IMG/VR virus record: IMGVR_UViG_2713896779_000020 | Strand: one strand, 5' to 3' | Source: a virus | Lineage: Duplodnaviria; Heunggongvirae; Uroviricota; Caudoviricetes | Length of the DNA: 13,805 nucleotides | Part shown: piece by piece, positions 1 through 13,805 of the stretch | How positions within the stretch are numbered: position 1 is the first letter of the stretch | Layout: each line of letters starts with the position of its first letter | The notes under the pieces: generated by a model | Database searches by the model: none | What the model was told of the DNA's origin: nothing | What the model saw: the letters and a program-made list of their open reading frames with translations, nothing else | Program-made: the position numbers and the translations under genes

Positions 1-2
1 TT

Positions 3-62
3 TGGCGGAAGCGCAGAGATTCGAACTCTGGAACCCTTTCGGGTCGCCGGTTTTCAAGACCG
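3..62 (-). other. Prophage attachment-site core: 3'-terminal 60 nt of tRNA-Ser(UGA) (serT-type); the 5' half of the tRNA is absent, so this is a partial copy, not a functional tRNA gene
   Basis: Reverse complement of 3-62 is CGGTCTTGAAAACCGGCGACCCGAAAGGGTTCCAGAGTTCGAATCTCTGCGCTTCCGCCA: anticodon loop CUUGAAA (anticodon UGA), long variable arm typical of tRNA-Ser, T-arm GGTTCGAATC and CCA end. The bases 5' of it on that strand (revcomp of 63-100) cannot form a D-arm or the acceptor 5' strand. It lies directly beside an integrase gene. Confidence 0.8.
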
Positions 63-203
63 AAGAAAAACAAATAAAAATCAGTGCAATACGTAAAATT
101 GCTGAAAAGTTAATCAAATTTAACACCAAGAAAAATCAAGGTATTAGGAAGTTGCTCATAGCTAGTATACCAAGTCTTTTTGCCAGAAATTTTTCTGGAT
201 TGT

Positions 204-1223
204 CTACTTGCTAACCACGAGCGGCAAATCCAGTGTTGGTGTGATTTTTGTTTTACGATCGTAAATCAACACCTGATTTTCTGTTTTATGCCCGCTGAAA
301 ATTTGTTTGTCGCGACTGCTGCCTTCGTAATCTGAGATCCCCTTGGCTTTTATGTCGTGAAAATTGCACCCGAACGGAACGCCAACTTTTTGCTCGGCTG
401 CGCGTTTAGCCTGATTCCACCAGTTATTCAGCGTTTTAGCTATGACTTTCCCGCCTTTGGTTGTATTGATCACATATTCGCATGTACAGGAAGATACATT
501 TCGGGCTAACTGGATCGCTGTACGTAATCGCGGTGACCATTCCTTGATTTGTTTGGTGCCGGTTTTGTTTTGCTCAATGTAGATCCCTTTATCCATAATA
601 TCCTGCCATTTCAACTCAAGCACATCACCGAGTCTTGCCGCACAGAGATAGGAAATCTCCATTGCAATGCGTAACTGTGGAATTGCTTCCGCATATATCG
701 CCGCATACTGTTCATCGGTGATGTAAACAGTGCGGGCTTTAAGAGAGAATTTTCTGACTCCTTTGCATGGGTTATTCTTCACATACCCACGCTCATATCC
801 CCACCCGTATACTCGACTCAGGCTTGCCAGTTCATGATTTGCCTGGGTCTTGCTCTCAAGCCCTCGTTTATCCATGAAAATTCTTACCTGCTCAGTTTTG
901 ACATTATCAGCAAGCACTTTTCCGAATACCATCAGCAACGCCTTCTGATGTTGTCGATAATCTTTTTGGGTTCGGGGGGCCAGTTCTGTAAATGCAGGGG
1001 AGTCCATAAACATGTGCCACAATTTAGCTACGGTCATTATGTTGTGGAGTTTTGCTTTTTCCAGTTCATAATTTTGCCAGACTTTATCTACGCTGGTTTT
1101 CCGCACTCTTCCTAGCCCTATACTTCTTGTACTTCCTTCGGGTTTCCACACGTAACTGTAACCATTCGATCTAACCCGCGGTGGCAGTACATTATCTTTT
1201 TTATTTTTTCTTGGTCTTCCCAT
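204..1223 (-). CDS. int: Phage integrase, tyrosine site-specific recombinase (339 aa)
   Basis: 339-aa ORF next to the tRNA-derived att core. The N-terminus is basic (MGRPRKNKK) and the C-terminal region has recombinase-like residues (ARLGDVLELKWQD ... FHDIKAKGISD ... VLIYDRK with a candidate catalytic Tyr). Family assignment is from memory and position. Confidence 0.85.
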   Translation of the reverse strand: MGRPRKNKKDNVLPPRVRSNGYSYVWKPEGSTRSIGLGRVRKTSVDKVWQNYELEKAKLHNIMTVAKLWHMFMDSPAFTELAPRTQKDYRQHQKALLMVFGKVLADNVKTEQVRIFMDKRGLESKTQANHELASLSRVYGWGYERGYVKNNPCKGVRKFSLKARTVYITDEQYAAIYAEAIPQLRIAMEISYLCAARLGDVLELKWQDIMDKGIYIEQNKTGTKQIKEWSPRLRTAIQLARNVSSCTCEYVINTTKGGKVIAKTLNNWWNQAKRAAEQKVGVPFGCNFHDIKAKGISDYEGSSRDKQIFSGHKTENQVLIYDRKTKITPTLDLPLVVSK

Positions 1224-1443
1224 TGTTCAGCGCCTCAAAATCGGGTTCAGCAGAAACCAGTTCAGATGTTTTTGGCATCGTTGTCAGACCGTGTGGAATA
1301 TCCCTGCGGAGAACTATGGGTTCGTTTTTAGGGCCGATTACAAATGGGATGCCGTGCAGTCTTAACTGGTGTTGCTGTTTTGTGTATCGCTCGTATTTCG
1401 TGATCTCTTTAATCTCTGCTGGAGATAGAGTTAATTCGTACAT
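1201..1443 (-). CDS. xis: Putative excisionase / small DNA-binding protein (80 aa), overlapping the integrase start
   Basis: Small ORF immediately upstream of int, overlapping it by 23 nt as in int-xis pairs. I chose the internal ATG at 1443 (MYELTLSPAEIKEI...) because the longer form starting at 1581 would overlap the 3' end of the exonuclease gene by about 70 nt. No recognisable motif, so the call is positional. Confidence 0.5.
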   Translation of the reverse strand: MYELTLSPAEIKEITKYERYTKQQHQLRLHGIPFVIGPKNEPIVLRRDIPHGLTTMPKTSELVSAEPDFEALNNGKTKKK

Positions 1444-1510
1444 GTGGTCACGTGCCTTTACAGCATGACCGCCGCCACTATAGCTGGTGGGCGGCGATAT
1501 GGGTTGAACA

Positions 1511-4236
1511 TCAAAAATCAGCCTGACTCGGGAGCAGTTTTTGCCAGATGGCTGAAACGTATTTCGCCTGGTAACGTGCATCGTTCAGAGCGTTATGGCG
1601 TTCACCTTCGAATGGAATAGTCGTTCTTGCGTCGAAATCCATCACCAGTCCCAGAGCAACCATCGTTCTTACATCGCGATCATTGGTGTAACGACATGGG
1701 CAGGGGATCCCCTGCCGTTCATATGAACGGCGTAAAATCACGTTGTCGAAAGTTGCACCGTTACCCCAGACCTGAACAAAAAATTCACCGGAGTTTTCGT
1801 CGATAAATTCCCGTAATTGCAGCAGTGCATCATCTAACGGGATTTCATCGGTAAGAATGGCGGATTGCGCTTCGCGTGACTGTTTCAGCCACCACTTAAT
1901 GGTGTCCCGATCAATGACTCCGCCAGCAGTTTCCAGATCGATAGTTTTGCTGAATTCTGGCCCCATCTCTCCGGTTTGCGGATCGAAAAATATTGCACCT
2001 ATTGAGATAATCGGGGCATCAGGATTTTTTCCCATTGTTTCAAGGTCAATCATCAGATGGTGCCACAACCTGCTGGTGGATGTAATTTCACGATGACCGT
2101 TCACCTTAATTAAGGGATTTGCTGTCTCGCCACTTTCATTATCTGTGGTGTGGTAGTGATCGCCGCCACTGCCTTCCATTTCCTCCTGAGCTTCAGCCTG
2201 ATTTTCTTCATCGAATGTTTCCTGGCAGGTTGCGTCGCCCATCACCGCGCCACAATCAGGGCAGTTGCCGCCACCACTCTGACCGCAGGCGGTACAGACT
2301 TTTTCCTCTTCCTGTTGCGCTACTGGTTCGGATTGTTTCGTTTCTGGCTCGTCTTGTAACGCATTTGGGCTGTTTTGTTCCGCTTTTTGGTCGTTCTGTT
2401 CCGTTTCTGACTGGTTCTGGTTCACAGAATCGCAGGTTTCAATCCCCTTCACCCATTTCGGATCATTCGGGTCGCTAATCCCTTCAACAAATTCACCACG
2501 TGATGCAGCAAGCAATTTATCGGCGTCAGGCTGGCTGATATTGGCTGCCTGCATAATTTTGTTTACTTCGTCAGCGGTAACTTTTACCGGCTCCGGTTGT
2601 ACGGAATCTTCAGCGGTATCCACATTTTGCGGTAAGTCCGTGTATGTTCCGTTTTTGCGGGCAAGATATTCTTCTTTCGTGATTTCAGTAGCCCCGGCAG
2701 CCAGCGCCTTGTCCAGACCAGAAAGTTTGTTTGCGCGACCGTATTTTTCGCCATCCTTGTCGGTGAAGAGGAANNNNNNNNNNNNNNNNNNNNNNNNNNN
2801 NNNNNNNNNNNNNNNNNNNNNNNGCTGATATTGGCTGCCTGCATAATTTTGTTTACTTCGTCAGCGGTAACTTTTACCGGCTCTGATTGTTCGGAATCTT
2901 CAGCGGTATCCACATTTTGCGGTAAGCCCGTGTATGTGCCATTTTTTCGGGCAAAATATTCTTCTTTTGAGATTTCGGTACCGCCGGCAGCCAGCGCCTT
3001 GTCCAGACCAGAAAGTTTGTTTGCCCTGCCGTATTTTTCCCCGCCCTTATCGGTAAAGACGAAATAAAATGGTCCTTCACGCTCTACAGATGGTTCAGCT
3101 TCCACCAGGATTTCATTTTTTTGAGTATCGGATTCTGCCGTCTCCACTGGAGCAGTTTGTGCTGCTGACGGCTGGAGAGCATCAGTAGAGCTCTGGTCTG
3201 TTTCTTCATGTTCAAACACGCCCTTTGTCGTCAGGTATTCACTGATATATTTGTTCAGTGCAACGGGATCTTTGTGAATATCGATCGGACGTTCGCGAAC
3301 AAGGCCAAAAATAGTCTGACGGTCATAGCCAAGTGCTTCGGGCTGTTTGCGCATTGATGCTGAGATACGCTTCCAGTCTTCGCGATCCTTGTCGATAACC
3401 TCATTTGTCGCCCAGCGATGGATGGTACCGTCAATGTTTCCTGCATCCACATCACCGGGCCAGAGGGCGCAGGCCAGTTCATTGTCGAGTGTTTTCCATG
3501 TCTGTTTGTATTCGCGGCGAATGGCAACAGTGACAGCCCCGGTTTTTTCAGCAGCGTTTTCAGTGTTCTGTTGGTTGACTCTGGCGCGGGTGAGATCAAC
3601 AACAGACGTGTATTTTCCGGTTTCCTTGCGTTCACCTTCGCGACGTTTTTTCCAGATGCGCATCTCTGCCTGAATTTCAGGCCATTTAGCGCCAGGCTCA
3701 CATTTATGCTTAACCCACCCGATGGCATGCAGTTTAAGTTCAGGATACATGGCGTTAACTTCTGGCATTTTCATCAACGCTTCAACGATATGTCCGCCGA
3801 ATGTTGCCATGTCTTCCTGTAGTAATTCCTGTGCGCTAATCACCATATCAACGGTGATGTTTTCGCATGTGTCGAATTTAACCAGGACTGCGTTCTGTAC
3901 TTCAGGGGACAGCTTGTCAAAATTGACGTTCATCGGATCGGATTCTGGTTCGACCGGTACAAAGGAAGCTGACTCCTCATCCCAGCGGTTTTCCTGCATA
4001 TATTCGGTATCCCAGGAATCGAGGGCAGGGCGGGGTATGCCGGGTTTATCCTCGCAGACAATAAATTTATAAGCGCAGTCCTGAGCTGCCGGGAATTGCT
4101 CCAGAAATTGCCAGTGAAATTTTGCGCGTGCGCGACGCTCATCACCGGCTTCAATGGCAGTGGCCACCGCAACAGCGCTATCTTCTTTTATGGCCTGTTC
4201 GTCAGGAATAGCAGCGCAAATAAAGATTTTACTCAT
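1511..4236 (-). CDS. Large phage exonuclease (annotated in related prophages as exodeoxyribonuclease VIII-like) with a C-terminal DEDD-type 3'-5' exonuclease domain; interrupted by a 50-N gap and a duplicated 240-bp segment
   Basis: The ORF-track pieces 2584-4236 and 1511-2623 share the peptide [30 protein letters not shown] in the two repeat copies. The C-terminal part shows the three DEDD motifs (MIDLETMG; [13 protein letters not shown]; [10 protein letters not shown]). If the two repeat copies are collapsed, the two pieces join in frame into one ORF of about 812 codons. The reading frame across the N-run cannot be verified. Confidence 0.6.
2534..3063. repeat. Imperfect 240-bp direct repeat (2534-2773 and 2824-3063) flanking the N-run
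   Basis: Both copies start GCTGATATTGGCTGCCTGCATAATTTTGTTTACTTCGTCAGCGG. Constant offset of 290 nt with no indels; by my hand count about 20 mismatches over 240 bp (roughly 90% identity). Confidence 0.9.
2774..2823. other. Run of 50 N (assembly or scaffold gap, or masked bases)
   Basis: Literal n characters in the sequence. Confidence 0.99.
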
Positions 4237-4329
4237 TGTGTTTTAACCTCATTACAGATTTAAGGGTGAACAAATCCCTGCCATTGCTGGCATATAAAAA
4301 TGAAACCGGATATTAATTACGGTGCTGTT

Positions 4330-4521
4330 TTAAAGTCCTGCCGGTATTTCGTTATTATTAGTGTGAGTAGTTTTATCTACCGGATAACAGTTACCGGGAA
4401 TTTTTTGTTCTGCTGCTGCAGCCATGCATTCTTTCATTGAACCGTATAAGCCAGTCACCAGCTCAAGAGATTCGCCGGAAACAAGATAAACTGTCAGAAC
4501 GAGTGCAAATGTTGTATTCAT
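4330..4521 (-). CDS. ydfD: Small membrane protein, YdfD-like (DUF1482-type), 63 aa
   Basis: 63-aa ORF directly downstream of dicB with a hydrophobic N-terminal segment (FALVLTVYLVSG) and a C-terminal KIPGNCYPVDK...EIPAGL. The size and position match ydfD of the Qin dicB locus as I recall it. Confidence 0.6.
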   Translation of the reverse strand: MNTTFALVLTVYLVSGESLELVTGLYGSMKECMAAAAEQKIPGNCYPVDKTTHTNNNEIPAGL

Positions 4522-4706
4522 TGTTTATATCCTTTTTGCAGCAGGTCCAGACGAGCCAGCATTGAAGGAATGCATACTTCATTTAACAGGTCCTGCTCGA
4601 GTTTTCTCTGCTTAATGGCGTCTTCAATAAATGTTTTGTCTCCAGTGATAACGCCAATTTCGAAACGAAGTTCAGACGTGCTGGCATTACATGATAACTT
4701 TTCCAT
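4518..4706 (-). CDS. dicB: Cell-division inhibitor DicB homologue (62 aa)
   Basis: The internal-ATG product MEKLSCNASTSELRFEIGVITGDKTFIEDAIKQRKLEQDLLNEVCIPSMLARLDLLQKGYKQ is the same length as E. coli K-12 DicB and shares its blocks (FEIGV, TEDAI..RK, SMLARL) as recalled. GAGGA ribosome-binding site 5' of the ATG. The longer track ORF (to 4814) would run into the dicF region. Confidence 0.8.
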   Translation of the reverse strand: MEKLSCNASTSELRFEIGVITGDKTFIEDAIKQRKLEQDLLNEVCIPSMLARLDLLQKGYKQ

Positions 4707-4885
4707 TATCGCGTCCTCAACAATGAATTTTGTGATGCGGTGCCTGGTGCCTTCAGGTGACGTTAACCAGTTAACAATTAACGCCGGATACAGAGCATTC
4801 TCGTTACTCAGCAAATGACCGCTTTACCGATTTAACTGTTCCGCGTGCGCTGAGCCGCATTCACCGCATCACAAAATTCACTTTT

Positions 4886-4944
4886 AAAAAAGGGCGGCAG
4901 AGCAGTCACGGAGTAAAACTGATACCGCCAAATGTCACCAGAAT
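4886..4944 (-). ncRNA. dicF: DicF small RNA homologue with intrinsic terminator tail
   Basis: The minus strand reads ATTCTGGTGACATTTGGCGGTATCAGTTTTACTCCGTGACTGCTCTGCCGCCC followed by TTTTTT. This differs at only two positions from the 53-nt K-12 DicF sequence as I remember it, and it lies directly upstream of dicB as in Qin. Confidence 0.85.
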
Positions 4945-5279
4945 ATTGATAACAGAGGGCGTTGCAGCGGGGTTGTCACTTAAGCGTATGGTCAACCTGA
5001 CAACCCGGTGTCCTCAACGGGGAAAGAATAACCCCGCCATACTTACCGCCGCGCCATTTCGCGGATTGCCACAACCGGAAGCGCACGGTCGAATTAAATT
5101 TAACGACGGCTCTAAGGGAGAAGGACTTCGCCGTGCACTTTCGTGTTATGCCCTGACTTTTCAGGGATATATCCTTTCAGTAAACTGTCAGTGCCGGATT
5201 CTTATCTGTGTCCGGCGCACGACCACACGTAGCAGCGTGTTGGTCTCCATTTTTAATTCAGCCCTTAATGGAGGATAAA

Positions 5280-5465
5280 ATGCCAAACAAACCATGCCCT
5301 GCCTGTAACGCTCTTTCTGGCTTTTTAGAGAAGGGCGGTTATTACATTTTTAACTGTCCAGAACATGTTGAATTTCATATATCAAAACTTGACAGTATCA
5401 TTACAAAGCCAAATCAGTATCAGTCTGATTTACTGAATAAAGAGTTAAACGCCGCCCGAGATTAA
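5280..5465 (+). CDS. Small zinc-ribbon protein, Lar/RalR-like (restriction-alleviation family), 61 aa
   Basis: GGAGG ribosome-binding site 6 nt before the ATG at 5280. Product MPNKPCPACNALSGFLEKGGYYIFNCPEHVEF... has a C-x2-C ... GYY ... C-x2-H pattern resembling the KPCPFCG...GYY...C-x2-C arrangement of Rac RalR/Lar as recalled. It is on the opposite strand to the surrounding operon. Confidence 0.5.
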   Translation: MPNKPCPACNALSGFLEKGGYYIFNCPEHVEFHISKLDSIITKPNQYQSDLLNKELNAARD

Positions 5466-5502
5466 GGGCGTAGTGGCCCATTAAAAATATTGCAAAGACC
5501 AA

Positions 5503-6041
5503 CTATTGTTGAACTGGATTAAACCAGTAATTCTCTATTGCTCTTATTGTTACCATCGGATGATTGCCGGGGGTTATTTTAAGTTCGGGAGGAAAAGGCT
5601 CTCCATCAGCAGCCATCATTGAGTATGTGAAATCCGCCGACGCAGTCCCTTTCATGATAATTCCGAATTTTTCAAGTAATGAGAGCAGTTCCGGTAATCC
5701 TGTGTCATCTGAATAACTTTCCTCATAGAAAGAAGCGATTGCCGCAGGAGATGACAGTTCTCGCTCTGCAATTTTTTTGTAGTTTTCCAGAATTCTTTTT
5801 TTGAATACTTTTCCTCGACATGAAAACCCATCACCGAGGCAATCCGCTTTGCAGTTTCTTCAGTATTCTGGTTGTTTGTTACCGAAACAGAGTACAATCC
5901 GGTAAACGCATCGCGCACATTACGAGCCATATTATCAATGTATTTCTTCGTTGCAGATTCTAATTCAACTTCGTTCAGACGTTGGTGAAGTGCATGTGCT
6001 GCAATTTCCTGGATTTCTTTTAGTAAATCTTTAAATTCCAT
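5503..6041 (-). pseudogene. Hypothetical protein gene with a -1 frame change: the N-terminal frame (track ORF 5652-6041, 129 aa) continues in the -1 frame to a stop at 5503-5505; either a frameshift, a homopolymer sequencing error or programmed slippage
   Basis: GGAG ribosome-binding site before the ATG at 6041. After the A7 run (plus-strand T7 at 5796-5802) the annotated frame turns into low-quality sequence (LQSENCHLLRQSLLSMRKV...), while the -1 frame reads a protein-like 95 aa with no start codon (...KKRILENYKKIAERELSSPAAIASFYEESYSDDTGLPELLSLLEKFGII...NPVQQ*). Total span is 539 nt, consistent with one frame change. Confidence 0.5.
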
Positions 6042-6052
6042 CTTTAACTCCG

Positions 6053-6181
6053 TTAGTCGTTAGATTTTGCCGAACTGGAAAGCGCCTGTTTAAACTCACT
6101 GAAGCTGAGAGCTTCCTCGCCTTCGGCAAGGCCTTCGAAGTATTCTTCGTAAGCCTTTTCCATGATTGTGTCGAAATCCAT
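6053..6181 (-). CDS. ydfB: Small acidic protein, YdfB-like (42 aa)
   Basis: ORF below the 60-aa track threshold, found by hand: MDFDTIMEKAYEEYFEGLAEGEEALSFSEFKQALSSSAKSND. AGGTGA ribosome-binding site; the start is 1 nt after the ydfA-like stop. Size and position match ydfB of Qin as recalled. Confidence 0.5.
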   Translation of the reverse strand: MDFDTIMEKAYEEYFEGLAEGEEALSFSEFKQALSSSAKSND

Positions 6182-6182
6182 A

Positions 6183-6338
6183 TCACTCACCTGAGTTTCT
6201 TTCCAGCCAGCGACGGGCACCATTTTCGGTTTTAAACGTTTTGCTTTTGGTATACGTCATCGCGGTGAATGTACCGTCCTGGTTGGGAAACACGCCGTAC
6301 ACCAGAGATTCGTTGTTGCCAAGATCGATAGTATCCAT
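6183..6338 (-). CDS. ydfA: Small protein, YdfA-like (DUF1391-type), 51 aa
   Basis: Internal ATG at 6338 with a GAGG ribosome-binding site gives MDTIDLGNNESLVYGVFPNQDGTFTAMTYTKSKTFKTENGARRWLERNSGE. It is the first gene after the leftward promoter; size and position match ydfA of Qin as recalled. Confidence 0.5.
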   Translation of the reverse strand: MDTIDLGNNESLVYGVFPNQDGTFTAMTYTKSKTFKTENGARRWLERNSGE

Positions 6339-6519
6339 GTTGACCTCATTTCCCCTTAACGCCGGGTAGCGGAACAAAAACCTGCTGCATAGTTATTAAA
6401 GTTGAACCCTGCCGTCATGTTCATACGCCTCGGGCTGGCTACTTACCCCCTGACCACTGCCTGGTAACTCGAAGTATTGCCCGGCGTTCTGTGGGGCGGG
6501 GTGGGTGGTTGGTGTATGT

Positions 6520-6562
6520 AATCTACAATTAAAAACTGTTTTGTGTCAACAGTTTTTAATTG
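6520..6562 (-). promoter_or_regulatory. Leftward early promoter (PL-like) with overlapping palindromic operator for the ydfA-ydfB-dicF-dicB operon
   Basis: Minus strand: -35 TTGACA (6549-6544), 18-bp spacer, -10 TAGATT (6525-6520). It is embedded in a perfect palindrome CAATTAAAAACTGTT-N7-AACAGTTTTTAATTG (6526-6562). Confidence 0.55.
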
Positions 6563-6573
6563 TTGTTTTGGGC

Positions 6574-6595
6574 AAAAAAATCCCTCGAAAGAGGG
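6574..6595 (-). terminator. Intrinsic terminator ending the repressor-antitoxin-toxin operon
   Basis: The minus strand reads CCCTC-TTTC-GAGGG followed by A-TTTTTTT, located 20-40 nt downstream of the parE-type stop. Confidence 0.5.
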
Positions 6596-6614
6596 AGTAT
6601 GAAAATTGTTCAAC

Positions 6615-6902
6615 TCAGATAGAGAAGGGAAATTGTCGCCGAGAATGTGTCACGCTTACAATCTCAATGCTTGAAGCAGCTACTCTGTACAGGATTATGT
6701 AGTTAGGGTGGGTCACGATCTCTCTCAATCCAGAAACCCGTTCGCTTGGTGGATATAAGTACGGATGCTCAGATAGAGGTAATACCGATGTTTCAATGCG
6801 TATTTTTAGTCTACGTGCTGCCGGTGGGTTCTCCTTGGCGATGTAAGTTATGATCTGGCGCAAATCATCGCGAGCAGACGGTAGCCATAAAATGGGTAAC
6901 AT
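6615..6902 (-). CDS. parE: Type II toxin, RelE/ParE family (ParE2-like), 95 aa
   Basis: MLPILWLPSARDDLRQIITYIAKENPPAARRLKIRIETSVLPLSEHPYLYPPSERVSGLREIVTHPNYIILYRV... fits the ParE pattern as recalled. The start overlaps the antitoxin stop (TAATG). Confidence 0.7.
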   Translation of the reverse strand: MLPILWLPSARDDLRQIITYIAKENPPAARRLKIRIETSVLPLSEHPYLYPPSERVSGLREIVTHPNYIILYRVAASSIEIVSVTHSRRQFPFSI

Positions 6903-7093
6903 TACTCGCTCTTGTTAGTTACAGCAATTTGAGCAATAAGATTTTCCATTTCAGCCATTACCTCGTCATGTGGAATTGCGGGGCGAGTGTCTGCAAGGCT
7001 TGACGTTACTTTAGTGCGCAACCATTCGTTGTAACTGTTTTCTTGTTCGGTAGTTTCGAATTCTGAAACTATCGGAGAAAGGGCTGTACCCAT
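6902..7093 (-). CDS. paaA2: Antitoxin, PaaA2-like (ParE-associated antitoxin), 63 aa
   Basis: MGTALSPIVSEFETTEQENSYNEWLRTKVTSSLADTRPAIPHDEV... closely matches the PaaA2 sequence of E. coli O157 as I recall it (ALSPMVSEFETIEQENSYNEWLRAKV..SLAD.RPAIPHDEV). GAGGAG ribosome-binding site; immediately upstream of the toxin. Confidence 0.65.
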   Translation of the reverse strand: MGTALSPIVSEFETTEQENSYNEWLRTKVTSSLADTRPAIPHDEVMAEMENLIAQIAVTNKSE

Positions 7094-7120
7094 GGCATAA
7101 CTCCTCTTCTTGTACTGTGG

Positions 7121-7522
7121 TCACGCCCGGCGGCTTTTTTGTGCCGCCAGCCACCTAGCAATGGTTTCTTCCATTGATTTTTTCTTGTCTTTGATTTCTT
7201 GAAGCATTTTTTCTTGGTCTTCCTCAGGAAACGCACTAAAAGCTTGGAGCAGTTCGCGTTGGCGAGGACCAATTTTCATCGTGTCAGGGGTGAAAATTTG
7301 CTCACACTCTTCAGGAGGCAATAAAAACCAATGCAATGGATGCCCTGAAACCTCAACCAGTTTATCCAAACTTGAGGCTTTAGGTGTAGCCTTACCGCTG
7401 ACCCATTGTTGAACAGTTTGTTGTGTCACACCAATTCTACGGGCAAGCTCAGCCTGGCTCCATCCAGTTTCCTGAAGAAGCTTGCTGATTCTGTACATAG
7501 ATACTTCTAGGGCGCTCATCAT
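7121..7522 (-). CDS. HTH_XRE transcriptional regulator, DicA/PaaR2-like; candidate prophage repressor
   Basis: Helix-turn-helix SQAELARRIGVTQQTVQQWVSGK near the N-terminus. First gene of the operon with the antitoxin and toxin, and divergent from the cro-like gene. The start is ambiguous: 7522 (MMSALEV...) or the internal ATG at 7498 (MYRISKLLQETGW...), the latter giving a more typical HTH N-terminus. Confidence 0.7.
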   Translation of the reverse strand: MMSALEVSMYRISKLLQETGWSQAELARRIGVTQQTVQQWVSGKATPKASSLDKLVEVSGHPLHWFLLPPEECEQIFTPDTMKIGPRQRELLQAFSAFPEEDQEKMLQEIKDKKKSMEETIARWLAAQKSRRA

Positions 7523-7563
7523 TATTCAATTTTACAGGTAAATACTGTTAAAAGCACCACAAT

Positions 7564-7602
7564 AAAAAACTGTTGATTGCATACAGTTTTTTATTGTAGG
7601 CT
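7564..7602 (+). promoter_or_regulatory. Rightward early promoter (PR-like) with overlapping operator, paralogous to the leftward unit
   Basis: AAAAAACTGT-N9-ACAGTTTTTT inverted repeat (7564-7592); -35 TTGATT (7573-7578), 18-bp spacer, -10 TAGGCT (7597-7602). An extra half-site ACTGTT lies at 7544-7549. GGAGG ribosome-binding site at 7621-7625 before the cro-like ATG. Confidence 0.5.
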
Positions 7603-7630
7603 TTGCTTATAGTTTTTAGAGGAGGGCAAA

Positions 7631-7903
7631 ATGCTAGATAGCACTCGCGAAAAAATTAGGCAGAAATACACTCAGGCTGAAATAGGTCGTTATATGGGGG
7701 TCGCTCAACAGACTGTTTGGCAATGGTTTAGCTTTGGCGTTCCCCCAAAGCAGGTAATTCCGTTATGCCAACTAATGAAGTGGGAAGTTACCCCGCATGA
7801 AATCCGCCCAGATATTTATCCTAACCCAACCGACGGTTTACCTGTTGGATGTAAGGTTAACACATCAAATGCGCCGGAGTTGATTCATGAAAATCAAGCA
7901 TGA
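7631..7903 (+). CDS. Cro/YdaS-like small HTH protein (90 aa)
   Basis: Divergent from the repressor. Helix-turn-helix GRYMGVAQQTVWQW. Strong ribosome-binding site. Confidence 0.7.
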   Translation: MLDSTREKIRQKYTQAEIGRYMGVAQQTVWQWFSFGVPPKQVIPLCQLMKWEVTPHEIRPDIYPNPTDGLPVGCKVNTSNAPELIHENQA

Positions 7904-8312
7904 ACACATCCGCATGGCGATGAATGCCTGGGCGCATCCGGACGGCGAAAAAGTACCGGCTGCGAAAATTACCAAAGCGTATTTCGAGCTGGGAATGACG
8001 TTCCCGGAACTGTATGACGACAGCCATCCGGAAGCCATGGCTCGCAATACTCAGAAAATTTTCCGCTGGGTGGAGAAAGACACTCCTGATGCGGTTAAAA
8101 AAATTCAGGCGTTGTTACCAGCGATCGAAAAAGCGATGCCGCCTCCGCTGGTGGCCCGAATGCGCAGCCACAGTTCCGCTTATTTTCGGGAGTTGGTAGA
8201 GACGAAGGAACGGCTGGTGAAAGATATTGATGATTTCGTTGCATCAGCGATCGTTCTGTTCGATCAGATGAATCGTGGTGGCCCGGCAGGAAACACTCTG
8301 GCTGTGCATTAA
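7887..8312 (+). CDS. ydaT: YdaT-like protein (141 aa)
   Basis: The N-terminus MKIKHEHI matches my recollection of Rac YdaT, and it has the same position after the cro-like gene. Its start overlaps the cro-like stop by 17 nt. Confidence 0.5.
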   Translation: MKIKHEHIRMAMNAWAHPDGEKVPAAKITKAYFELGMTFPELYDDSHPEAMARNTQKIFRWVEKDTPDAVKKIQALLPAIEKAMPPPLVARMRSHSSAYFRELVETKERLVKDIDDFVASAIVLFDQMNRGGPAGNTLAVH

Positions 8313-8325
8313 TTGGGTAATAAAT

Positions 8326-8835
8326 ATGAGTAATGACAAAAAATTGACACTGAGCGTTTACGAAAACAGTCCGCACATCTGGCGTGGCGGTTTATCTGAT
8401 GTGGAGCTGGCAGAGTGGTTGATACATAAAGCTAATGCGCTGCTCTGGCGTTTGTCAGCCAGAGAACAGCGCAAGGAAACCAGAATAAAGCTGGCTGATG
8501 CAGAAGCGTGTGCCGGGCTTATTGAGGATTATACAAATCTTGGTATTTCTTCAGCAGAGAGTGATCCCATTCAGCCTCTGAGCAGGGAGTCAATCCAGCA
8601 CGCTGGTTGTATGGCACATCTTGTAACTGCTCGTCAACATGAGGTGGGTATTGGATCACTTCCGGTGGGATATTCGCTGATTCCAGAGCTGGTTGAAGCA
8701 AGAAAATCAGTTCAGAAAAAGAGAGATGACGCACTTCAATTATTGAGAGAGCACTATGGCGCGATACCAGAATGCGAACAGCATCGATACCCTGAAGGTT
8801 ATGAATGGATGCAGTCTCTTTTTGAAGTTCGCTAA
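8326..8835 (+). CDS. Hypothetical protein (169 aa from the internal ATG)
   Basis: I chose ATG 8326 (MSNDKKLTLSVYENSPHIWRGG...) rather than the track start at 8275, which overlaps ydaT-like. No motif recognised. Confidence 0.5.
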   Translation: MSNDKKLTLSVYENSPHIWRGGLSDVELAEWLIHKANALLWRLSAREQRKETRIKLADAEACAGLIEDYTNLGISSAESDPIQPLSRESIQHAGCMAHLVTARQHEVGIGSLPVGYSLIPELVEARKSVQKKRDDALQLLREHYGAIPECEQHRYPEGYEWMQSLFEVR

Positions 8836-8941
8836 TCAATATGTCGAGACGAAGGTATGTTTCGGCGCGCAGCCAGGCTCTGTAATCCGGGAGCATTTCG
8901 GGGCTGTTACACCAGCGGTTTGTTGCTGCAACATTTAATAC

Positions 8942-10226
8942 ATGAGCCTGATAAAGGCTTTTCAAAAAATACATGTCGAACCTCCTCTGGTTCTGTCGAT
9001 TGGGAACCACAGATTATATCCGGAGGAAGGTTCGGCACCAGATGAGGTAGCCATGCGTGATTACGCAAAAGTTTCTCCGCGATTCTGGCTGGGAGAAACG
9101 GGGAGAGAACTTAGAAAGGCGGGTGCAGAAGCGCAAGTTGTTGCTTTTTACCTGATGACATCCCCTCACGCAAATATGCTGGGTTTGTATTACCTGCCAG
9201 TTTTATACCTTGCTCATGAAACCGGGCTTGGTCTGGAAGGGGCTTCAAAGGGGCTTAAAAGGGCTGTTGAAGCTGGTTTTTGTAGCTATGACCATGATGC
9301 AGAGATGGTCTGGGTCCATGAAATGGCAGCCTGGCAGGTTGGGGAAACGTTGAAGCCTGGCGATAACCGTTGTGCAGGTGTCAGGAATGAGTATGCATCA
9401 TTACCTGAAAACGCTTTTCTGTCAGTGTTTTACGACAGATATAAAACGGATTTCCATCTGGATGTGAGGCGGAATAATAGCCGAAATTCGGTAAGGGGCT
9501 TCGAAGGGGCTTTTAAGGGGCTTCGAAGCCAAGAACAGGAACAGGAGCAGGAGAAAGAACAGGAACAGGACAAAAACACTATGGTTCATGGCAAAAAAAA
9601 CACCACGAACCAGGCAGGGGATGTTCAGACCGTCAATCCTGGTCAGCCAGCAGGCACGACACCGNNNNNNNNNNNNNNNNNNNNNNNNNNNNNNNNNNNN
9701 NNNNNNNNNNNNNNAAGCCGATTCAGCGTATGCGCTGAAAGCCGATTCGGGCGCTGTGCAGCAGGTGATGACCGCAGGGTCGGAGCAATCACACCAACTG
9801 CAGCAGCCTGAAGCCGATTCCGCCATTCAGCGGGAAGCCGATCGGGTAGTCCCGGAAAGCACCGGGCAGTCTGTGGGACGAGTGGATTATCCGGATGTGT
9901 TCGAACAGGTCTGGCGGGAATACCCGTTGCGTGCTGGGGCAAACCCGAAGAAATCCGCTTTCAGTGCCTGGAAGGCCAGATTGCGCGAGGGGGTGCCACC
10001 AGAGACCATGCTGGATGGTGTGAGGCGTTACGCGAGATACCTGGCGGCGACCGGGAAAGCGGGAACGGAATTTGTTCAGCGAGCGACGACGTTTTTTGGG
10101 CCGGACCGGAATTTTGAAAACCCCTGGTTGCTCCCGGTAAGCGGCACGAACAACCAGCGTTGTGTGAATCATATTTCTGAACCGGATACCGAAATTCCGC
10201 CGGGATTCAGGGGTGATGTGGCATGA
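8942..10226 (+). CDS. Replication-initiation (O-like / YdaU-type) protein with a low-complexity linker; interrupted by a 50-N run
   Basis: Track ORFs 8942-9811 and 9588-10226 are each protein-like only on their own side of the gap (N-terminal part before it, C-terminal part ...DYPDVFEQVWREYPLRAGANPKKSAFSAWKARL... after it). The stop overlaps the start of the DnaC-like gene (ATGA). Single-gene status across the gap is an inference. Confidence 0.5.
9237..9523 (+). repeat. Two clusters of three phased direct repeats AAGGGGCTT (11-bp period) inside the replication gene; candidate iterons
   Basis: Cluster 1 copies start at 9237, 9248 and 9259 (the third is degenerate). Cluster 2 copies start at 9493, 9504 and 9515. 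Confidence 0.6.
9665..9714. other. Run of 50 N (assembly or scaffold gap, or masked bases) inside the replication gene
   Basis: Literal n characters. The flanks are repeat-rich: (GAACAG)n at 9531-9572 and AAGCCGATTC-type repeats at 9715-9844. Confidence 0.99.
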
Positions 10227-10963
10227 AAAACATTGCGGCAGCCGGGGTTCTTGAACGTATTCGCAGACTTGCACCACAGGCGTCGGTTCCACCGTACCGG
10301 ACGGTGGAGGAGTGGCGGGAATGGCAACTTGCTGAAGGACGAAAACGCAGCGAGGAGATTAACCGCCAGAATCACCAGTTGCGGGTGGAAAAAATCCTGA
10401 ATCGTTCGGGCATCCAGCCTCTGCACAGCAAATGCTCGTTTGCGAATTATCAGGTGCAGAACGACGGGCAAAAATACGCGCTGAGCCAGGCCAAATCCAT
10501 AGCTGACGAACTGATGACCGGGTGCACGAATTTTGTGTTCAGCGGTAAAACCGGCACCGGGAAAAATCACCTTGCAGCGGCGATGGGTAACCGGCTGATG
10601 GCGAAGGGGCGCAGCGTGATTATCGTCACCGTGTCTGATGTCATGAGCGTGTTGCATGACAGCTACGACAACGGCAAATCCGGGGAAAAATTTTTACAGG
10701 AGCTTTGCAGTGTTGATTTGCTGGTCCTGGATGAAATAGGCGTTCAGCGGGAGACGAAAAACGAGCAGGTGGTATTACACCAGATAATTGATCGCCGGAC
10801 AGCATCACTGTGCAGTGTCGGGATGTTAACAAACCTGAATCATGCCGCAATGAGTACACTTCTTGGTGAGAGGATTATGGACCGCATGACCATGAACGGT
10901 GGTCGATGGGTGACGTTTAACTGGGATAGCTGGCGGTCAAACGTTGGACGTCAGGGTATGTGA
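10223..10963 (+). CDS. DnaC-like helicase loader / IstB-type AAA+ ATPase (246 aa)
   Basis: Walker A FSGKTGTGKNHLA and Walker B LLVLDEIG. Start overlaps the stop of the preceding replication gene, typical of O-P-like pairs. Confidence 0.85.
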   Translation: MKNIAAAGVLERIRRLAPQASVPPYRTVEEWREWQLAEGRKRSEEINRQNHQLRVEKILNRSGIQPLHSKCSFANYQVQNDGQKYALSQAKSIADELMTGCTNFVFSGKTGTGKNHLAAAMGNRLMAKGRSVIIVTVSDVMSVLHDSYDNGKSGEKFLQELCSVDLLVLDEIGVQRETKNEQVVLHQIIDRRTASLCSVGMLTNLNHAAMSTLLGERIMDRMTMNGGRWVTFNWDSWRSNVGRQGM

Positions 10964-10988
10964 GAATTTTTGACGAGGTAAATTTTCG

Positions 10989-11759
10989 ATGGAAACTGTA
11001 TTGCATGCACTGAAAGCGATGGGAAAAGCCAATTCTGTTGAACTGGCGGCGCGGCTTGATATCAGCCGTGAAGAAGTTCTTAACGAACTGTGGGAACTCA
11101 AAAAAAATGGCGTTGTTGATAAAACGGGTCACACCTGGTTTCTGGCTGGCGAAGGTGAATCCCGGGTAACCGAAGAGCGGCCAGTAAAATCTGAAGCACA
11201 GGATATGCTGACCGGGGAGGTCGAACAAAAAGTTACCGCAGACATGATGATTGAGTTTATCGGTCAGGATGGGGCTAAAACGTGTGAGGAACTGGCGGGT
11301 AAGTTCGGTGTCAGTACTCGCAAGGTTGCTTCCACGCTGGCGGTGGTAACCGCAACGGGGCGGCTGGCACGCGTTAATCAGAACGGTAAATTTCGTTACT
11401 GCATGCCGGGCGATAATTTACCAGCAGAGCCGAAAGCCGCGCTGGTAACGGAAAGTGATGGTAAGGCCTTTCCTCAGCCAGCAGGTGCTGCGTTACCAGT
11501 CCGGGAAGCCGCAACACAGGAAGAAATTAAAACAGAAACTGTGGCGGACATTGTGCAGCCGTTGCCATCGTTTACCGAAACGCAAGCAGATGAGCTGATT
11601 TTTCCGTCCCTTCGCAGGGCAAACCTGGCGCTGCGCAGGGCGAAAAGTGATGTTCAGAAGTGGGAGCGAGTCTGCGCCGCGCTGCGGGAGCTGAACAAGC
11701 ACCGGGATATTGTTCGACAGATTACTGATTCTTCCCGCCGTGTTGTATCGGAAAAGTGA
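10989..11759 (+). CDS. Hypothetical protein with an N-terminal winged-helix-like region (256 aa)
   Basis: Full-length ORF with even coding composition. N-terminus [27 protein letters not shown] resembles a winged helix. Function unknown. Confidence 0.6.
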
Positions 11760-11774
11760 TTGCCGGAGGCGCTT

Positions 11775-12188
11775 ATGGCAAAAGTATTTACACAGGAAGA
11801 GCGGGAAAAAATTAAAGGGCAGGTTGTTGAGCTAGTACGCCGGAGTGGGCGCGAGACGTTACGGCAACTGGAAGCCAAGACAGGTGCGACAAGATATCTG
11901 ATGAGCGTTCTTGCCAGAGAGCTGGTTGCCAGTGGCGATGTATACAACTCTGGTTACGGGTTATTCCCATCTGAACAGGCTCGTAAGGACTGGCAAAACG
12001 CCCGCAAAAAACTATCGAGGGCAAAACTGAAGAAACCGGTTGTGGTTGATCCTGACCTTATCTGGTCATTACCAGACGGAGAAATACGCCGCTATGACAG
12101 GCAATTGAACATAATTTGTAGTGAGTGCCGTAACAGTGAAGTGATGCAGCGAGTTTTGATATTTTACACAGGAGTAATGATGGAATAG
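11775..12188 (+). CDS. Hypothetical protein (137 aa)
   Basis: GGAGG ribosome-binding site 5 nt before ATG 11775 (MAKVFTQEEREK...); the track start at 11760 lacks a ribosome-binding site. Function unknown. Confidence 0.55.
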   Translation: MAKVFTQEEREKIKGQVVELVRRSGRETLRQLEAKTGATRYLMSVLARELVASGDVYNSGYGLFPSEQARKDWQNARKKLSRAKLKKPVVVDPDLIWSLPDGEIRRYDRQLNIICSECRNSEVMQRVLIFYTGVMME

Positions 12189-12539
12189 TGAAAATAACAT
12201 GAAACCTTTGGATTCTGGTGTTTCAGTGGATGGGAAAAGAGCAGATACATAGAAAATGAATAGCAATAATTCACAGTCTGGATGTTGTTTGTATGCTTAT
12301 AAAATGATCCTAGTATGCATTGCCGGAGTTGAATCAGCTCCAATGAAGAAACTGAGAGGAGTATTTAGAAGATAGCTAAATGGATGTAATTATTAGTATC
12401 TAAAAAATAGTATTTTTGAAATGGGTCTAAGAACACAACAATGTACAAATGAGAAGTTATCTTTTAATATGTTCAAAGACCCATTAGGATTGATATCAGT
12501 TATGTTAGCTAGATTGATAAAGTGATTACATATTTTCTG

Positions 12540-13313
12540 TTATATGCTGAAATGAATAATGCTATTCCAGAGTGCAGCAGAGAAAGTCTCCTGATGATTG
12601 AGCTCTGGAAATTGTACAATAGAAAAATTACTGTATTTTTCTGTCAAAATATTTCTCAAAACAGATTCCGCTTTGATGGCTTCAGGATATAAAGATGCGG
12701 AGTAATCAAGGCTAAGATTTCCGTTAAGCAAGCATATACTTTTAGTGTGCTTTGATTCTGATATATCATCTTTAATTATCTTGATGATTCTTTCATTCTG
12801 CCATAGAAGTGATGGTGCAGATATATAATAATAGTTAAAGCATGAATTATTTTTTAAGCAATCAAGCACAAAAATAGCACCTAGCGAGTGCCCACATATA
12901 CCGATTCTGGAACTGTTCGGAGCAATAGTACTAACCCATGGCATGATCTGAGTTAGTAATAATTCTCGGAAAGACTGGCTTCCTCCACCAGTAAAGTAGA
13001 TCCATGCTGGTTTAGAGTTATCAACAATAGCATTTTCACCATCAGGAGTATAATCGTAAGCACGGCGATGAATGCTAAGGTTATTCCAAGATTCATAACC
13101 AAGTGTAACTAACACTGGTGGATTGGGTAGTGCATCAATAACAGGCAGAATATCAGAAATGTAATTGTTGGCACTATTCCCATCAAGTATATAAAGAGTT
13201 GCATTATTTTTTTTAATGTTTTTTGGAGTAAAAATACATATTTTATATTTGGTGTCATGGTTAATTGAGTTAAATATGCGTGTTTGACAATGAATGTCCA
13301 TATGTTTAGTCAT
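12540..13313 (-). CDS. Alpha/beta-hydrolase-fold esterase-family protein (257 aa) in an AT-rich island
   Basis: Serine-hydrolase nucleophile elbow GHSLGA (GxSxG) with upstream LDGNS and GGGSQSF blocks resembling the putative-esterase family (Fes/IroE/esterase D type). GGAGA-like ribosome-binding site. The gene and its flanks look markedly more AT-rich than the rest of the window (by eye, not computed). Confidence 0.7.
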   Translation of the reverse strand: MTKHMDIHCQTRIFNSINHDTKYKICIFTPKNIKKNNATLYILDGNSANNYISDILPVIDALPNPPVLVTLGYESWNNLSIHRRAYDYTPDGENAIVDNSKPAWIYFTGGGSQSFRELLLTQIMPWVSTIAPNSSRIGICGHSLGAIFVLDCLKNNSCFNYYYISAPSLLWQNERIIKIIKDDISESKHTKSICLLNGNLSLDYSASLYPEAIKAESVLRNILTEKYSNFSIVQFPELNHQETFSAALWNSIIHFSI

Positions 13314-13805
13314 GCGTTCTCCCCATGAGCATTAAAGGATGCTTAAGATATGCTATGTCACTGATAAAAAATTTGTTGTGTGTGTTTAGTTATTTTATCT
13401 ACCTCCATTATGATTTAAGACTGATATATGTTATCAGCAAAGGTACATCGTTATTATTTTACCTGTCAATACATTTGATATTGATTATCGTTTACATCGC
13501 TTGCTTAGGAAATTGAAGGCAGGTAACTATCATGTCAATGAACTAACCCACAGTCTAACGTACTTCTTTCCCCAATCACCAACAACCAAATTCCTGTTAT
13601 CACCACTGGGATTTTGGCGCAACTTCATGGTGCAGAGGTAAATAGCATCAAGCAAAATCTCTTTTTCCGTTGTTGTCCTTATGGGACGTCTGTCTTTCTG
13701 ACCGATTTCATATTGGCGAGGTAATGGGAAGTTAAGTAGAATAGCTGCGGGTGCTTGAGGCTATCTGCCTCGGGCATGAACACCAACGGCAGATAGAGAA
13801 AAGCC

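Follow-up and report, generated by a model that had tools for sequence, protein, structure and literature searches.

A truncated antisense gene with a putative zinc ribbon at the sieB position of a dicBF prophage operon, adjacent to the known DicF precursor

Introduction

Among the prophage-encoded regulators of division and metabolism in E. coli and, in EHEC, of virulence, DicF and DicB are the best studied, and the dicBF operon is usually depicted as a simple one-strand unit. The DicF precursor has already been published (Faubladier 1990; Ragunathan 2023, PMC10448788): the dicBp transcript is cut by RNase III to give a 190-nt DicF species, which RNase E processes to 53 nt (PMC10448788; PMC9438474). 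No antisense gene linked to the dicBF operon was found in the literature searched.

The sieB genes of Rac, lambda, and P22 are all plus-strand genes that lie inside minus-strand early-left operons; in Rac the layout is ydaF<-[sieB->]<-kilS<-kilR, and the same arrangement is found in lambda and P22. SieB is a membrane-associated protein. In the original P22 work, the sas RNA is reported to be processed from the pL transcript. This antisense RNA controls the translation of sieB, and sieB/esc is the precedent for antisense control at this slot (PMC12197685).

The stretch of phage DNA analysed here (the window, 13,805 nucleotides) carries an oppositely oriented gene immediately ahead of the DicF precursor, as do many natural dicBF operons, including those of O157:H7, O103, O121, and O45 strains. 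If this gene is transcribed in lysogens, convergent transcription could alter the amounts of DicF and DicB, and the gene could itself be influenced by the operon. The first-pass annotation had described a RalR-like gene, possibly a toxin under antisense control, next to a structured non-coding leader; this claim is corrected here, as the gene is not read as a toxin of the RalR kind and the leader is an element already accounted for. The account that we consider rather probable is that two adjacent things are present, namely the known DicF precursor on the minus strand (4944-5223) and an accessory-gene cassette on the plus strand (5193-5522), which stands at the sieB position and would be controlled in antisense.

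The DicF precursor leader

The features of the operon strand that bear on the leader are the following:

4518-4706, minus strand: dicB (Pfam PF05358, 131.8 bits)
4892-4943, minus strand: DicF sRNA gene (Rfam RF00039, 77 bits, E 6e-16, model positions 1-52, full)
4944-5223, minus strand: DicF precursor leader, homologous to the K-12 ydfC 3'UTR / ydfC-dicF spacer, with the three hairpins named in the first-pass annotation and a long stem
5070-5150, minus strand: 22-bp stem (5127-5150 pairs with 5070-5093) holding the putative RNase III cleavage site

The gathering cut-off for RF00039 is 48 bits. The RNA family search returned only a sub-threshold STnc100 match in the dicF-dicB spacer and matched no other family within the leader. 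From the repressor to the integrase, all neighbours of the ORF at 5280-5465 are encoded on the minus strand, so that this ORF is convergent with and antisense to the dicF-dicB operon, as had been claimed. The repressor-controlled early-left transcript would thus read through ydfA, ydfB, the convergent partner gene described below, the leader, dicF, and dicB, in this order.

Judged by its homology, the leader is the already known DicF precursor. Specifically, it is 90.7% identical to the K-12 spacer (window 4860-5221), and the published 190-nt DicF species begins within the region homologous to 4944-5223 (PMC10448788). The earlier description of the 335 nt between dicF and the plus-strand gene (4945-5279) as structured holds: in the operon sense, a 401-nt stretch folds better than 100 of 100 shuffles (z = -2.85), and the predicted fold contains all three named hairpins, that is GGTTGTCA/TGACAACC (4971-4978/4998-5005), CGGGG/CCCCG (5018-5022/5032-5036), and CCCTGA/TCAGGG (5151-5156/5161-5166). 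What falls is the novelty of this element. The statement that the operon strand has no ORF here is true for anything substantial, the only two frames being short (36 aa from a GTG at 4976-5086 and 35 aa from an ATG at 5188-5295) and neither of them backed by any support. A TTG ORF antisense to the leader (4946-5278, plus strand, 110 aa) was rejected, as it matches no family in Pfam, PHROG, or NCBIfam, is only 57 aa long in the relatives L007 and L010, and carries substitutions that fit the pairing of the opposite-strand RNA.

By homology, the 5' end of the K-12 190-nt species maps to window position 5081, in the 3' arm of the 22-bp stem; it falls in CGACCGTGCG^CTTCCGG, where the window is identical. 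The RNase III cut in the 5070-5093/5127-5150 stem would therefore be at the position carried over from K-12 (PMC10448788). The stem is kept in all nine sequences compared, with 98.5% of the cells paired. Nine of the 22 pairs change, on one side only, and in eight of these nine every changed cell is still a standard pair; one unpaired cell occurs at the pair of columns 179/226 and two at the terminal pair 183/221. Among the cells changed on one side, 11 of 12 stay standard pairs, mostly through changes to or from G.U; since such pairs are valid only on the minus-strand RNA, the pairing fits the operon-sense RNA. A small GAAA-loop hairpin at 5135-5144 was considered and rejected, because RNAalifold predicts the long-range 22-bp stem in its place and this stem is kept in 9/9 sequences. 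On the model of K-12, the operon RNA would fold over 4944-5223 into several hairpins and the 22-bp stem, a cut by RNase III in this stem would yield the 190-nt DicF species, which RNase E would trim to 53 nt.

A truncated plus-strand gene

Two features describe the coding part of the plus strand:

5280-5465, plus strand: 61-aa putative zinc-ribbon ORF (phrog_10133, E 7e-48), truncated allele of an 80-aa gene
5466-5522, plus strand: C-terminal remnant, the last 18 codons and the original stop, reading frame kept

The 61-aa gene had been called from the letters alone, and it proves genuine. A strong Shine-Dalgarno (SD) element, GGAGG (5270-5274), lies five nt ahead of the ATG at 5280, and RefSeq annotates the ORF as a hypothetical protein (WP_001133046.1, E. 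coli O103:H2 12009). Residues 1-61 align with positions 5-65 of the phrog_10133 profile (E 7e-48), which is a tiny, uncharacterised phage protein family. As estimated from the aligned codons, this family is under purifying selection, with dN/dS of 0.114 against L004 and 0.178 against L003 and substitutions mostly at third codon positions. Moreover, the gene is conserved in related prophages, the lack of which had been named as grounds for dismissing it: a distant lambdoid prophage carries a homologue at 42-48% identity, P0005, which is likewise antisense and scores E 3e-15 on phrog_10133.

The limits of the family are narrow. A word-indexed protein search found five clusters at 90% identity among 5.8 billion proteins, and an exhaustive search of 1.8 billion representatives gave one genuine distant relative, P0005. 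Two long repetitive proteins, with 11 and 8 matched stretches, also appeared in the latter search. The 61-aa protein has no match in Pfam, NCBIfam, or PADLOC, so phrog_10133 is its sole family match; a sequence search of the PDB returned only a chance-level zinc-finger match (E 0.24), tblastn of phage GenBank records gave no significant match, and there is no similarity to the Rac zinc-binding protein YdaE.

Such a narrow distribution (five clusters in 5.8 billion, a single distant relative in 1.8 billion) and the lack of a Pfam family could suggest that the ORF is a chance frame whose conservation reflects the RNA or the operon strand only. This explanation is hardly credible, as it is already contradicted by the dN/dS of 0.11-0.18 with its third-position excess; in addition, 80-91 codons stay in frame at a nucleotide identity of 72%, the frame also persists in the 42-48% homologue, the four putative metal ligands are invariant, the SD is strong, and the opposite strand has no sizeable ORF.

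Comparison with its relatives shows the 61-aa ORF to be a shortened allele of a gene of 80 aa. Full-length family members have 80-91 aa, and the window copy carries a TAA (5463-5465) at codon 62, where intact alleles have a serine codon. Downstream of this stop, the translation of 5466-5522, GRSGPLKILQRPTIVELD*, is identical to the C-terminus of the intact P0002 and L035 proteins. Strains that carry an intact allele include E. coli A19 (NZ_CP028756), ETEC4079 (NZ_CP122643), and UMNF18.

The zinc ribbon and the comparison with RalR

The first-pass annotation had called the protein a Lar/RalR-like zinc ribbon, and only the second half of this label is plausible. The ribbon would be N-terminal and of the CPxC...CPxH type: no family member departs from C6, C9, C26, and H29, and a structure model places four beta strands around these residues with pLDDT of about 80, in a prediction whose overall pLDDT is a modest 67 and whose C-terminal tail is the low-confidence part. 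Zinc-ribbon Pfam models give weak, sub-threshold matches (E 0.02-0.5), and the fold search with the structure model gave no significant match. The 80-residue product would thus consist of the N-terminal ribbon followed by a helix and a conserved tail.

Membership in Lar/RalR did not survive the profile search that had been proposed for it. PF14354 (Lar_restr_allev) has no match at E<=1 in the 61-aa and 85-aa forms or at E<=10 in six family members, whereas K-12 RalR, used as the positive control, scores 53.5 bits against a cut-off of 28.6; likewise, NCBIfam, which names RalR toxins, does not match the window protein. The likeness to RalR that remains appears confined to the first 25 residues of the zinc ribbon. 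Specifically, the pairwise BLASTP alignment (E 0.014) spans 19 columns around KPCPxC, and that of hhalign (probability 56%) spans 25 columns, all in the first half of the ribbon.

These two alignments, the KPCPxC-(10/11)-GYYxxxC motif common to the family and RalR, and the early-left location of ralR in Rac, where it has RalA as an antisense sRNA, are what could still point to a small Lar/RalR-type DNase toxin or restriction-alleviation protein, in a type I-like toxin-antitoxin pair with the antisense operon RNA or a leader sRNA as antitoxin. We regard this as very unlikely. Besides the empty PF14354 and NCBIfam searches, the second knuckle is CxxH in the query family versus CxxC in RalR relatives, and the RWN[KR]R helix found in seven of eight aligned RalR relatives is absent from the query family. 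Furthermore, ralR is co-oriented with its operon in Rac, the widespread allele of the window gene is cut short, and the locus shows no distinct gene for an antisense sRNA.

The sieB position and the plus-strand 5' region

Judged by position, orientation, and alignment, the plus-strand gene occupies the sieB position of P22, lambda, and Rac, and the region upstream of it is homologous. The gene converges with the early-left gene upstream of it and directly precedes, in the operon sense, the sRNA/division-inhibitor block, and the leader aligns with the DNA immediately preceding sieB in P22 and Rac, the zinc-ribbon gene in L013, and a 66-aa gene in L010. The protein itself has no homology to SieB, Pfam, NCBIfam, and PADLOC being without any match, and an RNA search found no DicF-like match near P22 sieB. 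In other dicBF prophages this site holds plus-strand genes that are unrelated and fall into separate PHROGs (4274, 8894, 34441), and this cargo sits behind the same three-hairpin 5' region; the phrog 4274 and 8894 genes also have the same SD/start region as the window gene. The features of this region are the following:

5158-5186, plus strand: weak candidate promoter TTTTCA-N17-TAAACT, 8/12 consensus matches, read from the sequence
5193-5274, plus strand: conserved three-hairpin 5' region (5193-5199/5210-5216, 5221-5229/5236-5245, 5246-5251/5267-5272)

The P22 record annotates a PsieB region that contains the same -10 hexamer as the candidate promoter. A consensus promoter/terminator scan listed no plus-strand promoter upstream of the gene at threshold; the candidate is missing from its output because it scores below that threshold.

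The plus-strand 5' region has a fold z-score of -3.5 in the window and -4.2 in the L013 copy. Folding of four variants (z = -2.0 to -4.2) predicts its hairpins each time and the anti-SD/SD pairing in three of the four: in the third hairpin (5246-5251/5267-5272), an anti-SD UCCAUU pairs with part of the SD. Across eight distinct sequences the stems are conserved and the loops vary, and in K-12, L011, and L013, hairpin 2 (5221-5229/5236-5245) is swapped for a different stem. In the distant prophage L013, where another plus-strand gene follows, identity is about 90% over the first 31 nt (window 5192-5222), and the SD/start sequence TGGAGGrTAAAATG is kept as well. Since the stems are almost invariant, with only hairpin 2 swapped whole, they come without the compensatory changes that would prove them, and, being nearly strand-symmetric, they could serve the operon RNA instead. 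If formed on the plus-strand mRNA, the last hairpin would partly sequester the SD of the gene.

The convergent partner gene

The operon gene that faces the zinc-ribbon gene is itself altered:

5503-6041, minus strand: convergent partner gene, frameshifted, as ORF 5652-6041 (129 aa) and ORF 5503-5655 (50 aa)

The two ORFs correspond to one 178-193-aa gene elsewhere, and the frame in which L004 and L003 are matched differs between the N-terminal and C-terminal parts. The difference lies in an A-run (5772-5778) with seven A in the window versus eight in L004 and L035, resulting in a -1 frameshift. Tail to tail, the 3' end of the partner and the ancestral end of the plus-strand gene share 20 nt. 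The partner and the plus-strand gene travel together: the C-terminal domain is kept alongside the zinc-ribbon gene even in L013, at 36% identity, IMG/VR searches performed independently with each protein returned the same 14 contigs, and at all loci examined the two genes are either both intact or both broken. The broken state comes from one near-clonal lineage (99.9% identical) and therefore counts as one event, not as repeated co-loss. The C-terminal part of the partner has no match in Pfam, PHROG, PADLOC, or the PDB.

This linkage raises the possibility of a cognate two-protein module, in which a zinc-ribbon protein made in the lysogen and a C-domain expressed from the operon act on each other, as toxin and antidote or as exclusion and escape in the manner of SieB/Esc, and are swapped as a cassette. 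In its favour, at least four cargo types, among them the phrog_4274/2151 and 34441/33007 modules, combine a conserved N-domain (MEFKDL...) with a variable C-domain and a variable convergent small gene, the pair is retained in L013 at 36% identity for the C-domain and 42-48% for the zinc ribbon, and both the shared 14 contigs and the joint intact or broken state count for it as well. Against it, PADLOC and Pfam give no match to a defence or toxin family, the diverged lineages known to carry the zinc-ribbon/C-domain pair number three, and co-inheritance is also expected from recombination at the conserved flanks, so that the co-occurrence of the two genes could merely reflect mosaic exchange bounded by these flanks. 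Such a module is put forward as an unlikely explanation. A similarly low probability is given to the generalisation that, in dicBF-type and related lambdoid prophages, the sieB position is a swap site for cognate modules, with a 5' RNA cassette that sequesters the SD and is read by the antisense operon transcript. Should the module exist, the zinc-ribbon/C-domain pair would be a new exclusion or defence module, inactivated in the sampled EHEC lineage; more broadly, the variable gene pairs at the sieB site are candidates for new superinfection-exclusion or toxin-antidote modules.

Proposed mechanism and state of the window copy

In the favoured account of a known precursor beside an antisense-controlled cassette, the plus-strand mRNA could be made in the repressed prophage. 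Upon derepression, the operon transcript would cross the whole gene and its 5' region in antisense, and transcriptional collision and duplex formation would switch the gene off, by analogy with the action of the sas RNA on P22 sieB.

The nonsense mutation at codon 62, together with the -1 frameshift in the partner, indicates that the window copy is probably a partly or wholly inactivated remnant. In its strongest form, to which we give somewhat less than an even chance, neither product works and the region is a transcribed spacer between the upstream operon genes and the DicF precursor. The TAA at codon 62 indeed removes a tail (SG...RP.VE) that is conserved down to the 42-48% homologue, the partner is frameshifted, and K-12 Qin lacks the gene altogether and yet still makes DicF. 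Conversely, the truncated allele retains the zinc ribbon and the predicted helix, and the lost tail is of low confidence in the structure model. The exact 61-aa sequence is present on at least 1000 contigs with no further decay; one search listed 20 genomes, all with a 100% identical locus, and another gave 100% identity in 19 of its 20 best matches listed. In addition, the 50-aa partner ORF starts at an ATG that overlaps the stop before it (ATGA), which could still allow translation of the C-terminal fragment. The 100%-identical loci include O157:H7, O103, O121, and O45 strains.

Comparison with known systems

The closest described relative of the leader is that of the dicBF operon of K-12 Qin, which shares the element itself (90.7% identity), the stem with the RNase III site, DicF, and the terminator. 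In Qin, however, the leader directly follows ydfC without a plus-strand gene, which is present in the window, and just the first two hairpins of the plus-strand 5' region are kept.

Lar/RalR and the window family are both small proteins from prophage early regions with an N-terminal KPCPxC...GYYxxxC ribbon half, and the control of RalR in Rac involves an antisense RNA (RalA), with which it forms a type I toxin-antitoxin pair. The two differ in that Rac ralR is co-oriented with the operon and has RalA as a separate antisense sRNA, whereas the window gene has the opposite orientation.

As in prophage "moron" loci, the window gene is a small, variable, independently oriented cargo between conserved phage modules. 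Unlike a moron, it has a conserved structured 5' region in common with other cargo genes and is linked to one domain of the gene next to it, and its own promoter is a candidate only.

Lastly, the comparison with sieB/esc joins a different protein to the same setting. SieB has 162-192 aa in the Rac, lambda, and P22 records, whereas the window family has 80 aa and looks like a soluble protein with a putative zinc ribbon, and P22 has esc, whereas no internal esc-like start is evident in the window gene. Like sieB/esc, the window gene is convergent with the upstream operon gene and stands next to a kil/dicB-type block.

Gene layout of the dicBF locus

An identical locus is annotated in E. coli O103:H2 12009, where all genes lie on one strand (CI-like repressor, RelB, RelE, DUF1391 of the YdfA family, YdfB, a 129-aa hypothetical protein, dicB, DUF1482 of the YdfD family, exonuclease and integrase), with the sole exception of a 61-aa hypothetical protein, WP_001133046.1. 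The first-pass annotation had described a 61-aa plus-strand gene running against the operon, next to a structured leader, and this observation is confirmed, because the ORF, a GGAGG 5 nt ahead of its ATG, the three hairpins that were named (each seen in the sequence and recovered by fold prediction) and the fold of the operon-sense RNA are all present.

Features of the locus (window positions)
4518-4706, minus strand: DicB (Pfam, 131.8 bits)
4892-4943, minus strand: DicF (Rfam, 77 bits)
5280-5465, plus strand, opposite to its neighbours: zinc-ribbon gene (WP_001133046.1 in E. coli O103:H2 12009)
5503-5655, minus strand: 50-aa piece of the frameshifted form of a 178-193-aa gene
5652-6041, minus strand: 129-aa piece of the same gene

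Flanked by the early-left operon and the CI-like repressor (7121-7522), a toxin-antitoxin pair (RelE/ParE and RelB) lies at 6615-7093 on the minus strand; rexAB occupies this position in lambda, and the pair is therefore likely a lysogeny-expressed accessory module. STnc100 is matched below threshold (29 bits against a gathering score of 47) in the dicF-dicB spacer (4729-4878, minus strand), which shares 76% identity with the kilS-kilR spacer of Rac and 71% with positions 4545-4709 of the distant lambdoid prophage L013; this spacer seems to be a conserved element that precedes division-inhibitor genes. The sequence is masked by two runs of exactly 50 N (2774-2823 and 9665-9714), the first of which falls within the minus-strand exonuclease gene (1765-4236) and is translated there as X.

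A truncated member of a small putative zinc-ribbon family

The 61-aa protein matches phrog_10133 (E 7e-48), has no match in Pfam, NCBIfam or PADLOC, and its gene is annotated but uncharacterised. Homologues are very few: besides close relatives in E. coli and Salmonella, there are a subtype at 68-70% identity (prophage locus L003 and the proteins P0007 and P0008) and, most distant, the 91-aa protein P0005 at 42-48% identity. C6, C9, C26 and H29 are invariant in the family, and in the AlphaFold model (pLDDT 67) four strands surround these residues, followed by a helix and then a tail that is predicted poorly. The window ORF is a truncated allele of a real gene: the intact members are all 80-91 aa, a TAA at 5463-5465 stands in place of a serine codon, and downstream of it 18 codons identical to the intact alleles continue in frame to the original stop at 5520-5522. 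The chances that this copy has lost its function are about even. A chance ORF is ruled out by pairwise dN/dS values of 0.114 against L004 and 0.178 against L003 (both related prophage loci), with differences mostly at third codon positions.

The Lar/RalR label proposed at first pass fails. K-12 RalR, the positive control, scores 53.5 bits against Pfam Lar_restr_allev, which matches none of six zinc-ribbon family members even at E<=10. BLASTP aligns 19 columns with RalR, around KPCPxC, and profile-profile comparison aligns 25 (KPCPxC...GYYxxxC, probability 56%); as judged from these alignments, the likeness is real and extends over no more than half a zinc ribbon. In the family, the second knuckle reads CxxH where that of RalR reads CxxC, the RWN[KR]R helix of seven of eight aligned RalR relatives is absent from the family, and fold searches with the protein model gave no significant match. 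The family is not a demonstrable Lar/RalR relative.

The leader is a DicF precursor

The leader between dicF and the zinc-ribbon gene had been put forward as a structured non-coding element. The structure is real, since the fold of the 401-nt operon-sense RNA beats 100 of 100 shuffles (z = -2.85), but the element is already known: window 4860-5221 shares 90.7% identity with the ydfC-dicF spacer of K-12 Qin and, by this identity, the leader is the DicF precursor of K-12 type. In K-12, the spacer is the 3'UTR of ydfC and DicF is excised from the dicBp-initiated transcript; the 190-nt species has its 5' end set by RNase III, and the 53-nt form by RNase E (PMC10448788; PMC9438474). Measured 190 nt upstream of the annotated 3' end of K-12 DicF, the RNase III site falls in CGACCGTGCG^CTTCCGG; the same sequence occurs in the window, where, by homology, the cut would fall at 5081. 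This position is contained in a 22-bp stem (5127-5150 paired with 5070-5093) predicted by RNAalifold from nine diverged loci. Variation is seen at nine of the 22 pairs, always on a single side, and at eight of the nine all changed cells are still standard pairs, mostly by changes to or from G.U; the minus-strand RNA tolerates such changes, and in the plus-strand RNA they would be A.C mismatches. The covariation check thus finds the pairing kept (98.5% of cells) but no double compensatory changes among the nine loci, and the support is therefore conserved pairing, not covariation.

A TTG ORF of 110 codons (4946-5278, plus strand) runs antisense across the whole leader, ends two bases ahead of the zinc-ribbon ATG and has no family match; it is shortened to 57 aa in the related loci L007 and L010, and in ETEC4079 PGAP joins part of it to the zinc-ribbon gene in a 135-aa call. 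At the dicF position of the dicBF prophages L003 (1147-1260), L004 (1139-1260) and L006 (1150-1260), leader and terminator are kept, the DicF seed site holds a different sequence and Rfam DicF is not detected at gathering score; these sequences may represent sRNA alleles whose targets differ.

A cargo site behind a common 5' region

In other dicBF prophages, the same site holds unrelated plus-strand genes, and in K-12 no plus-strand gene.

Plus-strand genes at the site in related prophage loci
L005: 69 aa, phrog_4274
L006: 104-aa ORF, phrog_8894
L007 and L010: 66 aa, phrog_34441

Everything is common to the window, L003, L004, L005 and L006 up to the SD (TGGAGGATAAAATG) and start codon; the Met-Pro codons are shared by the same loci except L006, and Asn-Lys also by the window, L004 and L005. 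The plus-strand RNA of this region is predicted to form three hairpins (z = -3.5).

Predicted 5' hairpins
5193-5199/5210-5216, plus strand: hairpin 1, including a U.G pair that could not form on the other strand
5221-5229/5236-5245, plus strand: hairpin 2, swapped for a different stem (CUCCAC/GUGGAG) in K-12, L011 (a related locus) and L013
5246-5251/5267-5272, plus strand: hairpin 3, UCCAUU pairing with AAUGGA and covering part of the SD

The stems are fixed, and the loops differ from one another in both sequence and length among the loci. In L013 (from Logan SRR14430920), whose proteins neighbouring the cassette are at most 48% identical, the cassette keeps about 90% identity across the initial 31 nt (window 5192-5222) as well as the SD and start, and lies in front of a second plus-strand gene (6468-6751 for cassette and gene together); this 65-aa gene (6554-6751) is the next but one position beyond the L013 zinc-ribbon gene, one gene higher in the early-left operon. 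The best promoter candidate is TTTTCA-N17-TAAACT (5158-5186, 8/12 matches), whose putative -10 hexamer is also found in the annotated P22 PsieB region; a consensus promoter scan did not pick it up and gave no convincing promoter for the zinc-ribbon gene.

Co-inheritance with a convergent partner

The zinc-ribbon gene is overlapped tail to tail, by 20-44 nt, by the 3' end of a convergent operon gene of 178-193 aa when intact (L003, L004 and L035). The N-terminal domain of this partner (MEFKDL...) is conserved across all cargo types, and its C-terminal domain changes with the cargo; in L013, this C-domain (36% identity) makes up the whole of a 135-aa protein, whose gene overlaps the zinc-ribbon gene by 119 nt. 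When IMG/VR was searched with the zinc-ribbon family and, separately, with the partner C-domain, each search returned 14 contigs, the same 14, showing that gene and domain are co-inherited. In the window, the loss of one A from the A-run 5772-5778 splits the partner into the annotated 129-aa ORF, which carries no pseudogene flag in RefSeq, and the unannotated 50-aa ORF. Both genes are broken, by nonsense codon and frameshift, in the window, eight IMG/VR loci of window type and L036, and both are intact in L003, L004, L035, L037 and six IMG/VR loci of L003 type; the broken copies are nearly clonal and therefore count as one observation, not a trend. The most interesting possibility, putative and rather unlikely, is an interaction of the zinc-ribbon protein with the partner C-domain, of exclusion/escape or toxin/antidote kind. 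The literature searched describes neither this strict pairing, nor multiple cargo types behind one common structured 5' region, nor homology to the sieB slot in this setting.

The sieB site and proposed antisense control

The order in Rac of K-12 is racR<-ydaG<-ydaF(DUF1391)<-[sieB->]<-kilS<-kilR, and the window is arranged likewise: the zinc-ribbon gene replaces sieB, and dicF-dicB replaces kilS-kilR. In lambda, sieB is convergent with N; in P22, where promoter and start site are annotated, sieB/esc is convergent with gene 24. In P22 and Rac, the segment TGCGC.TTCGTGTTGTGC.CCTG..TTTT.ACCAC..CAGGC..GGTGGT directly precedes sieB. It can be aligned with the leader of the window, which carries an internal deletion, and with the sequences upstream of the L013 zinc-ribbon gene and of the L010 66-aa plus-strand gene; on this alignment, the site of the zinc-ribbon gene is homologous with that of sieB.

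The Rac kilS-sieB interval (606-872 of L018, the K-12 Rac locus) holds a terminator hairpin sRNA, a long GGAGGCGCA...TGCGCCTTC stem and an ACCAC/GGTGG hairpin. It shares this building plan with the dicF leader, which suggests that KilS is processed like DicF.

The zinc-ribbon gene would be expressed from the repressed prophage; upon derepression of the operon, an antisense transcript covering the entire gene together with its 5' region would be made, and transcriptional collision and RNA duplex formation would silence the gene. In P22, the sas antisense RNA was reportedly found, in the original work, to be processed from the pL transcript. Translation of sieB/esc is under the control of sas (PMC12197685). 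By analogy, P22 sieB/sas, not RalR-RalA, is the closest precedent for the antisense control proposed in the first-pass annotation.

Follow-up and report, generated by a model that had tools for sequence, protein, structure and literature searches.

The 129-codon open reading frame (ORF) at positions 6041 to 5652 of the minus strand most probably represents a genuine, inherited frameshift allele of a longer prophage gene, in which a run of eight A residues (A8) has been shortened to seven (A7) and in which any return to the old frame is an incidental leak rather than evolved recoding; we place the probability of this reading at about 0.8. The window analyzed here is the whole 13,805-nt stretch of IMG/VR record IMGVR_UViG_2713896779_000020, which is a lambdoid prophage of Shiga-toxin-producing Escherichia coli (STEC). 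The ORF opens with the ATG at 6041, ends at a TGA (5654 to 5652), and is listed in RefSeq as hypothetical protein WP_000394511.1, without a pseudogene mark.

Two A7 runs lie within this ORF. The original prediction singled out the first of them (5796 to 5802, minus strand), where the zero frame reads TAT TCA AAA AAA GAA, and it had both the sequence and the position right. It also mentioned a second run (5772 to 5778, minus strand), which is indeed present, 24 nt past the first, and reads ACA AAA AAA TTG; both runs are in phase as A_AAA_AAA. The −1 frame is open to 5503, as had been predicted: it extends from 5859 to a stop at 5505 to 5503, leaving a shared open stretch of ~207 nt (5859 to 5652) in which translation could return to the old frame. 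The two products would be 129 and 179 amino acids (aa) long. The longer one would result from a −1 slip at the first run (82 + 97 = 179 aa) and equally from one at the second; the slip at the second run restores the ancestral sequence exactly, and the slip at the first leaves eight changed residues (RILENYKK in place of EFWKTTKK). Matches to A7 were not enriched in the window (11, compared with 9.9 ± 4.3 in shuffled sequences), and both runs in the gene are simply NNA-Lys-Lys spelled with the preferred AAA codon.

The frame break in comparison with intact orthologues

A search with the conceptual 179-aa fusion returned uninterrupted orthologues of 177 to 186 aa that covered 100% of it at 61 to 91% identity. 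We compared 11 intact orthologue alleles codon by codon at the DNA level, a comparison that had been proposed at the outset as a way of telling a contiguous ORF from a conserved frameshift. All 11 were single ORFs, and the frameshift is thus not conserved. The intact proteins read ...KYSKKEFWKT(T/A)KK-IAERELSS...; their codons track the zero frame of the window across the first run and for eight codons beyond it and enter the present −1 frame at the second run. In protein alignments, the C-terminal part of the orthologues lines up with the translated remnant.

Relative to the four closest intact alleles (L002, L005, L007, and L010, the last from strain A19), the sole indel is one A in the second run, where ACA/GCA AAA AAA ATT (A8) has become ACA AAA AAA TTG (A7). 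Strain A19 has a finished genome (NZ_CP028756), in which the coding sequence is annotated as intact. Because the only indel relative to these four alleles is the A8/A7 difference at the second run, the DNA alignments indicate that the lesion is a one-base contraction of the A8 tract at 5772 to 5778 and not an event at 5796 to 5802. The original prediction therefore identified the right gene and the right frames but located the break at the wrong run, having noted the second one only in passing. Its option of a genuine pseudogene is supported, in that there are intact orthologues with one uninterrupted ORF, from which the window departs by a 1-nt homopolymer contraction.

The locus can be divided at the second run. 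Codons 1 to 90 (6041 to 5772, minus strand), ending in ...SKKEFWKTTKK, form the native N-terminal part, as judged from the orthologue alignment, a PHROG scan, and AlphaFold2 secondary structure of low confidence. They are followed in the present product by an out-of-frame tail (5771 to 5652, minus strand), which frame translation and the orthologue alignment identify as 39 missense codons (LQSENCHLLRQSLLSMRKVIQMTQDYRNCSHYLKNSELS; peptides LQSENCHLLR and QSLLSMR), closed by the TGA. Of the ancestral C terminus, 89 codons and their stop (5772 to 5503, minus strand; IAERELSS…WFNPVQQ*) survive as a remnant in what is now the −1 frame. This remnant segment is homologous to the C-terminal part of the intact relatives, and the C-frame tryptic peptide of the remnant frame is ELSSPAAIASFYEESYSDDTGLPELLSLLEK. 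A single indel in a homopolymer, which is heritable (see below) and is followed by a segment homologous to the C terminus of relatives, would class the allele as a homopolymer frameshift as far as sequence comparison can do so.

Residue 163 is R or K in intact orthologues and M in the window, and we considered this substitution as a possible sign of relaxed constraint on the remnant. The idea was dropped. Two draft assemblies encode the exact A8-restored protein, namely, P0154 (O111:H11 strain CVM9534) and P0158 (O157:H7 strain SE18018), and both of these proteins also carry M163; the change from R/K to M may therefore predate the deletion and cannot be used as evidence of relaxed constraint.

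Searches of Pfam, NCBIfam, PADLOC, and PDB profiles gave nothing significant for either the intact or the truncated protein, and a literature search for “ybl81,” the source name used for relatives of the gene, found no papers. The protein matched only PHROGs of unknown function. Its N-terminal ~75 residues are common to several of these (phrog_2151, 9419, 6937, and 33007), of which phrog_2151 is a 212-aa family with a different C terminus and phrog_9419 (64 positions) is little more than the N-terminal domain. PHROG 1363 (139 positions) aligns to the present product over its entire 129-residue length, the 39 missense residues included, and this profile evidently encodes the frameshift artifact. 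An AlphaFold2 model built on a 19-sequence alignment was unreliable overall (mean pLDDT, 49.6), with an N-terminal helical hairpin (residues 1 to 55) at a pLDDT of ~70 to 79. The truncated product keeps the N-terminal domain and may retain part of the function.

Recoding signals and expected products

Formally, the layout of the locus could also reflect functional recoding, in which a programmed −1 slip at either or both of the A_AAA_AAA heptamers, or an A inserted during transcription, yields useful 129-aa and 179-aa products. We regard this as improbable, although several features would suit it. Slippery X_XXY_YYZ sites in phase with the zero frame occur at TC[A AAA AAA] (5802 to 5796) and AC[A AAA AAA] (5778 to 5772), both lead into the same long frame, and an SD-like GAGG lies 10 nt upstream of the first, an arrangement that is superficially similar to that of dnaX. 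A −1 shift at the second run would produce a protein identical to P0154, and frameshifting of 10% has been obtained in E. coli with an A7 cassette (PMC3711429). Moreover, the allele is abundant and its remnant frame is undamaged (see below), and the existence of relatives limited to the N-terminal domain (phrog_9419) makes a two-product logic conceivable.

The comparison with orthologues, however, argues against a programmed signal. The family consists of single ORFs, only one nearly clonal allele has the two-ORF arrangement, and the combination of heptamer and two-frame layout was not conserved among the 11 divergent intact alleles. The first site is TCA AAA AAA in seven of these alleles and TCG AAA AAA in the other four; because TCA and TCG vary among orthologues, the key base of the first heptamer drifts like any other synonymous position. 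At the second site, A8 is limited to the E. coli subclade, and elsewhere the site reads GCC AAA CGC, GCC AAA AGA, GCC AGG GCA, or GCC AAA AAA; Salmonella-type alleles lack the second run. The subclade with the longest homopolymer is the one that was hit by the indel, which fits the expectation for replication slippage. The stimulators of a programmed site are an SD-like element 6 to 17 nt upstream, a stable hairpin or pseudoknot 5 to 9 nt downstream, or both. Across alleles, the presence of the GAGG element is independent of the heptamer, and the second run has no SD-like element upstream of it. A hairpin can be drawn 5 nt past the second run, but the 60-nt fold (−14.6 kcal/mol) was no better than those of shuffled sequences (z = −0.56), and the other downstream segments gave z values of −0.31 and +0.54; by this measure, none of the downstream folds stood out as a significant stimulatory structure. 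Transcriptional realignment typically involves an A/T run of at least 9 nt that is conserved at the ORF junction, whereas the run here is not conserved and, at 7 nt, falls short of the ~9 nt from which many genomes show prominent transcriptional slippage (PMC1088944). Finally, the adjoining gene is also truncated by mutation. The evidence is against a programmed signal, and nothing suggests that the frameshift is programmed; the proposal of programmed frameshifting with two products was accordingly not borne out.

E. coli dnaX has an A_AAA_AAG heptamer, an upstream SD-like element, and a downstream stem-loop. The locus described here resembles it in having an in-phase lysine heptamer, with GAGG upstream of the first run, but the heptamer ends in A and not G, the downstream region has no significant stem-loop, and the arrangement is not conserved in orthologues. 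Moreover, the shift in dnaX shortens the product, whereas a shift here would lengthen it. The earlier assignment of the first run to the dnaX class of slippery sites is apt with regard to the in-phase A_AAA_AAA, but a programmed site there is not supported, given that the heptamer is not where the frame broke and that its first base varies (TCA/TCG). In the −1 frameshifting of the transposase genes orfA-orfB in IS1- and IS3-family elements, the same heptamers (A_AAA_AAA or A_AAA_AAG) are used and an upstream domain is fused to a downstream domain. Throughout those families, both the stimulators and the layout with two ORFs are conserved (PMC4066793), whereas the norm in the present family is a single ORF.

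The A tracts lie at the boundary between the conserved N-terminal and the variable C-terminal domain, and it is conceivable, if unlikely, that they set the ratio of products, with A8 giving mostly full-length protein and a little truncated N-terminal product and A7 giving mostly N-terminal domain and a few percent full-length protein. The full-length share from A7 would then come from −1 slippage at the two tandem heptamers or from addition of an A by RNA polymerase. If this were true, selection would have favored a two-product state in the abundant STEC allele, which would then not be a dead gene.

For the preferred reading, an inherited frameshift allele with an incidental leak, we propose the following course of events. 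Replication slippage would have removed one A from the A8 tract, converting ACA AAA AAA ATT to ACA AAA AAA TTG at 5778 to 5772. Most ribosomes would then terminate at 5652 and yield a 129-aa product composed of 90 native and 39 missense residues, and the ancestral C-terminal 89 codons (5772 to 5503) would mostly go untranslated. Some leakage to the 179-aa form would be expected because there are two in-phase A_AAA_AAA heptamers and because the old frame is open from 5859; it would come either from ribosomes slipping by −1 without a programmed signal or from an extra A added by RNA polymerase. E. coli has a single, shift-prone tRNA-Lys(UUU), which decodes lysine heptamers, and such a leak would be favored for this reason. 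By analogy with published reporters, the full-length protein might make up a small share of the product, roughly 0.1 to 10%. A_AAA_AAA without stimulators gives more than 0.1% frameshifting, with motif/background ratios of 2 to 10 over a background of 0.055% (PMC4066793), one A7 cassette gives the 10% cited above, and single-base-pair deletions show aggregate suppression of 1 to 10% (PMC10861913). Transcriptional insertions of single A residues are concentrated in A/T runs (PMC5574713).

In these respects the locus resembles the homopolymer frameshift pseudogenes or truncated alleles of prophages for which “leaky” rescue has been described (Baranov et al., 2005, PMC1088944; Springstein et al., 2024, PMC10861913). 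As in those cases, a single-base indel in an A run distinguishes the allele from intact orthologues, the remnant is recognizable, and the frame could be restored by one added A in the mRNA or by a −1 slip. The homopolymer cases of Baranov et al. (2005; PMC1088944) involve 9-nt runs, whereas the run here is 7 nt; rescue at this locus is proposed by analogy.

A different route to the ancestral C terminus would be a split gene, in which the 129-aa product ends at the TGA and ribosomes re-initiate at an overlapping ATG (ATGA, 5655 to 5652) to make the last 50 ancestral residues, with an N terminus of MKGTASADF…. The overlap between this ATG (5655 to 5653) and the zero-frame TGA (5654 to 5652) has the geometry of translational coupling, and a weak GGA is found 6 nt upstream of the ATG. 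The resulting 50-aa ORF (5655 to 5503, minus strand), which lies within the remnant, has been called as a gene in some records (P0168; BAI31074.1, among others) and is found on 659 contigs. In addition, the family conserves the Met encoded by the ATG as an internal residue (IIM[KT]GTA). However, the ATGA overlap is a by-product of the ancestral internal Met codon and the shifted frame. Moreover, there was no sign that the 50-aa fragment folds or acts alone, and the AlphaFold2 model of the region was unreliable (pLDDT of <50). We consider a split gene very unlikely.

Distribution of the A7 allele and of other tract lengths

Using a 91-nt query that spans both runs, we searched 5426 complete E. 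coli genomes. The stretch was found in 385 of them and was exactly A7/A7 in 383. Synthetic A8 and A6 versions of the query had no exact matches among the complete E. coli genomes, and at least one of the two genomes without an exact A7/A7 match differs by a substitution and not by tract length. The downstream 269 nt were present in 386 genomes, with at least 99% identity in 385; the divergent copy was that of A19 (94%), which is also the only allele known to be intact among these 386 genomes. The same A7/A7 allele was found on eight IMG/VR prophage contigs, and more than 2000 contigs have a record of the 129-aa protein. Carriers of the A7 allele include O157:H7, O121:H19, O103, and O45:H2 strains and isolates from pig, fish, and cattle. 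The lesion is heritable and is near fixation in the STEC prophage lineage.

The remnant frame has gained no stop and no further indel. Three or four variants were seen in the old frame, of which one is synonymous and two or three are nonsynonymous. The persistence of nearly identical copies may reflect only the youth of the allele and its horizontal spread; abundance and an undamaged remnant frame would also be expected if a long product still mattered.

Tract lengths other than A7 occur in public assemblies. An A6 version (L008; GCA_008122345.1) is otherwise identical in sequence, and the two draft assemblies that encode the A8-restored protein (P0154 and P0158) may represent the immediate ancestor, revertants, or homopolymer miscalls. 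Two copies from a single IMG genome (648276671; L026 and L027) differ from each other only at three homopolymers (A7/A6, A8/A7, and AA/AAA); these differences look like homopolymer miscalls of the pyrosequencing type, and they call for caution regarding rare A6 and A8 alleles.

The existence of A6, A7, and A8 versions of one haplotype raises the possibility of phase variation, in which the A tract is a contingency locus and replication slippage switches the C-terminal domain on (A8) or off (A7 or A6). Slipped-strand mispairing is accepted to act on A/T homopolymers of 7 nt or more (PMC3711429). Frequent tract polymorphism would be expected of such a locus, however, and active phase variation is quite unlikely because 383 of the 385 finished genomes that carry the stretch have A7. 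In addition, the rare A6 and A8 versions sit in draft assemblies, where homopolymer miscalls of the kind seen in L026 and L027 are common, and the protein looks cytoplasmic and not like a surface antigen. As for the error in sequencing or assembly of a homopolymer that the original prediction also entertained, with a true A8 tract and an intact gene, the window does come from a draft scaffold (50 Ns at 9665 to 9714) and does contain an odd imperfect duplication in its exonuclease gene, but this explanation can be dismissed in view of the identical A7/A7 sequence of 383 independently finished genomes from many laboratories and of the eight IMG/VR contigs, which make the allele independent of the assembly of the window.

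Prophage setting and annotation

Positions 2824 to 9664 and 9715 to 13805 of the window are 100% identical to the sequence of O121:H19 strain 16-9255, and many genomes, O157:H7 and O103 among them, carry the locus itself at 100% identity. The operon order is HTH repressor, RelB/RelE, ydfA (DUF1391), ydfB, the 129-aa gene, a small convergent gene, DicF, dicB, DUF1482, exonuclease, and integrase. The RelB/RelE-ParE type II toxin-antitoxin pair (6615 to 7093, minus strand) lies between the HTH repressor gene and ydfA. A DicA-like repressor is encoded at 7121 to 7522. The DicF small RNA was identified with Rfam (4892 to 4943, minus strand; 77 bits) and is followed by dicB and a DUF1482 gene (4518 to 4706, minus strand). 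DicF, dicB, and the DUF1482 gene confirm that this is an early operon of the Qin/dicB type.

In this operon, the 129-aa gene occupies the “ydfC slot,” between ydfA/ydfB and DicF/dicB. The architecture and the slot are those of the ydfA-ydfB-ydfC-dicF-dicB operon of the K-12 Qin prophage. YdfC (72 aa), which fills this slot in K-12, was considered as a homologue and rejected, since its sequence is unrelated. Against the INPHARED phage collection, the query had matches only at its ydfA/ydfB end, and the gene was found in no sequenced phage of that collection.

The convergent gene (5280 to 5465, plus strand) encodes a Cys-rich protein (CPAC…CPEH) that is cut to 61 aa, compared with 80 aa in relatives, as judged from alignment, annotation, and the 80-aa calls in L002, L005, L007, and L092. 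Relative to L002, L005, and L007, the cause is a nonsense change of TCA to TAA at 5463 to 5465. In relatives, the convergent gene overlaps the 3′ end of the 179-aa gene by ~20 nt. A nonsense mutation in this neighbor, in the same lineage, fits mutational decay of the accessory region.

The finding is an ordinary one, a widespread frameshift allele of an uncharacterized prophage gene, and it opens no new question. It is chiefly of use in annotation: the last 39 residues of WP_000394511.1 are an out-of-frame tail, and the 50-aa downstream ORF reported by some pipelines is a fragment of the ancestral 179-aa gene. For work on the accessory genes of the dicB operon in EHEC prophages, the reference form should be an intact allele, such as that of A19 (NZ_CP028756) or P0001/P0002. 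Beyond annotation, the locus offers a convenient, naturally occurring example in which unprogrammed rescue of a one-base deletion could be studied at two A_AAA_AAA heptamers in tandem.

Several other features of the window were observed. The 50 Ns fall within the “DNA-binding protein” gene of the replication region, at a point where the O121:H19 reference has just one base, and the window is for this reason assigned to a scaffolded draft assembly. The YdfE-type exonuclease gene (1511 to 4236, minus strand) is one 2472-nt coding sequence in the O121 and O157 references and is split in the window into ORFs at 2584 to 4236 (550 aa) and 1511 to 2623 (370 aa). The split is attributed to an imperfect 240-nt direct repeat (2534 to 2773 and 2824 to 3063; 91% identical) beside a segment, 2186 to 2773, whose identity to the reference is only 87%; either paralogous prophages have recombined here or the assembly is chimeric. 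Further 8-nt homopolymers occur at 9593 to 9600 (A8), 11100 to 11107 (A8), and 13207 to 13214 (T8), in or near the coding regions of the replication module and the alpha/beta-hydrolase.

Follow-up and report, generated by a model that had tools for sequence, protein, structure and literature searches.

In the Qin prophage of E. coli K-12, DicA is said to repress dicB, a finding attributed to Bejar, Bouche and colleagues in 1986-88. For CP-933P (Sp12) of E. coli O157:H7, PR, a leaderless PRM, PL and PRE have been shown by 5' RACE, EMSA, footprinting and GFP reporters (Jurenas et al. 2021, PMC8630535). There PaaR2 is the CI analogue, YdaS is the Cro and YdaT is the CII, and PL933P, just past parE2, is an active promoter that both PaaR2 and YdaS repress about 100-fold (PMC8630535). 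A homologue of paaR2-paaA2-parE2 is also carried by CP-933M (PMC8630535).

Here we analysed a 13,805-nt stretch of viral DNA (IMG/VR record IMGVR_UViG_2713896779_000020), called the window below. In a sequence comparison, the window matches Sakai (O157:H7) prophage Sp4 at 99.9% identity over 2824-9664, and the locus is supported as the immunity region of a lambdoid prophage of the Sp4 / CP-933M type. The Sakai Sp4 counterpart of its 133-aa repressor is ECs_1069, annotated "phage repressor". The searchable literature contained nothing specific on ECs1069, its neighbours or the Sp4 operators, and no operator description for this version. The genes and related features are as follows.

4518-4706, minus strand: dicB (DicB, 3.7e-38).
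4892-4943, minus strand: DicF sRNA (Rfam, 77 bits).
6183-6338, minus strand: ydfA (DUF1391/YdfA, 1.7e-28).
4518-6338, minus strand: predicted PL operon of ydfA, ydfB, a 129-aa ORF, DicF and dicB (gene calls, Pfam/Rfam).
6581-6596, minus strand: terminator-like hairpin with a T-run (scan), between the parE stop and the O_L2 site listed below.
6615-6902, minus strand: ParE toxin (Pfam ParE_toxin, 2.9e-17).
6902-7093, minus strand: PaaA2-family antitoxin (Pfam PaaA2, 5.6e-19).
7121-7522, minus strand: HTH repressor of 133 aa (Pfam HTH_3).
7631-7903, plus strand: YdaS-family Cro-like gene of 90 aa (Pfam YdaS_toxin, 38.8 bits, cutoff 30).
7887-8312, plus strand: ydaT, the CII analogue (Pfam YdaT_toxin above cutoff; DNA 88% identical to CP-933P ydaT).

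The repressor, PaaA and ParE genes, in that order, make up a three-gene leftward operon on the minus strand, and the hairpin at 6581-6596, whose stem is kept in other E. coli alleles, is likely the end of its transcript. ydfA, DicF and dicB all lie on the minus strand, downstream of the PL-like promoter. A simple scan found no minus-strand terminator-like sites from 6520 to 4518; a scan of this kind leaves room for termination or internal promoters between PL and dicF/dicB. DicF was the sole Rfam match in the window, and the 175-nt PL leader (6339-6513), considered as a nut/put-like structured RNA, folded no better than shuffled sequence (z = 0.87).

The locus has the same gene order as CP-933P, with about 70% DNA identity in the block formed by the leader, the toxin-antitoxin (TA) genes and the 3' end of the repressor gene. 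The YdaT site and PL leader are also the same, and CP-933P too has paralogous PL and PR units. Alignment between the two covers the leader, TA genes, repressor C-terminus and ydaT, and is absent over 7187-7875 (DNA-binding domain, OR and cro) and at the PL operators. The repressor DNA-binding domain, Cro-like protein and operators are unrelated to those of CP-933P, so the locus is of another immunity type. The window has an intergenic region of 108 bp, vs 97 bp in CP-933P. The identification of the window with CP-933P itself was considered and rejected: the operator consensus published for CP-933P, GTTTAGTAA, is no commoner in the window than by chance (3 matches vs 2.7 expected), and PaaR2 begins MQKKE, unlike the window repressor. 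Judged by sequence, the window carries a sister, heteroimmune module to CP-933P. This is a known kind of prophage switch, of which the present version is another member with a different immunity type and not a new class of system.

Similar comparisons can be made with Qin, Rac and lambda. Like the window, Qin dicA-dicC-dicB encodes a DicA-type repressor (about 135 aa, HTH plus helical C-terminal domain), and ydfA, ydfB, dicF and dicB lie downstream. The promoter before ydfA in Qin likewise has one operator in the spacer and one upstream, paralogous to the dicA/dicC intergenic site. However, the Qin operators are of a TGTTAG type, no TA pair separates the repressor from PL, and the Cro analogue is DicC. 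Rac racR/ydaS/ydaT has the same PL leader up to about 6509 of the window, a divergent ydaS-ydaT and paralogous PL and PR units, with ATTAGGCA..TTGACAAT at both; RacR is another repressor with other operators, and there is no TA pair. Lambda, arranged as PL / cI-rexAB / PRM-PR / cro-cII, shares the overall layout, a slot for cargo genes that separates the repressor gene from OL, a repressor mRNA without a leader (a prediction in the case of the window) and a CII-type activator site downstream of cro, although its proteins differ and the window has no SOS-cleavable repressor.

Three promoters are predicted around the repressor operon.

6520-6549, minus strand: PL-like promoter, TTGACA-18 nt-TAGATT (promoter scan, 10/12 consensus; predicted start near 6513), facing ydfA-ydfB-orf129-dicF-dicB.
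7529-7534, minus strand: PRM-like -10, TAAAAT, 6 nt upstream of the repressor ATG at 7522.
7573-7602, plus strand: PR-like promoter, TTGATT-18 nt-TAGGCT (read from the sequence; predicted start near 7609), facing the Cro-like gene.

A preliminary description of this DNA had placed the leftward and rightward promoter strings, and both are present at the exact positions: the minus strand from 6563 to 6520 reads AAAAACTGTTGACA-CAAAACAGTTTTTAATTG-TAGATT and the plus strand from 7565 to 7602 reads AAAAACTGTTGATT-GCATACAGTTTTTTATTG-TAGGCT. The gene layout also agrees with its proposal that one unit points toward ydfA-dicF-dicB and the other toward the cro-like gene, with the repressor operon between. 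Measured against the consensus, the TAGGCT -10 of PR is poor, as are the 18-nt spacers of both promoters, and the PR-like promoter falls under the scan threshold because its -10 matches at only 3/6 positions. TGTTGA and TGTA in this promoter are invariant across seven aligned loci. At PL, homology with Rac and CP-933P starts a few bases past the predicted transcription start. At the PRM-like promoter, the seven aligned loci all keep the -10, its 6-nt distance from the gene and the ATGATG start, and the -10-to-ATG geometry matches that of CP-933P, for which 5' RACE and N-terminal sequencing proved a leaderless PaaR2 start (PMC8630535). The repressor mRNA of the window is thus probably leaderless as well. 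In Sakai coordinates, the predicted PL, PR and repressor transcript starts fall near 1,167,353 (minus strand), 1,168,450 (plus strand) and 1,168,363 (minus strand, the ECs_1069 ATG).

The recurring unit at these promoters is a 15-mer, ACAR-N7-YTGT, with five exact matches in 13.8 kb, every one at OL or OR. In a looser search for the operator motif, none of 200 shuffles reached the observed count. The predicted operators, two at OL and three at OR, are given below with no strand assigned.

6525-6539: O_L1, ACAATTAAAAACTGT, exact 15-mer occupying the PL spacer; base 6525 is the first T of the PL -10.
6549-6563: O_L2, ACAGTTTTTAATTGT, exact match to ACAR-N7-YTGT; base 6549 is the first T of the PL -35.
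7534-7548: O_R3, ACAGGTAAATACTGT, exact 15-mer overlapping the PRM-like promoter.
7559-7573: O_R2, ACAATAAAAAACTGT, exact 15-mer; base 7573 is the first T of the PR -35.
7583-7597: O_R1, ACAGTTTTTTATTGT, exact 15-mer occupying the PR spacer; base 7597 is the first T of the PR -10.

O_R3, on the PRM-like promoter, was absent from the preliminary description. The centre of O_R2 lies about 44 bp upstream of the predicted PRM start.

A scan at one genome per species returned only two loci, and relatives were then gathered by exact-protein look-ups. Loci from Salmonella, Raoultella and Pluralibacter, whose repressors are 80%, 68% and 70% identical to that of the window, have ACA-N9-TGT at the same three offsets from the repressor ATG as the window, the O_R3 position included, and two more at their own PL, with an O_L2-equivalent site in each. 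The internal bases of the operators and the spacers differ in these three relatives, and neighbouring sites are not palindromic. Across the seven-locus alignment, the operator ACA/TGT ends, the -35 TTGA and the -10 TA are invariant while the spacers vary. Additional outer OR half-sites, for example ATAGT at 7609-7613 in a four-part array, were rejected, as that stretch is not conserved in the same alignment. paaA-parE is missing from the Salmonella, Raoultella and Pluralibacter relatives, which keep all five operators. By this pattern of presence and absence, the predicted operators track the repressor and not the TA pair.

The DNA of the PL and PR promoter-operator regions also changes together with the repressor DNA-binding domain in all the alleles compared, namely those of the window, CP-933P, Rac, Qin and Rahnella and a second one from E. 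coli; the transcribed leader past PL, by contrast, is common to the window, CP-933P and Rac. Where the residue equivalent to Gln33 (434 numbering, see below; residue 39 of the window repressor) is Arg or Lys, alleles have ACAC...GTGT or ...AAAGTGT repeats in the same places, common to their own OL and OR. For example, L009, the second E. coli allele, whose recognition helix reads AQQSVQKW, has ...AACTTTAAAAGTGT repeats, its operator being incompletely defined. This co-variation, together with the wiring of CP-933P and the full-length relation of the repressor to DicA described below, supports the PL / repressor / PR reading put forward previously.

In the window, the pairs of operators are embedded in a larger symmetry. 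The paralogous 39-nt units at 6525-6563 and 7559-7597 are 79% identical, and each is a perfect palindrome with 15-nt arms, ACAAT[T/A]AAAAACTGT-N9-ACAGTTTTT[A/T]ATTGT, in which a single base, mirrored in both arms, distinguishes OL from OR in the window allele. At the centre of each unit, around the -35, is the ACTGT-N9-ACAGT first pointed out in the preliminary description, exact at both promoters (6535-6553 and 7569-7587) and found exactly twice in 13.8 kb. With up to one mismatch allowed, 0.28 occurrences are expected, and 8 of 200 shuffles gave at least two. It could be argued that this 19-bp dyad, centred on the -35 and bound by one repressor dimer, is the single operator of each promoter; its occurrence at both promoters and nowhere else in the window, and the mirror symmetry of the whole 39-bp unit about the dyad centre in the window allele, would fit such a view, and a model of two independent dimers leaves the exact mirror symmetry of the 39-bp units unexplained. 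As a conserved operator, however, the dyad did not hold up: it is ACTGT-N9-ACAAT in Salmonella and ATTGT-N9-ACAGT in Raoultella, whereas 15-mers with ACA/TGT ends stay at fixed offsets, two per unit. O_R3 is moreover a lone 15-mer with no dyad partner. In the established 434 structures, ACA reads inward from the outer edge of the site, and the two ACAG elements of the 19-bp dyad point outward, opposite to this type of recognition. The OL copy also differs slightly from that of the window (97.3% identical) in 366 of 478 E. coli genomes, and in Sakai Sp4, checked directly, it has a 10-nt centre and an imperfect arm; the PL spacer is 19 nt in the O157:H7 allele vs 18 nt in the window. We therefore consider a single dyad operator unlikely.

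Perfect 15-nt repeats around a 9-nt centre could also act as cruciforms or hairpins, serving as terminators or supercoiling sensors and not as protein operators, and 6525-6563 was indeed flagged as terminator-like on the plus strand by the scan. Only 3 of 16 pairs in the stem are G-C, though, the palindromes sit upstream of the predicted transcription starts, and perfect symmetry is allele-specific, being found at OL in 96 of 478 E. coli genomes and absent from other genera; this function is very improbable. A variant of the idea, in which the A/T-rich 39-bp palindromes extrude as cruciforms under negative supercoiling so that PL and PR sense topology, would couple the ParE toxin encoded in the repressor operon to the switch, as ParE-type toxins are thought to interfere with topoisomerases; we give it scarcely any weight. 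Finally, classical type II TA operons autoregulate at palindromes in their own promoters, but it is highly doubtful that the repeats are sites of this kind bound by a PaaA-ParE complex instead of immunity operators, given that PaaA2 has no DNA-binding domain, that all five operators persist in the relatives without paaA-parE, and that the second repeat copy is at a promoter pointing away from the TA genes.

In the repressor, an N-terminal five-helix HTH, whose recognition helix is TQQTVQQW, is followed by a linker and then by a helical C-terminal domain; in the AF2 model (mean pLDDT 82), the five helices fall in residues 4-67 and the C-terminus is a helical hairpin. Its best PDB sequence match is the 434 repressor (phmmer, E 3e-5), with TQQTVQQ aligned to TQQSIEQ, and the residues aligned to 434 Gln28, Gln29 and Gln33 are all Gln. 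A fold search with the AF2 model returned generic XRE-family matches with 434 ranked 18th, a result that is unspecific by itself. The C-terminal domain had no match in the fold search, and a PDB sequence search found no PaaR2 structure. The Cro-like YdaS-family protein has a helix, GVAQQTVWQW, that shares its Gln-Gln start with the repressor recognition helix, thereby retaining the first two of the 434 Gln residues. It gave no BLASTP alignment with CP-933P YdaS.

The repressor had been called DicA/PaaR2-like. Its relation to DicA is full-length (BLASTP, 28% identity, E 6e-12), and the match to the NCBIfam DicA subfamily model also spans the full length, at 51.5 bits vs a cutoff of 101; by these scores the protein classes as a DicA homologue and not a DicA equivalog. 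The PaaR2 part of the name stands only for the C-terminal portion: BLASTP aligns residues 37-133 only (42% identity), the C-terminal domains are about 60% identical over the last 50 aa, and the N-terminal domain is unrelated. There was no peptidase_S24 match for a LexA/S24 cleavage domain in the 133-aa repressor, and RecA-mediated cleavage is not expected since it has no LexA-like C-terminal domain.

The annotated operators in the phage 434 record are 14 bp long, ACAA/ACAG-N6-TTGT, and the window operators share the ACAA/ACAG...TTGT ends and A/T-rich centres (compare ACAGTTTTTTATTGT with 434 OR3, ACAGTTTTTCTTGT). In both phages, the repressor and the Cro or Cro-like protein have in common the Gln-Gln start of the recognition helix, and there are three OR sites, with centre spacings of 24-25 bp in the window vs 22-23 bp in 434. 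However, the window operators are 15 bp, which means that the dimer geometry must differ, and OL has two sites vs three in 434. The window also differs in that its Cro analogue is of the YdaS family and that it has neither a LexA-like domain nor N/nut elements.

Based on these comparisons, the locus is very probably an immunity switch in which a repressor with a 434-like HTH and a PaaR2/DicA-type C-terminus acts via 15-bp ACAR-N7-YTGT operators. Repressor dimers would bind these sites, with the C-terminal helical domain serving as a putative oligomerisation domain, and oligomers may loop OL to OR over a distance of about 1 kb. At PL and PR alike, one predicted operator fills the -35/-10 spacer and shares its last T with the -10, and a second, 9 bp upstream, shares its last T with the -35. 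Since the pair overlaps promoter elements, occupancy would block RNA polymerase. Blocking PL would silence ydfA-dicF-dicB and the other leftward early genes, and blocking PR would silence the rightward cro-like, ydaT and replication genes. The repressor may thus keep dicF and dicB repressed in the lysogen, by analogy with the related prophages.

At the weak leftward PRM-like promoter, which O_R3 overlaps and whose poor -35 O_R2 abuts, the repressor would activate its own promoter at low level and repress it at high level, in analogy to lambda CI and PaaR2. The YdaS-like protein likely competes for the sites of the repressor in a Cro-like role. The published YdaT motif is TTGATT-N6-AATCAA (PMC9986795), and the window contains one site with zero mismatches to it.

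7880-7897, no strand assigned: YdaT site, TTGATTCATGAAAATCAA, at the ydaS/ydaT junction, a PRE-like position.

From this site YdaT could drive establishment transcription, as CII does at PRE. paaA-parE would be cargo within the repressor operon and not a regulator.

By prediction, this module gates the division inhibitor DicB together with one DicF sRNA copy. EHEC has several dicF copies, and DicF is linked to the control of virulence genes at low oxygen. A known operator would offer a concrete means of matching each dicF/dicB copy to the prophage repressor that controls it, and would make cross-immunity predictable among the many related prophages within one EHEC genome. The locus also provides a natural test of a 434-like recognition helix reading a site one base pair longer.

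None of the records in the phage collection has this repressor; all matches are below 60% identity, and the nearest matches to its N-terminal part are CI repressors of Stx phages. Among 5426 complete E. coli genomes, 509 have the OR DNA of the window, with strains of O157:H7, O121 and O103 among them. In Sakai, Sp4 also carries pchA.

The window carries a probable prophage immunity region with two predicted promoter-operator units, a leftward PL (6520..6549, minus strand) and a rightward PR (7573..7602, plus strand). The promoter string quoted for each unit in the preliminary description was found in the window sequence at these places, and the feature is real. The genes around the switch are as follows.

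7121-7522, minus strand: 133-aa HTH protein (repressor), between the two units
6902-7093, minus strand: PaaA2-family antitoxin, between the two units
6615-6902, minus strand: ParE toxin, between the two units
6596-6581, minus strand: terminator-like hairpin after the ParE toxin gene, from a scan
7631-7903: YdaS-family gene (Cro-like), right of the units
7887-8312: ydaT, right of the units
4892-4943, minus strand: DicF RNA (Rfam, 77 bits)
Leftward genes in order, minus strand: ydfA, ydfB, 129-aa ORF, DicF RNA, dicB, DUF1482 gene, exonuclease, xis, int

The 13.8-kb window contains two copies of the ACTGT-N9-ACAGT palindrome (6535-6553 and 7569-7587); with up to one mismatch, 0.28 matches are expected and two were reached in 8 of 200 shuffles. 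The likeness of the two units noted earlier is present, but its extent was understated, as it spans 39 nt. The paired units (6525-6563 and 7559-7597) are 79% identical, and each is a perfect palindrome with a 9-nt centre between 15-nt arms. On the minus strand the left unit reads TTGACA-18-TAGATT and matches the consensus at 10 of 12 positions in a promoter scan. The right unit reads TTGATT-18-TAGGCT on the plus strand, with a -10 too weak to pass the same scan.

The best PDB sequence match of the repressor was the phage 434 repressor DNA-binding domain (E 3e-5). Its TQQTVQQ aligned with 434 TQQSIEQ, placing Gln at the positions of Gln28, Gln29, and Gln33, the residues that read the ACAA half-site in the established crystal structures of 434 repressor. 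434 Cro and 434 repressor have QQS in common, and the helix of the window's Cro-like protein, GVAQQTVWQW, likewise starts with Gln-Gln as in the repressor. The annotated phage 434 record gives OR operators ACAAACTTTCTTGT, ACAATGTATCTTGT, and ACAGTTTTTCTTGT and OL operators ACAATGGAGTTTGT, ACAATATTTATTGT, and ACAATCTTCCTTGT; the palindrome arms of the window are the same kind of site, 1 bp longer. Among them the arms have the sequences ACAATAAAAAACTGT, ACAGTTTTTTATTGT, ACAATTAAAAACTGT, and ACAGTTTTTAATTGT; they make up four predicted operators (6525-6539, O_L1; 6549-6563, O_L2; 7559-7573, O_R2; 7583-7597, O_R1), and a fifth, O_R3, is ACAGGTAAATACTGT at 7534-7548. The pattern ACAR-N7-YTGT matches the window exactly five times, at these five predicted operators, and the count observed with a looser operator pattern was reached by none of 200 shuffles. 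A description as 434-like 15-mers suits the sites better. The window's switch departs from the 434 and lambda paradigms in its 15-bp operators, two-site OL, and weak PR consensus.

Each predicted -10 starts on the last T of an operator (slash marks the operator end: PL ATTGT/AGATT, PR ATTGT/AGGCT, PRM CCTGT/AAAAT), and the -35 of PL (ACTGT/TGACA) and PR (ACTGT/TGATT) starts on the last T of the next upstream operator. Because the -10 and -35 each share a T with an operator, occupancy of O1 and O2 should shut RNA polymerase out of PL and PR. The predicted repressor promoter, PRM, has TAAAAT (7534..7529, minus strand) 6 nt 5' of the repressor ATG at 7522. In the sister prophage CP-933P these elements are spaced alike (GATAAT, 6 nt, ATG), and a leaderless paaR2 mRNA was proven there by 5' RACE and N-terminal sequencing (PMC8630535). 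O_R3 occupies the spacer of predicted PRM. O_R2 ends 1 nt from the poor PRM -35 (GTGCTT) and is centred ~44 bp upstream of the predicted start, a position similar to that of lambda OR2 relative to PRM; it would also fit the weak activation followed by repression reported for PaaR2 (PMC8630535).

In CP-933P, PaaR2 is the functional CI analogue, YdaS the Cro analogue, and YdaT the CII analogue (Jurenas et al. 2021, PMC8630535). PaaR2 and YdaS each gave footprints on the 97-bp intergenic region, and either represses PL933P, a promoter just past parE2 with operators like those at OR, by ~100-fold (PMC8630535). The window is not itself the CP-933P module, as PaaR2 starts MQKKE and the window has no more matches to the CP-933P operator consensus GTTTAGTAA than chance would give. 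A direct comparison was made with a CP-933P-type locus, L002. The repressors aligned over residues 37-133 only, with 42% identity overall and ~60% in the last 50 residues, and the Cro-like proteins did not align at all. At the DNA level the leader, toxin-antitoxin genes, repressor 3' end, and ydaT align, whereas 7187-7875 does not. The PL promoter-operator DNA also differs, with homology returning a few bases past the predicted PL start; Rac has the same PL leader as the window up to about position 6509. Paralogous PL/PR units with an operator sequence of their own are also present in each of CP-933P, Rac, and Qin. The alignment gap at 7187-7875 and the differing PL operators beside a shared leader argue for a specificity cassette (DNA-binding domain, OR, cro, and PL operators) swapped as one set, the pattern expected of heteroimmune lambdoid phages.

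A perfect match to the published YdaT site TTGATT-N6-AATCAA (PMC9986795) lies at 7880-7897, over the ydaS stop and ydaT start. In CP-933P a PRE-like promoter activated by YdaT sits at this ydaS/ydaT junction (PMC8630535). In the AF2 model of the repressor (mean pLDDT 82), residues 4-67 form a five-helix HTH and residues 86-131 a helix-turn-long-helix, joined by a low-confidence linker. No S24 peptidase domain was found in the 133-aa protein, which would therefore not be expected to undergo SOS cleavage; the same is reported for PaaR2 (PMC8630535). Going by its C-terminal homology to PaaR2, which is reported to be octameric (PMC8630535), the repressor may oligomerise and loop OL to OR, ~1 kb apart.

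Relatives of the repressor were found by protein search in Salmonella (80% identity) and in Raoultella, Klebsiella, Pluralibacter, and Morganella (65-70%), with a second E. coli allele at 64-66% and further relatives lower. In Salmonella, Raoultella, and Pluralibacter, three ACA-N9-TGT 15-mers keep their start positions relative to the repressor ATG (-76, -52, and -27) and two more lie 23-24 bp apart at each PL; operator internal bases and inter-operator spacers differ. A seven-locus OR alignment has variable spacers and invariant ACA/TGT ends at all three sites, PR -35 TGTTGA, PR -10 TGTA, and repressor start CATCAT; the PRM -10 has one variable base (plus strand ATTTTA in most, ATTCTA in Pluralibacter). 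Adjacent operators in these relatives are inexact reverse complements, agreeing at 11-14 of 15 positions. Among E. coli genomes with this module, the window's exact OL sequence was present in 96 of 478, and most (366 of 478) had a 97.3%-identical copy. Given these inexact neighbours and the varied OL, the perfect 39-bp palindrome and its ACTGT-N9-ACAGT dyad are features of the window's allele; the dyad first described is exact at both sites but is not the conserved recognition unit. The Sakai Sp4 OL (L014, 7366-7405) has this 97.3% identity and differs from the window around 6540 by a single substitution in O_L1 and one inserted T. With the extra T the PL spacer is 19 nt instead of 18 nt, and 10 nt instead of 9 nt separate the operators. 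The longer spacing may weaken PL, and hence dicF/dicB expression, in O157:H7.

Rahnella has Gln-Arg, and the second E. coli allele Gln-Lys, at the helix positions matching 434 residues 32-33. Repeats at the window-operator positions are ACAC-N7-GTGT or GAGT in Rahnella and ...AACTTTAAAAGTGT in the second allele, each type common to its own OL and OR. Operator position 4 would change with the Gln33-equivalent residue, as 434-type recognition predicts. The second allele (L009/L010) is 66% identical and likewise has paaA-parE, and its recognition helix reads AQQSVQKW. Its ...AACTTTAAAAGTGT repeats lie within 2885-3000 and 3955-4000, at OR as well as at PL, and it probably represents a third immunity specificity built on one scaffold.

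The 434-like repressor, positionally kept operators, and CP-933P wiring together support the interpretation as an immunity switch. The locus appears to be a prophage switch with a new immunity specificity, of a kind already known and experimentally characterised. Over 6400-7700 the window matches E. coli O121 RM8352 at 100% identity, and 508 of the 5426 complete E. coli genomes contain at least 80% of this stretch. Over 2824-9664 the identity is 99.9% to prophage Sp4 of O157:H7 Sakai, which we take to be the Sakai counterpart of CP-933M. CP-933M carries a homologue of the CP-933P module (PMC8630535). In Sp4 the repressor gene carries the name ECs_1069 and the annotation phage repressor protein; literature searches found no paper describing the operators of ECs_1069 or Sp4.

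A scan detected no minus-strand terminator from PL to dicB. Together with the homologous systems of PL933P and Qin DicA, this suggests that DicF and DicB would be silent in the lysogen. The ~175-nt leader from PL to ydfA (6339-6513, minus strand) is 70-89% identical to that of Rac and CP-933P, and its 5' end is C-rich. About 3400 of 5426 E. coli genomes, of differing immunity types, contain the first ~110 nt of the leader. The folding energy of the leader was no better than that of shuffled sequence (z = 0.87).

Relatives outside E. coli lack paaA-parE and have other small ORFs in the same slot, so the operators go with the repressor and not the toxin-antitoxin pair. The slot corresponding to window 6615-7093 lies at 3553-3915 in Salmonella (L005/L006), 3530-3931 in Raoultella (L007/L008), and 3550-4008 in Pluralibacter (L011). 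It holds paaA-parE in E. coli and a 112-120-aa ORF with a weak, below-cutoff EACC1 match in Salmonella; the unrelated 133-aa and 152-aa ORFs of Raoultella and Pluralibacter had no Pfam match. Since the slot position matches lambda rexAB, these ORFs are candidate exclusion or defence genes.

Between the 129-aa ORF and dicF, within the predicted PL operon but on the other strand, is a small ORF with Cys-x-x-Cys motifs (5208-5465, plus strand). A 61-aa hypothetical protein is annotated at this place in RefSeq, and NCBIfam gave no family match. An alpha/beta hydrolase gene (12540-13313, minus strand), 3' of the replication genes and on the opposite strand, looks like an inserted cargo gene (moron). 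Two masked 50-nt N runs lie in the exonuclease gene (2774-2823) and a replication-region ORF (9665-9714). The flank of the first repeats part of the exonuclease gene, and the Sakai coordinates of 2186-2773 and of 2824 onward overlap.

Follow-up and report, generated by a model that had tools for sequence, protein, structure and literature searches.

Identification of a paaR1-paaA1-parE1 operon in the probable immunity region of an Sp4/CP-933M-type lambdoid prophage

The window analysed here, a single stretch of DNA of 13,805 nucleotides, very probably contains the immunity region of a lambdoid prophage of the Sp4/CP-933M type from Shiga-toxigenic E. coli (STEC), with the published paaR1-paaA1-parE1 operon, PaaR1 as prophage repressor, and an addiction effect exerted by the toxin–antitoxin (TA) pair. 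The analysis established the identities of the genes, their arrangement, the operator-like sites, and the linkage across the population of genomes. Several features of a lambdoid immunity region were found, i.e. divergent repressor and cro-like genes, repeated operators, an OL at a leftward promoter, and a CII-type activator (Table 1).

Table 1. Features of the predicted immunity region (positions refer to the window)
Feature	Position	Strand	Description
OL/PL	6520..6563	−	39-bp palindrome made up of two operator-like sites of 15 bp each (6525-6539, 6549-6563)
intrinsic terminator	6574..6596	−	TCCCTC-TTTC-GAGGGA stem-loop 6596-6581, then T7 to 6574
parE1	6615..6902	−	95-aa ParE-family toxin
paaA1	6902..7093	−	63-aa PaaA2-family antitoxin without DNA-binding domain
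paaR1	7121..7522	−	133-aa HTH repressor; CI/DicA analogue of the prophage
predicted PRM −10 (TAAAAT)	7529..7534	−	read from the sequence
OR	7534..7597		three 15-bp operator-like sites: 7534-7548, 7559-7573, 7583-7597
predicted PR (TTGATT-18-TAGGCT)	7573..7602	+	counterpart of PL; same place within the palindrome
ydaS	7631..7903	+	90-aa Cro analogue, divergent from paaR1; Pfam YdaS_toxin 8e-10
OM, YdaT operator TTGATTCATGAAAATCAA	7880..7897	+	ydaS/ydaT junction
ydaT	7887..8312	+	141-aa CII analogue; Pfam YdaT_toxin 1.2e-9

Organization and identity of the operon

The earlier note had placed three co-oriented genes at positions 6615-7522, with the TA pair directly 3′ of the candidate repressor gene. 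These limits and the gene order were correct, and all three genes are located on the minus strand, which had been left unstated. The gap between paaR1 and paaA1 comprises 27 nt with a GAGGAG Shine-Dalgarno motif inside (read from the sequence), and paaA1 and parE1 overlap by a single base (TAATG). The intrinsic terminator proposed to close the operon was confirmed; it begins 19 nt past the parE1 stop codon, has a 6-bp G+C-rich stem with a 4-nt loop, and its hairpin appeared in the MFE and centroid folds alike. The short gap, the overlap, and the single terminator fit one transcript. Like parDE and two-gene paaA-parE systems, the pair encodes a toxin of the ParE fold, with the antitoxin gene first and the genes overlapping. 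In contrast to these systems, it lacks a separate promoter region and, judged from its layout, is carried on the transcript of the prophage repressor; moreover, PaaA has no DNA-binding domain, unlike ParD.

PaaR1, PaaA1, and ParE1 were 100% identical to ECs_1069 (annotated as 'phage repressor protein'), ECs_1068, and ECs_1067 from prophage Sp4 of E. coli O157:H7 Sakai. Gene sizes, gene order, and flanking genes are the same as in Sp4/CP-933M; no difference was found in the operon. The host is the sole difference, with E. coli O121 RM8352 matching the DNA of the window best (99.97–100%). In O157:H7 genomes, paaA-parE genes occupy exactly two places. The other one is Sp12/CP-933P, with a PaaR2 starting with MQKKE, the published N-terminus by which our PaaR2 reference sequence from Sakai Sp12 was validated. 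Two paaR-paaA-parE paralogues with non-cross-reacting antitoxins have been described in O157:H7 (PMC4803016), and the second homologue was placed on CP-933M (PMC8630535). Taken together, the complete identity to Sakai Sp4 and the presence of two paralogues point to the published paralogue 1, an assignment made by elimination as the other paralogue is that of Sp12/CP-933P. By sequence, the three genes are thus those of the published paaR1-paaA1-parE1 operon, an already known system. Its 2010 publication is credited to Hallez et al.; the name was taken from secondary sources, one of them printing 'paaR1-paaA1-parE3'.

The alignment to PaaR2, PaaA2, and ParE2 suggested in the earlier note was carried out, and all three proteins matched. 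PaaA1 contains the Pfam domain PaaA2 (PF21217, 5.6e-19, 68.3 bits versus a cut-off of 27) with no second domain, and was 62% identical to the solved PaaA2 (PDB 3zbe_A, E = 1.4e-20). ParE1 contains the Pfam domain ParE_toxin (PF05016, 2.9e-17) and was 67% identical over 92 aa to the solved ParE2 (PDB 5cw7_B, E = 3e-36). For PaaR1, the Pfam domains HTH_3 (2.3e-12) and Phage_CI_repr (7.4e-5) were identified. It shared 42% identity with PaaR2 across the C-terminal 98 residues (E = 2e-20), whereas protein alignment revealed no similarity to PaaR2 in the N-terminal DNA-binding part. A search against solved structures retrieved generic HTH matches only (434 repressor, HipB) and no PaaR2 chain. A PaaR1 start at Met9, which would equalise the length with PaaR2, was rejected because the repressor of the related locus L006 has Thr at this position and begins at the upstream Met.

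BLASTP analysis showed 28% identity of PaaR1 to DicA of Qin over residues 22-129 (E = 6e-12). The NCBIfam DicA model NF007257 matched residues 11-130 (model positions 9-131 of 135) with 51.5 bits, below the cut-off of 101; given this near-full span at a score below the cut-off, PaaR1 is considered a DicA homologue and not an equivalog. Only HTH-type domains were assigned by Pfam, with Peptidase_S24 or LexA-type autocleavage domains absent, and PaaR1 therefore belongs with the DicA/PaaR-type CI analogues rather than in the lambda CI family. PaaR2 likewise has no S24 autocleavage domain (PMC8630535).

Operator-like sites and architecture of the probable immunity region

The motif ACAR-N7-YTGT occurred five times in the window (13.8 kb; chance mean 0.95), three times at OR and twice at OL. 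The centres of the OR sites lie 25 and 24 bp apart within the 108-bp paaR1-ydaS intergenic region. The extended motif AAAAACTGT-N9-ACAGTTTTT was found in the window at 6531-6557 and 7565-7591 only, and none of 200 shuffles gave two matches. In locus L006, with a PaaR of only 64% identity, the OL and OR sites were altered at both positions; as judged by this locus, the operator-like sites change together with the repressor N-terminus. The repressor N-terminus together with OR was present in 509 of 5,426 complete E. coli genomes, all but one of which (508/509) contained the whole operon.

Embedded in OL, a leftward sigma-70 promoter (PL, TTGACA-18-TAGATT, 6549 to 6520) was identified by a promoter scan with 10/12 matches. 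PL was the sole promoter found by the consensus scan; PR and PRM, both with weak hexamers, were not detected by it. Since PR is below the scan threshold, we infer it, like PRM, from its position and from homology to PL and to CP-933P. The predicted PRM −10 element stops 6 nt short of the paaR1 ATG, so that a leaderless mRNA is predicted. No Shine-Dalgarno sequence precedes this ATG, and the paaR1 mRNA is probably leaderless, as determined by 5′ RACE for paaR2 in CP-933P (PMC8630535). Searches for an RNA element in or beside the operon gave no Rfam match at E ≤ 1 over positions 6150-7700. A structured RNA in the leader of PL, which is C-rich and conserved (minus strand, 6375-6515), was rejected because this leader folded worse than shuffled sequences (z = +1.68).

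The operon is flanked by ydfA/ydfB on the left and by ydaS, ydaT, an ECs1072-family gene, and replication genes on the right; a Qin-like ydfA-dicF-dicB operon is located downstream of PL. In Qin of E. coli K-12, dicA lies exactly at the position of paaR1, and the same ydfA-ydfB...dicF-dicB operon comes next. However, the dicA-ydfA interval of Qin comprises only 166 bp without a TA pair, its cro-like gene is dicC, and ydaS/ydaT are absent. In cI-rexA-rexB of lambda, the repressor gene is also followed by two lysogen-expressed accessory genes between OR/PRM and OL/PL, and a divergent cro/cII-type pair is present. The geometry is lambda-like as well, with operator-like sites ca. 24 bp apart and one of them centred near −44 of the predicted PRM. 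In contrast to lambda, there is no protein sequence similarity, PaaR has no S24 cleavage domain, and OL contains two sites instead of three. The accessory genes encode a ParE-type TA pair instead of a sensor and a channel like RexA/RexB; Pfam assigned PaaA2 and ParE only, with no RexA/RexB homology in PaaA1/ParE1, so that the pair has nothing but its genomic position in common with RexAB.

The sister system paaR2-paaA2-parE2 lies within prophage CP-933P's immunity region, as shown experimentally (Jurenas et al. 2021, PMC8630535), and the view in the earlier note that the coupling to prophage immunity is not settled has been overtaken by this work. There, PaaR2, YdaS, and YdaT have CI-like, Cro-like, and CII-like roles, respectively, OL/PL exist, and PaaR2 represses both PR and PL (PMC8630535). 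EMSA, footprints, reporter fusions, and mini-F stabilisation were reported, as were a bistable expression and an addictive locus (PMC8630535). According to a 2023 paper, the TA pair replaces rexA and rexB (Prolic-Kalinsek et al. 2023, PMC9986795); the assignment of the pair to a rexAB-equivalent slot agrees with this.

The locus shares with CP-933P/Sp12 the same three-gene operon in the same slot and a conserved C-terminal domain of the repressor. OL/PL are located downstream of the toxin gene, in the same position as PL933P/OL of CP-933P (PMC8630535), and near-identity extends over approximately 170 bp past PL. YdaT shares 86% identity with the characterised CP-933P/Sp12 protein, and the identical OM operator is the exact and sole match in the window to the published TTGATT-N6-AATCAA motif (PMC9986795). 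In CP-933P, the OM site is found at the YdaT-activated leftward promoter PRE feeding the paaR operon (PMC9986795). On the other hand, ParE and PaaA share only 67% and 62% identity, respectively, and the antitoxins were reported to be non-cross-protecting (PMC4803016). DNA alignment revealed no similarity to CP-933P/Sp12 across 7187-7875. The N-terminal DNA-binding domain of the repressor, the operators (published CP-933P consensus GTTTAGTAA versus ACAR-N7-YTGT here), and the Cro analogue are unrelated. With no similarity to Sp12 YdaS in the protein comparison, YdaS is immunity-specific, and the three unrelated elements together mark the immunity specificity as different from that of CP-933P/Sp12.

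Predicted function of the TA pair and alternative readings

The proposed mechanism draws on the CP-933P paralogue for binding to DNA, a leaderless start, lability of the antitoxin, and addiction. PaaR1 would act as lysogeny repressor by binding to the three OR and two OL sites. It would shut off rightward transcription of ydaS (cro analogue), ydaT (cII analogue), and then the replication genes, as well as leftward PL transcription of ydfA, ydfB, dicF, dicB, exonuclease, and int, and would also control its own promoter PRM. The paaA1-parE1 genes would ride on the lysogenic transcript in place of lambda rexA/rexB up to the terminator before OL/PL, and PaaA1 would neutralise ParE1. Upon loss or replacement of the immunity region, PaaA1 synthesis would stop and ParE1 would poison the cell, so that the prophage immunity region would be stabilised. 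Binding of PaaR1 to DNA, the start points of transcription, and toxicity of the exact allele are inferred from the literature or from the paralogue, and by the same analogy addiction is the most likely biological effect. PaaA1 and ParE1 themselves have been reported to be active and specific to each other (PMC4803016). The sister toxin is nucleoid-associated and induces the SOS response. ParE2 activity was undetected in either transcriptional state (PMC8630535), and a selective advantage, be it addiction or another one, thus has to be taken as a proposal of the authors and not as a demonstrated natural role.

A more specific role is conceivable, albeit doubtful: PaaA1-ParE1 may guard immunity identity in poly-lysogenic STEC, either by killing cells with a region recombined from a co-resident heteroimmune lambdoid prophage or by a RexAB-like abortion of superinfection, the TA pair and the PaaR C-terminal domain forming a portable unit. 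At least four DNA-binding specificities, unrelated to one another, were found combined with the PaaR C-terminal domain and the TA pair. When the operon was compared with 50,697 phage records by megablast, the match was limited to the conserved stretch 6400-6518, and tblastn of ParE1 against phage records retrieved a single phage, Evi, with the type-2 system.

It is unlikely that the pair serves as a lysogen-expressed abortive-infection or exclusion module that functionally replaces RexAB, in which another phage shuts off host/prophage transcription or degrades PaaA1, and the ParE1 set free kills the cell before burst. The rexAB position on the repressor transcript would suit such a module, many type II TA systems are known from reviews to defend against phages in general, and lability of PaaA2 towards ClpAP and ClpXP has been reported (PMC8630535). 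Approximately 15% of the complete E. coli genomes also retain the cassette, which occupied the immunity slot in every locus inspected. However, neither PaaA1 nor ParE1 matched any PADLOC defence model (the repressor gave non-specific HTH matches only), and a literature search retrieved no report of PaaA-ParE anti-phage activity. The authors of the sister-system study found addiction and no spontaneous toxin activation (PMC8630535). Furthermore, two-gene paaA-parE cassettes (45–77% PaaA identity) were identified in Bartonella, Acetobacteraceae, sphingomonads, and a plasmid-like contig; outside enterobacteria, the cassette is found in non-prophage chromosomal contexts and one plasmid-like context, which fit a generic addiction module.

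That PaaR1 is a dedicated TA regulator only, with an incidental prophage context, is highly improbable. The system was first described as a tripartite TA system (PMC8630535, PMC4803016), and PaaR proteins have no S24 domain. Against this stand the same operator-like sites at a second, distant promoter, PL, which drives the leftward early genes, the divergent orientation of paaR1 and the Cro/CII-type pair at the dicA position of Qin, and the repression of PR and PL by PaaR2. In addition, Bartonella and Sphingobium carry the paaA-parE cassette with no paaR gene present. Finally, it is hardly credible that the TA genes are decaying, non-functional passengers of a cryptic prophage. Sp4/CP-933M-type prophages are generally considered defective. 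Toxin activity of the paralogue was unseen at steady state (PMC8630535). However, both ORFs are intact, 436 genomes share the cassette with a DNA identity of at least 99%, ParE core residues are kept from E. coli to Bartonella (73% identity), and the activity reported for PaaA1 and ParE1 speaks against decay.

The addiction reading with PaaR1 as repressor is of little discovery value, as identical proteins were already described in 2010 and the regulation of the sister system, including the rexAB replacement, was dissected in 2021-2023. The locus provides, however, a second immunity type of the PaaR/YdaS/YdaT switch that is natural and well defined. With the same TA family, CII analogue, and OM as CP-933P/Sp12 but another repressor DNA-binding domain, Cro analogue, and operators, it is a ready partner for heteroimmunity and operator-specificity experiments, and it is suited to asking whether a TA pair in an immunity region gives phage exclusion or addiction alone.

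Identity and surroundings of the operon

The earlier note had read 6615-7522 as a three-gene operon of a repressor, a PaaA2-like antitoxin, and a ParE-type toxin, and the ORF limits, Pfam domains, and terminator all agree with this assignment (see table). The paaR1/paaA1 gap of 27 nt contains GAGGAG, paaA1 and parE1 overlap in TAATG, and the terminator hairpin begins 19 nt past the parE1 stop codon. The alignment to PaaR2, PaaA2, and ParE2 proposed in that note was run and succeeded, with matches to the solved chains of ParE2 (5cw7_B, E = 3e-36, 67% identity to ParE1) and PaaA2 (3zbe_A, E = 1.4e-20, 62% identity to PaaA1). PaaR1, PaaA1, and ParE1 match ECs_1069, ECs_1068, and ECs_1067, respectively, from prophage Sp4 of E. 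coli O157:H7 Sakai with 100% identity, and E. coli O121 RM8352, like numerous other STEC chromosomes, contains the 1.3-kb operon region with 100% identity. The feature exists and the note read it correctly; its proteins are 100% identical to those of a known system.

Each O157:H7 genome contains exactly two paaA-parE places, the second of which lies in prophage Sp12 (CP-933P). The Sp12 repressor begins with MQKKE, which is the experimentally determined N-terminus of PaaR2 according to the published description (PMC8630535). Published work describes two such paralogues in O157:H7, with antitoxins that do not cross-protect (PMC4803016), and assigns the second homologue to CP-933M (PMC8630535). 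By elimination, the operon in the window is thus the other published paralogue, paaR1-paaA1-parE1, and not paaR2-paaA2-parE2. This paralogue was reportedly published by Hallez et al. in 2010; its name is taken here from secondary sources, one of which uses the variant paaR1-paaA1-parE3.

Coordinates of features in the window and of stand-alone cassettes in other loci
Feature	Position	Strand	Description
paaR1	7522-7121	minus	133 aa; Pfam HTH_3 (2.3e-12), weaker Phage_CI_repr match
paaA1	7093-6902	minus	63 aa; Pfam PaaA2 PF21217 (5.6e-19)
parE1	6902-6615	minus	95 aa; Pfam ParE_toxin (2.9e-17)
Intrinsic terminator	6596-6574	minus	6-bp G+C-rich hairpin, then seven T
Left palindrome	6525-6563		39 bp
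Right palindrome	7559-7597		39 bp
Third predicted OR site	7534-7548		ACAR-N7-YTGT
ydaS	7631-7903	divergent from paaR1	YdaS family (Pfam)
ydaT	7887-8312	divergent from paaR1	YdaT family (Pfam)
ydaS/ydaT overlap	7887-7903		17 nt, under OM
OM	7880-7897		TTGATT-N6-AATCAA
Predicted PL leader	6349-6518	minus	roughly 170 bp
DicF RNA	4892-4943	minus	full length; Rfam RF00039, 77 bits, E = 6e-16
dicB	4518-4706	minus
ECs1072 family ORF	8519-9010	minus	"ECs1072 family phage-associated protein"
N run, left	2774-2823		50 N
N run, right	9665-9714		50 N
paaA-parE, Bartonella taylorii	L014 3001-3479		no paaR upstream
paaA-parE, Sphingobium boeckii	L033 2980-3442		no paaR upstream
paaA-parE, MAG contig	L010 918-1423		no paaR upstream

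The surroundings form a complete lambdoid immunity region. Between ydaT and the replication genes is the ECs1072 family gene, whose annotated length in both RM8352 and Sakai is 456 bp. Left of the terminator follow ydfA (DUF1391), ydfB, a 129-aa ORF, DicF, and, downstream of the latter in the PL-driven leftward operon, dicB; beyond it lie a DUF1482 gene, an exonuclease gene, a small DUF4224 gene, and int. The same ydfA-ydfB-...-dicF-dicB order is found downstream of dicA in prophage Qin of K-12, where, however, only 166 bp are present in place of paaA1-parE1 and the terminator. Qin DicA is a homologue of PaaR1 (28% identity over residues 22-129, E = 6e-12); the score of PaaR1 against the NCBIfam DicA model was under the cut-off.

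The window contains two runs of exactly 50 N. The right one corresponds to a single base in RM8352, while the left one is located inside the exonuclease gene with overlapping flanks in comparison to RM8352, and 2186-2773 aligns at 87% to the RM8352 stretch re-entered by 2824 onward. Both resemble gaps left at internal repeats during scaffolding of a draft assembly; if so, the split or duplicated ORFs 1511-2623 and 2584-4236, as well as 8942-9811 and 9588-10226, are artefacts.

Predicted operators and comparison with Sp12

A 39-bp palindrome is present on either side of the operon; its core, AAAAACTGT-N9-ACAGTTTTT, was found only at these two places, and two matches were obtained in 0 of 200 shuffles. 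Each palindrome comprises two 15-bp ACAR-N7-YTGT sites 24 bp apart, and together with the third OR site these are the only five matches in the 13.8-kb window (chance mean 0.95). The left palindrome holds a good leftward promoter identified by the promoter scan (TTGACA-18-TAGATT) and is read as PL with OL. The equivalent TTGATT-18-TAGGCT in the right palindrome, directed at ydaS, is read as the predicted PR; it was under the threshold of the scan and not picked up. A minus-strand TAAAAT ends 6 nt ahead of the paaR1 ATG, which is preceded by no Shine-Dalgarno sequence, and a leaderless paaR1 transcript is therefore predicted, as determined by 5' RACE for paaR2 in the published work (PMC8630535). 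Such a start would put the centres of the three OR sites near -19, -44, and -68 of the predicted PRM. This resembles the OR3/OR2/OR1 arrangement of lambda. In locus L006, with a repressor just 64% identical, both the OL and the OR sequences are altered, as expected of true operators. The explicit operator/promoter map for Sp4-type immunity is an increment of the present analysis.

The stretch first transcribed from PL has a much wider distribution than the operon. Matches to at least part of a 6400-7700 query were obtained in 3,398 of 5,426 E. coli genomes, ten of 50,697 phage records matched query positions 1-118 only (6400-6517), and heteroimmune Sp12 has a near-identical copy of the stretch. 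Its 5' part, rich in C and poor in G (ACACCAACCACCCACCCCGCCCCACAG), folds less well than shuffled sequences (z = +1.68), which may point to a leader of the Rho-utilisation or antitermination type.

Comparison with the sister locus in Sp12 revealed 67% identity for ParE, 62% for PaaA, and 86% for YdaT, whereas PaaR was 42% identical over the C-terminal 98 residues only and YdaS showed no detectable similarity. At the DNA level, 6349-7186 aligns at 69.5% and 7876-8312 at 87.6%, with no alignment at all for 7187-7875. The YdaT operator (OM) has one exact copy in the window, at the ydaS/ydaT junction, as published likewise for CP-933P (PMC9986795); on binding, YdaT, the CII analogue, would thus cover its own start codon as well as the ydaS end. 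The window carries the switch design of Sp12 in another immunity specificity, with its own repressor DNA-binding domain, Cro analogue, and operators.

For Sp12, PaaR2 and YdaS are described to bind the intergenic region and to repress PR, PRM, and PL, YdaT to activate PRE, and the locus to be bistable and to stabilise a mini-F plasmid (PMC8630535). The view that coupling to prophage immunity was not settled is therefore outdated, as it was shown experimentally for this sister locus (PMC8630535).

The most likely mode of action is drawn by analogy with the paralogue, the source of the predictions on PaaR1 binding, a leaderless start, a labile antitoxin, and addiction: PaaR1 on OR and OL would silence PR and PL in the lysogen while PRM stays active. 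Transcription from PRM would span paaR1, paaA1, and parE1 and end at the terminator before OL; after infection, a YdaT-dependent PRE transcript would also carry the three genes. ParE1 would be neutralised by PaaA1, and if the region were lost or replaced, labile PaaA1 would decay and ParE1 would poison the cell. ParE2 reportedly associates with the nucleoid and induces SOS, and neither state of the sister locus showed toxin activation (PMC8630535). Prolic-Kalinsek et al. describe paaA2-parE2 as replacing rexA/rexB and PaaR2 as replacing CI (PMC9986795). A RexAB-like abortive-infection role of PaaA1-ParE1 is the main rival to addiction. It is the less likely reading and gained no support here: PADLOC gave no match for PaaA1 or ParE1, and a published test of such a role for PaaA-ParE was not found in the literature searched.

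Distribution and mosaicism of the module

The immunity-specific part (paaR1 N-terminus and OR) was present in 509 of 5,426 complete E. coli genomes and the whole operon region in 508 of them, so that Sp4-type immunity is practically always accompanied by the TA pair; this linkage figure is a further increment of the analysis. Gene identity, architecture, and linkage are directly observed for the window. The paaA-parE family, down to about 67% DNA identity, was found in 832 of the 5,426 genomes, and the module in a single one of 50,697 phage records, Escherichia phage Evi, with a type-2 system. The four diverged examples inspected and phage Evi all share the repressor-paaA-parE order and have a cro-like gene diverging from the repressor end, and a ydfA-type DUF1391 gene follows parE in each of the four chromosomal loci.

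The TA proteins sort into two types. As the types differ in the PaaA C-terminus and ParE residues 8-39, these parts probably carry the pairing specificity. The repressors combine one conserved C-terminal segment with N-terminal domains of at least four kinds, which are unrelated or only distantly related; this joining of one TA cassette and repressor C-terminal domain to several DNA-binding specificities is likewise new here. Compared with the window, the immunity region is mosaic across three other loci. L009 (E. coli 100248) has a 97% identical repressor and 97.8% DNA identity in the paaR N-terminus and OR, with only 84.8% in the TA cassette. In L006 and L007, the type-1 TA pair follows a repressor whose N-terminal domain is either 64% identical or unrelated to that of PaaR1; conservation persists over the final 45 or so residues of the repressor. 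The conserved repressor C-terminus may be a recombination joint.

Outside the enterobacteria, PaaA relatives are encoded with ParE in plain two-gene cassettes lacking an upstream paaR. Over 36 hits, with Alpha-, Beta-, and Gammaproteobacteria as hosts, the PaaA relatives show 45-77% identity to the E. coli prophage version. The stand-alone cassettes include one from B. taylorii with a ParE 73% identical to ParE1 and one on a MAG contig beside a large ORF, taken as a putative plasmid replication gene. They imply a wide horizontal spread of paaA-parE, also as a pair lacking a DNA-binding partner for its regulation. These two-gene cassettes support the proposal of Jurenas et al. (PMC8630535) that the repressor operon acquired a mobile TA pair by insertion.

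Follow-up and report, generated by a model that had tools for sequence, protein, structure and literature searches.

The window analysed here, by which we mean the whole stretch of 13,805 nt, belongs to an EHEC lambdoid prophage. Downstream of cI-like and cro-like genes (7121-7903) it carries a gene resembling replication initiators, followed by a gene for a DnaC-like helicase loader. The features discussed below are collected in Table 1. The initiator is matched by PHROG 1701, 3729 and 270, which carry the labels "replication initiation protein" or "DnaD-like helicase loader", and no Pfam family was found for its N-domain, its C-terminal part or the full-length protein (the last at E values up to 10). 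The loader gene matches Pfam IstB_IS21 (3.5e-19) and also Bac_DnaA, PHROG 50 ("DnaC-like helicase loader") and the NCBIfam models PRK12377 (1.3e-151) and DnaC equivalog (8.7e-90, which is below the cutoff of that model). The first 612 nt of the initiator gene are 100% identical to O157:H7 chromosomal prophages, and as a query this gene start was found at full length in at least 468 of 5426 complete E. coli genomes.

Table 1. Coordinates of genes and sequence features in and around the initiator gene.
Feature	Position	Strand	Basis or remark
Replication-initiator-like gene	9053..10226	+	Translation; PHROG matches
Helix 3 codons, aa 60-73 GLEGASKGLKRAVE	9230..9271	+	Predicted winged helix; overlaps cluster 1
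Cluster 1	9237..9256	+	Two exact AAGGGGCTT (9237-9245, 9248-9256), start-to-start 11 bp
Degenerate third box, cluster 1	9259..9267	+	AAAGGGCTG, in phase, 7/9 match
AT-richer spacer, tentative candidate DNA-unwinding region	9395..9480		GC 0.35-0.40 vs about 0.50
Cluster 2	9493..9523	+	Three exact AAGGGGCTT (9493, 9504, 9515), 11-bp phase, direct orientation
12-bp perfect palindrome GGCTTCGAAGCC	9519..9530	+	Inverted-repeat search; closes cluster 2
(GAACAG)n hexanucleotide repeats encoding QEQEQE linker	9533..9578	+	TRF period 6 and 18
DnaT-like C-terminal tail RCVNHISEPDTEIPPGFRG	10158..10214	+	DnaT profile matches
DnaC-like helicase-loader gene	10223..10963	+	Start overlaps initiator stop codon

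In the initiator, an N-terminal winged helix (approximately residues 1-140) is followed by a low-complexity linker of Gln and Glu, then by a variable region and finally by a DnaT-like C-terminal domain. The variable region holds a 50-N mask (9665-9714), across which the reading frame shifts. The model of the N-domain has a helix-strand-helix-helix-hairpin topology and is structurally similar to solved winged helices; a Foldseek search with the model of the full-length protein (pLDDT 54) gave no significant match. Helix 3 is the usual recognition helix of a winged helix and is the putative one in this model, and residues 145-160, encoded by cluster 2, are disordered. When the C-domain profile was compared with the PDB, it aligned over its whole length with DnaT C-domain structures (6aep, E 0.017; 2ru8, E 0.097; 9zbt, E 0.35). 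The NCBIfam DnaT model matches the tail at E 0.0019, far below its cutoff, and the terminal motif ...PD..IP.GFRG is near-identical. This DnaT-like tail occurs only where the partner gene is an enterobacterial DnaC-like gene, and it is presumably the contact for the DnaC-like loader/DnaB complex.

The gene is a mosaic with a joint just after the linker: from 9573 onwards its DNA is 92-96% identical to O genes with other N-domains. The same N-domain and its boxes are found joined to DnaC-like, primase/helicase or other partner genes, and the C-termini differ with the partner. The initiator has a two-domain organization: the N-domain goes with the boxes, and the exchangeable C-domain corresponds to whichever helicase or loader gene lies next to it. 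The N-domain family comprises 4089 clusters at 50% identity, 2380 of them with E <= 1e-10. In the phage collection the N-domain was present in only 22 records, none of which is an experimentally studied model phage, and in the plasmid collection there was no plasmid with the module as its replicon. One 32-kb Klebsiella "plasmid" (NZ_CP069825.1) was considered as such a replicon and rejected, as it is a linear contig with chromosomal genes and a prophage.

The 9-mer AAGGGGCTT, hereafter the box, is present in five exact copies, all on the + strand. Shuffled sequences with preserved dinucleotide content contained 0.10 copies on average, and 0 of 200 shuffles reached five. No copy lies anywhere else in the 13.8-kb window than in the two clusters, both of which were also detected by Tandem Repeats Finder with period 11. 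This agrees with the original prediction, which had described phased 9-mers with 11-bp spacing inside the replication gene. Its count of two clusters of three holds for cluster 2; cluster 1 consists of two exact copies and a third that matches at seven of nine positions. Likewise, the separation of 245 bp is correct from the second box of cluster 1 to the first box of cluster 2, whereas the first boxes of the two clusters are 256 bp apart. As 11 is not a multiple of 3, neighbouring boxes are translated in different frames, which the translation confirms; the original prediction had noted that the DNA repeats are more regular than the peptides they encode.

To follow the boxes through the family we used a set of 74 non-redundant orthologues (<90% amino acid identity, down to 46%). 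Cluster 2 is located at the same gene offset in 74/74 orthologues and cluster 1 in 70/74, with the boxes of cluster 1 at gene offsets 185/196 in nearly all of them. The family consensus of cluster 1 is GAAGGGGCTTCNAAGGGGCTT. The third box at 9259 is not conserved, and a three-box cluster 1 is found in 4 of the 74 representatives. At the other end of the array, AAGCCAAGA follows the last box of cluster 2 in almost all orthologues, and a conserved terminal half-box, GAAGC (9525-9529), lies inside the palindrome. The spacing is 11 bp in 139 of 157 adjacent box pairs, and 301 box matches fall within the two zones against 31 elsewhere. In loci of 3.5 kb the box pair is confined to the initiator gene, except for two cases in which it lies just upstream of the gene.

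Synonymous sites in the 74 orthologues are frozen at the two clusters only. Conservation of third codon positions reaches 77-97% exclusively at residues 62-68 and 151-159, against a background of 30-60%. The choice of codons is correspondingly narrow. In cluster 1, the orthologues use GAA in 62/62 and AAG in 64/64 cases. Glycine is encoded by GGG in 124 of 135 cases at the boxes (92%) but in 130 of 616 elsewhere (21%), leucine by CTT in 64 of 72 (89%) against 107 of 833 (13%), and Ser159 by AGC in 68/68 (100%) against 112/534 at other serine positions (21%). Fisher's test gave p = 1e-10 to 1e-56 for these differences, with related sequences treated as independent.

The orientation of cluster 2 varies among the 74 representatives: 50 have inverted boxes (AAGCCCCTT), 12 have direct ones and 12 a mixture. 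On the tree, the orientation has flipped at least seven times. The inversion changes the encoded peptide from EGASKGL to EAPSKPL. Cluster 1 has been lost in some lineages. Because synonymous sites are frozen at the clusters and the boxes survive a peptide-changing inversion, these alignments show that the boxes are kept by selection acting on the DNA itself, independently of the encoded protein. Synonymous-site conservation in orthologues was the test that had been proposed together with the idea of DNA-level selection, and its outcome favours a role of the DNA instead of refuting it.

We also found boxes in initiators outside the orthologue set. The initiator of the subfamily represented by Klebsiella phage ST13-OXA48phi12.4 (paralogue L170) is 31% identical to that of the window, and its gene has two copies of AAAGGGTTT and two of AAAGGGTTC, 11 bp apart, at the same two places and in different frames. 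In this paralogous subfamily, box sequence and N-domain change together. A pair of 9-mers identical to that of the window is moreover present in 39 of 120 IMG/VR loci that lack a BLAST-detectable homologue of the N-domain. These loci encode initiators of low-GC phages, in which helix 3 differs from that of the window family although the 9-mer is identical. The low-GC initiators share N-terminal motifs and the box layout with the window family, and PHROG 270 matches them and the Klebsiella paralogue alike. Profile-profile comparison found two low-GC families to be homologous to each other (E 6e-22), and was weak or negative between these and the window family (E 0.0088 and 0.19). Judging from the motifs, the layout and the PHROG match alone, the low-GC initiators are probably remote homologues of the window family. 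In the window, as in the Klebsiella subfamily and the low-GC initiators, translation of the boxes uses other frames and yields GFEGAFKGL, KLKGSERVL, RGLQGAYK and KPLxSPLQGA.

An origin would be expected to include DNA that opens easily, and two candidates adjoin cluster 2. The first, a tentative one, is the AT-richer spacer just before cluster 2, with a GC content of 0.35-0.40 at 9400-9489. The least stable 40-mer of the gene is located here (9414-9454), although it is merely among the top 9.5% of the window. The family as a whole shows GC dips of 8 to 10% on the flanks of cluster 2, including one at gene offsets 350-425; the dip is modest and in part explained by amino acid composition. The second candidate for an easily opened or single-strand-binding tract is the run of hexanucleotide repeats, which also marks the mosaic joint to the C-terminal module. 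The purine fraction of its + strand is 0.72-0.75. GC3 is 0.37-0.49 at residues 156-175, against 0.6-0.75 elsewhere, and is low across residues 136-175. The codon bias of the QE linker was considered as a sign of DNA-level selection and found unconvincing, with GAA/GAG usage close to that elsewhere in the gene. No DnaA boxes were found within 8800-10300, and the 1.5-kb flanks of the orthologous loci contain no other conserved repeat array or AT-rich tract.

From this sequence evidence we infer an origin function. Most likely, the boxes are the binding sites (iterons) of the protein encoded around them and form, together with the DNA around cluster 2, the replication origin of the prophage. This would be a so far undescribed origin and a variant of the lambda-type arrangement, with the origin embedded in the gene of its initiator. 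The boxes always accompany the winged-helix N-domain, whatever the C-terminal domain or the partner gene. Monomers of the N-domain would bind one box after another along the same face of the helix and build a nucleoprotein complex on each cluster. Cluster 2 probably forms the core, since all members of the family have it and it borders on the linker, and cluster 1 is probably an auxiliary element for looping or cooperative loading. The complex would then destabilize the DNA flanking cluster 2 (9395-9480 and/or 9533-9578), and the DnaT-like C-terminal domain would recruit the host's DnaB in complex with the DnaC-like loader of the phage. The cI-like and cro-like genes lie upstream, and the origin would be part of the early rightward operon, so that transcription through it may aid activation, as in lambda.

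The boxes could instead bind the initiator for a regulatory purpose, with the unwinding site elsewhere, either by autorepression through road-blocking of transcription or by "handcuffing" of the clusters. Two separate clusters of variable relative orientation would suit looping or pairing, the adjoining AT-rich element is weak, and some lineages do without cluster 1. We nevertheless regard this as unlikely: the 1.5-kb flanks of the orthologous loci offer no other conserved repeat array or AT-rich tract, cluster 2 is universal and always placed at the joint of N-domain and linker beside the two segments of lowest GC, and the sites of lambda perform both jobs (PMC7466680).

Another conserved factor of host or phage might also read the boxes, or they might be short joints for the recombinational exchange of replication modules. 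In favour of this, the 9-mer pair of the low-GC loci is the same despite a different helix 3, which is unusual for initiator-specific iterons and leaves room for another reader of the box; in addition, the mosaic joint lies 50 bp downstream of cluster 2. Against it, the low-GC proteins are probably remote homologues, a common host factor is improbable across hosts as different as the GC contents imply, and the box covaries with the N-domain in the Klebsiella subfamily. As recombination joints, stretches of 9-20 bp are too short for such selection to keep them across phyla. We therefore give this explanation a rather small chance.

It is very unlikely that the clusters act by pairing with each other in mRNA or in unwound single-stranded DNA, as a long-range stem for translational control or for primosome assembly or single-strand initiation. 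Most family members have a cluster 2 that is reverse-complementary to cluster 1, which would give a stem of 9+9 bp, and the DnaT-like C-domain is related to a primosome protein. However, the clusters are direct and unable to pair in the window and in 11 other representative lineages, mixed clusters exist, the orientation has flipped repeatedly, and the predicted RNA fold of 9225-9535 shows local hairpins only (z = -2.5). Rfam gave no match on 8700-10300 at E <= 1, and an RNA element in the window was dropped as a candidate, the fold being without pairing between the clusters.

That the repeats are a duplication at the protein level, EGASKGL twice, kept alike by gene conversion and with no role of the DNA, would fit the many orthologues that read both clusters in the same frames, but this is already refuted by the alignments, as the synonymous sites are frozen across lineages of 46-90% amino acid identity and inverted boxes encode another peptide, and is further contradicted by the other frames used in the window, the Klebsiella subfamily and the low-GC families and by the disorder of the segment that cluster 2 encodes. 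We also rejected AAGGGG as an internal Shine-Dalgarno sequence or translational pause, because inverted boxes lose this motif and there is no start codon at the right distance.

Returning to the boxes as iterons, a wider reading is possible, though we hold it only tentatively: the near-palindromic (G)AAG-GGG-CTT(C) may be an origin element shared by phage initiators of proteobacterial and low-GC hosts, which would make up a very large superfamily so far without a name. The box would then be effectively frozen while the proteins diverge past BLAST detection, which could be due in part to cluster 1 doubling as codons of the recognition helix, locking reader and site together. Symmetric flanks would leave its orientation free. 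The hexanucleotide repeats of the linkers, (QE)n, (KD)n, (MD)n and (GNG)n, would be selected as DNA and serve as a strand-opening or single-strand-binding tract.

Among thousands of related phages it is the DNA of the boxes, rather than the protein they encode, that is conserved. The N-domain family is large, has no Pfam model and extends to Shiga-toxin phages of the "Eru4" replication type. According to the paper that introduced the non-lambdoid Eru types, nothing is known about the proteins replicating those phages (PMC8951638). A candidate origin of about 300 bp, whose defined boxes allow synonymous recoding, makes the question of Eru replication directly testable. It has a bearing on virulence, since the level of phage replication sets the toxin gene dosage after induction. 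If our reading is true, the locus is a second and structurally different solution to placing the origin inside the initiator gene, and it would be an unusual case of a binding site conserved far deeper than its presumed reader protein.

[quoted passage not shown] The original prediction had invoked lambda, and the window indeed has repeats inside the gene of a two-domain initiator and then a loader gene, as in O/P (PMC7466680). As in lambda, and also in the Stx phages 933W and P27, the loader gene directly follows the initiator gene that contains the repeats, the unit is part of an early rightward operon under cI/cro-type control, and the repeat number is variable; the proposed roles, a repeat-specific N-terminal domain and a C-terminal domain recruiting the helicase loader, are the same as well. 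The differences are equally clear. The window initiator is not a homologue of O (Phage_rep_O) and has no Pfam match, and its boxes are 9 bp at 11-bp phase, whereas the lambda iterons are about 19 bp. Lambda has one array, the window two clusters about 250 bp apart, with an orientation that varies in the family. In contrast to lambda, the candidate AT-rich tract of the window is weak, its loader is DnaC-like rather than P, its C-domain is DnaT-like, and cluster 1 shares sequence with the codons for the putative recognition helix.

Shigella phage 75/02 Stx, the Eru4 reference, encodes an orthologue that is 74.6% identical in nucleotides across 91% of the 612-nt gene start, which covers N-domain and linker, and 73% identical in amino acids over the first 204 residues, and a DnaC-like gene follows. 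The same boxes recur there, at offsets 185/196 and, in inverted form, at 440/451, while cluster 2 of the window is direct with three copies. The immunity region of the window is YdaS/YdaT-like and that of the Eru4 phage cII-like. In its description, Eru4 consists of a "helicase" and a protein whose function is unknown, and neither an origin nor repeats are mentioned (PMC8951638). Searching the literature for "Eru4" returned only the defining paper and its preprint, and a full-text search for the 9-mer gave nothing relevant among the matches listed.

The ydaU-ydaV module of the Rac prophage of E. coli K-12, the site of oriJ as reported by Diaz and Pritchard in the 1970s, occupies the same slot in the same order (ydaS-like, ydaT-like, initiator, DnaC-like, DUF977). 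YdaU shares the C-terminal tail ...PD..IPPGFRG with the window initiator, and ydaU likewise has repeats in the middle of the gene. Its N-domain (DUF1376) is however unrelated, and its repeats are (A/C)AGRTGTTCAA at 33-bp spacing, compared with AAGGGGCTT at 11 bp in the window.

Iterons of plasmids (RepE of F, pi of R6K, RepA of pPS10/pSC101) are 17-22 bp long with a phase of ~22 bp and lie outside the rep gene. The window differs from these in its intragenic 9-bp boxes at 11-bp phase and in the absence of Rep_3-type similarity in Pfam. The low-affinity DnaA boxes of E. coli oriC are 9-mers 2 bp apart, in two arrays of opposite orientation. The box sequence is different there, the window has no DnaA boxes, and its initiator is a small winged-helix protein and not an AAA+ ATPase; the resemblance is one of analogy only. 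Within that analogy, the boxes of the window are likewise 9 bp with 2-bp spacers, giving the 11-bp phase, and two oppositely oriented arrays are the ancestral arrangement of the window family.

The 13.8-kb window holds five exact copies of the box, AAGGGGCTT, each on the + strand (9237, 9248, 9493, 9504 and 9515). In dinucleotide-preserving shuffles the expected count was 0.10 on average and five copies were never reached. A one-mismatch search added a single, unrelated site at 2441. The start-to-start distance inside both clusters is 11 bp, and Tandem Repeats Finder reported a period of 11, as in the original prediction, which had also placed three 9-mers in each cluster. Cluster 2 does contain three exact copies, but cluster 1 has two exact copies and a degenerate third one in phase (9259, AAAGGGCTG, 7/9 match to the box). 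The phased repeats are confirmed, with this minor correction to the copy count of cluster 1. A perfect 12-bp palindrome, GGCTTCGAAGCC (9519-9530), closes cluster 2 and is followed by (GAACAG)n repeats. We regard origin iterons as the best explanation of the boxes, and a probable one.

The same 9-mer is seen at the same gene offsets in orthologues from Shigella, Klebsiella, Acinetobacter, Ralstonia and E. coli phages with only 64–77% DNA identity. Adding 159 loci from IMG/VR and GTDB genomes gave 74 representatives below 90% amino acid identity, down to 46%. All 74 carry cluster 2 and 70 carry cluster 1; the 11-bp distance is kept in 139 of 157 adjacent box pairs, and 301 box matches fall inside the two cluster zones vs. 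31 elsewhere in 570 nt. Third codon positions are 77–97% conserved at aa 62–68 and aa 151–159, against a background of 30–60%. Codon choice in the boxes differs from that elsewhere in the N-terminal winged-helix domain (N-domain): Gly GGG 124/135 vs. 130/616, Leu CTT 64/72 vs. 107/833, Glu GAA 62/62 vs. 50%, Ser AGC 68/68 vs. 21%, Pro CCT 52/55 vs. 24% and Pro CCC 53/58 vs. 21%. The Fisher tests used here count related sequences as independent, although the effect is very large all the same. Cluster 2 is inverted in 50 representatives (AAGCCCCTT on the coding strand), direct in 12, including the window, and mixed in 12; when inverted, the boxes encode EAPSKPL instead of EGASKGL. On a neighbour-joining tree, at least seven direct/other changes of orientation were needed by parsimony, with an inverted root state. 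A repeat at the protein level cannot account for the box phase, the frozen third positions, the codon choice or the inversions. These data demonstrate selection on the boxes at the DNA level, as had been suggested from the sequence of the window. The outcome set in the original prediction as refuting it, repeats that are lost as DNA in orthologues with a conserved protein, was not observed.

Some lineages (L150 and L162, uncultured Gammaproteobacteria MAG, gene offsets about 425–470) retain AAG...CTT flanks with three variable central bases (AAGGCCCTT, AAGGGGGTT, GAACCCCTT), a hint that box identity depends mainly on the symmetric flanks. One close relative (L043, IMGVR_UViG_2703718771_000009, 1685–1715) has one additional 11-bp cluster 1 box (offsets 185, 196, 207). 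It frameshifts the initiator gene, giving a stop after about 104 codons; evidently, the gene that contains the boxes can be inactivated by slippage at them.

The window is a lambdoid prophage of EHEC, and over its first 612 nt the initiator gene matches prophages in O157:H7, O26 and O103 chromosomes at 100% identity. No Pfam family was found for the box-bearing protein. Its PHROG matches carry the labels “replication initiation protein” or “DnaD-like helicase loader”, and the C-domain of DnaT aligns to its C-terminal domain, including the tail ...PD..IPPGFRG.

Early-region genes surrounding the boxes (window positions)
Feature	Position	Strand
RelE/RelB toxin-antitoxin pair	6615-7093	-
cI-like repressor	7121-7522	-
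YdaS/Cro-like gene	7631-7903	+
YdaT-like gene	7887-8312	+
ECs1072-family gene	8519-8974	-
Box-holding initiator-like gene	9053-10226	+
DnaC-like loader gene	10223-10963	+
DUF1627, then DUF977 genes	downstream of DnaC-like loader	+

The RelE/RelB pair adjoins the repressor gene, and the ECs1072-family gene is an opposite-strand insertion separating the initiator from the YdaT-like gene; each has the look of an accessory insertion. A 50-N mask (9665–9714) breaks the variable central part of the initiator gene, and the apparent reading frame changes across it; in this region (9665–9842) the window has an insert relative to O157 strain PV15-279. The motif AAGCCGAT(TC), repeated at 9715, 9739, 9811 and 9835, encodes EADS/EADR peptide repeats and differs from the inverted box AAGCCCCTT at two positions. 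In a comparison of the window (10158–10226) with loci L001, L002, L003, L170 and L373, the DnaT-like tail ...SEPD..IP.GFRG was seen only in initiators followed by an enterobacterial DnaC-like loader gene; it is missing in primase/helicase-partner phages (Fraca group) and in Acinetobacter and Ralstonia phages. The window initiator ends ...GFRGDVA, overlapping the loader start, and the O157 reference differs here.

Cluster 1 itself encodes helix 60–73 of the predicted N-domain fold, the position of the usual recognition helix. A paralogue in Klebsiella phage ST13-OXA48phi12.4 has the linker, DnaT-like C-domain and DnaC partner of the window protein, with an N-domain only 31% identical. Its boxes differ (AAAGGGTTT twice at offsets 176/187, AAAGGGTTC twice at 408/419); they too have 11-bp phase, the second cluster abuts the linker and has a different reading frame, and the pattern is kept in 62 distinct relatives. 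The N-domain and boxes occur with varied C-termini and partner genes (DnaC-like, primase/helicase and others), and from 9573 onward the window DNA is 92–96% identical to O genes with unrelated N-domains. Together, the N-domain and boxes have the features of a module that sets origin specificity, as the N-terminal domain does in lambda O, and the N-domain would bind the boxes.

Scanning IMG/VR with the DNA pattern AAGGGGCTTNNAAGGGGCTT alone yielded at least 120 loci. Among the 120 matches listed, the N-domain is encoded in 81, where the boxes sit at the expected offsets, and the other 39 lack a BLAST-detectable homologue. Most of these 39 are low-GC contigs with boxes in two clusters within an ORF of 210–270 aa (e.g., L255 5676–6335, L348 2366–3121 and L265 3314–4057, from the L252–L371 range). 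A linker of low complexity, made of (KD)n, (MD)n, (GNG)n or (NS)n, comes directly after the second cluster, the boxes translate to RGLQGAYK, EGA(S/C/L)KGL or KPLxSPLQGA, and the C-terminal halves match replication-initiator PHROGs. Two low-GC families are homologous to one another (E 6e-22), and their link to the window family is weak (E 0.0088); common N-terminal motifs, layout and PHROG hint that they may be related. Helix 3 differs among initiators that keep an identical box. This is unusual for iterons and is our main reason for considering that something else may read the box.

GC content drops to 0.35–0.40 at 9400–9489. The segment 9414–9454 is the least stable 40-mer in the initiator gene, but within the whole window it ranks only among the top 9.5%. 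Across 70 representatives, GC is below the locus mean by 8–10% at offsets 350–425 and by 7–8% at the linker, and GC3 at aa 136–175 is 0.37–0.49 vs. 0.6–0.75 elsewhere. No DnaA boxes were found near the clusters. An unwinding element near the boxes is a tentative candidate.

The N-domain family is unnamed and very large, comprising 4089 clusters at 50% identity, and it includes medically relevant phages with uncharacterised replication. Among 5426 complete E. coli genomes, at least 468 contain the entire query segment (nucleotides 1–612 of the initiator gene). Shigella phage 75/02 Stx, the reference for the Eru4 replication type of Stx phages, has an orthologue of the window initiator; the paper defining Eru4 lists no known function for its proteins and makes no mention of an origin (PMC8951638). 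A 32-kb Klebsiella entry classed as a plasmid (L372, NZ_CP069825.1) is in fact a linear contig that combines chromosomal genes (cytosine permease) with a prophage carrying this replication module; the plasmid label is probably wrong.

No earlier account of the boxes was found in the literature that could be searched. In the Rac prophage, the slot of the window initiator is taken by ydaU, with DnaC-like ydaV next, but YdaU and the window protein have only the C-terminal tail ...PD..IPPGFRG in common. Mid-gene, ydaU has repeats of (A/C)AGRTGTTCAA at 1972, 2005, 2038 and 2050 (33-bp spacing, within 1972–2078 of L373, NC_000913.3 1419500–1423500) and an inverted pair, ATGTTCAAACA/TGTTTGAACAT; the repeats are possibly iterons of the Rac origin oriJ. 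The likeness to ori-lambda is one of arrangement, with the origin within the O gene and P downstream (PMC7466680). In contrast to lambda, the window protein lies outside the O family, and its gene has 9-bp boxes in 11-bp phase, in two clusters about 250 bp apart and with free orientation.

Follow-up and report, generated by a model that had tools for sequence, protein, structure and literature searches.

The low-GC island at the right-hand end of the window (the whole stretch of 13,805 nucleotides that was analysed, which comes from an Sp4-type lambdoid prophage of STEC) is an exchangeable cassette that carries one gene, and we hold with moderate confidence that it is a moron, occupying a prophage cargo slot, which encodes a cytoplasmic siderophore esterase of the IroE/PfeE/BesA family. 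The evidence for this reading comes from the base composition and boundaries of the island, from the sequence and predicted fold of its protein, and from the conservation of the DNA around the gene.

An abrupt change of base composition after position 12188 had been claimed when the sequence was first read, and the calculation bears this out. The GC content falls from 0.472 over bases 1-12188 (0.502 in the replication module, 7631-12188) to 0.343 over bases 12189-13693, while every 1500-base stretch in the rest of the window has a GC content of at least 0.425 (mean 0.472, sd 0.027); the binomial z of the island is -10. Maximum likelihood places the GC change points near 12103 and 13547. The comparison of the island with its flanks had been named beforehand as a test of the proposal; the two differ sharply, and the finding stands. 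The coding sequence of the hydrolase shares the bias of the island, with a GC content of 0.344 and a GC3 of 0.279, whereas five further genes in the window have GC3 values of 0.46-0.61.

The limits of the island were determined by blastn comparison of the window with 24 related loci. Homology to prophages with other cargo ends at 12151-12183 and restarts at 13671-13741, and because the flanks alone are homologous in related prophages, the low-GC DNA between the two breaks is a replaceable cassette (12155-13693, without strand) lying between a DUF977 gene and hok/sok, with edges that are fuzzy across these two ranges. The left flank is the DUF977 gene itself (11775-12188, plus strand; Pfam PF06163, E 4e-27; start taken from the RefSeq annotation of locus L001), the last gene of the replication-side operon, whose final 35-85 nt, as the change point and the homology break indicate, lie within the exchanged, AT-richer segment. 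The right flank, outside the cassette, is a hok/sok type I toxin-antitoxin leader (13713-13805, plus strand), in which a promoter-like site found by the promoter scan (TTGGCG-18-TAGAAT, 13713-13742) is followed by a 5' stem-loop. Rfam model RF01794 'sok' matches 13749-13805 with 48.9 bits (E 1.9e-9) against a gathering score of 59, the match being clipped by the window end, and the hokD coding sequence, annotated at 16819-16974 of L001, starts about 113 nt past that end. Bases 13694-13805 have a GC content of 0.52 and form a conserved flank that is common to prophages with other cargo. The interval 12189-13805 originally assigned to the island thus holds except for its rightmost 110-135 bases, which belong to this flank, and the upstream non-coding DNA, originally put at about 490 bp, has for the same reason to be corrected to about 360-400 bp.

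Several other candidate features of the island were rejected. It is not a transposon-like insertion, since terminal direct or inverted repeats are absent from its flanks; two open reading frames on the plus strand, of 63 aa (13325-13516) and 39 aa (12256-12375), are spurious, their frames being lost or gaining stops in a second allele of the cassette; and Rfam matches to CRISPR-DR57 (E 0.14) and SCARNA8 (E 0.35), both far below gathering scores, are taken as chance.

The distribution of the cassette agrees with its being cargo. Of 5426 complete E. coli genomes, 470 carry the cassette (8.7%; 479 places), compared with 4566 that have the DUF1627/DUF977 module next to it (9343 places), so the gene is no part of a conserved phage core; membership of such a core was the finding that the sequence-only reading had named as contrary to its proposal. 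The check which that reading proposed, whether the island is present in only a subset of related prophages, agrees, in that the same flanks elsewhere enclose other cargo. The neighbours of the gene are the prophage genes DUF1627, DUF977 and hokD, and the cassette is found behind two types of replication module, DnaC-like and DnaT/P-like. The best explanation is that lambdoid (Sp4/Rac/Qin-like) prophages of Escherichia swap many alternative cassettes at a fixed DUF977-hok/sok slot, of which no description was found in the literature searched; the cassettes would be traded by recombination within the conserved flanks. The description of the island as moron-like cargo is upheld both by this exchange and by GC and GC3 values unlike those of the rest of the phage.

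The protein encoded by the cassette is, as had been read from the sequence, a single serine hydrolase of 257 aa on the strand opposite to the replication module (12540-13313, minus strand, ATG start), with a GHSLG nucleophile elbow. In Sakai (O157:H7) the gene is named ECs1077 and annotated 'hypothetical protein' (protein WP_000160651.1); carrier genomes have 'hypothetical protein' or 'alpha/beta hydrolase', and no mention of ECs1077, NP_309104 or WP_000160651 was found in the literature searched. Judged by sequence and by modelled fold, the protein is a very divergent member of the siderophore-esterase family with a conserved catalytic set. A phmmer search of the PDB matches it to IroE (2gzr) with E 2.8e-24 over residues 8-253, and further to BES (2e-12), PfeE (8e-10) and fungal EstA (3e-8), the BES and PfeE matches covering the N-terminal two thirds only. 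When its AF2 model (pLDDT 88, pTM 0.90) is compared with the PDB by Foldseek, ranks 1-30 are occupied throughout by siderophore esterases or IroE-like proteins (E 3e-18 to 9e-15, TM 0.72-0.81, TMq 0.71-0.79), and Fes and generic esterases rank lower. The residues D44, G45, N46, R84, D87, G141, H142, S143, G145 and H240 are invariant across an alignment of 45 sequences; among them, S143 (GHSLG), H240, D44 (LDGN) and R84 (RAYDYTP) are the putative catalytic residues, and they align with residues of IroE which have a catalytic role, the Asp and Arg reportedly acting there in substrate binding or transition-state stabilization. Whereas the sequence-only reading had left the substrate unspecified, these sequence matches, invariant residues and fold narrow it to those of the IroE-like siderophore-esterase family.

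Matches in family and viral collections are few. At default thresholds no Pfam family is assigned to the hydrolase: the match to PF00756 'Esterase' reaches 15.2 bits (E 0.018, residues 81-161 only) against a gathering score of 22, a miss which reflects the sensitivity of the model to a very divergent member, homology being established by the sequence and fold matches. NCBIfam gave no match, and the sole match in PHROGs is phrog_8493, a family of unknown function. No relative above 30% identity was found in 50,697 phage records, nor any close structural counterpart among the viral proteins of BFVD, where the best matches are generic hydrolases (TMq at most 0.56). A total of 998 representatives match the hydrolase at E 0.001 or better, and among the 1.84 billion representatives searched, identity outside E. 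coli is at most about 33%.

This divergence is what lends some credit to an alternative which we consider unlikely yet worth weighing, namely that the protein is an active serine esterase with a non-siderophore substrate, its IroE-like fold being a matter of ancestry only. The hydrolase is a long-branch outgroup to all of the IroE-like clade that was sampled, with a mean identity to IroE-like proteins of 27%, compared with 46% among those proteins themselves, and it falls below the Pfam threshold. Of the 66 columns with a conservation of 90% or more in the relatives, 29 are altered or missing, so that drift of the substrate is possible; 20 near-invariant positions are substituted, and the N-terminal segment PLGxNIADxGSxY is gone. 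Against such drift, however, all the family-invariant residues are kept, including the Asp and the Arg which are specific to this family and not to alpha/beta hydrolases generally, and siderophore-esterase folds match the model far better than others do (E about 1e-18 to 1e-15, versus 1e-10 or weaker). Substrates that could be imagined for a drifted enzyme include an acyl-serine or depsipeptide ester, a lipid or acetyl ester, and a siderophore-conjugated toxin.

The family resemblance does not extend to the N-terminus, and it is this that suggests the compartment of the siderophore esterase. The relatives have a median of 51 additional N-terminal residues with a hydrophobic stretch, while the hydrolase begins at the first beta-strand; near the N-terminus at most 6 of 15 residues are hydrophobic in the hydrolase, compared with 10-14 of 15 in 41 of 42 relatives. 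An N-terminal extension is impossible because an in-frame TAA, read from the sequence, precedes the ATG by 18 nt. A decayed leader further upstream was considered and rejected, a tblastn search with the leaders of six relatives having found nothing. The earlier statement that the protein has no signal peptide is therefore confirmed on three counts, the lack of a hydrophobic N-terminal stretch, the stop upstream and the lack of a leader remnant. Lacking the periplasmic leader that is typical of the family, the hydrolase would carry out its reaction in the cytoplasm, alongside Fes, and is predicted to be a cytoplasmic protein.

The DNA upstream of the gene contains elements which suggest that it has transcription signals of its own. 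The upstream DNA common to the cassette and its second allele is confined to 13314-13566, and within it the core at 13401-13500 is 91% identical between the alleles, whereas most of the 3' spacer is at 74-78%. A Shine-Dalgarno-like sequence (GGGGAGAA, 13317-13324, minus strand) lies 3 nt before the ATG and is the same in allele 2. A consensus scan predicts a sigma-70 promoter, ATAACA-16-CATAAT (9/12; 13407-13434, minus strand), both hexamers of which are also the same in allele 2, in a region where the number of promoter-like sites is not above expectation (9, versus 7.7 in shuffles). Its predicted -35 is overlapped by a perfect palindrome, CTGATAACATATATCAG (13421-13437, minus strand), a candidate operator which has one exact copy in the window, where 0.01 chance matches are expected at up to 3 mismatches; the palindrome is identical in allele 2 and has no exact copy in allele 3. 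Control by the prophage repressor was rejected, as the cI/cro intergenic region has neither an exact nor a near copy of the palindrome; elsewhere in the window the palindrome is matched just once, at 3242-3258, with 3 mismatches. An alternative promoter candidate, TTGACA-18-TACCTT (13440-13469, minus strand), has a perfect -35 at 13469-13464 and a -10 at 13445-13440, the weakness of which accounts for its absence from the promoter scan list; the context of the TTGACA, AATGTATTGACA, is conserved in all three alleles.

Adjoining this second candidate is a Fur-box-like 19-mer, GTAAACGATAATCAATATC (13477-13495, minus strand), which agrees with GATAATGATAATCATTATC at 15/19 positions and ends 7 nt upstream of the TTGACA, so that it lies upstream of the candidate -35 and not over it. 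It is a single consensus match, found by a relaxed scan; a search for the Fur consensus within 3 mismatches gave no match. It is nevertheless the sole site in the 13.8-kb window that scores at least 14, a score of 15 is reached by 0.2% of shuffles of the intergenic region, and alleles 2 and 3 retain 14/19. When the scan was calibrated on K-12, the intergenic regions of the Fur-regulated ent cluster scored 13-16 and six non-Fur regions 9-12. The gene may, on the basis of this predicted site, be controlled by Fur. Downstream, a terminator-like hairpin with a U-rich run (12400-12487, minus strand; arms 12470-12485 and 12420-12435) lies 55-140 nt after the stop codon; its inverted repeat is 88% complementary, the RNA fold has an energy of -26.7 kcal/mol (z -2.7), and between the alleles the segment is 87% identical, where the remainder of the 3' spacer reaches 74-78%. 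Both this hairpin and the conserved core upstream are suggestive of predicted transcription signals belonging to the gene itself, and together with the absence of the palindrome at cI/cro, the predicted promoter and terminator suggest an expression that may be independent of phage development and could occur in the lysogen.

A mechanism can be proposed for the cytoplasmic siderophore esterase. The moron would be a one-gene unit set against the early operon, with its conserved upstream region and its hairpin terminator, and would be repressed by iron, as the Fur-box-like site next to the conserved -35 element suggests. In the enzyme, His240 would activate Ser143 of the GHSLG elbow for attack on a serine ester in a trilactone siderophore of the catecholate type. 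The most plausible substrate would be enterobactin, a product of E. coli itself, or related DHBS-based molecules, and Asp44 and Arg84 would aid substrate binding or transition-state stabilization. The outcome in the cytoplasm would be either that iron is freed from an imported ferric siderophore or that an apo-siderophore is linearized. The benefit of a second cytoplasmic esterase to the host is in doubt, because STEC already have Fes.

The other occupants of the slot permit a different view of what the esterase is for. The locus is a site that recurrently holds defence systems: Kiwa occupies it in 156 genomes (KwaA and KwaB, PADLOC E 1e-101 and 3e-159), and relatives have there a RelA/SpoT-type PDC-S33 candidate defence gene (E 5e-119) or a BstA-like KilA-N gene (E 3e-21) which, like the hydrolase gene, is on the minus strand. 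A HEPN/RES-NTD protein, identified by a weak Pfam match that does not reach the gathering score, is also found in the slot, as are HNH/DUF551 genes, and the defence cassettes share the low GC content (0.30-0.39). Because several of the other occupants are anti-phage systems, a different selective logic could apply to the cargo of the slot, and the esterase could be a factor in anti-phage or inter-phage competition that shields the lysogen from superinfection through a siderophore or iron route or a phage-related ester. We judge this improbable. The hydrolase matches no family of PADLOC-DB even at E 10; the commonest of the occupants counted is the non-defence gene queH, the DUF977-QueH junction being common to 880 genomes; no link between siderophore esterases and phage defence was found in the literature searched; and the ancestral activity is the simplest explanation for an intact siderophore-esterase catalytic set. 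Slightly less probable still is the fuller proposition that the slot is a defence hotspot and the esterase a new single-gene anti-phage or anti-competitor factor acting through siderophore or iron chemistry, in which case, for example, intracellular enterobactin or a siderophore-linked molecule would be destroyed upon infection.

The conservation of the gene among its carriers, which among those listed belong mostly to the major Shiga-toxin serogroups (O157:H7, O26, O103, O121 and O145), can be read in two ways. On the one hand, 457 of the 470 cassette copies show an identity of 99% or more, as would fit a recent clonal spread rather than long maintenance; an IS1203/IS629 insertion disrupts the gene in O26:H11 11368 and in a few further carriers, and the third allele is frameshifted. 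On the other hand, 466 of the 470 genomes have one place that spans at least 80% of the cassette, with no large interruption of the reading frame in almost all carriers, and between alleles 1 and 2 (protein identity 90%) dN/dS is 0.17 at a dS of 0.31, from which comparison the gene is seen to be under purifying selection. H-NS silences AT-rich foreign DNA in E. coli, and the least credible of the explanations is that the gene is a functionless AT-rich passenger, probably silenced, which hitch-hikes with a successful STEC prophage, for that ratio speaks against it, as do the catalytic residues, ribosome-binding site, upstream core and terminator hairpin kept across alleles.

The result is an annotation upgrade which overturns no current ideas and has a modest chance of leading to something new. 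If the protein is an active, iron-regulated, cytoplasmic esterase of the enterobactin type, then STEC carry a prophage-borne second route for the processing of catecholate siderophores. Protection against peroxide by linear products of enterobactin is known from Salmonella (PMC7403778), and because of this the gene could bear on low-iron fitness and on survival of oxidative stress in the gut. Were the defence reading true, it would give the siderophore-esterase fold its first immune or competition function. The DUF977-hok/sok region is, in addition, a well-delimited exchange slot which could be mined for new cargo.

Among known siderophore esterases, the hydrolase is closest in sequence to IroE, the salmochelin/enterobactin trilactone hydrolase of the iroBCDEN cluster (PDB 2GZR/2GZS), which is its best match among solved structures. 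The two share a fold (TM 0.77-0.81) and conserve the LDGN Asp, the RxYDYTP Arg, the GHSxG Ser and the C-terminal His, but identity is about 27-30%, the hydrolase has neither the leader/anchor nor the PLGxNIADxGSxY segment, and its gene stands alone in a prophage, unlinked to iroB, iroC, iroD or iroN. PfeE, the ferric-enterobactin esterase of Pseudomonas aeruginosa (PDB 6GI0-6GI5), is the top Foldseek match (E 3e-18, TM 0.79); it and the BES/BesA-type enzymes (PDB 2QM0) are, like the hydrolase, single-domain proteins of similar size with significant sequence matches, but they are only about 20-22% identical to it, and their genes lie in siderophore-uptake loci of the chromosome and not in a phage. 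Fes, the ferric-enterobactin esterase of E. coli (PDB 3C87/3C8D/3C8H), shares with the hydrolase the predicted compartment and the likely substrate class, and a structural relationship is seen for its catalytic domain (Foldseek E about 1e-10, TMq 0.66-0.68), but it is more distant than IroE or PfeE, is longer by an additional N-terminal domain (about 380-400 aa versus 257), and has its gene within the ent/fep cluster, which is regulated by Fur. [quoted passage not shown]

As a genetic element, the cassette resembles morons in that it runs opposite to the phage operon, and its predicted elements suggest that it may also have transcription signals of its own. The slot resembles the defence hotspots of P2 and P4 (PMC9122126), which are likewise fixed, bounded by conserved genes, and filled by many low-GC cassettes that include known defence systems; it differs from them in that it lies at DUF977-hok/sok in lambdoid prophages and in that the cargo described here is a metabolic-type enzyme and not a recognized defence gene.

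Base composition changes abruptly at the island, as a sequence-only reading of the stretch had claimed: GC is 0.472 over 1-12188, 0.313 over 12189-12539, 0.344 in the hydrolase coding sequence (GC3 0.279), 0.368 over 13314-13712 and 0.516 over 13713-13805. In sliding windows the replication module runs at 0.47-0.58 and the interval from about 12200 to 13600 at 0.31-0.38, and the island has a GC z of about -10, all 1500-base stretches elsewhere in the window being at least 0.425. The only long open reading frame within it (12540-13313, minus strand) encodes 257 amino acids, the translation containing GHSLG, which bears out the single opposite-strand hydrolase proposed in that reading. The interval 12189-13805 had been taken as the island, and this stands for most of its length; the last 110-135 bases belong instead to the hok/sok-side flank.

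Positions 11700-13805 were compared with 24 related loci, drawn from metagenome bins and from E. coli, E. albertii, E. ruysiae and Shigella. The comparison identifies the island as a cassette that can be exchanged for others at a fixed slot. Homology with prophages that carry other cargo ends at 12151-12183, within the final 40 nt of DUF977, and is found again at 13671-13741, directly upstream of hok/sok; the GC change points, at about 12103 and about 13547, are consistent with these breaks. No flanking repeats were found around the island, which makes recombination in the conserved flanks, rather than transposition, the likely route of cassette exchange.

Of 5426 complete E. coli genomes, 470 carry the cassette, as against 4566, with 9343 places, for the DUF1627/DUF977 module. 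Among the cassette copies, 457 share at least 99% identity, and the other 13, at 80-90%, represent a second allele. Both DnaC-type and DnaT/P-type replication modules are found ahead of the cassette. Other cargo lies between the same flanks in other prophages, and the hydrolase gene is not part of a conserved core. Because the GC of the island differs from that of its flanks and its gene is not core, the two points on which the sequence-only reading had proposed to be judged, its interpretation as moron-like cargo holds, on the combined evidence of composition, patchy presence and alternative occupants of the slot. The AT-rich cargo island is real and was in essence correctly interpreted; what the present analysis adds is the enzyme family, the boundaries of the cassette, and the apparent role of the slot as a cargo hotspot that also houses defence systems.

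The alternative occupants include queH, whose junction with DUF977 occurs in 880 genomes; queH followed by Kiwa KwaA/KwaB (PADLOC E 1e-101 and 3e-159) at 7482-9121 of the contig L011, the Kiwa cassette being present in 156 genomes; a RelA/SpoT-domain protein that matches the candidate defence family PDC-S33 (6942-7967 of locus L008); and a BstA-matching KilA-N protein (6495-7268 of locus L022), encoded, like the hydrolase, on the minus strand. The slot also holds a gene pair in UTI89, one member of which weakly matches a HEPN/RES N-terminal domain without reaching the Pfam gathering score, HNH and DUF551 genes in locus L016, and an unassigned 340-aa protein in L025. Most occupants have a GC of 0.30-0.39, with queH and the HNH/DUF551 genes at 0.45-0.49. 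Judged from these comparisons, the DUF977-hok slot of lambdoid prophages behaves like a hotspot for defence and cargo genes. The L011 contig, binned as 'Veillonella' but Escherichia-like, carries two copies of the junction equivalent to window 13694-13777, at 7287-7369 (after queH) and 9347-9416 (after Kiwa), as if cassettes had been stacked at a repeated recombination junction.

Positions 12100-13805 match E. coli O121 RM8352 at 100% identity, and many O157:H7, O26, O145 and O103 genomes at 99.9%; the corresponding region of O157:H7 Sakai bears the label 'prophage Sp4, lambda-like phage', and ECs_1077, as the gene is named there, is annotated as 'hypothetical protein'. In the related RM8352 prophage, whose counterpart of the window runs from int as far as the beginning of hok/sok, the order is int, xis-like, exonuclease, dicB, ydfABC-like, relBE, repressor, cro-like, YdaT, ECs1072 family, replication initiator, DnaC-like ATPase, DUF1627, DUF977, hydrolase (opposite strand), hokD, DUF968, rusA and Q. 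Two addiction-type modules flank the early region: a relE/relB-like type II toxin-antitoxin pair (6615-7093, minus strand), which adjoins the prophage repressor gene (7121-7522, from the RM8352 prophage annotation), and the start of a hok/sok type I locus (13713-13805, plus strand), a promoter-like site followed by an Rfam 'sok' match that is cut at the window end, with hokD starting about 113 nt beyond it in identical genomes. A run of 50 Ns at 9665-9714, which stands in place of one base of RM8352, the two sequences being otherwise identical, breaks the replication-initiator gene into two apparent reading frames (8942-9811 and 9588-10226); a frameshift is rejected on this comparison, the run being an artefact of masking or assembly. 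In RM8352 and Sakai the exonuclease gene encodes 824 aa; in the window (1511-4236) it is seen as two overlapping minus-strand frames, 1511-2623 and 2584-4236, and identity to RM8352 falls to 87% over 2186-2773, where the alignment has gaps. This copy may be mosaic, or may carry a frameshift.

The nucleotide difference between the window allele and that of strain 14EC001 amounts to 9.4%, with dS 0.31, dN 0.054 and dN/dS 0.17, and the motifs, ribosome-binding site and start codon are retained across the two alleles. A single place spans at least 80% of the cassette in 466 of the 470 genomes, and few carriers have an IS1203/IS629 insertion, which lies in the hydrolase gene of O26:H11 11368 and a few others at window 12733-12737 (6641-7948 of the 11368 locus), the exact O26 junction being common to 4 genomes. 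A third allele (4880-5630 of locus L026, 83% protein identity), located behind a DnaT/P-type module, is frameshifted after about codon 40. The low dN/dS and retained signals, set against these interrupted copies, indicate a gene that is under purifying selection, yet dispensable.

Predicted transcription signals lie on both sides of the gene. A long hairpin followed by a U-run is predicted 3' of the stop codon, and the hairpin segment is 87% identical between alleles, compared with 74-78% for the remaining 3' spacer. Upstream, the block 13401-13500 (91% identity between alleles) holds a candidate Fur-box-like 19-mer (13495-13477), a perfect TTGACA (13469-13464) kept in three alleles, a perfect 17-bp palindrome (13437-13421), which has no second copy in the cI/cro intergenic region, and a scan-predicted promoter (13434-13407). 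With 15 of 19 positions in agreement with the consensus, the Fur-like site is the only one in the window to reach at least 14; when the intergenic region is shuffled, 0.2% of the shuffled versions attain 15. For calibration, the K-12 ent cluster gives scores of 13, 16 and 15 for the three intergenic regions known to be under Fur control, and 9-12 for six others. The case for Fur control through 13477-13495 is suggestive; the site adjoins the -35 element instead of overlapping it, and matches 14 of 19 positions in the other alleles. Outside the window, the same RM8352 prophage has a stronger Fur-box-like site (17/19, GAAAATGATAATAATTATC, 28627-28651), flanked by a gene of the YlcI/YnfO family and the gene for the small terminase subunit.

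No publication on the hydrolase gene was found, nor a close homologue in deposited phage genomes, a close viral structural counterpart in BFVD, or a match among NCBIfam profiles; PF00756 scores 15.2 bits (cut-off 22), and PHROGs gives an unnamed family only. In direct comparison with PDB sequences, the best match is IroE (E 2.8e-24, residues 8-253), followed by BES, PfeE, fungal siderophore esterases and an 'IroE-like serine hydrolase'. The AlphaFold model, which is of high confidence (pLDDT 88, pTM 0.90), has siderophore esterases as all 30 of its best 30 PDB matches, with Fes and general esterases following at E 1e-10 or weaker. An exhaustive HMMER search of 1.84 billion representatives returned 998 proteins at E 0.001 or better; at 76% identity or above there are E. 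coli fragments only, and the remaining full-length matches are 27-33% identical (up to about 40% on partial stretches). Relatives in profile searches are IroE or alpha/beta hydrolases of Klebsiella, Salmonella, Pantoea, Erwinia, Pseudomonas and others. In a 45-sequence alignment S16, Y23, P30, D44, G45, N46, R84, D87, G110, F115, G141, H142, S143, G145 and H240 are invariant, a set that takes in the nucleophile, the histidine, the Asp of the LDGN motif and the Arg of the RxYDYTP motif.

In the six closest relatives whose sequences were inspected, a hydrophobic leader stands at the N-terminus and a conserved PLGxNIADxGSxY segment comes next; all 42 relatives together have a median of 51 residues ahead of the point at which the prophage protein starts. 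The prophage protein has neither leader nor segment, and cannot be extended upstream, in agreement with the earlier remark that it lacks an obvious signal peptide. Of the 66 columns with at least 90% conservation in the relatives, it retains 37, and it forms a long-branch outgroup with a mean identity of 27% to relatives that are 46% identical among themselves. The missing leader and segment, together with this deep divergence, are the reason that the protein is not called IroE; it is a leaderless, deeply divergent IroE-like esterase homologue. Among the known enzymes, the periplasmic IroE linearises siderophores free of iron and the cytoplasmic Fes has a preference for ferric forms; in Salmonella the linear enterobactin trimer gives protection against peroxide (PMC7403778).
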